From assembly GCA_017407285.1 (NCBI GenBank), contig JAFQWW010000040.1, positions 1-47,681 of the forward strand: 47,681 nt of DNA, in the 5' to 3' direction. The notes under the pieces are model-generated. The model saw only the letters and a list, made by a program, of their open reading frames with translations, was not told the origin of the DNA and made no database searches. Positions 1 through 47,681 of this stretch are shown here, piece after piece (within the stretch, counting starts at the first letter, position 1; each line of letters opens with the position of its first letter). Both the position numbers and the translations under genes were made by a program. The DNA comes from Clostridia bacterium (GTDB lineage Bacteria; Bacillota; Clostridia; Christensenellales; RUG350).

Positions 1-1
1 T

Positions 2-1042
2 ATCGATAAAATCGACAATTATTATTCCACCAAGGTTTCTAAGCCTTAACTGGCGTGCAATCTCGTCTGCTGCTATCATATTCGTCGTAAACACAGTTTC
101 TTCGTGATTGTTCTCACCCACGTATCTACCAGTATTTACGTCAATTATCGTAAACGCTTCCGTTCTATCTATTATGAGGTATGCTCCGTTAGTTAGAGGA
201 ACCTTTCTTTTCAAAATATCTTCTATCTCTTCGTTTAGACCAAACGCATCAAACATATCGTCTTTATCGGGATAATATTTGAGCGTTTTTTCATATTCGG
301 GCATTAGATTGGAAAATCTTTCCTTGAGTTCGCTAAAAACGGCTTCGTTGTTTATTATAATCTCTTCCGTATCCTCGTTTAATACGTCACGAATAGTTCT
401 CTCAACAAGCCCACTTTCTTTATAAACGAGTTGTCCGGGAGAGGCTTTTTCGAACTTATCTAGAATACGCTTGTATTCTGCGTATAAATTCTTTGCTTCT
501 TTCTTGATTTCTTTTGCCGTAGCGTTTTTAGAAGCGGTACGGAGAATATATCCTACGCCCTCTTCTTTAACCTCTTCTATTATTTTAGTCAAACGCTCAC
601 GGGTTTTTTCATCCGTAATCTTTCTAGAAATGCCGATATAGTCGTTTAGAGGCATTAAAACAATATATCTACCTGGTATAGTGATATCCTTGGTTATTCT
701 AACGCCTTTCGTACCAAATTGCTCTTTAACGACTTGAACCATTATCTCGTCGCCTACTTTATCTAAAATGGACGACGGCTTTTGACGTCTTTCGGCCAAC
801 AACTCCGATCCGTCCACCATGTTGCTTTCATGGACGTACAAAAATGCGTTTTTAGATAAACCAATATTCACGAACGCGGATTGCATTCCGTTTAAAACGT
901 TTTCTACGCGACCTTTGTAAATGTTTCCAATGAGCTTTTCCGTGGTCTCTCTTTCTACGTAAAGTTCGACCAAATCGCCTTCTTCTGTTACCGCTACCTT
1001 AGTTCGGCTTGCGTGCATGTCGATATAAATCTTATTTTTCAT
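2..1042 (-). CDS. rng: Rne/Rng family ribonuclease (RNase G/E), 3' end truncated by window edge
   Basis: Not in the ORF track; translated by hand from ATG at 1042 (SD GGAGGAG at 1044-1050): MKNKIYIDMHASRTKVAVTEEGDLVELYVER...GNIYKGRVENVLNGMQSAFVNIG, later IDRTEAFTIIDVNTG; runs off the window. Confidence 0.93.
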   Translation of the reverse strand, partial: MKNKIYIDMHASRTKVAVTEEGDLVELYVERETTEKLIGNIYKGRVENVLNGMQSAFVNIGLSKNAFLYVHESNMVDGSELLAERRQKPSSILDKVGDEIMVQVVKEQFGTKGVRITKDITIPGRYIVLMPLNDYIGISRKITDEKTRERLTKIIEEVKEEGVGYILRTASKNATAKEIKKEAKNLYAEYKRILDKFEKASPGQLVYKESGLVERTIRDVLNEDTEEIIINNEAVFSELKERFSNLMPEYEKTLKYYPDKDDMFDAFGLNEEIEDILKRKVPLTNGAYLIIDRTEAFTIIDVNTGRYVGENNHEETVFTTNMIAADEIARQLRLRNLGGIIIVDFID

Positions 1043-1685
1043 ACTCCTCCAATTTATAAAGAGGAATAAGATCAGTATCGCCGGTATATTGCTCCTCTCT
1101 TACTATATCGTAAAGATTAAATTTTAAATTAAGTCCCTTAATTCCATTCAACAACCTATCAACTCTAAGGTTATTATTACCCGAAGATAATCTTAAGAAA
1201 AGTCCGTCCTCGTCGTAATATATATCAGAGATTAGATTTCTAACCTCCTTTTGAACTAATTTATCTTTTTGGGTATACTCAATAGAGAGGCTATCAGATT
1301 CTTTTACCTCGTCGATGATTTTTTTCTGCTCCTCGGTTAAATCAACGTAAACTCTATAATCACTATAGGTTACGATGCCTGCAACGTTAGGATTTTTCTT
1401 CAATTCGTGAACGGATACGATATCCAAGCCTTTTACGGTTTGGTTAGAAAAGGCTTTAATAAAATCACGAGCGTTCATCTCCGTATCTACGCACATATAT
1501 TCTGCGTTAGACTCAACCGATAGTGGTAATGGCGGTGTAAAATAAACGAGAAAATGAGGATTAAATCCTTCCGAACGTTTAACGACGATACCTGCTCTAG
1601 TGAATCCACGCAAGGTGGAGCGAAGTACGTCCAAGTGAGCCATCAAAGAGGCAGGATAACGTTTTTTGAATTTGATTAACAACAT
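1032..1685 (-). CDS. TIGR03936/DUF2344 radical SAM-associated protein
   Basis: HLD..R...RAGI....SEGFNPH...F.PPLPL.VES.AEY motif; start moved to ATG 1685 (GGAGG upstream); follows TIGR03960 gene. Confidence 0.88.
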   Translation of the reverse strand: MLLIKFKKRYPASLMAHLDVLRSTLRGFTRAGIVVKRSEGFNPHFLVYFTPPLPLSVESNAEYMCVDTEMNARDFIKAFSNQTVKGLDIVSVHELKKNPNVAGIVTYSDYRVYVDLTEEQKKIIDEVKESDSLSIEYTQKDKLVQKEVRNLISDIYYDEDGLFLRLSSGNNNLRVDRLLNGIKGLNLKFNLYDIVREEQYTGDTDLIPLYKLEEYEK

Positions 1686-3469
1686 AACGAGCACCTCCCA
1701 AGTTTGTTAGCACCACACGCATTACAACCTTGCAAACAATTTTTGGTCGTAGTCTCGTCGTACGCTTTTTTACGTTCTTCTTCTAAATAACTACGCAAAA
1801 TACCGCAATCAATGTACTCAAAAGGCATAACACTTGATACATCGCGTTCTTTTACGTACTCGTTCAAATCTATACCACACTCTATCGCACTCTTTTTCCA
1901 AATCTCGCTATGGAAAAACTCCGACCAGCTATCAAAGATCTGACCAGACTCAAAAGCTTTAACTATTACTTTAGAAAGTTTTCTATCTCCTCTTGCCAAA
2001 ACGGCTTCCATATAAGAGGTTTCGTAATCGTGCCAATTATAATGCACGCCACGCATTCTTAATTTCTCACGAAGATATACTAATTTCTCCTCAAATTCTT
2101 CACGACTAATAAACCTTTCCCACTGAAAAGGGGTAACGGGTTTCGGTATAAATACCGAGGTTGAAACCGTTATCGAGAGATTTTTTCCTGAATTTCGATG
2201 TATTTTGTATAGTTCAATGATCGTTTTAACGATATCGGCTATTCCGTCCAAGTCTTCCTTCGTTTCCGTAGGTAAACCTATCATAAAATAAAGTTTTACC
2301 GAAGAATAACCGAGTTTAAATGCCGAAATCATACTTTTTTCAATATCTTCCGACGTGATATTCTTGTTTATAACTGCGCGTAATCTGTCCGTTCCTGCCT
2401 CTGGCGCAAAGGTCAAGGAACTTTTTCTTGCTTCTTCTGCAAACACGCTTTCAAAACTGTCAACGCGCATAGAGGGTAAACTCAAGCGAGTTTTGCCTTC
2501 CCCTGCCGTCTTTAAGTGCTCTATCAATTCTTTAAGTTTAGGATAATCGCCCGTACTCAAACTCGATAAAGACATCTCTTCGTATCCCGTGTCTTTTATA
2601 AGTTTTTCGCCAAAGGTACACAACGTATTCAAATTTCTTGCTCTAAGTGGTCTATAATAAAAACCTGCTTGGCAAAATCTACAACCGTTACTGCACCCTC
2701 TATATAACTCCAAAACTCCTCTATCGTGCACGATTTCCGTATTTGGTAAAAGTATTTTAGTCGGGAAATAGGCTTTATCAAAATCTTGTACAACTGCTTT
2801 TTTGACTATTCTCGTAAAGGAAACTATTTTATCCCCGTCGTATACGGCTTTGTCACGTGAGGGAATAATTACCCCTTGTATCTCGGATAATTTATCTAAT
2901 ACGACCTCTTTCGACCAATTCTTTTGCTTTCCTTCTTTAACGACGTCCACGATCTGCATCATTGACTCTTCGCCCTCGCCTACAGTCATCGCGTCGAAAA
3001 AGTCTGCAAAAGGCTCGGGGTTTGCCATACAAGGTCCCCCTGCTATTATCAAGGGATACTCCTCCCCTCTATCCTTTGCGTAATAAGGTATTCCTGCAAG
3101 TTTTAACATAGCGACTACGTTGGTGTAGGCAAGTTCATATTGGATAGAGAAACCAACTACGTCAAACGCAGTCAACTCGTCACCAGATTCAATAGCCACA
3201 ATAGGTAAATGCTCGCTAACTAATTTTTCATACAAATCAATCCACGGCATAAAACAACGCTCCGCCATACAATCCTCACGCTCGTTGAGCATGTGATAGA
3301 GTATGCGGAGACCTAAGTTACTCATACCTATTTCGTACGTGTCTGGAAAACAAAAACAGAAACGCAAAGCGCCGGGTTTATTAAAATCCGGCAAGTTAAA
3401 TTCACCCCCCGTATAACGGGCGGGTTTGGAAACGGTAGCATACAACCGTTTTCTTTCTTTTTCGTTCAT
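1676..3469 (-). CDS. TIGR03960 family B12-binding radical SAM protein
   Basis: KPARYTGGE, FPDTYEIGMSNLG, CxxxCxxC (RGCSNGCRFCQAG), APEAGT, C-terminal Cys cluster. Confidence 0.9.
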   Translation of the reverse strand: MNEKERKRLYATVSKPARYTGGEFNLPDFNKPGALRFCFCFPDTYEIGMSNLGLRILYHMLNEREDCMAERCFMPWIDLYEKLVSEHLPIVAIESGDELTAFDVVGFSIQYELAYTNVVAMLKLAGIPYYAKDRGEEYPLIIAGGPCMANPEPFADFFDAMTVGEGEESMMQIVDVVKEGKQKNWSKEVVLDKLSEIQGVIIPSRDKAVYDGDKIVSFTRIVKKAVVQDFDKAYFPTKILLPNTEIVHDRGVLELYRGCSNGCRFCQAGFYYRPLRARNLNTLCTFGEKLIKDTGYEEMSLSSLSTGDYPKLKELIEHLKTAGEGKTRLSLPSMRVDSFESVFAEEARKSSLTFAPEAGTDRLRAVINKNITSEDIEKSMISAFKLGYSSVKLYFMIGLPTETKEDLDGIADIVKTIIELYKIHRNSGKNLSITVSTSVFIPKPVTPFQWERFISREEFEEKLVYLREKLRMRGVHYNWHDYETSYMEAVLARGDRKLSKVIVKAFESGQIFDSWSEFFHSEIWKKSAIECGIDLNEYVKERDVSSVMPFEYIDCGILRSYLEEERKKAYDETTTKNCLQGCNACGANKLGRCSLCC

Positions 3470-3538
3470 CTATATATCCCTTTATAAAATTGTAATCTAA
3501 ATAATTCTAAACGGAAATCTTAAAAAATAAGATATCCT

Positions 3539-4486
3539 ATGAAAACTAAAGTCGTACCACTTTTTTTATCAACTGTCGTACTAATACTACTAGTGACCTA
3601 TCCCGACGTCTATTTACAAGCATCTTTGGACGGTATAACAATATTTGCAATAAACGTCTTGCCTGCCCTATTACCTTTCTTTTTCTTTACAAAAATACTA
3701 TCTAATTACGGTGCTAACGTAATAATAGGTCGAAAGCTAGGTAAAGTTACGAGAGCTTTATATAACGTGAATCAAAGTTCTGCATACGTCTTTATAATGA
3801 GTATCCTATCGGGCTATCCCATAGGCGCAAAACTTTTGCACGACTTATATCAAAATCATCAAATAGACCACGAAGATCTGAAATCTTCGATTGCTTTTTG
3901 TTCAACCTCGGGACCAATGTTTATTTTGGGTACGGTTGGTGGCGTAATGTTAAAAAATACGACTTACGGTTTTATTTTACTAATTTGTCATTATTTATCC
4001 GCCATACTAAACGGTTTTATATATAGAAAACGGAGAAAAAGTAAGGAGAAAAACTTTTATTATACCGTTACTAGTCAAAACGTTTTATCAGATAGCATAA
4101 CGGACTCTATATCAAGCGTCCTAACTTGCGGTGCGTATATTGCAATATTTTATATGATTGCAATAATGCTCAAAAACACGGGGGTGTTGAGCCTATTATC
4201 AAATTGCGTAAATTATCTAATTAAAAACCAAAGTCTATCTTACGGTCTAGTATTTAGTTTGGTGGAGATTACGGGCGGTTGTGCTGTGCTATCTAACACA
4301 AACACATTTCTAACTCTACCCATAATTTGCGCTGTAATATCATTCGGTGGACTATCCGTTACCTTGCAATCACTAAACTTTTTATGTAAATGCAATATAA
4401 AACCGATAAGATACGTTATCGTAAAACTAACTCAATCGATAATAGCGTTCTTAATTACTTGTTTTGTGGTGGGCGTTTTTCTTTAA
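3539..4486 (+). CDS. ylbJ: Sporulation integral membrane protein YlbJ-like
   Basis: Multi-TM; VLPALLPFFF, LSGYPIGAK, SGPMFILGTVG, EITGG, FGGLSV.LQ; adjacent to coaD as in other Firmicutes. Confidence 0.8.
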   Translation: MKTKVVPLFLSTVVLILLVTYPDVYLQASLDGITIFAINVLPALLPFFFFTKILSNYGANVIIGRKLGKVTRALYNVNQSSAYVFIMSILSGYPIGAKLLHDLYQNHQIDHEDLKSSIAFCSTSGPMFILGTVGGVMLKNTTYGFILLICHYLSAILNGFIYRKRRKSKEKNFYYTVTSQNVLSDSITDSISSVLTCGAYIAIFYMIAIMLKNTGVLSLLSNCVNYLIKNQSLSYGLVFSLVEITGGCAVLSNTNTFLTLPIICAVISFGGLSVTLQSLNFLCKCNIKPIRYVIVKLTQSIIAFLITCFVVGVFL

Positions 4487-4934
4487 TAATCGCACCTCTT
4501 AACTCTTCACGATTGTTTCTAATACAAGCAATCGTATCGGATAGAAAATTCTCAACGTCAGCAAACATGTCGTCTACGTACAATCTAGAATCACCTTTTA
4601 AGGTATTTGCAAACTGAACGGCTTCGTTCCTTATAACCTTAGCATCGTGCTCCGCTCTACGCAAAATCTCGGATTGGCTAACTATCTCAGCTGCCTGTCT
4701 TTCCGCTTCTGCCACTATCTCTTCACCTTTTTTAGTGCTCGAAGAAACGATTTCCGTCGAGTGATCGATGATATCTTGCGCCTTTTTCAAAGCAGACGGC
4801 AAACCGTTCTTAATTTCCGTTATAAGTTGCATACAAACGGTAGCGTCAACCATCGCCTTTTTAGAAAAAACGGCGTTTTTTGCGCTTAAAAATTCGTTCT
4901 CTAATTTGTCCAATAATACGAAAACGTCATCCAT
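4455..4934 (-). CDS. Conserved coiled-coil protein downstream of coaD (often annotated 'ATPase')
   Basis: Helical Ala/Glu-rich sequence; typical rsmD-coaD-this gene context in Clostridia. Confidence 0.65.
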   Translation of the reverse strand: MDDVFVLLDKLENEFLSAKNAVFSKKAMVDATVCMQLITEIKNGLPSALKKAQDIIDHSTEIVSSSTKKGEEIVAEAERQAAEIVSQSEILRRAEHDAKVIRNEAVQFANTLKGDSRLYVDDMFADVENFLSDTIACIRNNREELRGAIIKEKRPPQNK

Positions 4935-5403
4935 TGAATTTCTCCTTTACAATATCCCGAATTTGTTCGGGTACTATATCCCAATATTTATCTCTAATAT
5001 CTTTTTCTCTTATCAAACTTGAAGATACGAATTCGTATCCATCGTCCGCCACAAAAAAGCAGGTTTCAAGTTTTCCGTAATCGTAATTTTGCTTTGCTAA
5101 ATTGCGTTCGTATAAAAAGTCTACACCGTCTCTAATACCGCGAACCAAAGTCGTAATGCCCCTAGTTTTACAAAAATCTGCAGTGTAGCCGGAGTAAAAA
5201 CATACCTCTACTTGCTTATCAGTTGCAAAAACGGCGTTTAGCATGTCCAAACGCTCGTCTACGCTAAACGTATATTTTTTGTCGGGGTTTATAAGCATCA
5301 AAACGACTACTTTATCAAATACTCGTTTTGCTCTCTCCACAATATTAACGTGACCAACGGTTACTGGATCAAAACTACCAGTAACGGCGCAAATCTTATC
5401 CAT
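4927..5403 (-). CDS. coaD: Pantetheine-phosphate adenylyltransferase
   Basis: GSFDPVTVGH, VRGIR, VSSSLIRE. Confidence 0.95.
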   Translation of the reverse strand: MDKICAVTGSFDPVTVGHVNIVERAKRVFDKVVVLMLINPDKKYTFSVDERLDMLNAVFATDKQVEVCFYSGYTADFCKTRGITTLVRGIRDGVDFLYERNLAKQNYDYGKLETCFFVADDGYEFVSSSLIREKDIRDKYWDIVPEQIRDIVKEKFNG

Positions 5404-5938
5404 TTTTCTTCCTCATAAAGGTTAAGGTAGCAATACCGTATTTACGTTCATCGTACATTATAAACCATTCGTTTGGATTTTTCAAGGGGTTTTCCGATTT
5501 ATGTTCGTAAACGACTATAGAACTATCATCGAGTATATCAGAATTTGACAAATCCGAGAATAATTCTTCCTCACAAAAACCGTACGGAGGATCAAGATAG
5601 ATGATATCAAATTTTTTACCCGACAATCTTTTAAGCACGGTTTTATAGTCGGCACAAATCGTAACTGGTTTCTCTCCTATAATCTCTGCGTTTTTCTTGA
5701 CTTGTTGTATAACGGCATTAGATTTATCGGCAAATACGACTTCTTTTGCTCCTCGTGATATAGCCTCGAAGCCTACTGCCCCACTACCCGTAAATAAATC
5801 TAAAAAAGTCGAATTTGAAACGTTAGGATATAAAATGTTAAATAGGTTTTCCCTTACCCTATCCAAGGTTGGGCGTACACCGTCACATTTTAGTTCTAGA
5901 AGTTTTCGACCTTTATGTTTTCCACCAATTATCCTCAT
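5396..5938 (-). CDS. rsmD: 16S rRNA m2G966 methyltransferase
   Basis: MRIIGGKHKGR, RPT.DRVRE, LDLFTGSG, LDPPY. Confidence 0.95.
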   Translation of the reverse strand: MRIIGGKHKGRKLLELKCDGVRPTLDRVRENLFNILYPNVSNSTFLDLFTGSGAVGFEAISRGAKEVVFADKSNAVIQQVKKNAEIIGEKPVTICADYKTVLKRLSGKKFDIIYLDPPYGFCEEELFSDLSNSDILDDSSIVVYEHKSENPLKNPNEWFIMYDERKYGIATLTFMRKKNG

Positions 5939-6471
5939 CTTATAATCCTATTCTCCGTAACTATCATGTCTAGTGTTTTATCAAAGCTATCAGGCTCAAA
6001 GTCACGCTTTTGTCCCTCAAACGCTACGCCGATTTTTATCATATCGTCTTCTAAAAATCTATCATAATATCCTTTTCCGTATCCAACGCGAGATTTACTC
6101 TCATTGTAGGCAACTAAAGGTACTACGACGACGTCAATAGCGCTTTTGTCAACGACGTCACCTATAGGTTCTAATACGTTAAAATTACCAGACTTACATT
6201 TATCAAAACCTGAAAATCTTATAGCCACCATATCCGAGCCTACGGTTTTAGGCGCACAAATTGATTTTCCAGACGAATACAAGCACTCGATAAACTCGGT
6301 TAAATCAACTTCGTATGGTAAAGCTAGATATACGCATAGTTCACGACTGTTTTTAACCTCGTTTAAGGATAATAATTTATCAACTATCTTTGCACTTTTT
6401 TCTCTAAGTTCAACGTTTGATAAACTTTTTCTAAACTCAATTGCACTTTTTCTAGCTTCACTTTTAGTCAT
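5935..6471 (-). CDS. 5-formyltetrahydrofolate cyclo-ligase
   Basis: VVVPLVAY, RVGYGKGYYDRFL, D..LD.IVTE. Confidence 0.92.
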   Translation of the reverse strand: MTKSEARKSAIEFRKSLSNVELREKSAKIVDKLLSLNEVKNSRELCVYLALPYEVDLTEFIECLYSSGKSICAPKTVGSDMVAIRFSGFDKCKSGNFNVLEPIGDVVDKSAIDVVVVPLVAYNESKSRVGYGKGYYDRFLEDDMIKIGVAFEGQKRDFEPDSFDKTLDMIVTENRIIR

Positions 6472-6472
6472 A

Positions 6473-7507
6473 TCAATTCCTCAAAAGGTTTCCTATACTA
6501 GATACGATTTCGTAAGGTATCGTATTTGAAATTTTTGCTAAATCGTCTGCATATTGACAATTATCACAACACTCTCCAACGTACACCACCTCATCTCCGC
6601 AAGATAGGTTTTCCTCGCCAATATCAATAATAACGGTATCCATGCACACGGCTACGATTTTAAAGAATTTGCCGTTATGTATAACGCTCCCACCGATAAG
6701 TGAACGAGTTATACCGTCCGCGTATCCACCGTCGACGATGGCAACTCTCCCACCCTTTTCGCTAGTTGAGAATACACCGTCGTACCCTGCCGTTGCGTAA
6801 GGCTCTAGTCTTTTAATTTGTAAGACAGTACCCGTAATCCGCATAGCAGGACAAAGTTCACCTTTAGGATATCCGTATAATCCTAAGCCTACTCTCACCA
6901 TATCCCCGTACGAGCGATTTTTCAATACTGATCCCGTCGCCGATATATGTGATATAGCGTTTGGGTATCGGGCTTTAACTAAACTCTCAAATAACGCAAA
7001 CGAACCTATCTGGTAATAAGCAGAGTTATCAGAAAAAACGTGAGAATATACGCCTTCTACTTTTAGTCTACCAACGGATGAGAGTAAATCGTTTAATTCA
7101 TCCACGCTTTTTACACCAAAACGATTCATACCGCTATCGACTTGTATGTGGATACGAATATCTTTTTGACATTTTTCGGCGCTACTCAACAAACTCAAAC
7201 AATGACCTTTCGTTGATACGCCAACGGATAGATTATATTCCGCGCAAAGATCGGAATCTTTCTCACGAAACGCCAAGAGTAGTATCGGGTTCTCTATACC
7301 CAACTCACGAATACGAACACCCTCTCCTGTTGTAGCAACTGCAAAATAGTTGACCTTATCACGCAATAAACCGACTATGCGCTCTAATCCGTGCCCGTAC
7401 GCGTTAGCTTTTACAACGGCACAAATCAATCTATCGCCTGCTTTTTTCTTAAGTACTTCGAGATTTCTTAATATCTTTTCCTCATCGGTACGAATATTTA
7501 ATCCCAT
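6473..7507 (-). CDS. alr: Alanine racemase
   Basis: AVVKANAYGHG PLP lysine, DSGMNRFG, GYADG, CMD, IPYEI; C-terminus slightly short. Confidence 0.9.
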   Translation of the reverse strand: MGLNIRTDEEKILRNLEVLKKKAGDRLICAVVKANAYGHGLERIVGLLRDKVNYFAVATTGEGVRIRELGIENPILLLAFREKDSDLCAEYNLSVGVSTKGHCLSLLSSAEKCQKDIRIHIQVDSGMNRFGVKSVDELNDLLSSVGRLKVEGVYSHVFSDNSAYYQIGSFALFESLVKARYPNAISHISATGSVLKNRSYGDMVRVGLGLYGYPKGELCPAMRITGTVLQIKRLEPYATAGYDGVFSTSEKGGRVAIVDGGYADGITRSLIGGSVIHNGKFFKIVAVCMDTVIIDIGEENLSCGDEVVYVGECCDNCQYADDLAKISNTIPYEIVSSIGNLLRN

Positions 7508-7556
7508 CGCACTCCTTAAAAATTTTAATCAGTATATTTTATGCTAGTTATTCAAA

Positions 7557-8123
7557 TTACTTAACAGAATCGTATCCTGCACTAAAAGCTTTTTGGTTGA
7601 GTTCCAAGAATTTAGCAGGAACGCACGCAGTAACTGATTGAGCAAAGATCTCTTTATCCATGTTGCATAGAGCACACACTGCTCCAAGCATTACGATATT
7701 AGTTGCTTTTGCCGATCCTACTTCTTCTGCTAATTTTACGGCGTTAACAAAATGGCAATTCTTTACACTCTTGCACTGCTCTTCAACGTCCTCAGGATAT
7801 TTTTCCAATCCCATAATTACGGGCATCGGGAAAATCTTTTGAGAATTTACGACAAGATGTCCGTCTTCTTTCAAGTAATGTTTCCATCTTAAAGCTTCAA
7901 GTTCTTCAAAAGCGATTAAAACGTCAACCTCACCCATAGTAATTATGGGCGCATATACTTTATCCGCCATTCTAACGTGAGTAACTACGCTACCGCCACG
8001 TTGAGCCATACCGTGAACCTCGCTTAGTTTGCACTCTTTTCCTGTAAGAGATGCGTATTTTCCTAAAACTCTACTAGATAAGAGCGTTCCTTGTCCGCCT
8101 ACACCTACGATTAAAATATTCAT
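7557..8123 (-). CDS. iorB: Indolepyruvate ferredoxin oxidoreductase beta subunit
   Basis: GVGGQG, SEVHGMAQRGGSV, NIVMLGA. Confidence 0.93.
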   Translation of the reverse strand: MNILIVGVGGQGTLLSSRVLGKYASLTGKECKLSEVHGMAQRGGSVVTHVRMADKVYAPIITMGEVDVLIAFEELEALRWKHYLKEDGHLVVNSQKIFPMPVIMGLEKYPEDVEEQCKSVKNCHFVNAVKLAEEVGSAKATNIVMLGAVCALCNMDKEIFAQSVTACVPAKFLELNQKAFSAGYDSVK

Positions 8124-8132
8124 AACGGCTCC

Positions 8133-9848
8133 TTATTTTACCAATTTTATAGAATTAAATTTGCAAACTTTAGCGCAAAGCATACAACCAACGCACAACG
8201 TGGAATCAATGCTTACCTTTCCGTCTGCTCCTGCAACGAGCGCAGGACAACCAAGTTTCATACAAGCTTTACAACCTTTACAATTATCAATTTCGGCCAC
8301 AGGTTTTGCACCTTTTTTCAATAATTCGCAAGGTTTGCGCGCGATAATTACGGAAACTTCGGGAGCGTTCAACTCTTCTTTAATAACGCGTTCAACTTCC
8401 CCTATGTAATATGAATCAACTACGCTCACACGTTTTACGCCACACGCTTTACACAATTCCACCAAATCAACCGATACGGTATCTTCCCCTTTTAGGGTTT
8501 TGCCCGTTGCGGGGTGCTCTTGGTGTCCGGTCATACCCGTCGTACTATTGTCTAAAATCATAACGGTATTAGTGTCTTTATTGTACACGCAATTTATAAG
8601 TCCCGTTATACCACTATGTAAGAAGGTAGAATCCCCAATAACTGCAACCGTCTTTTTAGCGTATTCAGGATTTGCCAAAGAAAATCCGTGAGCCATACCA
8701 ATACTTGCACCCATACATAAAACGGTATCAACGGCGGACAAGGGAGCACTAGCACCCAAGGTATAACAACCAATGTCGCCGGTTACGATGCATTTTAATT
8801 TATTCAAAACGTAAAATACGCCACGATGAGGACACCCTGCACACATAACGGGAGGTCTAACGGGTGCACTTGCAGGCACGGGCATAGCAGTTTTGAATAA
8901 TTTTTCTTTAATAGTTTCTGCAGTAATTTCCCCTTGCAAAGAGAACAAATCTTTACCGTGACAAGTAATACCATTTGCTTTAAGTTGGTTCTCAAAGAAA
9001 GGTTCGAGTTCTTCAACAACTAAAAGTTCGTCTACATTTTTGGAAAATTCGCGTATTGCTTCAATATCAAGAGGATAAACCATGCCAACCTTGAATACGG
9101 ATGCATTAGGTAAAACTTCTTTTACGTACTGGTAAACTGCACCCGAACACACTACTCCTAATTCCTTACCTAAGATCTCAACCTTGTTAACGCCGTTAAG
9201 AGTCTTTAAGTCGGATTTTAGTGCGTTCTCACGATTTTCTACAACGACGTGACGAGGACGCGCGTTAGCAGGCATCATAGCGTATTTGCGCATATCTTTA
9301 ACGTAAGCTTTGTTTTCAAGTTCTACCCTATCTTCGCACGAAACTACGCTTTGAGAATGTGCAATACGAGTCGTGGTACGCAACAAAACGGGCGTGTCGT
9401 ATTTTTCAGATAATTCATATCCAAGCTTTACGAATTCTTTTGCTTCTTGGCTGTCAGACGGCTCAAGCATAGGAACGTGCGCGCTTCTTGCATAAAATCT
9501 GCTATCTTGTTCGTTCTGGGAAGAATGCATACCGGGATCGTCCGCGACGACTATTACGAGTCCTGCGTTAACGCCCGTGTACGCACCGGTAAATAAAGGA
9601 TCTGCGGCAACGTTAAGTCCAACGTGTTTCATACACGCCATAGAGCGAACTCCCGCAACGCAAGAACCAAAAGCAACCTCAAGGGCTACTTTCTCGTTGG
9701 GCGCCCATTCAGCGTATAATTCGGGATATTTTGCCGCGTTCTCTGCAATCTCCGTACTAGGTGTACCGGGATATGCGGATAAAACTTTTACACCGGCTTC
9801 GTATGCGCCTTGCGCAATAGCCTGGTTAGTCAACATAAGTTTTTTCAT
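8133..9848 (-). CDS. iorA: Indolepyruvate ferredoxin oxidoreductase alpha subunit
   Basis: YPGTPSTEI, MKHVGLNVAAD, SSQNEQD, CAGCPHR, GDIGCY, C-terminal ferredoxin Cys motifs. Confidence 0.95.
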   Translation of the reverse strand: MKKLMLTNQAIAQGAYEAGVKVLSAYPGTPSTEIAENAAKYPELYAEWAPNEKVALEVAFGSCVAGVRSMACMKHVGLNVAADPLFTGAYTGVNAGLVIVVADDPGMHSSQNEQDSRFYARSAHVPMLEPSDSQEAKEFVKLGYELSEKYDTPVLLRTTTRIAHSQSVVSCEDRVELENKAYVKDMRKYAMMPANARPRHVVVENRENALKSDLKTLNGVNKVEILGKELGVVCSGAVYQYVKEVLPNASVFKVGMVYPLDIEAIREFSKNVDELLVVEELEPFFENQLKANGITCHGKDLFSLQGEITAETIKEKLFKTAMPVPASAPVRPPVMCAGCPHRGVFYVLNKLKCIVTGDIGCYTLGASAPLSAVDTVLCMGASIGMAHGFSLANPEYAKKTVAVIGDSTFLHSGITGLINCVYNKDTNTVMILDNSTTGMTGHQEHPATGKTLKGEDTVSVDLVELCKACGVKRVSVVDSYYIGEVERVIKEELNAPEVSVIIARKPCELLKKGAKPVAEIDNCKGCKACMKLGCPALVAGADGKVSIDSTLCVGCMLCAKVCKFNSIKLVK

Positions 9849-9991
9849 GATTTCCTCACTATATATAGTTATAAATATAAAGATATATCAATAATAACAC
9901 AAACAAACCTAATTTGCAATAATTTTTTCTAACAGATAAAAAAGTTAGGAATAAAAATAAAAAATATTTCTAAAAAACATCGTCAAAAACC

Positions 9992-10020
9992 TTGACAACG
10001 CCTTTCTTTTTACTTATAAT
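9992..10020 (+). promoter_or_regulatory. Consensus sigma-A promoter of tRNA-Thr
   Basis: TTGACA (9992-9997) - 17 nt - TATAAT (10015-10020), A-rich upstream element. Confidence 0.9.
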
Positions 10021-10046
10021 AGACGAGTAATTCAGTTTTGGGTTAC

Positions 10047-10122
10047 GCTGCTATGGCTCAGTTGGTAGAGCACATCCTTGGTAAGGATGAGGTCACCGGT
10101 TCAAATCCGGTTAGCAGCTCCA
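10047..10122 (+). tRNA. tRNA-Thr(GGT)
   Basis: Cloverleaf GCTGCTA/TAGCAGC acceptor, GCTC/GAGC D-stem, CATCC-TT-GGT-AA-GGATG anticodon arm, ACCGG-TTCAAAT-CCGGT T-arm, encoded CCA. Confidence 0.98.
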
Positions 10123-10125
10123 AAT

Positions 10126-10155
10126 AAAAGCCGACAATAGTCGGCTTTTTCTTTT
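10126..10155 (+). terminator. Rho-independent terminator after tRNA-Thr
   Basis: AAAAGCCGAC-AATA-GTCGGCTTTT followed by T-tract. Confidence 0.85.
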
Positions 10156-10166
10156 GTAAAAACAAG

Positions 10167-10194
10167 AAAGCACCCCGAATTGGAGTGCTTTTTT
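10167..10194. terminator. Second hairpin, probable terminator for the convergent ceramidase-like gene
   Basis: AAAGCAC...GTGCTTT inverted repeat with A/T flanks. Confidence 0.6.
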
Positions 10195-10206
10195 CCTTTA
10201 TTGCTA

Positions 10207-11523
10207 TTATAATTTTTTAGCAAGAGTTATATAACTATCCATCAAATCTTCAGAATCTTCGGGATAAAGTTTTGCGCTTGCGTACTTTGATTCGTACAAA
10301 TGAGGCAAATAACATTCTTTAGGCGGTATATAGAAGGTAGATTGGTTAGCCAAGGTTATAAAGAAACAAATGTTATCTTTAAGCGCTTCTCTTATACGCT
10401 TTCCAAACTGGGTAAACACCTCGCCTGCAAAAGCAAAAATTATCACCTCTCCAATTTTGAAAACTTGTTGGTATACGGTAAAGAACTTCGTTGCGCTCAT
10501 TGCAAATCTATACGCGCTTCGAGCAGTTAGTGCGTTGAATAATTCAACGGGTGCGCCCGCGTCTAATTTTACACCGTAAGGAATTTTCACCTTGTTCATC
10601 TCGACGTAACTTTCTTGAACCTCGTCTTTTTCGGGAACTCGCGTTTTATATATTCTGGTATCAGAAATCGAGGATATATCCCCTTCAATCTCTTTCAAAC
10701 CGTCTAATGCAGAGGTAATTCTCTCGTAAACCTTGTTGCCCATCATAACGTAATGATCGGGTGCATCTTTTTCAGACTTTACGTTGAAATGATTCATATT
10801 GCCTGCCGTTCCACTAAAATACATAGAGATAAAATCTTGACCAAATCTCTCCTTCATTTTTTTAGCAACGATGCAAGAATAATCTCCGCAAATCTCCGTA
10901 CCGTCAACGCAGTCTTGATGACAAGCAAAACTATACATCAAACCTATATTTTTGCCTCCCTCTCCCTCGAAAAACAATACGGGAACGGAATAATCGGGTT
11001 CACCGAAAGGCTCGACTATATCGGGATTAAGTCTACCGGGATTGGTGCGAACTATACCGCTTTTCAAAACGTAGTTTCTAACGTAAGATATTCCTTCAAC
11101 CATTGTTTGAGCAAACTTAATTTTTGCATTCTCTCGACGCATAAACGCAAGCGCTATAACGTCGCATACTGCGTTCACCAACCAATCAAGATAGGTCTTA
11201 TCTAATTCGTCGTCCGCGCCTTCAAATTGTCCTACGTAACTTGGTCCACCCGTATGACAATGAGTTACCGTTACCATAATATCGTTTTTATCAACACCCG
11301 TGAGTTTGTGAGCGCGGTCTCTTACCTTATCATAGAAGTCCGTATTAAAGCACGCAGCGTCAATAGCCGTTAAAATAACGGTTTTTCCGTCTTTTTCTAT
11401 TGCAACCGCTTTAGCGTAAGTTCTCTCTTTAACCTCGCTAACTTGACGAAGGTTATAGTACCCTCTAATAGAACAACCTAAATGTGGGGTTATTTCTTTC
11501 TCGTACATACCGACCTTAAACAT
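10207..11523 (-). CDS. Neutral/alkaline ceramidase-like metallo-amidohydrolase, unknown substrate
   Basis: EITP..G....GY, THCHTGGP, FACHQD, GTAGN, GEVF motifs typical of ceramidase-like proteins. Confidence 0.7.
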   Translation of the reverse strand: MFKVGMYEKEITPHLGCSIRGYYNLRQVSEVKERTYAKAVAIEKDGKTVILTAIDAACFNTDFYDKVRDRAHKLTGVDKNDIMVTVTHCHTGGPSYVGQFEGADDELDKTYLDWLVNAVCDVIALAFMRRENAKIKFAQTMVEGISYVRNYVLKSGIVRTNPGRLNPDIVEPFGEPDYSVPVLFFEGEGGKNIGLMYSFACHQDCVDGTEICGDYSCIVAKKMKERFGQDFISMYFSGTAGNMNHFNVKSEKDAPDHYVMMGNKVYERITSALDGLKEIEGDISSISDTRIYKTRVPEKDEVQESYVEMNKVKIPYGVKLDAGAPVELFNALTARSAYRFAMSATKFFTVYQQVFKIGEVIIFAFAGEVFTQFGKRIREALKDNICFFITLANQSTFYIPPKECYLPHLYESKYASAKLYPEDSEDLMDSYITLAKKL

Positions 11524-11538
11524 ACTCGTATCTCCTAG

Positions 11539-12990
11539 TTAAAAATTTAAGTTATCAATAAATATTTTATCAAATTCTTCTTCAATTGACAAGTCGTAGA
11601 CGACTGAGTTATCTAAAATGCTCTTCACGATCAAAGGATTGTCATCTAAAAGACAAGCGCCCTTTAGCGCGCTATTTCCCACGCTAACGCATCTACCGTG
11701 AAATTCTTTTGGGAAGGTATTCGTGATAAACAAGTCCTCAACGGATAGATACTTGCCTAATCCACCTGCAATATATACCTTTTCAATAGAGGAAAAACTA
11801 ATCCCAGCTTTAGACGTTAGTACTCTCAACGCGCTCAAGATAGCGGATTTAGCAAGTTGGAATTCTCTAACGTCGCTTTGATTTATATAAACCTCGGGTG
11901 TTAGGTAAAATTTTCCCTCTTTTACACCACGACCTTTATCGCAAATCTTACCAGTTTTATCGATAATTTTGTCAACTAATAGTTTTGACAATAAAGAGAT
12001 CAAACCAGTAGCACACAGTCCAACAGGAGATTTATCGGATATCGTTTTACCAATATAAAACTCCCCAATTCTCTCAACTCGATTTATAGCACCGTCAACG
12101 TAACTTGTTCCGCACGAAATTTTACCACATTCAAACGCAGGACCTGCCGACGTAGACGTAAAGAAATATTTATCTTTGACTTTTAATACGATTTCTCCGT
12201 TAGTACCTAAATCTATTAAAACCGCGCACTCGTCACAATATAATTTGGTGGCTATTATACCCGACAACACGTCGCTACCAATGTACGCGCTAACACAAGG
12301 TAAAACGACTACTTTATCAACCTCTAAACCAAAAAACTCACCTTTATACTCTCGTCTATCTAAAAACACGGGGGTAAAGGGATATACGCCTATATTAGAC
12401 GGATCTGTGCCTACGAAAATATGCGTCATAACAGTGTTTCCGCATACTCTCAGTAGATTTATTCGTAATCCACTAATCTTATCTTTTAACTCAAAAACCA
12501 CTCTTTTTATCGTATTAAGCAAAACAGTTTGAAGCTTTTTTAAACCGCCACCTTTACAATAAGATATCCTACTTAACACGTCGGCGCCCGCAAAAGATTG
12601 AGGATTGGAAAGATTGACACTCGCTATCTCCTCGTTATCGCGATTCAACAAAGAAAAAGCTAGCGTCGTAGTACCAATATCAAGAGAAAGAGTAGCGTAA
12701 TCTTTATACTCGTCGACTACAAAATCAAAATCAACGAAATCGTTTTTATATAACTCTATCTCAATATCCCCTTTAGGTTTAGTCTTACAAAGTAAAATAT
12801 CTCCATTTGAGTCGGTTTGTTGAAAGTCAGACGACTGAATAAGTTTAGCACGACACTTTCCACACACTCCACGTCCACCGCAAGGCGCACGAAAATAGTA
12901 CCCACTTTCGACTAAACTCTCAAGAAGGCTTTTGTTTGGATCTATTTCAACCTCGAAACTATGGTCTTTGTAATTAACCTTAGCGATCAT
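11539..12990 (-). CDS. ASKHA ATPase with N-terminal 2Fe-2S domain: reductive activator of corrinoid proteins (RACo/RamA, DUF4445)
   Basis: CGGRGVCGKC, DIGTTT, GADVLSRI, DLGTNGE, SAGPAFE, QLAKSAI, GNSAL.GA. Confidence 0.88.
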   Translation of the reverse strand: MIAKVNYKDHSFEVEIDPNKSLLESLVESGYYFRAPCGGRGVCGKCRAKLIQSSDFQQTDSNGDILLCKTKPKGDIEIELYKNDFVDFDFVVDEYKDYATLSLDIGTTTLAFSLLNRDNEEIASVNLSNPQSFAGADVLSRISYCKGGGLKKLQTVLLNTIKRVVFELKDKISGLRINLLRVCGNTVMTHIFVGTDPSNIGVYPFTPVFLDRREYKGEFFGLEVDKVVVLPCVSAYIGSDVLSGIIATKLYCDECAVLIDLGTNGEIVLKVKDKYFFTSTSAGPAFECGKISCGTSYVDGAINRVERIGEFYIGKTISDKSPVGLCATGLISLLSKLLVDKIIDKTGKICDKGRGVKEGKFYLTPEVYINQSDVREFQLAKSAILSALRVLTSKAGISFSSIEKVYIAGGLGKYLSVEDLFITNTFPKEFHGRCVSVGNSALKGACLLDDNPLIVKSILDNSVVYDLSIEEEFDKIFIDNLNF

Positions 12991-13058
12991 ATCAGTATTA
13001 TATTTTTAGACGTTTTTCATAATACATATTAAAAATTTTGATATAAAATATCGAATTT

Positions 13059-14915
13059 TTAATCTAAAGCCTCATTTGCCTCTTTGTAGTTCATATCGTT
13101 TAGAGACTTCAACTCATAGAATTTTCCGCGCTTTGCCATCAATTCATCATACGTTCCAACCTCAACACATTCCCCTTCTTGCATAACGACTATACGATCC
13201 GCATCTCTTATCGTAGACAATCTATGCGCAACTATAAAGGTCGTTCTGCCTTTTATCAAATGCGATATCGCTTTTTGAACGTGGAACTCGGATATGTTGT
13301 CAAGAGCGGACGTCGCTTCATCAAGAATAAGAATACGAGGATTTCTAATAAGCGCACGAGCAATAGTTACCCTTTGTTTTTGTCCACCGGATAATTTGCC
13401 ACCGTGTTCGCCTACGTCGGAATCAATTCCTTTGGGTAATTCTTTCAAAAATTCTTCAATATTTGCCATTTTAACTACATTTTCAAGTTCTTCTTCCGAA
13501 TACCCTGCTATTCCGTAGGTTATATTATCTCTTATACTACCTGAGAACAATATACTGTTTTGCGGTACTACGGATATATTTTGACGATACTCACTCAAAG
13601 GCAAATCACTCAAACATTTATCATCAACGTATACCTTTCCACTTTCAGGTTTCAAAAATCCGATAATAAGGTTCATAATGGTAGATTTACCAGAACCACT
13701 TGCGCCAACCACGGCTATACACTCGCCCTGCTTAACGTCTAGCGAGAAATTTTTAATAACGTAATCTTTTGCATTAGGATATTTATAAGAAACGTTTTCA
13801 AAACGAACTCGTCCTTCAACCTCAAATCTATCTCCAGATATACTACTTTCTATGTCTTGCGACAACATAATTTCCGACACGGATTTCAATGATTCTGCTC
13901 CCGTAATAACGGTGGGCAAGCAGTTTATAATACCCAATACCGAACCGTTAATGCTTGCAAAGAGGGACTGAAACAAGACGATGTCACCTGCGGTTATAAT
14001 ACCTTGCAAACACATATACGTACAAAATATCAAACAAAGGGCAGCAAAAATACTGTTAATTACCCAAACCCAAGAGCCAAAAACAGCAGTTGCGTGATCG
14101 GCAGCTAAACCTTTTCTCGTAACCATGTTGATGTTGTGCTCGAGTTTGTTCAATTCTTTATTTTCAAGTCCGTGCGCCTTAGTAACCGGAATCATCTCAA
14201 GCATGGTGTTGAGTTTTGCGGACAAATTCTCGTTTTCCACCCTAAGTTCGTGTGAATTTCGAGACAAACGCTTTCTAAACAACATAGTTATCAAAACGTT
14301 TACAGGAATAATAAGCAAGAAGAATAAGGTTACCCACCAACTTCTATATAGCGCAATTCCTAATGAAATTAACACGCCCAATATTGCAGGCAAAAAGCTA
14401 TAGAGCATGGTTCTATTAAAATTGTCTATAGCATCCATATCTTTCAAAAACTTCGACTGTATTCGCCCAGTTTCCATTTCTTTGTGATAGGTAATGGAGA
14501 GTTTTTGAAGTTTACGAACGACTACGCGTTTTAGCCCCGCACCCGTTCGTCTGATCATCGTGTCGCCTATTTTGTTGTGCCAAATTGTAGTCGGGACGTT
14601 TTCTAGATAAACTACCACTATCACTACAGCGTAGATCAATAATGTAAAAATGGTCGTATTAGTAAACGGTTTAGTCGCTAAATTTATAACCTCTGCAGTT
14701 AGTAGAGGTACGACGTAAACAGGTAATGTTTTCAAAATCTCGGTCAAGAAATACATAAAAAAGTTTTTCGCATTTCCGCGCACGAGTTTACCTAAAATAC
14801 CTTTGGTTTTACCTTCTTTTTGAACTTCGTCTTTGAACAAAAACTCATAATCAGGTATTACGTTTTCGTTACGAGCATATACTTTTGCTTTCGTTTTTTT
14901 CTCTTGTCGTTCCAT
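13059..14915 (-). CDS. ABC exporter, fused permease/ATP-binding (MsbA-like type)
   Basis: N-terminal TM domain; GASGSGKST, LSGGQKQR, ILDEATSALD, AHRLST. Confidence 0.93.
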   Translation of the reverse strand: MERQEKKTKAKVYARNENVIPDYEFLFKDEVQKEGKTKGILGKLVRGNAKNFFMYFLTEILKTLPVYVVPLLTAEVINLATKPFTNTTIFTLLIYAVVIVVVYLENVPTTIWHNKIGDTMIRRTGAGLKRVVVRKLQKLSITYHKEMETGRIQSKFLKDMDAIDNFNRTMLYSFLPAILGVLISLGIALYRSWWVTLFFLLIIPVNVLITMLFRKRLSRNSHELRVENENLSAKLNTMLEMIPVTKAHGLENKELNKLEHNINMVTRKGLAADHATAVFGSWVWVINSIFAALCLIFCTYMCLQGIITAGDIVLFQSLFASINGSVLGIINCLPTVITGAESLKSVSEIMLSQDIESSISGDRFEVEGRVRFENVSYKYPNAKDYVIKNFSLDVKQGECIAVVGASGSGKSTIMNLIIGFLKPESGKVYVDDKCLSDLPLSEYRQNISVVPQNSILFSGSIRDNITYGIAGYSEEELENVVKMANIEEFLKELPKGIDSDVGEHGGKLSGGQKQRVTIARALIRNPRILILDEATSALDNISEFHVQKAISHLIKGRTTFIVAHRLSTIRDADRIVVMQEGECVEVGTYDELMAKRGKFYELKSLNDMNYKEANEALD

Positions 14916-14926
14916 AACTAAACCTT

Positions 14927-15445
14927 TTAAGCTTTTCGAACAATAATGTTTTCCTTCTCTATCTTGTGTACCTTAATCTTCTCGCCACGTTGAATAAAAA
15001 ATCCGTCCGTTAAAACGGTATAAACCGATCCACATAGTTTTGCAGTGCCTACGGGACGTAAAGTGGATAAAGTTACGCCCTCCACACCAACCAAATGCGA
15101 ATATCTCTTGTCCGTTTCTTCGCTTGACTCATCTCTAACGTCAGGAGAATACTTGATCCATTTATATCTAACGCTTCTCACCATAATGATAAAGGAAAAC
15201 AACATAATAACGGACACGACGAAAATCATGCAGAATATAACGCTAAATAATTGCTCCCCTTCTTTTAGAGAAAATGCTCGCAAAACAATACTAGACACGA
15301 CTAGTATTGCTCCCACTACACCTAGCGCCTTACCACCCGGTTGAAATATCTCGCAAACTATAGCGATAACACCGGCTAAAAGCAGTAGTGCTACGAAAAA
15401 ATCCATGTTTGCAAAGGTTAAATAAAACTGATTAAAAATCTCCAT
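14927..15445 (-). CDS. NfeD-like membrane protein (short form, C-terminal OB fold)
   Basis: 3 TMs with E.F.PG motif; L.G..G...S.LRP.G.A, V.TDG.FI..G..I.V. Confidence 0.8.
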   Translation of the reverse strand: MEIFNQFYLTFANMDFFVALLLLAGVIAIVCEIFQPGGKALGVVGAILVVSSIVLRAFSLKEGEQLFSVIFCMIFVVSVIMLFSFIIMVRSVRYKWIKYSPDVRDESSEETDKRYSHLVGVEGVTLSTLRPVGTAKLCGSVYTVLTDGFFIQRGEKIKVHKIEKENIIVRKA

Positions 15446-15594
15446 TTTTCACCATTAAAAATCTATTTCAAAAGTACAAAAAACAGTGCGTTTTTTGCTC
15501 TTTTGCATATATTATCACGGCGCAAAATTATTTGCAATACGTTTTTTAATTTTTTTAGTAACTTTTTTAAATTTTTTACCATAATATATCTATT

Positions 15595-16629
15595 ATGAAA
15601 ACTATTATACTTTGCGGTGGCGGTACCGCAGGACACATTATTCCAAACCTTGCACTATATCACGAGTTAAAAGACTACTTTTCGAACGTTATCTATCTTG
15701 GCGAAAAAAATTCCATGGAAGAAAAGATGGCAAGAGATGCCGGCATAGAATTTTTACCTATAAATTCCGTAAAGTTTGATCGCACAAATTATCTTAAAAA
15801 CTTTTCCGTAATATGCAAACTAAAAAAATACGTCAACGAGTGTTGCAGTATACTAAAATCAACTTGTGCCGACGTGGTTTTTTCCAAAGGCGGATACGTA
15901 TCCCTCCCCGTAACTTTGAGTGCAAAAAAACTAAATATACCCTACTGTATTCACGAGTCAGACCTAACTATGGGGCTTGCAAATAAAATTGTTGCAAACA
16001 AAGCAAGCGTCGTGTTTACGAATTTTGAGAAAACCTATCACGGCAAAAAACATAGACCTATCGGGATACCAATGCGCCGTGATCTTTTTTGCAATATTTC
16101 TCAAAAAGACTTATTGAGGGAGTATTCTCTACCTAATCGTAAAACCATACTTATAACGGGTGGAAGCTTAGGCGCACAAAAAATTAACGACGTAATTAGT
16201 CTTGTTTATCGCGATTTAACTAAAAAATATAACGTAATCCACCTAACAGGCAAAGGAAAATCTACGAAAAATTGTGCCCATGGATATAAACAACTTGAAT
16301 TTAGCAAAGAAATGGGAAAATTGTATAAAATGGCGGATTTAACGATATCTAGAGCGGGTGCGACCACGATAGCCGAACTTTGTGCGCTAAATAAAAAAGC
16401 AATTTTAATTCCCCTATCAAAATCTGCATCTCGAGGAGATCAAATTAAAAACGCTATCGAGGTTTCAAATTCGCAAAATTTCGAAGTTATATTTGAGGAA
16501 AATTTAACTCCTCAATCTTTATTAAACGCCGTCGATAAAATGATGGATAAAGAAATAACGAGAAGGATTGAATACAAAAATCCGAGTTTAGAGATCGCAG
16601 AAGTACTGTACGAACTTACGCTAAAATAG
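15595..16629 (+). CDS. murG: Undecaprenyl-PP-MurNAc-pentapeptide GlcNAc transferase
   Basis: GGGTAGHI.PN, KGGYVS, HESD, GGSLGA, SRAGA.T..E, RGDQ..NA. Confidence 0.93.
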   Translation: MKTIILCGGGTAGHIIPNLALYHELKDYFSNVIYLGEKNSMEEKMARDAGIEFLPINSVKFDRTNYLKNFSVICKLKKYVNECCSILKSTCADVVFSKGGYVSLPVTLSAKKLNIPYCIHESDLTMGLANKIVANKASVVFTNFEKTYHGKKHRPIGIPMRRDLFCNISQKDLLREYSLPNRKTILITGGSLGAQKINDVISLVYRDLTKKYNVIHLTGKGKSTKNCAHGYKQLEFSKEMGKLYKMADLTISRAGATTIAELCALNKKAILIPLSKSASRGDQIKNAIEVSNSQNFEVIFEENLTPQSLLNAVDKMMDKEITRRIEYKNPSLEIAEVLYELTLK

Positions 16630-16687
16630 TCGAAAGATTTTTTTTCACCACAAGATATAGAATTTTGCAAAAATTTTCATCTTCTTC

Positions 16688-16721
16688 TTGGTTTTTTTGT
16701 TTTTTTGTGATATAATCACAA
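16688..16721 (+). promoter_or_regulatory. Sigma-A promoter of dnaD-dnaC with overlapping palindrome
   Basis: TTGGTT-17-TATAAT (16711-16716) with TG extension; TTGTGA-N5-TCACAA at 16705-16721. Confidence 0.65.
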
Positions 16722-16755
16722 GTCCATTCCACAATGGATTTAGAAGGAGAAAAAT

Positions 16756-18201
16756 ATGTCTTTTTGCAGATTTACAAACGAATATCTTATAGATAATTAC
16801 ACTTTCATTGATAATCTTTTTATCAGTGAATATTTGCCGTATGCACCTGAAAATGCAGTACGAGTTTACGTATTCGGTTTGTTTCTCTGCTCTAATCCCA
16901 TTAGTCGTGACAATTCCCTCGACTCAATGTCTGCATCCTTAAATTTACCTATCGATGACATTGTCAATTCTTTCGAATATTGGGCAGAACAAGGTTTGGT
17001 TACCATAACCTCGAAAGCACCTCTTGAAGTTAGATATTTACCCGTTAAAACTTCGATTGCTCCGCCTAAGAAATTTAAGCCTGAAAAATATTCTGATTTC
17101 AACGTTGCTCTCCAACAGCTCTTCCCTACTCGTATGATTACACCTAACGAGTACAACGAGTATTATAACGTAATAGAGAGTCGTCATATACAACCCGAAG
17201 CCATGCTTATGATTATACAATACTGCGTAAATCTCAAAGGCGTAGATATTAGATTCCCTTACATAATTGCAGTTGCTAAAGATTGGGCAAATAGCGGAAT
17301 TAAAACTTGCGCAGACGTTGAGGAGAAGTTGAAAGAATACGAATCTACCTCGGATAGCATTAAAACCATTCTTGCAACTCTAGGCAAGAAAAACACGGGC
17401 GATCTTGAAGATAGAGAATATTACCTTAAATGGACTAAAAGTTGGGGCTTTGATTTTGCTTCTATTTTATTTGCAGCAAAACAGTGCAAAAATAAAGGTG
17501 GAATGAAAAAACTCGACAGTTTACTTGACAAATATTACAAACTCAACCTTTACACCATAAAGGAAATGGAAGAATACAAGGCTCATCGCGACACCTTATA
17601 TTCTATTGCAAAAGACGTTTCTAAAACTATTGGATTATATTACGAATCGTACGACTATATCGTCGAGAGCTATATCTCTCCTTGGGTTCAACGAGGATTT
17701 GATAAAGATTCTATCGTAACAGTCGCTCAATACTGTTTTAGGCGAAATATTAGAACCATCGAGGGCGTAAATCACGCTATTAATAAGTTTTACAAACTTG
17801 GACTCGTATCCGTTGATAGCATAAATAGGTACATAGATCACTTACTCGAAAACGACAATATTATTGCTAGGATATTGGAAAAAGCAGGTTGTGCTCGTAC
17901 GGTATTGAGCGCAGACCGTGATTACTACAACACTTGGTCAACCATTTGGGGATTTAGTGACGAGATGATTGAGTACGCCGCAACGCTTGCAGTCAACACC
18001 TCTCTTCCCCTATCTTACATAAATAAAGTTTTATCTAGATGGAACTCAGAAAAGATAACGACTTTAGAAGAGGCTAAAAAATCATCACAAAACGTTAAGA
18101 GTGAAACACAAACTCAAAAAGATTATATAACGAGAAATTATTCCAATGAAGAACTCGATGCCTTCTTCAACGACGACGGCTTCGATACCACGGAGATATA
18201 A
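16756..18201 (+). CDS. DnaD/DnaB-domain replication protein
   Basis: NLFI.EYLP.AP, repeated DnaB_2 motifs (YI..V..DW...GI.T; YINKVL.RW....I.T), paired with DnaC-like ATPase. Confidence 0.85.
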   Translation: MSFCRFTNEYLIDNYTFIDNLFISEYLPYAPENAVRVYVFGLFLCSNPISRDNSLDSMSASLNLPIDDIVNSFEYWAEQGLVTITSKAPLEVRYLPVKTSIAPPKKFKPEKYSDFNVALQQLFPTRMITPNEYNEYYNVIESRHIQPEAMLMIIQYCVNLKGVDIRFPYIIAVAKDWANSGIKTCADVEEKLKEYESTSDSIKTILATLGKKNTGDLEDREYYLKWTKSWGFDFASILFAAKQCKNKGGMKKLDSLLDKYYKLNLYTIKEMEEYKAHRDTLYSIAKDVSKTIGLYYESYDYIVESYISPWVQRGFDKDSIVTVAQYCFRRNIRTIEGVNHAINKFYKLGLVSVDSINRYIDHLLENDNIIARILEKAGCARTVLSADRDYYNTWSTIWGFSDEMIEYAATLAVNTSLPLSYINKVLSRWNSEKITTLEEAKKSSQNVKSETQTQKDYITRNYSNEELDAFFNDDGFDTTEI

Positions 18202-19145
18202 TGAGAAGAGATATTATAAAAAAAATCCTTGCAGAATACAAGGAATATAAGATGGGTGAAACCATAATAGCGGAAGAAAGATATAATAACGCGCTAAAAA
18301 ACCCCGACTTTGCTCTAGCCGAGGAAAACCTCAAGAAACTCTCCTTTACTCTTGCAAAACAAGAAGCGTACGGTATTGATTCCACAGAGACTAAAAAAGA
18401 AATCGCAAAGACAAAGAAATTAGCTCAAAACGCTTTAAAAGCGATGAATCTAAAGGAAAGCGACTTCACGCCTAAATACCGTTGTAAAAACTGTAAAGAC
18501 ACTGGATACGACGAAAATGGCAAACTCTGTAAATGCGTTAAACAAAAACTTATCGAGCATTTAAAATCCAAGTGCGGAATGTCAGGTGCTCTCGATTTTC
18601 GCTTTTCCGAGAATACTTGTGATGCTTTTAGTGGTACAAAACAAGAAAAAAGTATGGTTGGACTATACAAAACCATGCAACTCTTTTGCGAGAAATTTCC
18701 AAACACTAAGTATAGAAACATTCTCCTATCCGGTCCTACGGGTGTTGGTAAAAGTTATTTGATTAGTGCCGTTGCTAACGATTTAATGGAAAAAGGTTTC
18801 TCCGTTTTATACGTTACAGCGTTTGAATTTAACGATTTGGTTTTAAAGTACCACACTACCCCGATAAACGAGAGAAACGAATATATGGACGACTTGTTGT
18901 CTGCAGATCTTCTCATTATTGACGATCTAGGAACGGAACCTATGAGAAAAAACGTAAGTATAGACTATCTATATTCCACAATTTCTTATAGAATGGAACA
19001 TAATTTACATACCATCTTCTCTACAAACCTTGATGCAAATAATTTAATGAGCAGATATGGAGAAAGAGTCTTTTCCAGACTCTTCCACAAAAAATACACT
19101 TATGCAAAACGCATAGTTGGTGATGATTTAAGATTAAAAAAGTAA
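18201..19145 (+). CDS. DnaC/DnaI-like helicase loader ATPase
   Basis: Zn motif Y.CKNCKDTGY...C.C, Walker A GPTGVGKS, LLIIDDLGTE, STNL, ERVFSRL. Confidence 0.88.
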   Translation: MRRDIIKKILAEYKEYKMGETIIAEERYNNALKNPDFALAEENLKKLSFTLAKQEAYGIDSTETKKEIAKTKKLAQNALKAMNLKESDFTPKYRCKNCKDTGYDENGKLCKCVKQKLIEHLKSKCGMSGALDFRFSENTCDAFSGTKQEKSMVGLYKTMQLFCEKFPNTKYRNILLSGPTGVGKSYLISAVANDLMEKGFSVLYVTAFEFNDLVLKYHTTPINERNEYMDDLLSADLLIIDDLGTEPMRKNVSIDYLYSTISYRMEHNLHTIFSTNLDANNLMSRYGERVFSRLFHKKYTYAKRIVGDDLRLKK

Positions 19146-20036
19146 TTACAATTTCAATAATTTGAATAAATATGGCGCTAAGAGTACGGCACTGCCTACG
19201 ACGAGCGCCATTATTATTATAACGCCTATCGTCTCAAGTGGTAAAACGAGAGATGACAATAAAAACACGACACCAGCGCAAGCCAAACCAACTAAAAATC
19301 TAAGTATCCTCTTCCACCAAACTTTTGCATCTTCAAACTTTATAAATCTTTCCTCAATCGGCGCGCACACACAATAACCTAATCCTGCACCAACAAGACC
19401 GAATATTTTGGTGTCGCCGAAAAATATTGATAAAATTCCAAAAACAAGCGTGATAATACCTGCAAGCATAAATCTTTTTGAATAAAACTTTTGATAAAGC
19501 CAACCTATTCCCCAACACACCAAACTTGCAATCATAAAACCAACCAAAGTATCACTTGGATAATGAACGCCCAAATAGATTCTAGATATTGCAAGCAACA
19601 AGGTAAATGCAATTTAGGAAATAATCAACCACCTAACTCTAAAATAACTTGCAATTCCCATATAAAGCGTTCCAGCGTTAGTGACGTGTCCGCTTGGAAA
19701 AGAATAAGAAGTGGGCTTAAAATTAGTATCAACTAGTAAATTATCTACCTTAACGTGTCTAATCTCTCCGTTTCGTAAAGCATCCGAAAAAATAGGACGT
19801 GGACGTTTTACAATGTTTTTCAAAGTAAAACTAAAGCACGACGACGTGAACACACAAAATAGTAGGTATTCACCAAGTTTTCTATTGAAACACCAGTATA
19901 TCACGAATAACGTGATTATGACTATTGCCGTTTCGCCAAAGAAAGAGAGTCCCAACATAAAGTTGTCGACTATTGCGCCCCACAATGTATTGGGGCTGGC
20001 AACGCTTTGAACGGCTTGAATAATTCCTATCTCCAT
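19146..20036 (-). pseudogene. PAP2-family phosphatase interrupted by one in-frame TAA (19614-19616)
   Basis: ORFs 19614..20051 (K....RPRP, SFPSGH) and 19146..19601 (SRIYLGVHYPSD) share a frame: ...ATT TCC TAA ATT GCA TTT ACC TTG...; likely start ATG 20036 after AGGAGA. Confidence 0.8.
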
Positions 20037-20059
20037 ACTGTCTCCTATCATTTTTCTTA

Positions 20060-20088
20060 ATTATAACCTTAATATACGCTAGTGTCAA
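20060..20088 (-). promoter_or_regulatory. Consensus sigma-A promoter of PAP2 gene
   Basis: Minus strand TTGACA (20088-20083) - 17 nt - TATAAT (20065-20060). Confidence 0.8.
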
Positions 20089-20128
20089 ACCTAAAATTTC
20101 AAATTTTATCAAAAAAAGTCGTTTAGTA

Positions 20129-20157
20129 TTGCAATTAAAGTTGATTTGGAGTATAAT
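20129..20157 (+). promoter_or_regulatory. Sigma-A promoter of ade
   Basis: TTGCAA-17-TATAAT. Confidence 0.7.
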
Positions 20158-20175
20158 TACGTCGAGGTGACGACT

Positions 20176-21972
20176 ATGAAATATCCTTTTTGTGAAAAAC
20201 AATTATATGAAATAACGGAAAAACTTGCATCAGTTGCCGAGGGTAGAATCCCTGCCGATACGGTAATTAAAAATTGCACTTTAATCAACGTATGCACGAA
20301 AGAGTTGATTAAAAACACCGATATCGTTATAACCGACGGCAGAATATGTCTTATTGGGGACGGCAAACATTGTATTGGGGAAAACACTAACGTAATTGAT
20401 GCAACGGGTTTATACGCATCTCCTGCGTTCATTGACACCCACCTACATATAGAGTCATCAATGTTGACTGCACGCGAATACGCGAAAGCCGTTATACCTC
20501 ACGGTACGGCAATGATTTGCATGGATCCTCACGAGATTTGTAACGTCTTAGGACTTAGAGGACTAAATTACCTCATTGAAGACTCCAAACGTACCCCGCT
20601 CAAAGTAATGGCGTTTGCACCCTCTTGTGTGCCCTCTATGCCCGGATTTGAAGATTCGGGAGCAAACATTTGCGCCCAAGATATAGAATCTGTTATTGAT
20701 AATGAAAGAGTGTTTGGTATCGGTGAAATGATGAATTACGTAGGCATTATAAACGGTGCTAAAGGTCCTCACGATATCGTTAAAACGGCACTTATGAGCG
20801 GAAAGGCAGTATCCGGACACTACTCCTCACCTGACGTAGGCAAAGATATGAACGCTTATTTTTCATGTGGCGTGAACGATTGTCACGAATCAACGAGCGC
20901 AAAAGATGCGTTAGAAAAATTACGTCGTGGCGTCAAAGTTTTCTTCCGTGAAGGATCTGCATCAAGAAACCTTGAAGAACTCTTAACCCTTATAACCAAG
21001 AAAAATATTGATACAAGGAACGTTGCTTTCTGTACGGACGATATTCACCCTGGTGATTTTGAATCAAAAGGTCATATAGATTATATCGTTCGTCGTGCTA
21101 TCGAGTTAGGTGTCCCCGCTCTCACTGCTTATCAAATTGCAACTATAAACGCGGCTGAAGCTTATGGATTCGCTCACGAAACTGGTTCAATATCTCTTGG
21201 CAACGTTGCAGATATCGTACTTGTTAAAGACATTGAAAAGGTTGACGTTCAAAAGGTTTTAATTAACGGCAAAGTCGTATCTGAAAACGGTAAAAATACC
21301 TTCTCGGTTGATTTATCAAGGAAATTTGAGGAAGAAGAACTAAATTCCGTGAACGTTGGCGCTAAAATTTCTATAGACGACTTTAGAATTAGTACGCTAA
21401 ACGAAGAGGAAAAAGTTCGAGTTATCGAGATTACGCCGACTCAGTTACCGACTGGTTCAACTACAGCCATAATCAAATCTAAAAACGGAAATCTAATTAG
21501 CGACACTAATCAAGATATACTTAAAACCGTAGTCTTTGAAAGACATCACGCTACGGGTTCACGCGGATACGGTTTTATCAAAGGTTTTGGTATAAAAGAT
21601 GGTGCAATTGCCTCCACCGTTGCTCACGACTGTCATAATTTATTAGTCGTTGGTGATAGCGACGAAGATATGTGTCTTGCATCAAACACCCTCGCCTCCT
21701 CCGGTGGCGGTATGTGCGTTGTAAAACAAGGTGAGGTTATAGCTCACTTACCTCTCCCCGTTGCAGGATTAATGAGTCTAAAGTCTGCTAAAGATACGGC
21801 AAGTCTTATTCGAAAACTCGAACAAGCGTGGGAAGAACTTGAGTGCAAAGTTCCCGATCCATTTATGACCATGTCCTTTATTTCTCTTGCTTGTATACCG
21901 AGCTTACGTATAACCAATCGTGGTCTTGTGGATACCGACAATTTTAATTTTGTTGATTTAATTGTAAAATAA
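20176..21972 (+). CDS. ade: Adenine deaminase
   Basis: D.H.HIESS, DPHEI.NV.G, GEMMN, DCHE, REGS, CTDD, ERHH, STVAHDCHN; start moved to ATG 20176 after GAGGTG. Confidence 0.93.
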   Translation: MKYPFCEKQLYEITEKLASVAEGRIPADTVIKNCTLINVCTKELIKNTDIVITDGRICLIGDGKHCIGENTNVIDATGLYASPAFIDTHLHIESSMLTAREYAKAVIPHGTAMICMDPHEICNVLGLRGLNYLIEDSKRTPLKVMAFAPSCVPSMPGFEDSGANICAQDIESVIDNERVFGIGEMMNYVGIINGAKGPHDIVKTALMSGKAVSGHYSSPDVGKDMNAYFSCGVNDCHESTSAKDALEKLRRGVKVFFREGSASRNLEELLTLITKKNIDTRNVAFCTDDIHPGDFESKGHIDYIVRRAIELGVPALTAYQIATINAAEAYGFAHETGSISLGNVADIVLVKDIEKVDVQKVLINGKVVSENGKNTFSVDLSRKFEEEELNSVNVGAKISIDDFRISTLNEEEKVRVIEITPTQLPTGSTTAIIKSKNGNLISDTNQDILKTVVFERHHATGSRGYGFIKGFGIKDGAIASTVAHDCHNLLVVGDSDEDMCLASNTLASSGGGMCVVKQGEVIAHLPLPVAGLMSLKSAKDTASLIRKLEQAWEELECKVPDPFMTMSFISLACIPSLRITNRGLVDTDNFNFVDLIVK

Positions 21973-21974
21973 TC

Positions 21975-22002
21975 AAAAACGCGTCTTTTGACGCGTTTTT
22001 TT
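21975..22002 (+). terminator. Rho-independent terminator after ade
   Basis: AAAAACGCGTC-TTTT-GACGCGTTTTT + T-tract. Confidence 0.88.
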
Positions 22003-22024
22003 CTTAACTTTTTTTAATCGCCTA

Positions 22025-22053
22025 TTGCATACGAGAAATTTTTATGTTATAAT
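22025..22053 (+). promoter_or_regulatory. Sigma-A promoter of membrane protein-maf-mreB-like operon
   Basis: TTGCAT-17-TATAAT with TG extension. Confidence 0.7.
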
Positions 22054-22080
22054 ACTTAAGATATTTATATAGAGGTAACT

Positions 22081-22554
22081 ATGACTAAAAACGTTTTCAA
22101 ATTTATATATACGACTTTCATGAAAGTTTTATTGATTGTGATGACCGTTTTGTTCTCCGCTTGTGCGCTTAAAAACATTCTTGCTTTTTGTGGCGCGTTC
22201 GGTTGGACGTCTACCTATCTTTGGCTTGACGTAATAGGTTTAGTTTTGTGCGTTCTTTTGATAGTCGTTCTCTTGCTTATGCTCACGCATTCAAGATACG
22301 TCGTAACCAACTTTTCTCTTTACGTTAAAATGGGGTTATTTATCTACAAAATCCCCTGCGGTCTTATTCAATCAATTGTTAAAATTGAGCAAGACGGATC
22401 ACTTTTTATCCTATTCGTTAATCAGAAAGCTCAACCTGCTCAGATGAAGATTAATATCGTGGAAAGCGATTACGACGGATTTATAAAGTCGCTAAGAGAT
22501 TATAACGTAGATATATTTTACGAAACTTATAATAAAGATAGTGAAACGAAATGA
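22081..22554 (+). CDS. Hypothetical membrane protein (2 TMs plus beta-rich, possibly bacterial PH-like, C-terminus)
   Basis: SD GAGGT; ATGA overlap with maf; two hydrophobic segments. Confidence 0.65.
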   Translation: MTKNVFKFIYTTFMKVLLIVMTVLFSACALKNILAFCGAFGWTSTYLWLDVIGLVLCVLLIVVLLLMLTHSRYVVTNFSLYVKMGLFIYKIPCGLIQSIVKIEQDGSLFILFVNQKAQPAQMKINIVESDYDGFIKSLRDYNVDIFYETYNKDSETK

Positions 22555-23102
22555 AAATAGTTCTCGCTTCGACCTCGCCAAGACGAAAAGAATTATTAAA
22601 AGAGATTTTTTCCGACTTTGACGTCCTATCTCCCAATTGTGAAGAAAAAGAGGACAAAAGTCCTATTAAAACCGTTTTAGGTATAGCACGAGACAAAGCT
22701 AATTCCATAAACGTTGATTATGATGTGCTAATATCTGCAGACACTATAGTCGTATATAAAAAACGTATAATAGGCAAACCGATATCCAAGCAAGACGCTA
22801 TTCAAACACTCGAACTTTTATCGGGCAAAACTCATTCGGTATATACGGGTGTTTGCTTAAAAATAAAAAAATTTGATCGTACGATTGTTAAGGTTTTCGC
22901 GGTTAAATCTAGAGTAAAGATGAAGAAACTTTCTCCAAGCGATATCCTCGAATACGTAGATTCAGGCTCCCCTCTTGACAAAGCCGGAGCATACGGCATA
23001 CAAGACGGTGTAGTTGAAAAATATCACGGAAGTTATTCAAACATCGTAGGTTTACCAATAGAAAAATTAGAAAAAGTATTAAGACATTTAGGTGTCAAAT
23101 AG
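22551..23102 (+). CDS. maf: Maf family nucleoside-triphosphate pyrophosphatase
   Basis: LASTSPRRKELL, ADTIV, DKAGAYGIQ, SNIVGLP. Confidence 0.94.
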   Translation: MKIVLASTSPRRKELLKEIFSDFDVLSPNCEEKEDKSPIKTVLGIARDKANSINVDYDVLISADTIVVYKKRIIGKPISKQDAIQTLELLSGKTHSVYTGVCLKIKKFDRTIVKVFAVKSRVKMKKLSPSDILEYVDSGSPLDKAGAYGIQDGVVEKYHGSYSNIVGLPIEKLEKVLRHLGVK

Positions 23103-23110
23103 GAGGAATT

Positions 23111-24106
23111 ATGGCTGTAATTGATTTAGGTATTGATTTTGGTAGTTCAAACACAACTATATATCAACAAGGTTTCGGAATAGTTTTGAAAGAACCTTCC
23201 GTCATTGCGTTACGAAAGGAAAGAAAACTCGAGGTCGTTGCAGTCGGCTCTAAAGCCAAAAGATTGGTTGGTAAAGTATCTGCAAACACCCAAGTCGTAT
23301 ATCCTATCCGTGACGGTGTGATTACCAATAACGACGCGGCTATTTTGCTACTCAAAAAATTGATTGCGCGTCTACTCCCCGAAGGAAGTTTCAAACCGCG
23401 CATTAGAGCGCTCGTATCTATTCCTTGCGGACTCTCTTTGGCTGAGCGCAAAGCGTATGAAACCGTTATGCAAAAAGCCGGTGTAAACGAAGTTACATTC
23501 ATAGACACCCCTATTGCTATATCAAGACTCCTCTCCCACGGTGGCGTAGTCGTATCCATAGGCGGTGGCGTTACCGACGTTGCGTTAGTTGCAAATAACG
23601 AGATAATTGACGGTGCAAGTATAAATATTGCGGGAGATGCAATAAACAACGCTATCACCGATTACTTATACGAGAAACAAAACGTTAAAATTGGTCAAGC
23701 TACTACGGAAAAGATCAAACTTGCTATTGCTAGCTTGTACGCTAACGACACCTCAAGCATAGAAGTTATTGGACGTGACGCTGACTCTGGAGCACAGAGA
23801 ACCTTTATAATTACGGCTAAAGAAGTTTGTGATCTTATCGAACCTCTTTTGAAAAAAATCACGGATATTATATCCTCTATGATAACCTACGCACCTACCG
23901 AAGTTGCAGAAACCATGACGGAGAACGGTATATACCTTTGCGGTGGTACCGCCCTACTCCCCGGTCTTTGTGAATATATGGCAAATTTGGTTAGAATGAA
24001 AGTTACCTTATTAGACGACGCACAGTCAACCGTAATTAACGCCCTTGGCACTCTCGTGGGCGAGCGAGACAAACTCGCAGAATTTTTAAAACTAACCAAA
24101 ATATAA
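23111..24106 (+). CDS. Divergent MreB/Mbl-family actin homolog
   Basis: DLGIDFGSSNT, EPSVIA, PIRDGVI, E.IKL.I, GRD..SG, GIYLCGGTALL; catalytic motifs altered. Confidence 0.85.
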   Translation: MAVIDLGIDFGSSNTTIYQQGFGIVLKEPSVIALRKERKLEVVAVGSKAKRLVGKVSANTQVVYPIRDGVITNNDAAILLLKKLIARLLPEGSFKPRIRALVSIPCGLSLAERKAYETVMQKAGVNEVTFIDTPIAISRLLSHGGVVVSIGGGVTDVALVANNEIIDGASINIAGDAINNAITDYLYEKQNVKIGQATTEKIKLAIASLYANDTSSIEVIGRDADSGAQRTFIITAKEVCDLIEPLLKKITDIISSMITYAPTEVAETMTENGIYLCGGTALLPGLCEYMANLVRMKVTLLDDAQSTVINALGTLVGERDKLAEFLKLTKI

Positions 24107-24127
24107 TCTCAATAATATTTTAATAAC

Positions 24128-24158
24128 AAAAAAAGATAGCAATGTTGCTATCTTTTTT
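24128..24158. terminator. Bidirectional terminator
   Basis: AAAAAAGATAGCAA-TG-TTGCTATCTTTTTT perfect inverted repeat between convergent genes. Confidence 0.88.
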
Positions 24159-24179
24159 CTTTACTCAAAATAAATTTGA

Positions 24180-24488
24180 TTATTCTTCTTCCATAAATTT
24201 AATGAACTCGTTATAAACGGTTTCTGCTAAATCATCGTCCTCAACAGGGAAAAGTTGTTCGTCGTCGCCCTCTCCTACGAGTTTGTAGATGTAAACTTCA
24301 CATTCTGCATCCTCGTCGTCCGCTGCACGTGCTGCCTGCTCTGCATCTTGCAAAAATACGAACCATTCTTTGTTGTATTCGTAAGTTCCAATATGAAGAA
24401 AATCTCTTTCCTCGCCGTCGTCGTTTTCAAGAGTGATAATTTCACAATCTTCTAAATCTTCAGTTTCATTAACGATATCTTTTGCCAT
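24180..24488 (-). CDS. DUF1292 family acidic protein
   Basis: ITL.NDDGEE..F, L.PVEDD..AE.VY..F; downstream of ruvX. Confidence 0.85.
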   Translation of the reverse strand: MAKDIVNETEDLEDCEIITLENDDGEERDFLHIGTYEYNKEWFVFLQDAEQAARAADDEDAECEVYIYKLVGEGDDEQLFPVEDDDLAETVYNEFIKFMEEE

Positions 24489-24505
24489 AATAACACCTCA
24501 TAAGT

Positions 24506-24916
24506 TTATTTTATTCTATCAAGGTAACTTTGGAGTATAATTGCCGCCGCAACCTTGTCAATAACTTGTTTTCTTTTCTCACGTCTCATATCTGCAGAGA
24601 TCAAAATTCTCTCGGCACTTTTAGAGGTAAGCCTTTCATCAATAAATTCTATTTTGCACGAAGTTTTAGGCTCTAGTTCACGAGCAAACTGTCTACTCAT
24701 CTCCGCTCTCTCGCCTTCCGTTCCGTCCATATTTACGGGTAACCCTATAACTATGGTGTCCGCCTCCATTTTTTTTGCAAATTCTGCAATATAGTCTACG
24801 TCGGCTTCTCCGCCCTTTCTATAATACGTTTCACTACCACTTGCAATAATTCCCATAATATCACTGCTTGCAAGTCCTATTCTAACGTCGCCTAAATCTA
24901 CTGCTATCTTTCTCAA
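24506..24916 (-). CDS. ruvX: Holliday junction resolvase-like / pre-16S rRNA nuclease YqgF
   Basis: AVDLGDVRIGLA.SD, GLP.NMDG, DERLTS, D.VAA.IILQ.YL. Confidence 0.94.
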   Translation of the reverse strand: MRKIAVDLGDVRIGLASSDIMGIIASGSETYYRKGGEADVDYIAEFAKKMEADTIVIGLPVNMDGTEGERAEMSRQFARELEPKTSCKIEFIDERLTSKSAERILISADMRREKRKQVIDKVAAAIILQSYLDRIK

Positions 24917-24935
24917 TTTGTACTCCTATTATTCT

Positions 24936-27284
24936 CTAAAAACCTTGATTTTGTAATACTTTAATACATTCTTGTGCGTTTTCTGCGTACTTTGCACCAA
25001 TACGCTCTGCAAAGTCATTAGTAACGACTGCCCCACCCACCAAGATTAAAAGGTTCGGGAAACGATCACGCAAAGCCACTACACTCTCTTCCATACTGTT
25101 CATAGTCGTGGTCATAAGCGCAGAAAGTCCAACGATTTTTGCATTACTTTTCTCAATTTCTGAAATAATTTTATCAATTTCTACGTCTCGACCTAAATCT
25201 ATAACGTCGTATCCGTAATTTGAGAGCACGGCTTTTACAATATTTTTACCTATATCGTGAACGTCGCCTTTTACGGTAGCAAGCACTATCTTTGCGCCCT
25301 TTTCATCCTTATCCGACATAAATTTGTCGCGAATATAGTCTAGAATCACACGCGCAGACTCCGCACCCGACATTAATTGAGGTAAAAAGCACTTGCCTAA
25401 AGCAAAATCATCGCCCAGTTCGTTCAATGCACTAATTACGTCGTTATTTATAATATCCGAGTAATTGTCGACGGTTGCTATCTCCTTAACGCGCTTTGCA
25501 CCCTCAACAGCCAAGCCGAAATAAACACATTCTTTTAAGGTATGTTCGCGACTCTTATCTACCACGCTTTTTGCAGATGCGTATTTAGCAACGTACGCCT
25601 CACAATCCTTATCTACACCTAAAACTGCAGATTTTGCAACGAAATCGTCAACAACCTCACAAAGCGCAGGATTAATAATCGCGCACGACAAACCTTGTGC
25701 TTTCGCAAAATTGTAAAATACACCGTTAATTCTCTCCCTTTGGGGCAAACCAAAGGAAACGTTAGACAAGCCTAAAACCGTTTTAACACCGTATTCATTT
25801 AATTTTTTCAAGGTATCAAGCGTTCTAACCGCGTTTTTATCGTCTACGCTTATAGCCATAGTTAAAGCGTCTATAAAAACCCTATCTTTACATATACCGT
25901 AACCTGCACAAGTTTTTACAATTCTCTCGGCTATCTCCACTCTAACCGTGGGATTTTCCGATATTCCTCTCTCGTCAAGACAAAGCCCTATAATGCAAGC
26001 ACCGTATTTTTCACACAAAGGCAATACGTTTTTTAAGGATTCTCTCTCGCCGTTTACGGAATTTATCAATACGACGCCACACGCCCTTCTTAAAGCTGTT
26101 TCCAAAGCTTTCACGTTGGTCGTATCAATACACAAAGGCACGCTTATCTTACCAGACAAATACTCGACGATCTCGCCTAGAACGTAGGCTTCGTCTATTC
26201 CCGCCATTCCTACGTTTACGTCTATAACTTGCGCACCTAGAGCAATTTGTTCGGCACATAGTCCGTATACGTATTCTAGATCCAACTCTTGTAAAGCCTT
26301 TTTAAGAGTAGGTTTACCAGTCGGATTCAATCTCTCGCCTATTACGAAAAATTTATCAAATTCCACCCTTCTTTGAGCAGAACACAACGCAGGCGTAATA
26401 GATTTATTAAAACTTTTCTGCGCTGTTTCAAATTCATGATTTGCTAGAAGTCTAATATAATTGTCATCAGTTCCACAACAACCACCAACCGCTTGAACAT
26501 TAGGGACGGTTTTTACGATCTCACCAACCCAACTAGCAAAATCGTCTGCGCTCATATCGTACGAAGTCTTACCGTTTTCGTACACAGGCATACCTGCATT
26601 AGGTTTAATAAATATAGGTAGAGTGGTGTGTTTTGATAATTCTACTGCGTTTTTTAGAGTTTTATCCGCGCCCAAGCCACAATTTAGTCCTAGCGCATCT
26701 ACACCTAATCCCCCTGCTATACGAGCAAAGGATTCGATATCGTTACCCGAGAAGGTTCTACCGTTCTCATCAAAACTCATAGAACACACGATAGGTAAAT
26801 CGGTGTTTTCCTTAAAAGCTAATATTGCGGAACGAAGCTCTGCAATATCGGTAAAGGTTTCAATAACCACGAGGTCAAAACCAAGTTCGGCTACGACTTT
26901 TGCTTGCTCTAAAAACCTCTCGTATGCCTCCTCAAAGCGTAATTCCCCCGTCGGATACATAAGTTTTCCAAGCGGTCCACAGGAGTACGCAATAAATCCG
27001 TCCGTAGATACTTTTGCATTTTTATACGCAGATTTAATAATCTGCGCAACTGTATAACCAGTATCCTTCAAATTGAAAGAATTTGCACCAAAGGTATTTG
27101 AATAAATTACGTCAGAACCAGCAAGACGATAGGATTTGTGAATATCAATTATTTCGTTAGGCTTTTCAACGTTATATTGCATTGCAAGCCTACTATCCAA
27201 GCCTCTTGATATCAACCTCGTTCCCATCGCTCCGTCTAAAACGAGAATTTTACTTTTTAGTTGTTCTAGAAAATTTTTCTTCAT
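24936..27284 (-). CDS. metH: Cobalamin-dependent methionine synthase lacking the C-terminal AdoMet reactivation domain
   Basis: LDGAMGT, GLNC, GGCCGT (Hcy/Zn); IGERLNPTG, GLSNVSFGLP (pterin); GDVHDIGKNIV, GLSALMTTT (B12); ends after B12 domain (782 aa). Confidence 0.9.
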   Translation of the reverse strand: MKKNFLEQLKSKILVLDGAMGTRLISRGLDSRLAMQYNVEKPNEIIDIHKSYRLAGSDVIYSNTFGANSFNLKDTGYTVAQIIKSAYKNAKVSTDGFIAYSCGPLGKLMYPTGELRFEEAYERFLEQAKVVAELGFDLVVIETFTDIAELRSAILAFKENTDLPIVCSMSFDENGRTFSGNDIESFARIAGGLGVDALGLNCGLGADKTLKNAVELSKHTTLPIFIKPNAGMPVYENGKTSYDMSADDFASWVGEIVKTVPNVQAVGGCCGTDDNYIRLLANHEFETAQKSFNKSITPALCSAQRRVEFDKFFVIGERLNPTGKPTLKKALQELDLEYVYGLCAEQIALGAQVIDVNVGMAGIDEAYVLGEIVEYLSGKISVPLCIDTTNVKALETALRRACGVVLINSVNGERESLKNVLPLCEKYGACIIGLCLDERGISENPTVRVEIAERIVKTCAGYGICKDRVFIDALTMAISVDDKNAVRTLDTLKKLNEYGVKTVLGLSNVSFGLPQRERINGVFYNFAKAQGLSCAIINPALCEVVDDFVAKSAVLGVDKDCEAYVAKYASAKSVVDKSREHTLKECVYFGLAVEGAKRVKEIATVDNYSDIINNDVISALNELGDDFALGKCFLPQLMSGAESARVILDYIRDKFMSDKDEKGAKIVLATVKGDVHDIGKNIVKAVLSNYGYDVIDLGRDVEIDKIISEIEKSNAKIVGLSALMTTTMNSMEESVVALRDRFPNLLILVGGAVVTNDFAERIGAKYAENAQECIKVLQNQGF

Positions 27285-28129
27285 TTGTTTACAACGCTTA
27301 AAATAGTACTGATATTATCAAATATCGTTTTTGCAGTACTAGGATTGTTCATAGTATATAAGTGGATACCGTCAACATCGTTAGATATTAGATCGGTAAT
27401 TTGTTCAATCGCAAAGTTTAATCCTGCTTGTCTTAACGCATCGGGATTATCTTCGAACTTACTAATGAGTTTACTTAGTCTAGTAGGAATTTTTGCTCCA
27501 CACATAGATACCGTTCTAAGTATTTGCTTTGCATTAGTGATAGGCATAATACCTGCAACTATAGGTGCGTTTACTCCGATTTTTACCGCTTCGTCTCTCA
27601 TTTTGTAAAAGTCTTCGTTATCAAAGAATAGTTGAGAAACGAATCGAGTAACGCCCAAGTCGTACTTTTTCTTCATAAAGGAAACGTCTTGTAAATAGTT
27701 CTCGCTCTCGACGTGTCCTTCAGGGTAACAGGTTGCAAAAATCTCAAAATCCCATTTATCTTTCATAAAGGATATAAGATCGGTTGCATACTTAAAATCA
27801 GTAAGCTCTGCGTCCTGTTTTCTATCTCCACGCAATGCAAGCACACTCTTAATCCCGTGCGCTACTAAATCGTCAAGTATTTCCCCAACGCTTTCTTTAG
27901 TCTCGCCCATACACCTAACGTGAGCAATTGCTTTAATATTATGCTCGTTTTGAACGACGGAGGCAATATCCGCAGTACCCGTGCCACCGTCACCACCCGC
28001 AGCGTACGTCACGCTAATATAGTCGGGTGTAATTTTTGCAAAATCGTAAAGATTTTTATATATAGCCTCTATGCCAACGTCATTTTTAGGCGGAAATATT
28101 TCTAAAGAAAAGCTCGTGTTAGAATTCAT
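27281..28129 (-). CDS. metF: 5,10-methylenetetrahydrofolate reductase
   Basis: S.EIFPPK, SVTY.AGG, LALRGD, YPEGH, QLFFDN, GIHLYTMN. Confidence 0.94.
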   Translation of the reverse strand: MNSNTSFSLEIFPPKNDVGIEAIYKNLYDFAKITPDYISVTYAAGGDGGTGTADIASVVQNEHNIKAIAHVRCMGETKESVGEILDDLVAHGIKSVLALRGDRKQDAELTDFKYATDLISFMKDKWDFEIFATCYPEGHVESENYLQDVSFMKKKYDLGVTRFVSQLFFDNEDFYKMRDEAVKIGVNAPIVAGIMPITNAKQILRTVSMCGAKIPTRLSKLISKFEDNPDALRQAGLNFAIEQITDLISNDVDGIHLYTMNNPSTAKTIFDNISTILSVVNK

Positions 28130-28213
28130 TTGTTCACCACTTAATTAATTTTACTAATTATAGCACCAAAATGTAAAAAAAGTAAAGAAAAATCAAGGAT
28201 AATATAAAACTCT

Positions 28214-29341
28214 CTAACTTTTTGCAACGAAATAGTTGCCACTCAACAACTCACTTGAGTAATGAGTTAGATATTCTTCCTTTTCCCTCTCGCGATCTTT
28301 TGCATATTCAATCATACCTTTTGCAAGACAAGAATAGTCAAGTTCGCACTCCTCAAATAAATATCCACTCATTGATCCCGGAATCGTATTCACTTCGTTA
28401 ACGTACAACTCTCCCGTATCTTCTTGATACATATAATCCACACGTACAACGCCAACTAAATCAAACTCTTCGTACAATTTTTGCGTAGTTTTTCGGATTT
28501 TTGAGGCAAGACGAGGACTGATATCTGCAGGTATTTCTCTCTCGTCCGATCTTTCCTTAGATTTAGATAGATATTTATCACGATAGGACAAAACTTCCCC
28601 TCTCCGTTTTAGCGGTTTTTCAATAGCACTGACGATAACGCTTGAACCGAACCTCACGCCAGCGCAATTCAGTTCGATCATATTAGATATCTTCTTCTCG
28701 ACTAATGCTTTGTTCGTATAACAAAAAACTAATGAAAGCGCGTCTTTTAATTCATTCTTGTTTTGTGGCGCGTTTACTCCCACGCTTGATCCCATATCAA
28801 CGGGTTTTACAATAACGTCTAAACCATATTTTGATATGATTTTATCACAAATACCCTCTTCGTTACTCAAAAAATCATTTTTGCTAACGCATATTCCGGG
28901 AACTACCCTAAATCCTTTTTCGCGCGCTACGACCTTGAATATTTGTTTATTCAAACAGATAGATGAGGGTAGTATACTTGAGGACGTGTACGGTACGTCG
29001 TACATCTCAAGCATTCCTGCCAAACCTCCGCCCTCGCCCGCGCCACCGTGCATACATAAAAATGCTACGTCGATCTCACCTACGACTTTCAAAAATCCAA
29101 ATTTACCGTACGATACGAGTTTTTTGCCGTCCAAAATTATCTTTGTGTGTAGTTTTTCATTAAAATTCTTATAACTTTCCGCATACTTTAATTTCTCGCC
29201 CGTAAACCACCCATACTCCGTTATATACACAGGGTAGATTTCGTACTCGTATTCAAGTTCTGCCATCGCTTGAAGCGCCGTAATAACTGATACTTCGTGT
29301 TCGCAAGATTTACCACCAAAGAAAACGCCTATCCTTTCCAT
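28214..29341 (-). CDS. ddl: D-alanine--D-alanine ligase family protein
   Basis: FGGKSCEHEVS, HGG.GE.G, VKPVDMGSSVG, SY.DKY, NEVNTIPGS; start moved to ATG 29341 after GGGGAGG. Confidence 0.9.
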   Translation of the reverse strand: MERIGVFFGGKSCEHEVSVITALQAMAELEYEYEIYPVYITEYGWFTGEKLKYAESYKNFNEKLHTKIILDGKKLVSYGKFGFLKVVGEIDVAFLCMHGGAGEGGGLAGMLEMYDVPYTSSSILPSSICLNKQIFKVVAREKGFRVVPGICVSKNDFLSNEEGICDKIISKYGLDVIVKPVDMGSSVGVNAPQNKNELKDALSLVFCYTNKALVEKKISNMIELNCAGVRFGSSVIVSAIEKPLKRRGEVLSYRDKYLSKSKERSDEREIPADISPRLASKIRKTTQKLYEEFDLVGVVRVDYMYQEDTGELYVNEVNTIPGSMSGYLFEECELDYSCLAKGMIEYAKDREREKEEYLTHYSSELLSGNYFVAKS

Positions 29342-29353
29342 TTTTTCCTCCCC

Positions 29354-29386
29354 AAAAAAATAATGAAGACCTAAGTCCTCATTATT
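29354..29386 (-). terminator. Terminator-like hairpin between murF and ddl
   Basis: Minus strand AATAATGAGGAC-TTAG-GTCTTCATTATT then T-tract, directly before ddl SD. Confidence 0.6.
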
Positions 29387-29417
29387 ATATGCCGTAAAAA
29401 ATGAAAGGTGCACGATG

Positions 29418-31073
29418 CTATTTAAGTTCTGCTACTTCGTTATAATCATCTGGTAAATCGTTTTCAAGCAAAACGGAATCGTTTGCTTTTAGGAAATTCT
29501 TAAATTCACTTTTAGCTTCAGATAAGGAATTGTACACTAATATATTTTTCTCGTCAAAACCACTCTCCAGTAGCCCTGCTTTAATAGGTTCACTTCTGTT
29601 TGCGCCAATCAAAACGGCTATATCACAAACTGAAGCGATCTTTCTACCAAATTCTTTATTACTTTCCCTCTCCTCTGATCCTAGTTCAACCAGTCCCGGA
29701 GTTACGACGACCTTTCTACCTTCAAACATTGATAGAGTTTCTAACGCCGCGTTTGCGCCTTCTATATTTGCGTTAAAGGTGTCGTCTAGTATAGTCATTC
29801 CGTTCGCAGTTTTTATAAGTTGGAGTCTGTGTTCAGGCGCGGTTAACTCAGCTATTACGGATACGATATCCTCTAACTCAACACCCAATTCGTACGCTAT
29901 ACCAACCGCAACTGCAATATTTGATATATTGTGTTTACCAAGCATAGTGGTTTTACAAGGCAAAACCTTATCTTCAACGACTAAATCAAAGACGCTACCC
30001 TCACTCGTAACCACTATATTTTGGATAGATACCCTGTTGTTTTCGCCACAAACACCACATAGATCGTATTTGCATTTTAGGTTTTCAACTACGTCACTCA
30101 AGTGCTTCGTGTCCGAGTTAACGACTAAATATCCGTCACGCTTATTTAGAGACTCCGCTAATTCACATTTAGTTTTAACGATATTTTTAATATTCAAAAA
30201 GGTCTCTAAATGTTGATTAGAAATACCCGTAATTATACCGTATTGAGGTTCGACTATATCACATAATTCTCTAACGTTACCACCGTTTCTTGCGCCCATT
30301 TCGGCAATAAAAACTTGATGAAAAGGCTTTAACTTGCTTACACACATAGAAATACCCATTGGTGTATTATAACTTGCAGGCGTGCTTAATACGTGATACT
30401 TTCGAGATAACATTTTCGCCAATATAACCTTAACCGTGGTTTTTGCATAACTACCCGTGATGCCGATCTTTATAACGTCCCCTCTTTTTGCTAAAACCTT
30501 GGTCGCTTTTTTAACGTAACGATTATTATTCAACTGTTCAAAGGGCGCAGTGAGTAAACAAGAGAGTAAAACGAGTACGGGTAGTGCTAAAGGTGATAGC
30601 GCAATTAAGGTAAATCGGAAATTATGATAAATACCGCCTAAAAGCATAAAATTCCAATTTATTGAAAAAATCAAGGCGTTAAGTCCTAAACACAACAACG
30701 ATAAAACGACGTACTGACGAATCATTCTACGCGTATATACTAAAGGCTTTTTCTTAGGAATTTTACTCTCGTAGAAAACGAATAAAATACTCAACACGAA
30801 ATAAAAAGCAATACCTAAGTAGGTAAAAATTTCGTGCGCATAACCGTTAAACAAGGTGTTCGTTACAAAAAGTCCGGCTAAAGATAGTAAACATATTAAA
30901 ACGAGTCGTTTAAAATATCTACCGTTCGTTCTACCGTACCAATTAAATAGTCTAATTAAATGATAATTGTTGAGTTGATAGGTATGTAAAAATTTGTATG
31001 CCATAAATACCATAATAACGGTATTGATTACGCTTAATCCGGCACAAACTATAGTGTAAACGTTAATATCCAT
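29418..31073 (-). CDS. murF: MurF-like Mur ligase with N-terminal multi-pass membrane domain
   Basis: About 5 TM segments in residues 1-180, then ITGSYAKTT, SYNTPMG, AEMGA, HLETF, HRL, DDTFNAN, TPGLVELG, ENDLPD. Confidence 0.85.
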   Translation of the reverse strand: MDINVYTIVCAGLSVINTVIMVFMAYKFLHTYQLNNYHLIRLFNWYGRTNGRYFKRLVLICLLSLAGLFVTNTLFNGYAHEIFTYLGIAFYFVLSILFVFYESKIPKKKPLVYTRRMIRQYVVLSLLCLGLNALIFSINWNFMLLGGIYHNFRFTLIALSPLALPVLVLLSCLLTAPFEQLNNNRYVKKATKVLAKRGDVIKIGITGSYAKTTVKVILAKMLSRKYHVLSTPASYNTPMGISMCVSKLKPFHQVFIAEMGARNGGNVRELCDIVEPQYGIITGISNQHLETFLNIKNIVKTKCELAESLNKRDGYLVVNSDTKHLSDVVENLKCKYDLCGVCGENNRVSIQNIVVTSEGSVFDLVVEDKVLPCKTTMLGKHNISNIAVAVGIAYELGVELEDIVSVIAELTAPEHRLQLIKTANGMTILDDTFNANIEGANAALETLSMFEGRKVVVTPGLVELGSEERESNKEFGRKIASVCDIAVLIGANRSEPIKAGLLESGFDEKNILVYNSLSEAKSEFKNFLKANDSVLLENDLPDDYNEVAELK

Positions 31074-31076
31074 ATC

Positions 31077-31766
31077 TTAACCTTCCAAAAATCTTTTTAC
31101 AACAAAAATAAATTTTCCAAGTTCATCTGCGTAGGAAAAATGTCCTGCCCTATCAAACACAACGAGTTGTGAGTTCGCAATATTCTTGTTAAGTTTTTTC
31201 GCCATATATATTGGCGTAGTCTTATCACGCTTCCCCCAAACGATAAGAGTTGGACAGTCAATATATCTTAAACTGTCGCTTTGATCAAAATTTACGACGT
31301 TAACGAAGGTTTTCTTCATAACACTATTTAGTTCCCTATATTCTTTAGAACCACACTTGCTAACGTCTAAACCTAATTTCTTGCGTATTCTATAAATCCA
31401 TAGTTTTATATAATACTTTATGGATTTTCGAGGCAAAATTCCCGCACTATTACATAAAACTAGTTTTTCAACCAACTCAGGAGTCTCTTTAGATAGATAT
31501 ATACCTACGCGACCGCCAAAAGAGTGACAAATAAAAATCGCACGATTTATCTCCTCTTTTTTTAGTATATCTACAACCCCATAGGCGTAGTCTGAAAGAT
31601 TTAGCGGATAATCAGGATGCCGACTATTTCCAAATCCGTAAAAATCTGGAACTATAAATCTATATCCTTTTAGTGATTTTGCAATAGGCATCATCAACTC
31701 GCCACTTGCGCCCCAACCGTGTAATAACACAACCGGTTTTCCTCTGCCGTACGTAACGTAATTAAT
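31077..31766 (-). CDS. Alpha/beta hydrolase (esterase-type); probable ATT start at 31766 (first standard start GTG 31730)
   Basis: LHGWG, DFYGFGNS, CHSFGG nucleophile, WG.RD..TP, AGHF; N-terminal INYVTYGRGKPVV in frame after SD GGAGG. Confidence 0.85.
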   Translation of the reverse strand: MNYVTYGRGKPVVLLHGWGASGELMMPIAKSLKGYRFIVPDFYGFGNSRHPDYPLNLSDYAYGVVDILKKEEINRAIFICHSFGGRVGIYLSKETPELVEKLVLCNSAGILPRKSIKYYIKLWIYRIRKKLGLDVSKCGSKEYRELNSVMKKTFVNVVNFDQSDSLRYIDCPTLIVWGKRDKTTPIYMAKKLNKNIANSQLVVFDRAGHFSYADELGKFIFVVKRFLEG

Positions 31767-32206
31767 TACACTCCTCCAATCTCAAAAGAATAAAGATAGG
31801 CATCCTCGCCACCTCCGTAATAGTTTGCCCTCTCGCCGTACTTTATAAATCCAACCTTTTCGTATAACGCTATCGCTGACAGGTTTTTTGCTCTAACCTC
31901 TAAAAAAATATGCTCTGCACCTTTTTCACGTGCAATCTCTAAAACCTTTTCAATGAGCAATAACCCATAACCTTTTCGCCTATAAGCATTTAGGACTGCA
32001 ACACGGAATAATTCACTAGTATCAAATAAAGTGTGCATACAAAAGTATCCGATTATCTCGTCATTAAACACAAGAACGGCGTAATCGTAACACTCGTTTT
32101 CTAAAGATTGGGAAAGTGTGTCCACACTCCACGGATCCACAAAGCACTCTTTCTCTATTTGCGCGACTGTTTCAATGTCGCTATTGGTCATTTTTCTTAT
32201 AATCAT
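31766..32206 (-). CDS. rimI: Ribosomal protein S18 alanine N-acetyltransferase
   Basis: IE..CF.DPWS, RRKGYG, LEVR..N..AI.LY.K.GF, R.NYY. Confidence 0.9.
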   Translation of the reverse strand: MIIRKMTNSDIETVAQIEKECFVDPWSVDTLSQSLENECYDYAVLVFNDEIIGYFCMHTLFDTSELFRVAVLNAYRRKGYGLLLIEKVLEIAREKGAEHIFLEVRAKNLSAIALYEKVGFIKYGERANYYGGGEDAYLYSFEIGGV

Positions 32207-32763
32207 TTCTTATTTCGTTCCGCTTCAGATGCTCTCATATAAAACGGTTTTGCAAAATCAACGGTTTGATTTTTGTTAATTTTGTCTTCAACTACTTGGC
32301 TTAACGCCTCGGGCGTTAGTGTGGTCACGTCTATCTCAACAGCACCATCGGGTAAAACACCGTCCTCTGCCGTTTTATACGTTAAAGAATTGTTAAATTT
32401 TTCCGCTATATAATAGACGTGTTTTGCGTCAATCGCAAAAATTTTATCATCAAAATTATGATATGCAAAGGGTTCGAATGTCGTGACCTCAACTACGGAC
32501 TTTTTATTAGCATATGCAAACGCATTTACTGTTGCAACGCCAACTCTAATACCAGTAAATGATCCAGGTCCCACAGTAACGCCAAAGTAATCAACGTCGT
32601 TTATCGATATCTCTGCATCGTCTAGCAACTTTTCAATTGCAGGCAACAAGGAAACGGAATGACCTTGTCTAACCGTTTCGCTCTTGTATGAATATAATTT
32701 ATCCTCTACCTTTAACGCTATCGTCAAAGAATCACAAGAGGTGTCTATTGAGAGTACTTTCAT
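32203..32763 (-). CDS. tsaB: t6A biosynthesis protein TsaB
   Basis: LSIDTS, HS..LLP.I, GPGSFTGIRVG, IDA, P.Y.R.SEAER. Confidence 0.93.
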   Translation of the reverse strand: MKVLSIDTSCDSLTIALKVEDKLYSYKSETVRQGHSVSLLPAIEKLLDDAEISINDVDYFGVTVGPGSFTGIRVGVATVNAFAYANKKSVVEVTTFEPFAYHNFDDKIFAIDAKHVYYIAEKFNNSLTYKTAEDGVLPDGAVEIDVTTLTPEALSQVVEDKINKNQTVDFAKPFYMRASEAERNKK

Positions 32764-33749
32764 TATCTATCCTCTTTCGTAATAGTTATTTTACGTTTTT
32801 TGCCGTTTGTTTCGATATTTACGGTATACACTCGACCTAATATTGACGGCATTCTATTCCACTCGACGATACATATTCTATCTCGTGAAAAATATTCTTC
32901 AAAGCCTAAATTCTCAAGTTCTTCATCGTCTTCAATTCTATACATATCAAAGTGACAAAGTTTACCGTCTAAATATTCTTTTAATATATTGAAAGTAGGA
33001 CTCAAAACGTCCTCTTTAACACCAAAACTTTGCGCAATTCCTCTAGCAAAAACAGTTTTACCTGCGCCAAGATCGCCGTTTAATAGTACGGTATCTCCAA
33101 AATTCAATTCTTTAGCAAACGCCTTTGCTAAACTTAGAGTTTCGTTTGCGCTATTCGTGATAAAAACGTTCTCGCTCTTAATATCGTAATTCTTCTCTTT
33201 TTTCTCGGCAACGCCAATAAATCGGAAAAACTTATGTATTTGTTTGTATAAAAGAAACGTTAATATAGAATTTGCACCCGCTTTCACTAAGTTAAATAAA
33301 AGTATGGCAGGAATCATACCTACGACAACCTCTATTGCAATTCCACCAAAAAGTGGGTGTGCTAACAAATTTGCAGGGATAATTACGACCATCCAAGAGA
33401 AAAATCCGCAAATTAGAGCTAAAATAGCGCCTTTTATGTTTCTTTTTCTTTGATAAATAAGCCCCGCCACTAATGCGTAAACGCCAGTAGCTAGTAAATG
33501 CATAATAAATCCGGTCAATCCCGAGCCACCCATTGCAAAGGCTTGTATTACGCATACAACGAAGGTAATAATCAGTCCGGACACAGGACCATACATAAAG
33601 GTCCCTAAAAATATAAAGACGTCCGCAACGTCGTATAGCATATAGTTTGGTGTAAACGGAAAAGGAAATTGTATTCCTAAAGCTAAGCTAACGATGCTAA
33701 GCGCCGATAGCATCGCCATTCCAGTCAACATTCTAGTAGTAATTTTCAT
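32763..33749 (-). CDS. tsaE: In-frame fusion: RibU-type ECF transporter S component (about aa 1-175) + t6A ATPase TsaE (about aa 194-328)
   Basis: N-terminal 5-6 TMs with FP....YM.YD.AD, G.F.YGP..G, FNL.K; C-terminal GDLGAGKT, SPTF, HFDMYR, IVEW; no stop in linker. Confidence 0.9.
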   Translation of the reverse strand: MKITTRMLTGMAMLSALSIVSLALGIQFPFPFTPNYMLYDVADVFIFLGTFMYGPVSGLIITFVVCVIQAFAMGGSGLTGFIMHLLATGVYALVAGLIYQRKRNIKGAILALICGFFSWMVVIIPANLLAHPLFGGIAIEVVVGMIPAILLFNLVKAGANSILTFLLYKQIHKFFRFIGVAEKKEKNYDIKSENVFITNSANETLSLAKAFAKELNFGDTVLLNGDLGAGKTVFARGIAQSFGVKEDVLSPTFNILKEYLDGKLCHFDMYRIEDDEELENLGFEEYFSRDRICIVEWNRMPSILGRVYTVNIETNGKKRKITITKEDR

Positions 33750-33775
33750 TTGTTAAACTCCTTCCGTACCCTTTT

Positions 33776-33802
33776 AAAAACCCCTATACGAGGCATAGGG
33801 GT
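33776..33802 (-). terminator. Expression-platform terminator of FMN riboswitch
   Basis: Minus strand CCCCTAT-GCCTCGT-ATAGGGG-TTTTT between aptamer and SD. Confidence 0.8.
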
Positions 33803-33810
33803 ACGCTTGA

Positions 33811-33915
33811 TATTCTCTCATCCAGACTATACTGTCGGTCAAGGAATTACACCTTGTCTGCTTACGCTCGTGGACTTTTACCACCGGTGGGGACTTTCAC
33901 CCCGCCCCGAAATCT
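33811..33915 (-). ncRNA. FMN (RFN) riboswitch aptamer
   Basis: Minus strand TTCGGGGCGGGGTGAAAGTCCCCACCGGTGGTAAAAGTCCACGA...GACAAGGTGTAATTCCTTGACCGACAGTATAGTCTGGATGAGAGAA matches the RFN consensus; upstream of RibU-type gene. Confidence 0.95.
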
Positions 33916-33932
33916 ATATGGAATTCTGTTGT

Positions 33933-34571
33933 TTATCCTTCGACGATTTTATCGCCGGCACTCGTGCCGAGTCTAGTCGCTCCAGCATCTATAAGTTCTT
34001 TCGCAAAATTGTAATCTCTAATGCCTCCGGCAGCTTTTACTTGACATTTGCCGTTTACTGCCTTCTTCATAAGTTGAACGTGGTGAACGGTTGCTCCCGT
34101 TCCAAAAAATCCAGTTGACGTTTTAACGAATGCAACGCCTGCGTCTGCGCAAATTTCGCAACCTTTTACAACTTGCTCGTCCGTTAAATGACAGGTTTCT
34201 AATATAACTTTTAGAGGAACGCCACACGCATCAACTATGCTCTTTACGTCACGATACACGTAGTCGTAATCTCCAGATACGAGTCTTGACACGGGAATAA
34301 CAACGTCGACCTCTTCTGCACCACACTTAACCGCATATTCCGCTTCCTTTGCGCGAATAATCGTTTCACTCTCTCCGAAAGGAAAACCTGCAACGGACAC
34401 GGTCTTTATATCACTACCTTTCAAAAGTTCTTTAACTAAGGTTACGTAATTAGGATTGACACACACAGAGTAAAATCCATACTTTAGTGCAGATTCACAA
34501 TGTTTCTCAATATCAAAAGGCGTAGCCGTAGTTTTCAATATGGTATGATCTATGTATTTTGCTATATTCAT
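33933..34571 (-). CDS. deoC: Deoxyribose-phosphate aldolase
   Basis: IDHTILK, GFPFG, KVILET, FVKTSTGF, VKAAGGIR, RLGTS. Confidence 0.95.
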   Translation of the reverse strand: MNIAKYIDHTILKTTATPFDIEKHCESALKYGFYSVCVNPNYVTLVKELLKGSDIKTVSVAGFPFGESETIIRAKEAEYAVKCGAEEVDVVIPVSRLVSGDYDYVYRDVKSIVDACGVPLKVILETCHLTDEQVVKGCEICADAGVAFVKTSTGFFGTGATVHHVQLMKKAVNGKCQVKAAGGIRDYNFAKELIDAGATRLGTSAGDKIVEG

Positions 34572-34578
34572 ACTAACC

Positions 34579-35880
34579 TCAATATAGAATTATTTCTCCT
34601 ACAGAATTTATTTTAGCATATATAAGGCGTGGTTTGTCAAGTGATTCACGACGAACCTCAAATACGGAAGAAAATTTTTCATAAATTTCATCACTTAAAC
34701 ACTCATTTGAGTAAACCTTACACAAGACGTCTCCTTTTTTGACCTCTAAAGACACGCAAACGTTATTTATAACGCCCACGGTATAGTCTATAACGTCCTC
34801 TTTTTTACGACGGCCACCGCCTAAATCACATACTAGTTCGCCTAGTTTTTCTGCGTGAATTTTGTGAACGAAACCGTCTTCTTTTGCTAGTATTTCAGTA
34901 ACAACGGGAGCAACTTTTAGTGAAGATAAATCTCCGCCTTGATGAGCAATCATTTGATTAAACTTTTCATACGCAGTACCGTCGTCCAAGACTTTACAAA
35001 CCTTAAAAAACGCTTCTGCATAATCAATATTCTCACACTCTGATACGACGTTTGAAGCAAGCGCTACGGAAAGATCACGAAGCCTATTTTTATCTCCCTT
35101 CAAAACGCCAATAGCACCCTCAATCTCCAAAGAATTGCCAACGTACTTGCTCAAAGGTTCATTCATATCGGTTATCATAGCAATAGTCTTAACCCCTTCT
35201 CGTCTACCGATAGCACACATGGTTTCGGCTAATGAGAGCGCATCAGAGAAGTTTTTCATAAAGGCACCGTCACCGTATTTGACGTCCAAAATGATCAAAT
35301 CTCCTGCTGACGCCAATTTTTTACTCATAATACTTGCAGAAATTAGCGCAATATTGTCAACAGTTGCGGTAACGTCACGCAATGCGTACAAAATTTTATC
35401 CGCAGGACACAAATCGGGAGTTTGACCAACGATACAAAATCCTATTTCATTTAACTGATTTTCTATATATTCTTTTGATAGAGAAGAAGACAAGCCTTTT
35501 ATACTATCAAGCTTATCTATCGTTCCGCCAGTATGTCCTAGCCCTCTTCCACTCATCTTAACGCTTTTATAACCAAGAGATGCGAGTATAGGCATAATAA
35601 TAAAACTCGTACTATCGCCCACGCCACCCGTACTATGTTTGTCAACCTTTATACCGTCAACGTGAGAATAGTCCATTACCACTCCGGAGTCACGCATAGC
35701 GCGCGTTAGATATAGGGTTTCGTCAAAGTCAAAACCTTTCAAGCAAATAGCCATAAGCAGTGCACTTGCTTGATAATCGGCAACGTCACCTTGAACTACA
35801 CCGTCAACAAAAAACTTGATTTCCTCTTCACTCAAAGAAAAACCGTGCTTTTTTTTGTTAATAATATCAACTATTTTCAT
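34579..35880 (-). CDS. pdp: Pyrimidine-nucleoside (thymidine) phosphorylase
   Basis: DKHSTGGVGD, KMSGRGLGHTGGT.DKL, YALRDVTATV, SIMSKK; start ATG 35880 after AGGAG. Confidence 0.94.
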   Translation of the reverse strand: MKIVDIINKKKHGFSLSEEEIKFFVDGVVQGDVADYQASALLMAICLKGFDFDETLYLTRAMRDSGVVMDYSHVDGIKVDKHSTGGVGDSTSFIIMPILASLGYKSVKMSGRGLGHTGGTIDKLDSIKGLSSSLSKEYIENQLNEIGFCIVGQTPDLCPADKILYALRDVTATVDNIALISASIMSKKLASAGDLIILDVKYGDGAFMKNFSDALSLAETMCAIGRREGVKTIAMITDMNEPLSKYVGNSLEIEGAIGVLKGDKNRLRDLSVALASNVVSECENIDYAEAFFKVCKVLDDGTAYEKFNQMIAHQGGDLSSLKVAPVVTEILAKEDGFVHKIHAEKLGELVCDLGGGRRKKEDVIDYTVGVINNVCVSLEVKKGDVLCKVYSNECLSDEIYEKFSSVFEVRRESLDKPRLIYAKINSVGEIILY

Positions 35881-36223
35881 TCTTTCTCCTACTGGCAAAA
35901 ATTGCTAGAACTTGTTTTACGAGTTGTTCTCGTTCTAAACCGCCTTTAGAATTTAAGCGTTTTATCAAGGAATATGCGTGCAAATCAATAATAACGTTTG
36001 CATTTACACCGCTTACATTCTCAATTTCCCGTTCAATATCGTGACAAATGGATATATTCTCGCTTCTTAAATATATCGGCTCACATATTATAGCGACGTA
36101 AATCTCACTATAATATCTAAAAGACTCTGCGCGCTCTACTTTGTCGTGGCTTAAAGCAATATTAACCGCATCACTTGGCGTAAAAAGCATAGCCATTGCT
36201 AACACAGCACAAAAAAATTTCAT
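35867..36223 (-). CDS. Small exported protein, possibly YhcN/YlaJ-like sporulation protein
   Basis: Hydrophobic N-terminus; V..A......YVAI ... V.V..D...Y..I..L pattern; strong SD GGAGG; family call is weak. Confidence 0.5.
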   Translation of the reverse strand: MKFFCAVLAMAMLFTPSDAVNIALSHDKVERAESFRYYSEIYVAIICEPIYLRSENISICHDIEREIENVSGVNANVIIDLHAYSLIKRLNSKGGLEREQLVKQVLAIFASRRKNENS

Positions 36224-36247
36224 ACGCCCTCCTATGTAGAGGGTAAA

Positions 36248-36598
36248 TTATTCCTCGTAACGCGTAAGGTTATTGCCGTCCTCCCACAATCTCTCTAAGC
36301 AATAGAACATTCTCATTTCATCGTTGAAAATGTGTACAACTACGTCACCGTAATCAAGGATAATCCATCTCGAATCGGAAAACCCTTCGCGACGCACGGG
36401 CTCGAGTCCCATTTCGGACAATTTTTCTTCAACGTGCTCACCCATAGCTTTTACTTGGGTAGAAGATTTTGCGCTTGCTATAACAAAATAATCTGCAACG
36501 ACGGTTAAATGCTCGATGTCTAGCATAATAATATCGTTGCCCTTTTTCTCGGATAATAATTTTGCAATTTTTAATGCTAATTCTTTACTGTTTTCCAT
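36248..36598 (-). CDS. rsfS: Ribosome silencing factor
   Basis: KKG.DI, ADYFVIAS, W.ILDYGDVVVHIF, R.FY.LERLW. Confidence 0.95.
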   Translation of the reverse strand: MENSKELALKIAKLLSEKKGNDIIMLDIEHLTVVADYFVIASAKSSTQVKAMGEHVEEKLSEMGLEPVRREGFSDSRWIILDYGDVVVHIFNDEMRMFYCLERLWEDGNNLTRYEE

Positions 36599-36615
36599 AT
36601 GAACTCCTATGTATA

Positions 36616-37713
36616 TTATCTGTTTTTATAATACTCGTATGCATTTTTGGTCAAATAATAAATGTTTTCACCTTTATTAACCAAATATTCGTAACTATGA
36701 TTTAAACATTCAACGAAGCCTTTTTCAAAGTCAAATAAGAGAGCGGAACGCAACTTCTCTACTCCGTCAAACTCTCTTCCCTCTTCCGTCATATCGGCAA
36801 CGTAGACGAGTTTTTCAAGCGTAGTCATATCCTCACGCCCCGTTGTGTGATAGCGGATTGCTTGCACGACCTTATCATTGAAACCTAATCTTTTTGCATA
36901 TTCTGCTCCCGAGAACTGATGCGCAACCGGTGTTGATATAGCGTCTTCAGGGACACCTGACGTGGTGTCTGTTTTTTTAGTTATATCGTGAAATAAAGTT
37001 GCAAGAAAAACGTCTTCGACGGATAAACCAAGATTTCTATTTAACCTTAACGCCCATTTTACCGTTCTAAATACGTGATCAACCGTCTTTTGTGGTAAAT
37101 TGGCTTTAACTATATCAACGTATTCATTTTTGTATAACGCGTTTTTACAAACGTAGTCAGATACCTCTCGTGGTACAATATCGGATATATCAAAACCTAA
37201 AGACGCCAATGCTCGAATTTCTCTTGAAGATATGTTTTCGCCAACGTAAGATAAAACGGTAATATTTCCACCAACCTCACGAGCCTTGTTTATCGCTTCG
37301 TTCATATCCTCAATTCTACCCTCTCTTGGATAGACCGCAATATCCACCATGCTCAATAGTTTTTCGGGTTGATACCACTTAAATAAATCCGCCATACTAT
37401 CACCACCGATGACGTAGACGAGTTTATCCTCAGGATATAGTTCTTGAAATTTTTTAACCGTGTTAACGGCATAATTTTTCTCTAAACTGTTCTTCTCAAT
37501 ATCTGATATTATCGCATTCTTAAAAGCCAACGCGCACATTTCCATTCTTGACTCAAAAGATACGCTACTAGTCGTATTTTTGTGAGGCGGATCGAATGAG
37601 GGAAAAACTATGCAAAAATCAAGATTTAACTCTTTTTTTGCAGAGTTTAATACCGCAACGTGCTCGTTATGAGGCGGATTGAACGCACCGCCGTAAAGTC
37701 CTATTTTTCTCAT
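36616..37713 (-). CDS. nadD: Nicotinate-nucleotide adenylyltransferase fused to YqeK HD-domain Ap4A hydrolase
   Basis: GGAFNPPH..H, PPHK, IGGD, W...E.L, ISS..IR; then HV.R, LFHDITK, HQ..GA, YHTTG, ADM.E. Confidence 0.9.
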   Translation of the reverse strand: MRKIGLYGGAFNPPHNEHVAVLNSAKKELNLDFCIVFPSFDPPHKNTTSSVSFESRMEMCALAFKNAIISDIEKNSLEKNYAVNTVKKFQELYPEDKLVYVIGGDSMADLFKWYQPEKLLSMVDIAVYPREGRIEDMNEAINKAREVGGNITVLSYVGENISSREIRALASLGFDISDIVPREVSDYVCKNALYKNEYVDIVKANLPQKTVDHVFRTVKWALRLNRNLGLSVEDVFLATLFHDITKKTDTTSGVPEDAISTPVAHQFSGAEYAKRLGFNDKVVQAIRYHTTGREDMTTLEKLVYVADMTEEGREFDGVEKLRSALLFDFEKGFVECLNHSYEYLVNKGENIYYLTKNAYEYYKNR

Positions 37714-37794
37714 AACTATATTATATACCCAAACCTTGATATTTCAAAGTATATTTGAAAAATTTATGGCAATAATCTCAAAAACGGAGATATT

Positions 37795-38535
37795 ATGGCA
37801 AAAATCATTGACAGAATAGTACTTAATACCCTACTTTTTGCAATTTTTACACTTTGGGCCACCTATATAACTAACAATATAATTATAGGTGCAGGGATTG
37901 CGTTTATTTTGATACTTACGATATCAATATTCACGAAGCCTAAGACGGAGTTAAAATTCGTGCCTGAAGATTATATTCCTAAACTAACAACTATGCCAAC
38001 ACACGACCTCGTTGATCTTATAATGAAGGTTATTATCCCCTCCTATCACCCAACGCAAAAGAAAAACGCTATCGTGTTAGGCGACGTCTTGCTCGTACCG
38101 TTTTTAAAACTAACCCCTGTATCTGCAGACGAAATATATGCAAAAGCCCGAAAAGCAAAGTTTTCGGGCTATAAAAAGCTTGTTTTAATACTTAACTCAT
38201 ACGACGAAAATCAATTTAATAAAATCACACAATTTTTACCACTCTCTGTCGAAAATATAGACTCAAAAGTAGTTATATGCGCACTAAAGAAAGCAAACGC
38301 TTTACCAGAGATACCTAAACAAGCAAAGGTAAAACCCAAACTCAAATCCGTATTCAAAAACGCTTTTTGTAAGAAAAATTTCAAATATTTCTTACTTAGT
38401 GGTTTCTCTTTAGCGATTTTAGTCGTCTTTACGCCGTTCAAGTTATACTATTTGGTTTTTTGTACGATTACACTTAGTTTTGCTCTGCTGTGTTTATTCA
38501 AAAAGCAAAAGAAAATTCCGTCGTATTTTATTTGA
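37795..38535 (+). CDS. Hypothetical membrane protein (TM pairs at both termini)
   Basis: 246 aa ORF with SD GGAGA; fills gap between nadD and spo0A. Confidence 0.7.
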   Translation: MAKIIDRIVLNTLLFAIFTLWATYITNNIIIGAGIAFILILTISIFTKPKTELKFVPEDYIPKLTTMPTHDLVDLIMKVIIPSYHPTQKKNAIVLGDVLLVPFLKLTPVSADEIYAKARKAKFSGYKKLVLILNSYDENQFNKITQFLPLSVENIDSKVVICALKKANALPEIPKQAKVKPKLKSVFKNAFCKKNFKYFLLSGFSLAILVVFTPFKLYYLVFCTITLSFALLCLFKKQKKIPSYFI

Positions 38536-39279
38536 TTACATTCCGTCAATCAAAAGTTTGTCCGCAATCAAAGCAATTAACTCACCGTTAGTTGGTTTGT
38601 CGTGTGAGGTATATATCTTGATACCAAATAAGTTATTTATGTTCTCAATCCTCCCCTTATTCCAAGCAACCTCAATAGCGTGACGAATAGCACGCTCTAC
38701 CTTGCTTGCCGTGGTTGAATATACGCTTGCAACGGTAGGATATAATTCCTTCGTTATCGAATTCATAATATCGGGTTTTGCAACCGCAAGTTTTATCGCT
38801 TCTTTTAGATATCTATAACCTTTTATATGCGCGGGAATCCCAACGCTCATAAATATATTTGCAATTTTAGATTCAAAACTCTTTTCTTCAGAATCTTCGC
38901 ATGAAGTTCTAATAAAATCACTTTCGGTCATAACGTCTATAAGTCTATCGCTACAAACGGGTTTCAACATATAAAAGTTTGCACCAAGATTCATAGCACG
39001 AGTTATAAATCCGTCGCCCGACAGTGAGGACACCACGATTATTCTCGCACGATTTCCAATTGCACGCAACTTTTCAATTAACCCAAAGCCGTCAAGTATT
39101 GGCAAAACCAAATCAGTAACGACGATATCAGGTTTAAGTGTGCAGATTTCAGTAAAAGCACGTTCTCCGTCGGCAGATGCACCGACTACTCTCAAACAAT
39201 CGCCCGACGAAATTACGTCGATAAGCAATTCTCTTTCTGCATTGTCTTTTTCAACAACGTAAACGGTAAGTTCGATCAT
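38536..39279 (-). CDS. spo0A: Sporulation master regulator Spo0A
   Basis: Receiver (PDIVVTDLVLP.LDG) plus GIPAHIKGY.YL, ITKELYP, VERAIRHAIEVAW.KG, KPTN.E.IA; start ATG 39279 after AGGAG. Confidence 0.95.
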   Translation of the reverse strand: MIELTVYVVEKDNAERELLIDVISSGDCLRVVGASADGERAFTEICTLKPDIVVTDLVLPILDGFGLIEKLRAIGNRARIIVVSSLSGDGFITRAMNLGANFYMLKPVCSDRLIDVMTESDFIRTSCEDSEEKSFESKIANIFMSVGIPAHIKGYRYLKEAIKLAVAKPDIMNSITKELYPTVASVYSTTASKVERAIRHAIEVAWNKGRIENINNLFGIKIYTSHDKPTNGELIALIADKLLIDGM

Positions 39280-39405
39280 AAAGTTCTCCTTTTTGCATAG
39301 CAAAAAACAAGCCATGCAGGCTAAAATTAGTATAGAAATTTTTTTGCAAGAGTGTAAAAGATGTTAGAAAGAAATTCGTCTTTTGTTCTCTTAAAATTCA
39401 CTCAA

Positions 39406-39434
39406 ATATTATCGCGTATTCGACGAATTGTCAA
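39406..39434 (-). promoter_or_regulatory. Sigma-A promoter of spo0A
   Basis: Minus strand TTGACA (39434-39429) - 17 nt - TAATAT; near-0A box in the spacer. Confidence 0.65.
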
Positions 39435-39478
39435 GCAATTTTCTATAATTTTTTATAAAGAGTTTTTCTTCGCGCACA

Positions 39479-39495
39479 TTCGACAATATTCGACA
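39479..39495 (-). promoter_or_regulatory. Tandem Spo0A (0A) boxes
   Basis: Two perfect TGTCGAA on minus strand (TTCGACA at 39479-39485 and 39489-39495), 10 bp apart. Confidence 0.8.
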
Positions 39496-39502
39496 AAGGA
39501 GA

Positions 39503-39537
39503 AAGCAAAAAAGCACGCGTGTTGCGTGCTTTTGCTT
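39503..39537 (-). terminator. Terminator after glnS
   Basis: AAAAGCACGC-N5-GCGTGCTTTT with T-tract on minus strand. Confidence 0.82.
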
Positions 39538-41179
39538 ATTTATTAATTTGTGCTTTGTATTTGTCTTTAAGACCGATTATTCTATTGAACACGGGAGTTT
39601 CTTTAGTTGAGTCACGATCTTTTATAAAATAACCAGTTCTCATAAACTGATAGGTTTCACCCACCTCACACTCATAAAGTGAGGGTTCAACGAAACCGTC
39701 TTTTATTACAAGAGAATCTTTATTGAGTTTATCCTGTATCTCGCCTTCTATGCTATCGTCAACGAGTTTGTCGTACAAGCGAATTTTAGCGGGACGGCCG
39801 TATTTTGCGCTAACCCAATGTATCGTACCCTTCACCTTCTTCGTGCTATTTCCGCCACTCTTCGTGTCGGGATCGTATTCTGCGTGAACGACTATTCCGT
39901 CCGGTGTTTCCTCATATCCCGTGCATTTTATAATGTAAGCACGATTCAATCTTACCTCGGCACCGGGATAAAGTCTAAAGTACTTGGGAGGAGGATCAAT
40001 TTTGAAATCGTCCTCGTCGATATAGAGTTCTTTAGTGAACACGACTTTTCTGCTCTCTGCTCCTTCCGTCGGACGATTAGGAACTATTAACTCTTCTTCG
40101 CCTTCATAGTTATCGATAACGAGTTTAATGGGGTTTACTACTGCCATTTTGCAATCTACGGTTTGTTGTAACTCGTCTCTTACACAATGCTCTAAAAGGG
40201 CAAAATCTACCTCGGACAAAGCCTTGGATACACCGGTAACGTTAATGAAAGATTTAAGTGCGTTAGCGGGATAACCTCTTCTTCTCATACCTGCAATAGT
40301 AGGCATACGAGGATCGTCCCATCCGTCTACGATACCAGTTTCAACTAAGTTTTTAAGATAACGTTTACCTAAAATGACGTCGGAAACGTTGATCTTTGCA
40401 AACTCAATCTGGCGAGGAGGATTAGGAAACAATCCCAAAGACTGGGTAGACCAGTTGTACAAAGGTCTTCTCTCCTCAAACTCAGGACCACACAAAGAGT
40501 GCGTTACACCCTCAAGTGCATCAAGCAAAGGAGAAGCGAAGTCGTACATAGGATAAATACACCACTTATCTCCCGTTCTGTGGTGAGTTACGTACATAAT
40601 ACGATAAATAACGGGATCACGCATACAAAGTATGGGAGACGCCATATCTATCTTGGCACGCAAAGTGCAATATCCTTCGGGAAACTCTCCGTTTTTCATT
40701 CTATTGAACAAATCGAGGTTTTCCTCAATACTTCTATTTCTATACGGACTCTCCTTTCCGGGAGTCGTCAAAGTACCACGATACTCTCTTACCTCGTCTT
40801 GAGTCAAATTACAAACGTAAGCTTTTCCTGCCTCAATAAGTTTAACGGCGATCTCGTACAAGTCTTGATAATGATCTGAAGCAAAATAGGTCTTGTAAGG
40901 TTCAAAACCAAGCCATGCAATATCCTCTTTTATAGATTGAACGAATTCATCCTTTTCTTTTACGGGATTGGTGTCGTCAAAATATAAAAAGCACTTTCCA
41001 TCATATCGCATCGAGGTACCGAAGTTGATACAAATTGATTTAACGTGACCTAAATGCAAGTATCCGTTAGGCTCGGGAGGTACACGGGTGCAAACCACGT
41101 TATCCTTAACCTTTCCAGCCTTTAAGTCCTCGTCTACGTAATCAAAAATAAAGTTATCAGTTAGTTCAAATTTTTCCAT
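39536..41179 (-). CDS. glnS: Glutaminyl-tRNA synthetase
   Basis: PPEPNGYLHLGH, DDTNP.KE, IYPMYDFA, GWDDPRMPT, KVKGTIHWVS, QFMR.GYF. Confidence 0.95.
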   Translation of the reverse strand: MEKFELTDNFIFDYVDEDLKAGKVKDNVVCTRVPPEPNGYLHLGHVKSICINFGTSMRYDGKCFLYFDDTNPVKEKDEFVQSIKEDIAWLGFEPYKTYFASDHYQDLYEIAVKLIEAGKAYVCNLTQDEVREYRGTLTTPGKESPYRNRSIEENLDLFNRMKNGEFPEGYCTLRAKIDMASPILCMRDPVIYRIMYVTHHRTGDKWCIYPMYDFASPLLDALEGVTHSLCGPEFEERRPLYNWSTQSLGLFPNPPRQIEFAKINVSDVILGKRYLKNLVETGIVDGWDDPRMPTIAGMRRRGYPANALKSFINVTGVSKALSEVDFALLEHCVRDELQQTVDCKMAVVNPIKLVIDNYEGEEELIVPNRPTEGAESRKVVFTKELYIDEDDFKIDPPPKYFRLYPGAEVRLNRAYIIKCTGYEETPDGIVVHAEYDPDTKSGGNSTKKVKGTIHWVSAKYGRPAKIRLYDKLVDDSIEGEIQDKLNKDSLVIKDGFVEPSLYECEVGETYQFMRTGYFIKDRDSTKETPVFNRIIGLKDKYKAQINK

Positions 41180-41213
41180 AATCAGTCTCCATAATTACCT
41201 TATTTTACCACCT

Positions 41214-42332
41214 TTAATCTAAAAACTCAACGATAATTGAGTTAAGAGTATAAAAATATTCTTTTTTTACCCTAATTTTTTCCTCAGTAACGTCCAAAAC
41301 CTTACTGAGCTTAGATATTCCCTTAGAATATTTATCTAAAATATCTACGCCAAAGCGTTCTTTTATCACGGACAAAGTAATTCCGTCCGACAAGCGCAAA
41401 CCTAGCATGACACTCTCTTCCAATTCGTCCTCTTTGCTTAGTTTAGCGTCCAGCGTCTTAATCTCGTCAAAATTAATCGTGTTCAAATAGTCACTCAAAC
41501 TGCTAGTATTATAAAATCTTGCGTTTTGTAGAAGACTATGAGCACCTAAACCCATTCCTAAGTAACTTTTTCGAGTCCAATATCCCAAATTGTGTTTACA
41601 CTCGTAACCGGGATGAGCAAAGTTACTTACCTCGTAACGCTCTAATCCGTAACGTGACGTGAGAGATAAAACTTCGTTGTAGAGGTCTGCAACTCTATCT
41701 CCGTCAGGAAGAGTACACACACCGTCTTTTACCATATCAAAAAGTTTCGTGCCTTTCTCAACGCCTAGTCCGTATGCAGATAAATGCTTCACGCCACAGT
41801 CAAGTACCCCACTAACCGAGCGCAAACAATCATCTTCACTCTCTGGTAAACCTAAAATCAAATCTGCGTTAACTTTAAGATTGGTATTAGTTAATAACTC
41901 TAATGCACGTCTTGCTTGATTTTCGTCATGCGCTCGACCAATTATCTTGAGCGTTTTATTATTTAAGCTTTGCACGCCCAGACTAACACGGTTGCACGCA
42001 TTTTGATATTCCGATACCTTGTCTACATCTAGACTCTCTGGATTAGACTCAACTGTGATTTCTACCTCACTTGCTACAGTAAAATTTTTACAAATCGCAT
42101 CAACGATTTCGGACACGTAACCGAGCGGTAAAATACTAGGTGTTCCGCCACCTATAAATACGGTATCAACGATATATTCCCCTTTTAGTTTGTCTGCGTA
42201 ATAAGCAATTTCTAAAAGAAGTTTATTCTTGTAACTCTCCATTCTATCCAAGTTTGGAAAAGACAAAAAGTCGCAATACGCGCATTTGCTCCTACAAAAC
42301 GGAATATGAAGATAAAGCCCAAGCTTTTCCAT
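41214..42332 (-). CDS. hemW: Radical SAM heme chaperone HemW
   Basis: YLHIPFC..KC.YCDF, GGGTPS, YEVSNFA, HNL.YW, G.GAHS; lepA-hemW synteny. Confidence 0.92.
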   Translation of the reverse strand: MEKLGLYLHIPFCRSKCAYCDFLSFPNLDRMESYKNKLLLEIAYYADKLKGEYIVDTVFIGGGTPSILPLGYVSEIVDAICKNFTVASEVEITVESNPESLDVDKVSEYQNACNRVSLGVQSLNNKTLKIIGRAHDENQARRALELLTNTNLKVNADLILGLPESEDDCLRSVSGVLDCGVKHLSAYGLGVEKGTKLFDMVKDGVCTLPDGDRVADLYNEVLSLTSRYGLERYEVSNFAHPGYECKHNLGYWTRKSYLGMGLGAHSLLQNARFYNTSSLSDYLNTINFDEIKTLDAKLSKEDELEESVMLGLRLSDGITLSVIKERFGVDILDKYSKGISKLSKVLDVTEEKIRVKKEYFYTLNSIIVEFLD

Positions 42333-44134
42333 TATTTATCAAATTTTAATATAGTCATAAACGCTTCACTAGGAACGCTTACCGAACCTACTTGGCGCAT
42401 ACGTTTTTTACCTTCTTTTTGTTTTTCAAGAAGTTTCTTCTTTCTCGTAATATCGCCACCGTAACATTTTGCCAATACGTCTTTTCGCATAGCTTTTACG
42501 GTTTCTCTAGCAATTACCTTACCACCGATCGCCGCTTGAATAGGTATCTCAAACATTTGACGAGGAATAACGTCTTTCAATTTTTCTGCTATAGATCTAC
42601 CTCTTGCGTACGCTTTGTCCTTGTGAACGATAATACTTAGCGCATCACATACGTCTCCGTTTAATAAAATATCCAATTTTACCAACTCACTTCTCTTGTA
42701 TCCCGTAATTTCATAGTCTAAACTAGCGTAACCTCTAGACTTTGATTTTAAGGAGTCAAAGAAATCGTATATGATTTCATTCAAGGGCATTTCGTATTCA
42801 ATACGAGCACGTCCAGAATCAATATAGGTCATATCGGTATATATACCACGCTTTTCTTGGCACAATTCCATTATAGGACCAACGTACTCGGGAGGCGTGT
42901 AGATGTAAGCCTTAACCACGGGTTCTTCCATATAATCAATTTCGGTAACGGCAGGCAAGTGGCTAGGGTTTGCGACCTCCATCATCTCTCCGTTAGTCTT
43001 ATACACGAGATAGGAAACAGAGGGCGACGTCGTAATAATGTCGAAATCAAACTCTCTTTCCAATCTCTCCTCTATAATTTCCATATGGAGAAGTCCTAAA
43101 AATCCACATCTAAAACCAAAACCTAACGCAGCGCTGACTTCGGGTTCGAAAACAAGCGCCGCATCGTTCAGATTCAATTTTTCTAGTGCATCTTTTAGGT
43201 CGTTATATTTAGATCCGTCCGCGGGATAAATACCGGAAAAAACCATAGGTTTTGCTTCTTTATATCCCGGTAACGGCTCGCTCGTACCCCCTTCGGCCAA
43301 AGTAATAGTATCACCGACCGAGGTATCTTTTACGTTTTTAATACTTGCTGCAATATATCCTACGTCTCCTGCAGACAATTTTTCACAAGGCAATAGTTTG
43401 GGGTTAAACACACCGACCTCGGTTACGTCGAACTCTTTACCACTATGGCACATCTTGATCTTAACACCCGCACGAACTTCTCCGTCCACAATTCTAACGA
43501 AAGATATTGCGCCTTTGTAGTTGTCGTAGTAGGAGTCAAAAATCAACGCCTTAAGCGGTGCATTCTCGTCACCTTGAGGTGCAGGGATTTTCTCGATTAC
43601 ATCACGCAACACGTCTTCAATGCCTATTCCCTCTTTTGCAGAAACTAAAGCAATCCCATCAGTGTCCAAACCTATAATATCCTCGATTTCCTTTTTAGCA
43701 CCCTCAATATCGGCACTAGGTAAATCAATTTTGTTTATCAAAGGAACGATTTCCAAATCGTTATCCATAGCAAGGTAAACGTTGGTTAGTGTCTGTGCCT
43801 CCACGCCTTGAGATGCATCAACTACAAGCAAAGCACCTTCGCACGCAGCCAAAGAACGAGAAACTTCGTACGTAAAGTCCACGTGCCCCGGGGTATCAAT
43901 AAGATTTAGAATATACTCCTCTCCGTTGTAATTATAAAACATACGAACGGGCTGTAATTTTATAGTAATACCACGCTCACGCTCGATGTCCATGCTATCT
44001 AAAAGTTGAGCTTCCATATCTCTTGAGCTAACGACACCCGTGTACTCAATCAATCTATCCGCAAGCGTGCTCTTTCCGTGATCTATATGGGCAACTATAC
44101 AAAAATTTCTTATTTTGTCCTGCCTTTTTGACAT
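42332..44134 (-). CDS. lepA: Elongation factor 4
   Basis: [47 protein letters not shown]. Confidence 0.98.
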
Positions 44135-44170
44135 TTCTTACTCCTCAATAACTTTTTTACAATATTCGCC

Positions 44171-44199
44171 TTGCGCAAATTAAAACCAAGTGCTATAAT
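44171..44199 (+). promoter_or_regulatory. Sigma-A promoter, predicted leaderless transcript of GDPD gene
   Basis: TTGCGC-17-TATAAT with TG extension, 6 nt before ATG 44206, no SD. Confidence 0.65.
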
Positions 44200-44205
44200 G
44201 AACGC

Positions 44206-44922
44206 ATGAAAAATTTTGATTGGTTAATTAAAACTCCTATAGCGCATCGCGGTCTTCACAACGACAAATTGCCCGAAAACTCTATATCGGCATTTCAAAA
44301 TGCTATACGACACGGCTATAATATTGAAACTGACGTACGTCTAACCAAGGACAAAAAACTCGTCCTCTTTCACGACGATACCCTCTCACGCATGTGCGGA
44401 GAAAATGTTGCAGTCGCAGATCTAACGTTTGATGAACTGCAGTCCTATACTCTTAAAAACACGAGTGAAAAAGTACCCCTTCTCTCCGATCTCCTATCAC
44501 TGGCTGGAGAAAATGTAGGACTTTTGATAGAACTTAAATCAGACGGGAAGGGCGAACTTGAAAAAGCGGTATACGACGAAATCAAAAATCTTAACGGTCG
44601 TTATGCCGTTCAATCCTTCCACCCCTACTCCGTAAAATGGTTCAAAGATAACGCAAAGGAAATTCCAAGAGGTTTACTAGCCACGATAGAACTTCCCCCT
44701 GCATTGAGTAAAATCGTGAGATTTGTACTAAAGCACCTTTTGCTCTACAAAAAAGTTAGTCCCGATTTTCTCGCATACGACGAAAGATTTATTGCAAAAA
44801 GACGAGTTCAAAAGAGAAAGGTTCCTCGCCTTGCTTGGACGGTACGCGAAAAAACACGCGAACACGAACTTTTAGAGAAAGGTCTTGCCGATAACGTTAT
44901 ATTTGAAAACTATCTAGCTTAA
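44206..44922 (+). CDS. Glycerophosphodiester phosphodiesterase family protein
   Basis: IAHRGLH, PENS..AF, IETDV.LT.D, HD..L.R, IELK, QSF.P, WTV. Confidence 0.92.
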   Translation: MKNFDWLIKTPIAHRGLHNDKLPENSISAFQNAIRHGYNIETDVRLTKDKKLVLFHDDTLSRMCGENVAVADLTFDELQSYTLKNTSEKVPLLSDLLSLAGENVGLLIELKSDGKGELEKAVYDEIKNLNGRYAVQSFHPYSVKWFKDNAKEIPRGLLATIELPPALSKIVRFVLKHLLLYKKVSPDFLAYDERFIAKRRVQKRKVPRLAWTVREKTREHELLEKGLADNVIFENYLA

Positions 44923-45504
44923 TTATACTTGCAACGCTCTAGTGCCCGGTTTAGTCAAAGGAATTTTACCTTCTTTGCAAATCGGGCAATCTTTTTCTTC
45001 GTACGATATAACTTCCATAGACAAAAGCGCTTGGTAGGGTTTACCAAAGTCAACCTTACCGTTACTTCTGTCTACGATAGATGCAACTGCTACGACGTCT
45101 GCGCCCATAGACTCGAGAAGTTTTATGGTTTCAACTACCGATCCACCCGTCGTTACTACGTCCTCAACTACTAAAATCTTCTCGCCTTTCTTTACACTAA
45201 AACCACGGCGAAGAGTCATGTTACCGTCAACGCGCTCTACGAAGATGTTGGGTTTTGATAATGCTCTAGCCATTTCGTATCCCATAATTATTCCACCTAT
45301 TGCAGGAGATGCTACGGTATCAATCTCAATACCTTCAAGTTTCTTTGCAAGTTCTTTGCACAAAAGTTCGCTCTTATCAGGATACATAAAAAGTTTCGCA
45401 CACTGCATATAAGTATCGGAATGTCTGCCTGATGCTAGGCGGAAATGTCCTTTCAAAATTCCTTCAGTCTCTTTGAATATATCAAGTACTTGTTCGTTAG
45501 TCAT
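44923..45504 (-). CDS. pyrE: Orotate phosphoribosyltransferase
   Basis: GHF.L.SGRHS..Y.QCA, VVEDVVTTGGS. Confidence 0.95.
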   Translation of the reverse strand: MTNEQVLDIFKETEGILKGHFRLASGRHSDTYMQCAKLFMYPDKSELLCKELAKKLEGIEIDTVASPAIGGIIMGYEMARALSKPNIFVERVDGNMTLRRGFSVKKGEKILVVEDVVTTGGSVVETIKLLESMGADVVAVASIVDRSNGKVDFGKPYQALLSMEVISYEEKDCPICKEGKIPLTKPGTRALQV

Positions 45505-45515
45505 AATAATAGCTC

Positions 45516-46427
45516 CTAAATGTTTATTTTGCCTACGATATCACGAATATCGTCAATACCGTTTTTAATCATATAATTTTCCAATCCTTCAAGTATTTCA
45601 GGAATAACTAAAGGATTAGAGAAGTTTGCCGTACCTACTTGAACTGCGGACGCACCGACGAGCATAAACTCCAAAACGTCACGATAATTACTTATACCAC
45701 CTAATCCAATTACGGGTATTTTTACCGCTTTACAAGCCTCCCAAACCATTCTAAGCGCAATAGGTTTAACTGCAGGGCCACTCATTCCACCCGTAACGTT
45801 TGCAAGAATAGGTTTGCGTCTCTCTAAGTCAATAGCCATACCCGTTAAGGTATTTATAAGAGAAATACAGTCCGCACCACCGTTTTCCGCGGCTTTAGCA
45901 TTATCGGAAATAGAGGCTACGTTCGGGGATAATTTAACCATCAAGGGTGTTTTAGTCAAACGTGCTTTGACCTTCTCGGTTACGTTTTGAACGCTCTCGG
46001 GCTTTATACCAAAAGCCACGCCACCCTCTTTAACGTTGGGACAAGATATATTAAGTTCAATCATATCGACTAAACCGTTCAATCTTTCCGCAATCTCTTC
46101 GTAATCCGCTAACGTACTACCTGCAACGTTTGCAATAATATTAGTGCCCGATTCTTTCAAGAAAGGTAGATCGTATTCAATAAAATGCTCTACACCGGGA
46201 TTTTGCAAACCTACTGCATTCAAAATTCCGCTTGGCGTTTCGGCAATTCTGGGGGTAGGATTTCCAAGACGAGGTTTAAGTGTCGTACCTTTCGTAGATA
46301 TACCACCTAATATCGATATAGGATAAAACTCGTTGTATTCACGACCAAAACCGTACGTTCCAGATGCTGCAATAATAGGGTTTTTAAATTTTACACCGCA
46401 AATTTCCACACCGAGATTTATTTTCAT
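45516..46427 (-). CDS. pyrD: Dihydroorotate dehydrogenase B, catalytic subunit
   Basis: AASGT.G.G, NAVGLQNPG, ELNISCPNV, VKLSPN, GG.SGPAVKP. Confidence 0.95.
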   Translation of the reverse strand: MKINLGVEICGVKFKNPIIAASGTYGFGREYNEFYPISILGGISTKGTTLKPRLGNPTPRIAETPSGILNAVGLQNPGVEHFIEYDLPFLKESGTNIIANVAGSTLADYEEIAERLNGLVDMIELNISCPNVKEGGVAFGIKPESVQNVTEKVKARLTKTPLMVKLSPNVASISDNAKAAENGGADCISLINTLTGMAIDLERRKPILANVTGGMSGPAVKPIALRMVWEACKAVKIPVIGLGGISNYRDVLEFMLVGASAVQVGTANFSNPLVIPEILEGLENYMIKNGIDDIRDIVGKINI

Positions 46428-47194
46428 AACTCCACCTCCGAAATCGGAAATACCGGTCCGTCTTTACATACTCTTACGTTGCCTTCTGCTTTGGCTTGTT
46501 TGCACACACACACCAAACACGCGCCAACGCCACAACCCATTCTCTCTTCAAGCGACACGAAGCACGGGATATCTATTTTTCTATTTTCTATAGCGTTTTT
46601 CAACGCGCGGAACATAGGCTTAGGTCCGCAACACAAAATCGCATCAAAATTCTCACTCTCGTACTCGTTCAAGAAAAGTTCAACGGCGTTTTTTGCGTTC
46701 TCCAACGGTTCGTCATCATAAACTATTCTTAAATCTGCAAATCTACTTATCCTTTTAGTTAAGCACTCCGCTTTTTTGTTCCTAAAACCTAGATAAGCCA
46801 CGAAATGCTTGTCGGGATAACTCTTACCCATTCCACCAAAAGGACATACGCCCATCCCTCCTGCAAGGATAGCAATTTTCTTCCAGTTTTTATCAAGAAG
46901 AAAACCGTTTCCTAAAGGTAGGGTTGCCATAAGTTCGGTTCCGCATTTAAGTTTGGAGAGTTTTTCCGTTCCCTCCCCTCTTACTTGGTAGCAAAACTTA
47001 ACCTTTTCGCCTTTAGCATCGTAATCGGATATTCCAAACGGTCTTTTAAGAATATGACTGCCGTCACCAACACTAACGTTTAGAAATTTTCCTGCCCAAA
47101 TATCTTGAGCCGGTTCATCGAGTAGCAAGGTCGCCTCATAAATAGAATCTGCGACCTCGCTATTTTTTTCAATAATTACCTTAGTTTCTTTCAT
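46424..47194 (-). CDS. pyrK: Dihydroorotate dehydrogenase electron transfer subunit
   Basis: RPF.I, PLGNGF, CGP.PM, EERMGCGVGAC..C, VC.DGPVF. Confidence 0.93.
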   Translation of the reverse strand: MKETKVIIEKNSEVADSIYEATLLLDEPAQDIWAGKFLNVSVGDGSHILKRPFGISDYDAKGEKVKFCYQVRGEGTEKLSKLKCGTELMATLPLGNGFLLDKNWKKIAILAGGMGVCPFGGMGKSYPDKHFVAYLGFRNKKAECLTKRISRFADLRIVYDDEPLENAKNAVELFLNEYESENFDAILCCGPKPMFRALKNAIENRKIDIPCFVSLEERMGCGVGACLVCVCKQAKAEGNVRVCKDGPVFPISEVEL

Positions 47195-47681
47195 TGATCA
47201 CGTCTACCTCTTGTAGAGAAATTACGTTCAAATCTTTATCAACCTTGCCAAGCGACATAGCGCTAACGAAAGCGTTAACGGTGTCAAGTGAGGTAAAGCA
47301 GTTTGCACCCTGCTCAACTGCAAGACGTCTAATCTTAAATCCTGCTCTATCCGAATGACGACCTTTGGTGGGAGTGTTAATAATAGTTCTAACCTCTCTA
47401 GTCTTAATCAAATCCATAATATCGTCACAATCGTGGAGTTTTCCAACCACCTTAACGTCTAAGCCGTTCTCAGTCAAAGTCTTTGCAGTACCTGCGGTTG
47501 CGTACAATCTATATCCAAGTTCAACCAATTTCTTAGCAATAGGTACGACTTCAGCTTTGTTTTGGTTTGCAACCGTTATCAATACGCCACCGTCACGATT
47601 TGCATTCATACCCGATGCTATAAGTCCCTTCAACAACGCTTCGTTAAAATCGGTAGAAAGACCTAATACTTCACCAGTAGA
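47181..47681 (-). CDS. carB: Carbamoyl-phosphate synthase large subunit, C-terminal MGS domain (5' part outside window)
   Basis: Frame opens at window edge STGEVLG...EALLKG, AT.GTA, INTPT.G, GFKIRR.AVE, TSLDT. Confidence 0.92.
   Translation of the reverse strand, partial: STGEVLGLSTDFNEALLKGLIASGMNANRDGGVLITVANQNKAEVVPIAKKLVELGYRLYATAGTAKTLTENGLDVKVVGKLHDCDDIMDLIKTREVRTIINTPTKGRHSDRAGFKIRRLAVEQGANCFTSLDTVNAFVSAMSLGKVDKDLNVISLQEVDVINERN

Follow-up and report, generated by a model that had tools for sequence, protein, structure and literature searches.

TsaE, an ATPase of the pathway that modifies tRNA with t6A, is essential in model bacteria, and its family is reportedly treated in some literature as a protein kinase, 'UbK'. 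The known representatives (TsaE/YjeE/YdiB: B. subtilis 5MVR/5NP9, Haemophilus influenzae 1HTW and the Thermotoga maritima TsaB2D2E2 complex, 6N9A/6S84) are free soluble proteins of ~135–170 residues, as judged from solved chains and from relatives. One study reports that the ATPase is needed for multi-turnover and that the tRNA sits in a cavity of TsaE (PMC6614819). Fusions within the t6A pathway are on record, namely Kae1–Bud32 in archaea and TsaC–HemK in Mycoplasma genitalium; both join soluble partners, Kae1 and Bud32 being subunits of one complex, and the accessible parts of the review that covers them make no mention of a TsaE–transporter fusion (PMC4615747).

RibU/FmnP, the riboflavin-specific S component of ECF transporters, is structurally known from Staphylococcus aureus (3P5N) and T. 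maritima (5KBW/5KC0). It is a six-helix membrane protein preceded by an FMN riboswitch, and it relies on a shared ecfA–ecfA'–ecfT module encoded elsewhere (group II). The protein described here has the same fold, the conserved residues and the same genetic setting. However, whereas solved and typical RibU chains stop ~10–13 residues past a YK/YR pair (free RibU tails among the relatives of our protein measure 10–48 residues), this one continues into a 134-residue ATPase domain, which has the fold and all the signature residues of TsaE.

The window, i.e., the whole stretch of 47,681 nucleotides that was analyzed, belongs to an assembly of metagenome type, fragmented into 85 contigs. It encodes the fusion as a single ORF on the minus strand (Table 1). 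An earlier note on this DNA, which gave no strand, had claimed one 328-residue ORF comprising RibU and TsaE, with a charged linker and the Walker A sequence GDLGAGKT; the ORF list and Pfam bore out the ORF, and both the linker and the motif are present. That one frame should yield two domain matches, both full-length and highly significant, is far more than chance would produce.

Table 1. Features of the RibU–TsaE locus (positions refer to the window)
Feature	Position	Strand	Details and basis
Promoter-like TAGACT-18-TAAAAT, upstream of the riboswitch	33946..33975	minus	9/12 positions; weak, such sites no commoner than in shuffles
FMN riboswitch aptamer (RFN element, RF00050)	33806..33918	minus	105.2 bits (gathering 66.2), E 1.6e-24, full model 1–138
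Putative expression platform: 7-bp hairpin CCCCUAU/AUAGGGG, 7-nt loop, then five U	33776..33801	minus	read from sequence
Shine-Dalgarno-like GGAAGGAG, 8 nt before the fusion ATG	33758..33765	minus	read from sequence
RibU–TsaE fusion ORF	32763..33749	minus	328 aa, ATG start
RibU domain (aa 1–178), six-helix riboflavin ECF S component	33216..33749	minus	Pfam, AF2, Foldseek, alignment
Linker (aa 179–194), charged, variable among orthologues	33168..33215	minus	AF2 confidence, alignment
TsaE domain (aa 195–328), t6A threonylcarbamoyl-transfer ATPase subunit	32766..33167	minus	Pfam, NCBIfam, Foldseek
Walker A/P-loop GDLGAGKT (aa 225–232)	33054..33077	minus	ORF translation, alignment
tsaB, 186 aa	32203..32763	minus	PF00814, E 2.2e-20
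rimI-like GNAT acetyltransferase, 146 aa	31766..32206	minus	PF00583, E 7.2e-22

The N-terminal half was matched by PF12822 (ECF_trnsprt) over residues 6–168 (E 7.6e-16, 59 bits, cut-off 30.7) and, marginally, by PF07155 (ECF-ribofla_trS) over residues 2–172 (27.6 bits, cut-off 26.7), while no NCBIfam S-component model matched the fusion at E ≤ 0.001. A profile search against solved structures returned RibU at E 1e-41 and 5e-36, and FolT at 9e-5; the domain aligns end to end with both 3p5n and 5kbw. In the AF2 model of the fusion (pLDDT 89.2), the helices of this domain span residues 5–23, 42–53, 55–72, 78–101, 105–135 and 139–178, and Foldseek gave TM values, normalized to the target, of 0.90 to T. 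maritima RibU (5kbw) and 0.85 to the S. aureus protein (3p5n). The RibU-family residues G54, G80, Y99, F152–N153 and Y168–K169 are invariant in 44 fused proteins and mostly common to the solved RibU proteins. The FMN riboswitch directly upstream supports a specificity for riboflavin, and the RibU half probably binds and imports this vitamin.

Positive charges in the RibU domain are found at the N-terminus (K2, R6), in the loop QRKRNIK (residues 100–106) and in the tail after helix 6 (K169, H172, K173, R176), a pattern that places the C-terminus of the domain inside. By the modeled helix order and this positive-inside pattern, the TsaE half faces the cytoplasm; the earlier note had suggested a membrane-tethered TsaE.

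The C-terminal half gave a strong match to PF02367 (TsaE) over residues 199–319 (E 2.4e-36, 124.9 bits, cut-off 26.6) and to the NCBIfam equivalog TIGR00150 (117.6 bits, cut-off 60.1). The score with the enterobacterial model NF007931 stayed below its cut-off (87.2 versus 246), as expected for an organism distant from the enterobacteria. By Foldseek, the domain showed a TM of 0.76 to Bacillus subtilis YdiB (5np9). In the 44 fused sequences, the Walker A residues G225, G228, A229, G230, K231 and T232 are invariant, and so are S250–P251–T252, H266, D268, Y270–R271 and E296–W297. These correspond to SPT, HxDxYR and EW, which we take to be the signature motifs of the TsaE family, and an alignment showed them to be identical in B. 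subtilis YdiB. A complex prediction for the TsaE domain plus linker with this genome's TsaB and TsaD, run without controls, scored 0.01 against a mark of 0.32 and counts neither way.

Between the two domains lies the charged linker AEKKEKNYDIKSEN, of ~18 residues. It was modeled at low confidence (block means of pLDDT 77 and 65 for residues 171–190), and both its length and its sequence vary among the fused orthologues. A codon scan found no stop at the TsaE boundary and no in-frame ATG, GTG or TTG between residues 155 and 215, in line with what had been noted from the letters. The nearest in-frame starts flanking the junction are a GTG at residue 155, which is still part of the last membrane helix, and a TTG at residue 215, only 10 residues before the Walker A motif; starting at this TTG would cost TsaE its first strand and its first helix. 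In relatives, free-standing TsaE proteins start 31–34 residues before Walker A at 5 of 8 split loci and 38–47 residues before it at the other 3; the ancestral start corresponds to residues 193/194 of the fusion, which are Glu and Asn codons. With no start codon at the boundary and no other copy in the genome, TsaE appears translatable only as part of the fusion, as the earlier note had it, and we infer from the coding sequence that a single 37-kDa product is made.

The picture varies among orthologues. Internal starts near the ancestral TsaE start occur in G001 (GTG at residue 192), G002 (TTG at residue 203), G034 (TTG at residue 199) and G005, whose TTG at residue 186 lies exactly 32 codons before Walker A and has GGAGG upstream; a separate TsaE may thus be made in those lineages. 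In G003, no in-frame ATG, GTG or TTG occurs between residues 165 and 217. A search for sequencing runs found no RNA run on record that carries the locus; one run labeled RNA-Seq (X8), which covered 11 of 30 bins of the locus, is probably DNA. The linker DNA contains TTGCCG-17-TACGAT, by eye an 8/12 match to a promoter and below the scan threshold; the same-family relative G004 has TTGCAA-17-TATAAT in the same place, before its separate tsaE.

In both the window and the relatives, tsaE is followed by tsaB and rimI, an order that the fusion shares with known TsaE genes, as it does the location of tsaD elsewhere in the genome. The ATG of tsaB shares 1 nt with the fusion's stop codon (TAATG), and rimI overlaps tsaB by 4 bases. 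The TsaE domain of the fusion differs from known TsaE in that its N-terminus is covalently joined to a membrane protein, it has no start codon of its own and an FMN riboswitch lies upstream.

The earlier note had suggested a check for another tsaE or ribU: in this genome, which is 84% complete, the fusion is the only TsaE match and the only S component above cut-off, and five relatives with the fusion (G001, G002, G003, G005 and G034) likewise have only the single fused match. The genome also contains tsaD (on contig C68) and a flavokinase gene, and contig C35 has a run of two genes for ABC ATPases, one for CbiQ/EcfT and then truA (ecfA–ecfA'–ecfT–truA). Lumazine synthase (ribH) was found in none of six genomes, i.e., the source genome (G000) and G001, G003, G004, G005 and G034, which are 90–97% complete; given the 84% completeness of G000, the absence of ribH or of a second tsaE is not proven from that genome alone. 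Taken together, a sole TsaE, a sole RibU, an ecf module, tsaD, flavokinase and the failure to find lumazine synthase suggest that both halves of the fusion are probably needed.

The FMN riboswitch directly upstream of the fusion, which the earlier note does not mention, lies 57 nt before the start codon. The promoter-like site further upstream lies within the preceding, deoC-like ORF, at its 3' end. The putative hairpin between aptamer and ORF resembles a weak intrinsic terminator but was not listed by the pattern scan; in the same place, the leaders of relatives show hairpins that are stronger, GC-rich and accompanied by U runs. The leader folds no better than shuffled sequences (the fold z-scores were not significant), and in one of its folds the Shine-Dalgarno sequence is paired with a stretch that lies 5' of the aptamer. 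Among related loci, 25 of the 31 scanned have the riboswitch upstream, and it is kept in five of the six fused relatives as well as in the window; in the sixth, G005, none was detected upstream of the fused gene even at E ≤ 0.1. As a consequence of the fusion, tsaE, and probably also the translationally coupled tsaB and rimI, now stand behind an FMN riboswitch.

The earlier note had also asked how widely this architecture occurs and whether reads support the region 33160–33240. Logan contigs of three runs span that region with no gaps: those from runs X1 and X2, of one study, show no difference across the junction, while that from X4, of another study, shows 16 substitutions and no indel. The X4 strain differs at 23 bases within the fusion ORF, 19 of them silent; three of the four changed residues are in the linker, and its ORF has neither a stop nor a new start codon. 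As for spread, single-ORF orthologues occur in 6 of 40 relatives: G001, G002 and G003, of the same genus (62–65% identity), G005, of the same family, and G034 and G040, of other families. PF02367 and PF12822 occur together in at least 62 protein clusters, at 31–100% identity, among the best 120 of 184 matches. All fused genomes seen are small (1.2–1.7 Mb).

The split arrangement is more common among relatives. The succession FMN riboswitch, ribU, tsaE, tsaB, rimI, with separate genes, is widespread in this order of Clostridia, and in 14 of the 40 relatives a separate, co-oriented ribU stands immediately before tsaE–tsaB–rimI, while in 3 the arrangement is divergent. Such split loci, e.g., in Soehngenia longivitae (L007), Thermovorax subterraneus (L008) and G004, have the same order, orientation and riboswitch as the fused locus, but comprise two ORFs that are 2–192 nt apart or overlap. 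Five loci whose tblastn or six-frame matches covered both halves (L007, L008, L043, G009 and G035) were decided by the ORF map, which showed two separate ORFs in each, and were counted as split. At some split loci, a terminator follows ribU and tsaE has a promoter-like site in front of it, implying that tsaE is expressed on its own there; at others, the two genes are separated by gaps of 2–16 nt or overlap. Within a class-wide sample of 400 genomes, only G000, G040 and G284 were fused among the best 150 of 673 matches.

In a phylogenetic tree of the concatenated domains (from a 'quick' search, with several long branches), fused and split forms interleave, with nine fused/split changes, at least five of which are forced by the starred branches. 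Monophyly of the fused forms was rejected by an AU test (p 7e-69), on a sample biased by the fact that the fused rows had been gathered by searching for fused proteins. The interleaving indicates that the fusion arose or reverted several times.

The explanation that we favor, and consider likely, is that the gene encodes a bifunctional protein, a membrane-tethered TsaE that came about through fusion of neighboring genes. The N-terminal six-helix domain would act as the riboflavin S component, with partners EcfA–EcfA'–EcfT encoded on another contig, and the C-terminal TsaE would hang in the cytoplasm on its flexible linker. This tethered form would be the only TsaE of the cell and would reset TsaB–TsaD after each t6A transfer. 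The fusion would have arisen because, in this order of Clostridia, ribU lies directly upstream of tsaE–tsaB–rimI: the genes would have merged once the ribU stop codon, the terminator and the tsaE promoter were lost, an event that was repeated or reversed several times. On this explanation both halves would be active, the protein would remain uncleaved, and the tether itself would have no special function. The counts likewise favor the neutral fusion of neighbors that the earlier note had put in brackets, ribU being a separate gene immediately before tsaE in 14 of the 40 relatives, and fused to it in 6; the fusion looks like genome compaction more than a new mechanism. One point against this explanation is the awkward placement of TsaE, essential in model bacteria, behind an FMN-repressed leader.

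An error of assembly or sequencing, in which a missed stop or frameshift joined two genes, would be conceivable in an assembly as fragmented as this one, but it is effectively refuted by the gap-free crossing of the junction in independent contigs from two studies and by the single-ORF orthologues in six other genomes and at least 61 other protein clusters among the matches listed. A decay of one half, leaving RibU as a mere anchor or TsaE as an inactive tail and thus a single function, might be read into the PF07155 score barely above its cut-off and the lack of an NCBIfam S-component match, but is very improbable: the RibU domain keeps its end-to-end alignment, its family-invariant residues, a TM of 0.90 and its riboswitch, flavokinase is present, whereas searches for another RibU and for ribH found none, the TsaE motifs are all intact in the sole copy, and most substitutions in the second strain (19 of 23) are silent. 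We regard it as improbable, though much less so than decay, that the cell obtains a free, soluble TsaE, through internal initiation from a non-canonical codon, from an internal transcript or by proteolysis of the linker, in which case the fusion would exist in the reading frame only. Such release could draw on the internal starts kept in orthologues (the TTG with GGAGG in G005, the GTG in G001), on an A/G-rich stretch in the linker DNA followed 9 nt downstream by an ATT codon (residue 190), and on promoter-like hexamers within the ORF, e.g., at 33340..33313. Yet the window and G003 lack start codons across the whole boundary, and the ATT codon is lost in the second strain (I190 to F). The linker sequences differ, so that no conserved cleavage site is apparent, and an internal promoter is unsupported, the region holding 15 promoter-like sites versus 11.0 (sd 3.8) in shuffles.

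The earlier note had preferred a physical link of vitamin B2 uptake to t6A modification; we found nothing that would show a physical or functional link beyond shared transcription and translation. Such functional coupling, in which tether and riboswitch would tie the dosage, location or activity of the t6A machinery to flavin status, or the ATPase cycle of TsaE would modulate the traffic of the S component with the ECF module, seems to us unlikely. It is favored by the recurrence of the fusion, with at least five fused/split changes and fused forms that are not one clade, since recurrent fixation can indicate a benefit; by the ribU–tsaE neighborhood, kept across many families, including the three divergent arrangements; by the existence, in other lineages, of a TsaE fused behind a different membrane protein, PAP2; and by the riboswitch retained in most fused relatives. 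Against it, flavins and t6A synthesis have no known chemical link (established pathway knowledge, e.g., the accessible parts of PMC4615747), the many split loci with a terminator and a promoter-like site point to separate regulation as the ancestral state, and the fused gene of G005 has no detectable riboswitch (E ≤ 0.1). Furthermore, a short, variable linker modeled at low confidence is what a passive tether would be expected to have, the fusion is rare class-wide (three genomes of 400 among the matches listed), and the tight adjacency of ribU and tsaE is by itself occasion enough for fusion to recur. That the fusion was repeated independently could nonetheless mean that it was selected rather than neutral. 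An adaptive tether, by which small-genome, riboflavin-auxotrophic gut Clostridia, with their only TsaE anchored to RibU and expressed from a flavin-sensing leader, would dose or localize t6A reset, and hence ANN-codon fidelity, by the supply of B2, and by which the TsaE ATPase cycle might conversely affect the engagement of RibU with the ECF module, is compatible with repeated independent fusion and with PAP2–TsaE, but we deem it rather improbable.

TsaE evidently tolerates covalent attachment in other contexts as well. Like the present fusion, PAP2–TsaE proteins (P0101, P0118, P0120) carry TsaE C-terminal to an integral membrane domain, although a different one, and TsaE–TsaB (P0100) and release factor–TsaE (P0114) also have partners other than RibU. 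Our literature search found no description of a RibU–TsaE fusion, which is absent from the accessible parts of 10.1101/2025.10.13.681863, PMC4993169, PMC10792529, PMC9654439 and PMC6614819; the architecture may be tabulated outside the scope of that search, e.g., in supplementary files, in subscription journals or in the architecture tables of InterPro. The earlier statement that no description was known thus holds as regards papers, but the architecture as such is already in NCBI nr and UniRef, where it is labeled only as TsaE.

Should the protein be made as a single chain, it would be a natural experiment for two fields, t6A biology and ECF transport. It would show that an essential reset ATPase can work while anchored to the membrane, and TsaB–TsaD would have to visit the membrane in every catalytic cycle. 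The t6A operon would stand behind a vitamin-sensing riboswitch, and the last helix of an S component would bear a cytoplasmic domain of 15 kDa, presumably while the S component still topples and exchanges on EcfT. If the fusion is neutral, it would be a clean example of recurrent fusion of neighboring genes in streamlined genomes. In either case, since annotation pipelines label the protein only as 'TsaE', metabolic reconstructions of these gut bacteria miss their riboflavin uptake, and a reconstruction with neither ribH nor an annotated ribU would wrongly predict that they have no source of flavin.

Pfam placed a complete ECF S component (PF12822) at aa 6–168 of the fusion protein (E 7.6e-16), with the riboflavin-type PF07155 barely over its cut-off at aa 2–172, and TsaE (PF02367), likewise complete, at aa 199–319 (E 2.4e-36). 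Together with the ORF listing, these matches bear out the earlier note, which had described one ORF with RibU-type and TsaE domains; the charged linker and the Walker A motif that it reported are also present. The TsaE equivalog model of NCBIfam scored 117.6 bits, against a cut-off of 60.1, and none of the NCBIfam S-component models matched the protein, which is why public copies are named "TsaE" only.

Features of the fusion locus (nucleotide positions in the window; aa, residues of the fusion protein)
Feature	Position	Strand	Remarks
ribU-tsaE fusion ORF	32763–33749	minus	ORF listing, 328 aa
Walker A, GDLGAGKT	aa 225–232		within the TsaE half
Hairpin, 7 bp then five U	33776–33801		short; between aptamer and ATG
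FMN riboswitch aptamer (RF00050)	33806–33918	minus, as fusion	105.2 bits vs 66.2
Two ORFs, 212 aa and 439 aa	33933–35898	minus	directly upstream of the riboswitch

An AF2 model (mean pLDDT 89.2), computed from 44 fused sequences, has six helices in the membrane, then a stretch of low confidence (about aa 179–194) and an alpha/beta domain. In a Foldseek search, the RibU half matched RibU of T. maritima and S. aureus (TM 0.90 and 0.85, both on target) and the TsaE half matched B. subtilis YdiB, H. influenzae HI0065 and T. maritima TsaE (TM 0.67–0.76), each separately, with no solved chain spanning both. Solved RibU proteins align end to end with the RibU half, and their end coincides with the fusion junction. 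Positive charge is concentrated at the N-terminus, in the loop QRKRNIK after helix 4 and in the tail after helix 6, so that by the positive-inside rule the C-terminus, and hence TsaE, would be cytoplasmic.

In the window's genome (1.19 Mb in 85 contigs, 84% complete), the search for another tsaE or ribU, suggested previously, found the fusion to be the sole TsaE match and the sole S component over the Pfam cut-off; other contigs hold two weaker S-component-like ORFs. This genome also encodes tsaD, ecfA-ecfA'-ecfT-truA and a flavokinase. Five relatives with the fused gene (G001, G002 and G003 of the same genus, G005 of the same family, and G034 of another family) gave one match apiece to the whole fusion query. 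No lumazine synthase turned up in any of six genomes, namely the window's (84% complete), G001, G003, G005, G034 and the split-gene G004 (90–97%). From gene content, we infer that the fused-gene bacteria are riboflavin auxotrophs, reliant on the fusion for both uptake and the TsaE step. According to the abstract of PMC6614819, that step is needed for multi-turnover t6A synthesis, and tRNA and TsaE share one cavity on TsaB–TsaD.

The earlier note had proposed to follow up the spread of the two-domain architecture. In a collection of 5.8 billion proteins (184 matches in all), both Pfam domains were present in 62 of 120 among the matches listed, at 100% down to 31% identity and 273 to 480 aa. For some fused clusters there are dozens of contigs, and their entries in NCBI nr and UniRef are called TsaE. 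All fused genomes seen are small (1.2–1.7 Mb); since there are kin among them, they are not independent, and a link of the fusion with small genomes is only suggestive.

The same search returned other TsaE architectures among metagenomic proteins. Six clusters of 354–445 aa (P0101, P0108, P0111, P0116, P0118 and P0120) carry TsaE C-terminal to a PAP2-family integral membrane phosphatase, a domain order confirmed in P0101, P0118 and P0120; these represent another form of membrane-anchored TsaE, unrelated to the first. Cluster P0100 (507 aa) is a TsaE–TsaB fusion with TsaE N-terminal, and P0114 (499 aa) is a peptide-chain release factor (PCRF and RF-1 domains) with a C-terminal TsaE domain. P0086 (368 aa) has ECF S-component sequence in two places; it is either a tandem S component or a pair joined in error.

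The gene order FMN riboswitch, ribU, tsaE, tsaB, rimI recurs frequently, both within this order of Clostridia and outside it. Among 40 relatives, ribU and tsaE are separate co-oriented neighbors in 14, divergent in three and fused in six; the cultured Soehngenia longivitae and Thermovorax subterraneus have the split arrangement. These two loci (L007, L008), like L043, L098 and L104, have an obvious terminator following ribU, and tsaE there is preceded by a promoter-like site; at L101, L108 and L109 (G014, G038, G039) the separate genes overlap or have only 16 nt or 2 nt between them. Split loci form a series, from separate regulation signals to tight gaps and overlap. In G004, a split relative of the same family, we could read by eye, in the intergenic stretch (L092, 1355–1431, minus), a near-consensus promoter, TTGCAA-17-TATAAT, ending 6 nt before the tsaE ATG, so that the tsaE mRNA would be leaderless or nearly so.

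Of 31 loci scanned, 25 have an FMN riboswitch ahead of ribU; of the six without one, L091, L094, L107 and L109 have ribU and L111 and L113 have tsaE only. None appeared at L091, L107 or L109 even at E ≤ 0.1, a search that at L091 covered ~1.5 kb upstream of the fused gene of G005, which has lost its riboswitch. The element is present at L101 and L108, and it probably governs tsaE-tsaB-rimI in some unfused genomes too; we found no literature report of t6A genes within the FMN regulon.

On a maximum-likelihood tree of 70 sequences (fused, or split and concatenated), the fused/split label needs nine changes, at least five of them forced by well-supported branches, and monophyly of the fused forms is rejected by the AU test (p 7e-69), for a tree from a quick search, with several long branches and with fused rows gathered by a search for fused proteins.

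In the window, the aptamer ends 57 nt before the fusion ATG, and the intervening hairpin is followed by a Shine–Dalgarno sequence, GGAAGGAG. A pattern scan did not call this hairpin, and the leader folds no better than shuffles. Relatives' leaders carry far stronger GC-rich hairpins with U runs in the same place, so transcriptional attenuation is likely in this clade. The tsaB ATG overlaps the fusion stop codon by one base and the rimI-like acetyltransferase gene overlaps tsaB by four; these genes appear to make up a single operon with translational coupling. From the look of their sequences, we take the upstream ORFs to be a deoxyribose-phosphate aldolase (212 aa) and a pyrimidine-nucleoside phosphorylase (439 aa); just 15 nt separate the stop of the first from the aptamer, so that transcription could read through into the riboswitch.

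In gut metagenome runs, contig depth rises about 10–20-fold over the aptamer (33813–33911), with many loose ends, as is to be expected, since conserved aptamers of other organisms in the samples also map there; this is not a feature of the locus. In G034, a 229-nt leader (L090, 1246–1473) separates the aptamer from the fused gene and holds two successive terminator-like hairpins, then an AT-rich stretch, where a second promoter bypassing the riboswitch is possible.

That the fusion is an artefact is scarcely credible. The earlier note had named, as the case against itself, a fusion unique to this assembly with a stop or frameshift, and had called for read support across 33160–33240. Single-ORF orthologues occur in six of 40 relatives searched (three of the same genus, at 62–65% identity, one of the same family and two from other families of the order), and Logan contigs from three runs in two studies cross the junction gap-free: those of X1 and X2 (one study) are identical to the window, and that of X4 (a sheep metagenome) has 16 substitutions. 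Applied to the ORF, the 23 differences of the X4 strain create no stop or new start codon and change only four residues (K184R, I190F, S192G, D226N); with 19 of them silent, purifying selection seems to act on the frame as a whole. Decay of one half is very improbable. The 44 fused proteins keep the TsaE invariants (P-loop, S250-P251-T252, H266, D268, Y270-R271, E296-W297) and those of the RibU family (G54, G80, Y99, F152-N153, Y168-K169), most of the latter common to solved RibU proteins as well; each half is an ordinary family member.

That TsaE is set free as a protein of its own, through initiation at a non-canonical codon or through cleavage, is unlikely. As previously claimed, the TsaE boundary lacks start codons: a script over the window's coding DNA found no in-frame ATG, GTG or TTG between aa 155, within the last membrane helix, and aa 215, ten residues before the P-loop. 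Free-standing TsaE of relatives starts 38–47 residues before Walker A in three of eight split loci inspected and 31–34 residues before it in five; the latter position corresponds to aa 193/194 of the fusion, which are Glu and Asn codons. G001 has a GTG near the old start; no start codon lies there in the window or in G003. In a sister genus, the fused gene of G005 (L091, 1489–2460, minus) has what is apparently the original tsaE start, a TTG located exactly 32 codons ahead of Walker A and preceded by GGAGG; this fusion seems to be younger or to have been resolved in another way, and free TsaE may still be made from it. Adaptive coupling between flavin status and t6A is unlikely. An FMN-repressed leader ahead of the only tsaE is awkward for a bifunctional chain; this would be eased if the terminator were weak, if an auxotroph were chronically short of flavin, or if internal promoters had escaped detection. 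Of the two readings first offered, neutral fusion of neighbors gains from the split adjacency in relatives, and no sign of a functional or physical uptake–t6A link was found beyond shared transcription and translation.

We consider it probable that the fusion is one bifunctional chain: the RibU half would work together with the shared ECF module in the membrane, the TsaE half would serve TsaB–TsaD from a flexible cytoplasmic tether of ~18 residues, and the fusion itself would be a by-product of tight gene adjacency in streamlined genomes. As the earlier note had supposed, no description of it was found in full-text searches of the open literature; passages of two t6A reviews (e.g., PMC4615747) treat other fusions, TsaC–HemK and Kae1–Bud32, and do not mention this one. 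The novelty lies in the architecture and its consequences, the proteins being already public under the TsaE label. It is improbable that the fusion brings a new mechanism to light; it offers a good way to ask whether TsaE has to be freely diffusing and whether cytoplasmic cargo is tolerated by an S component.
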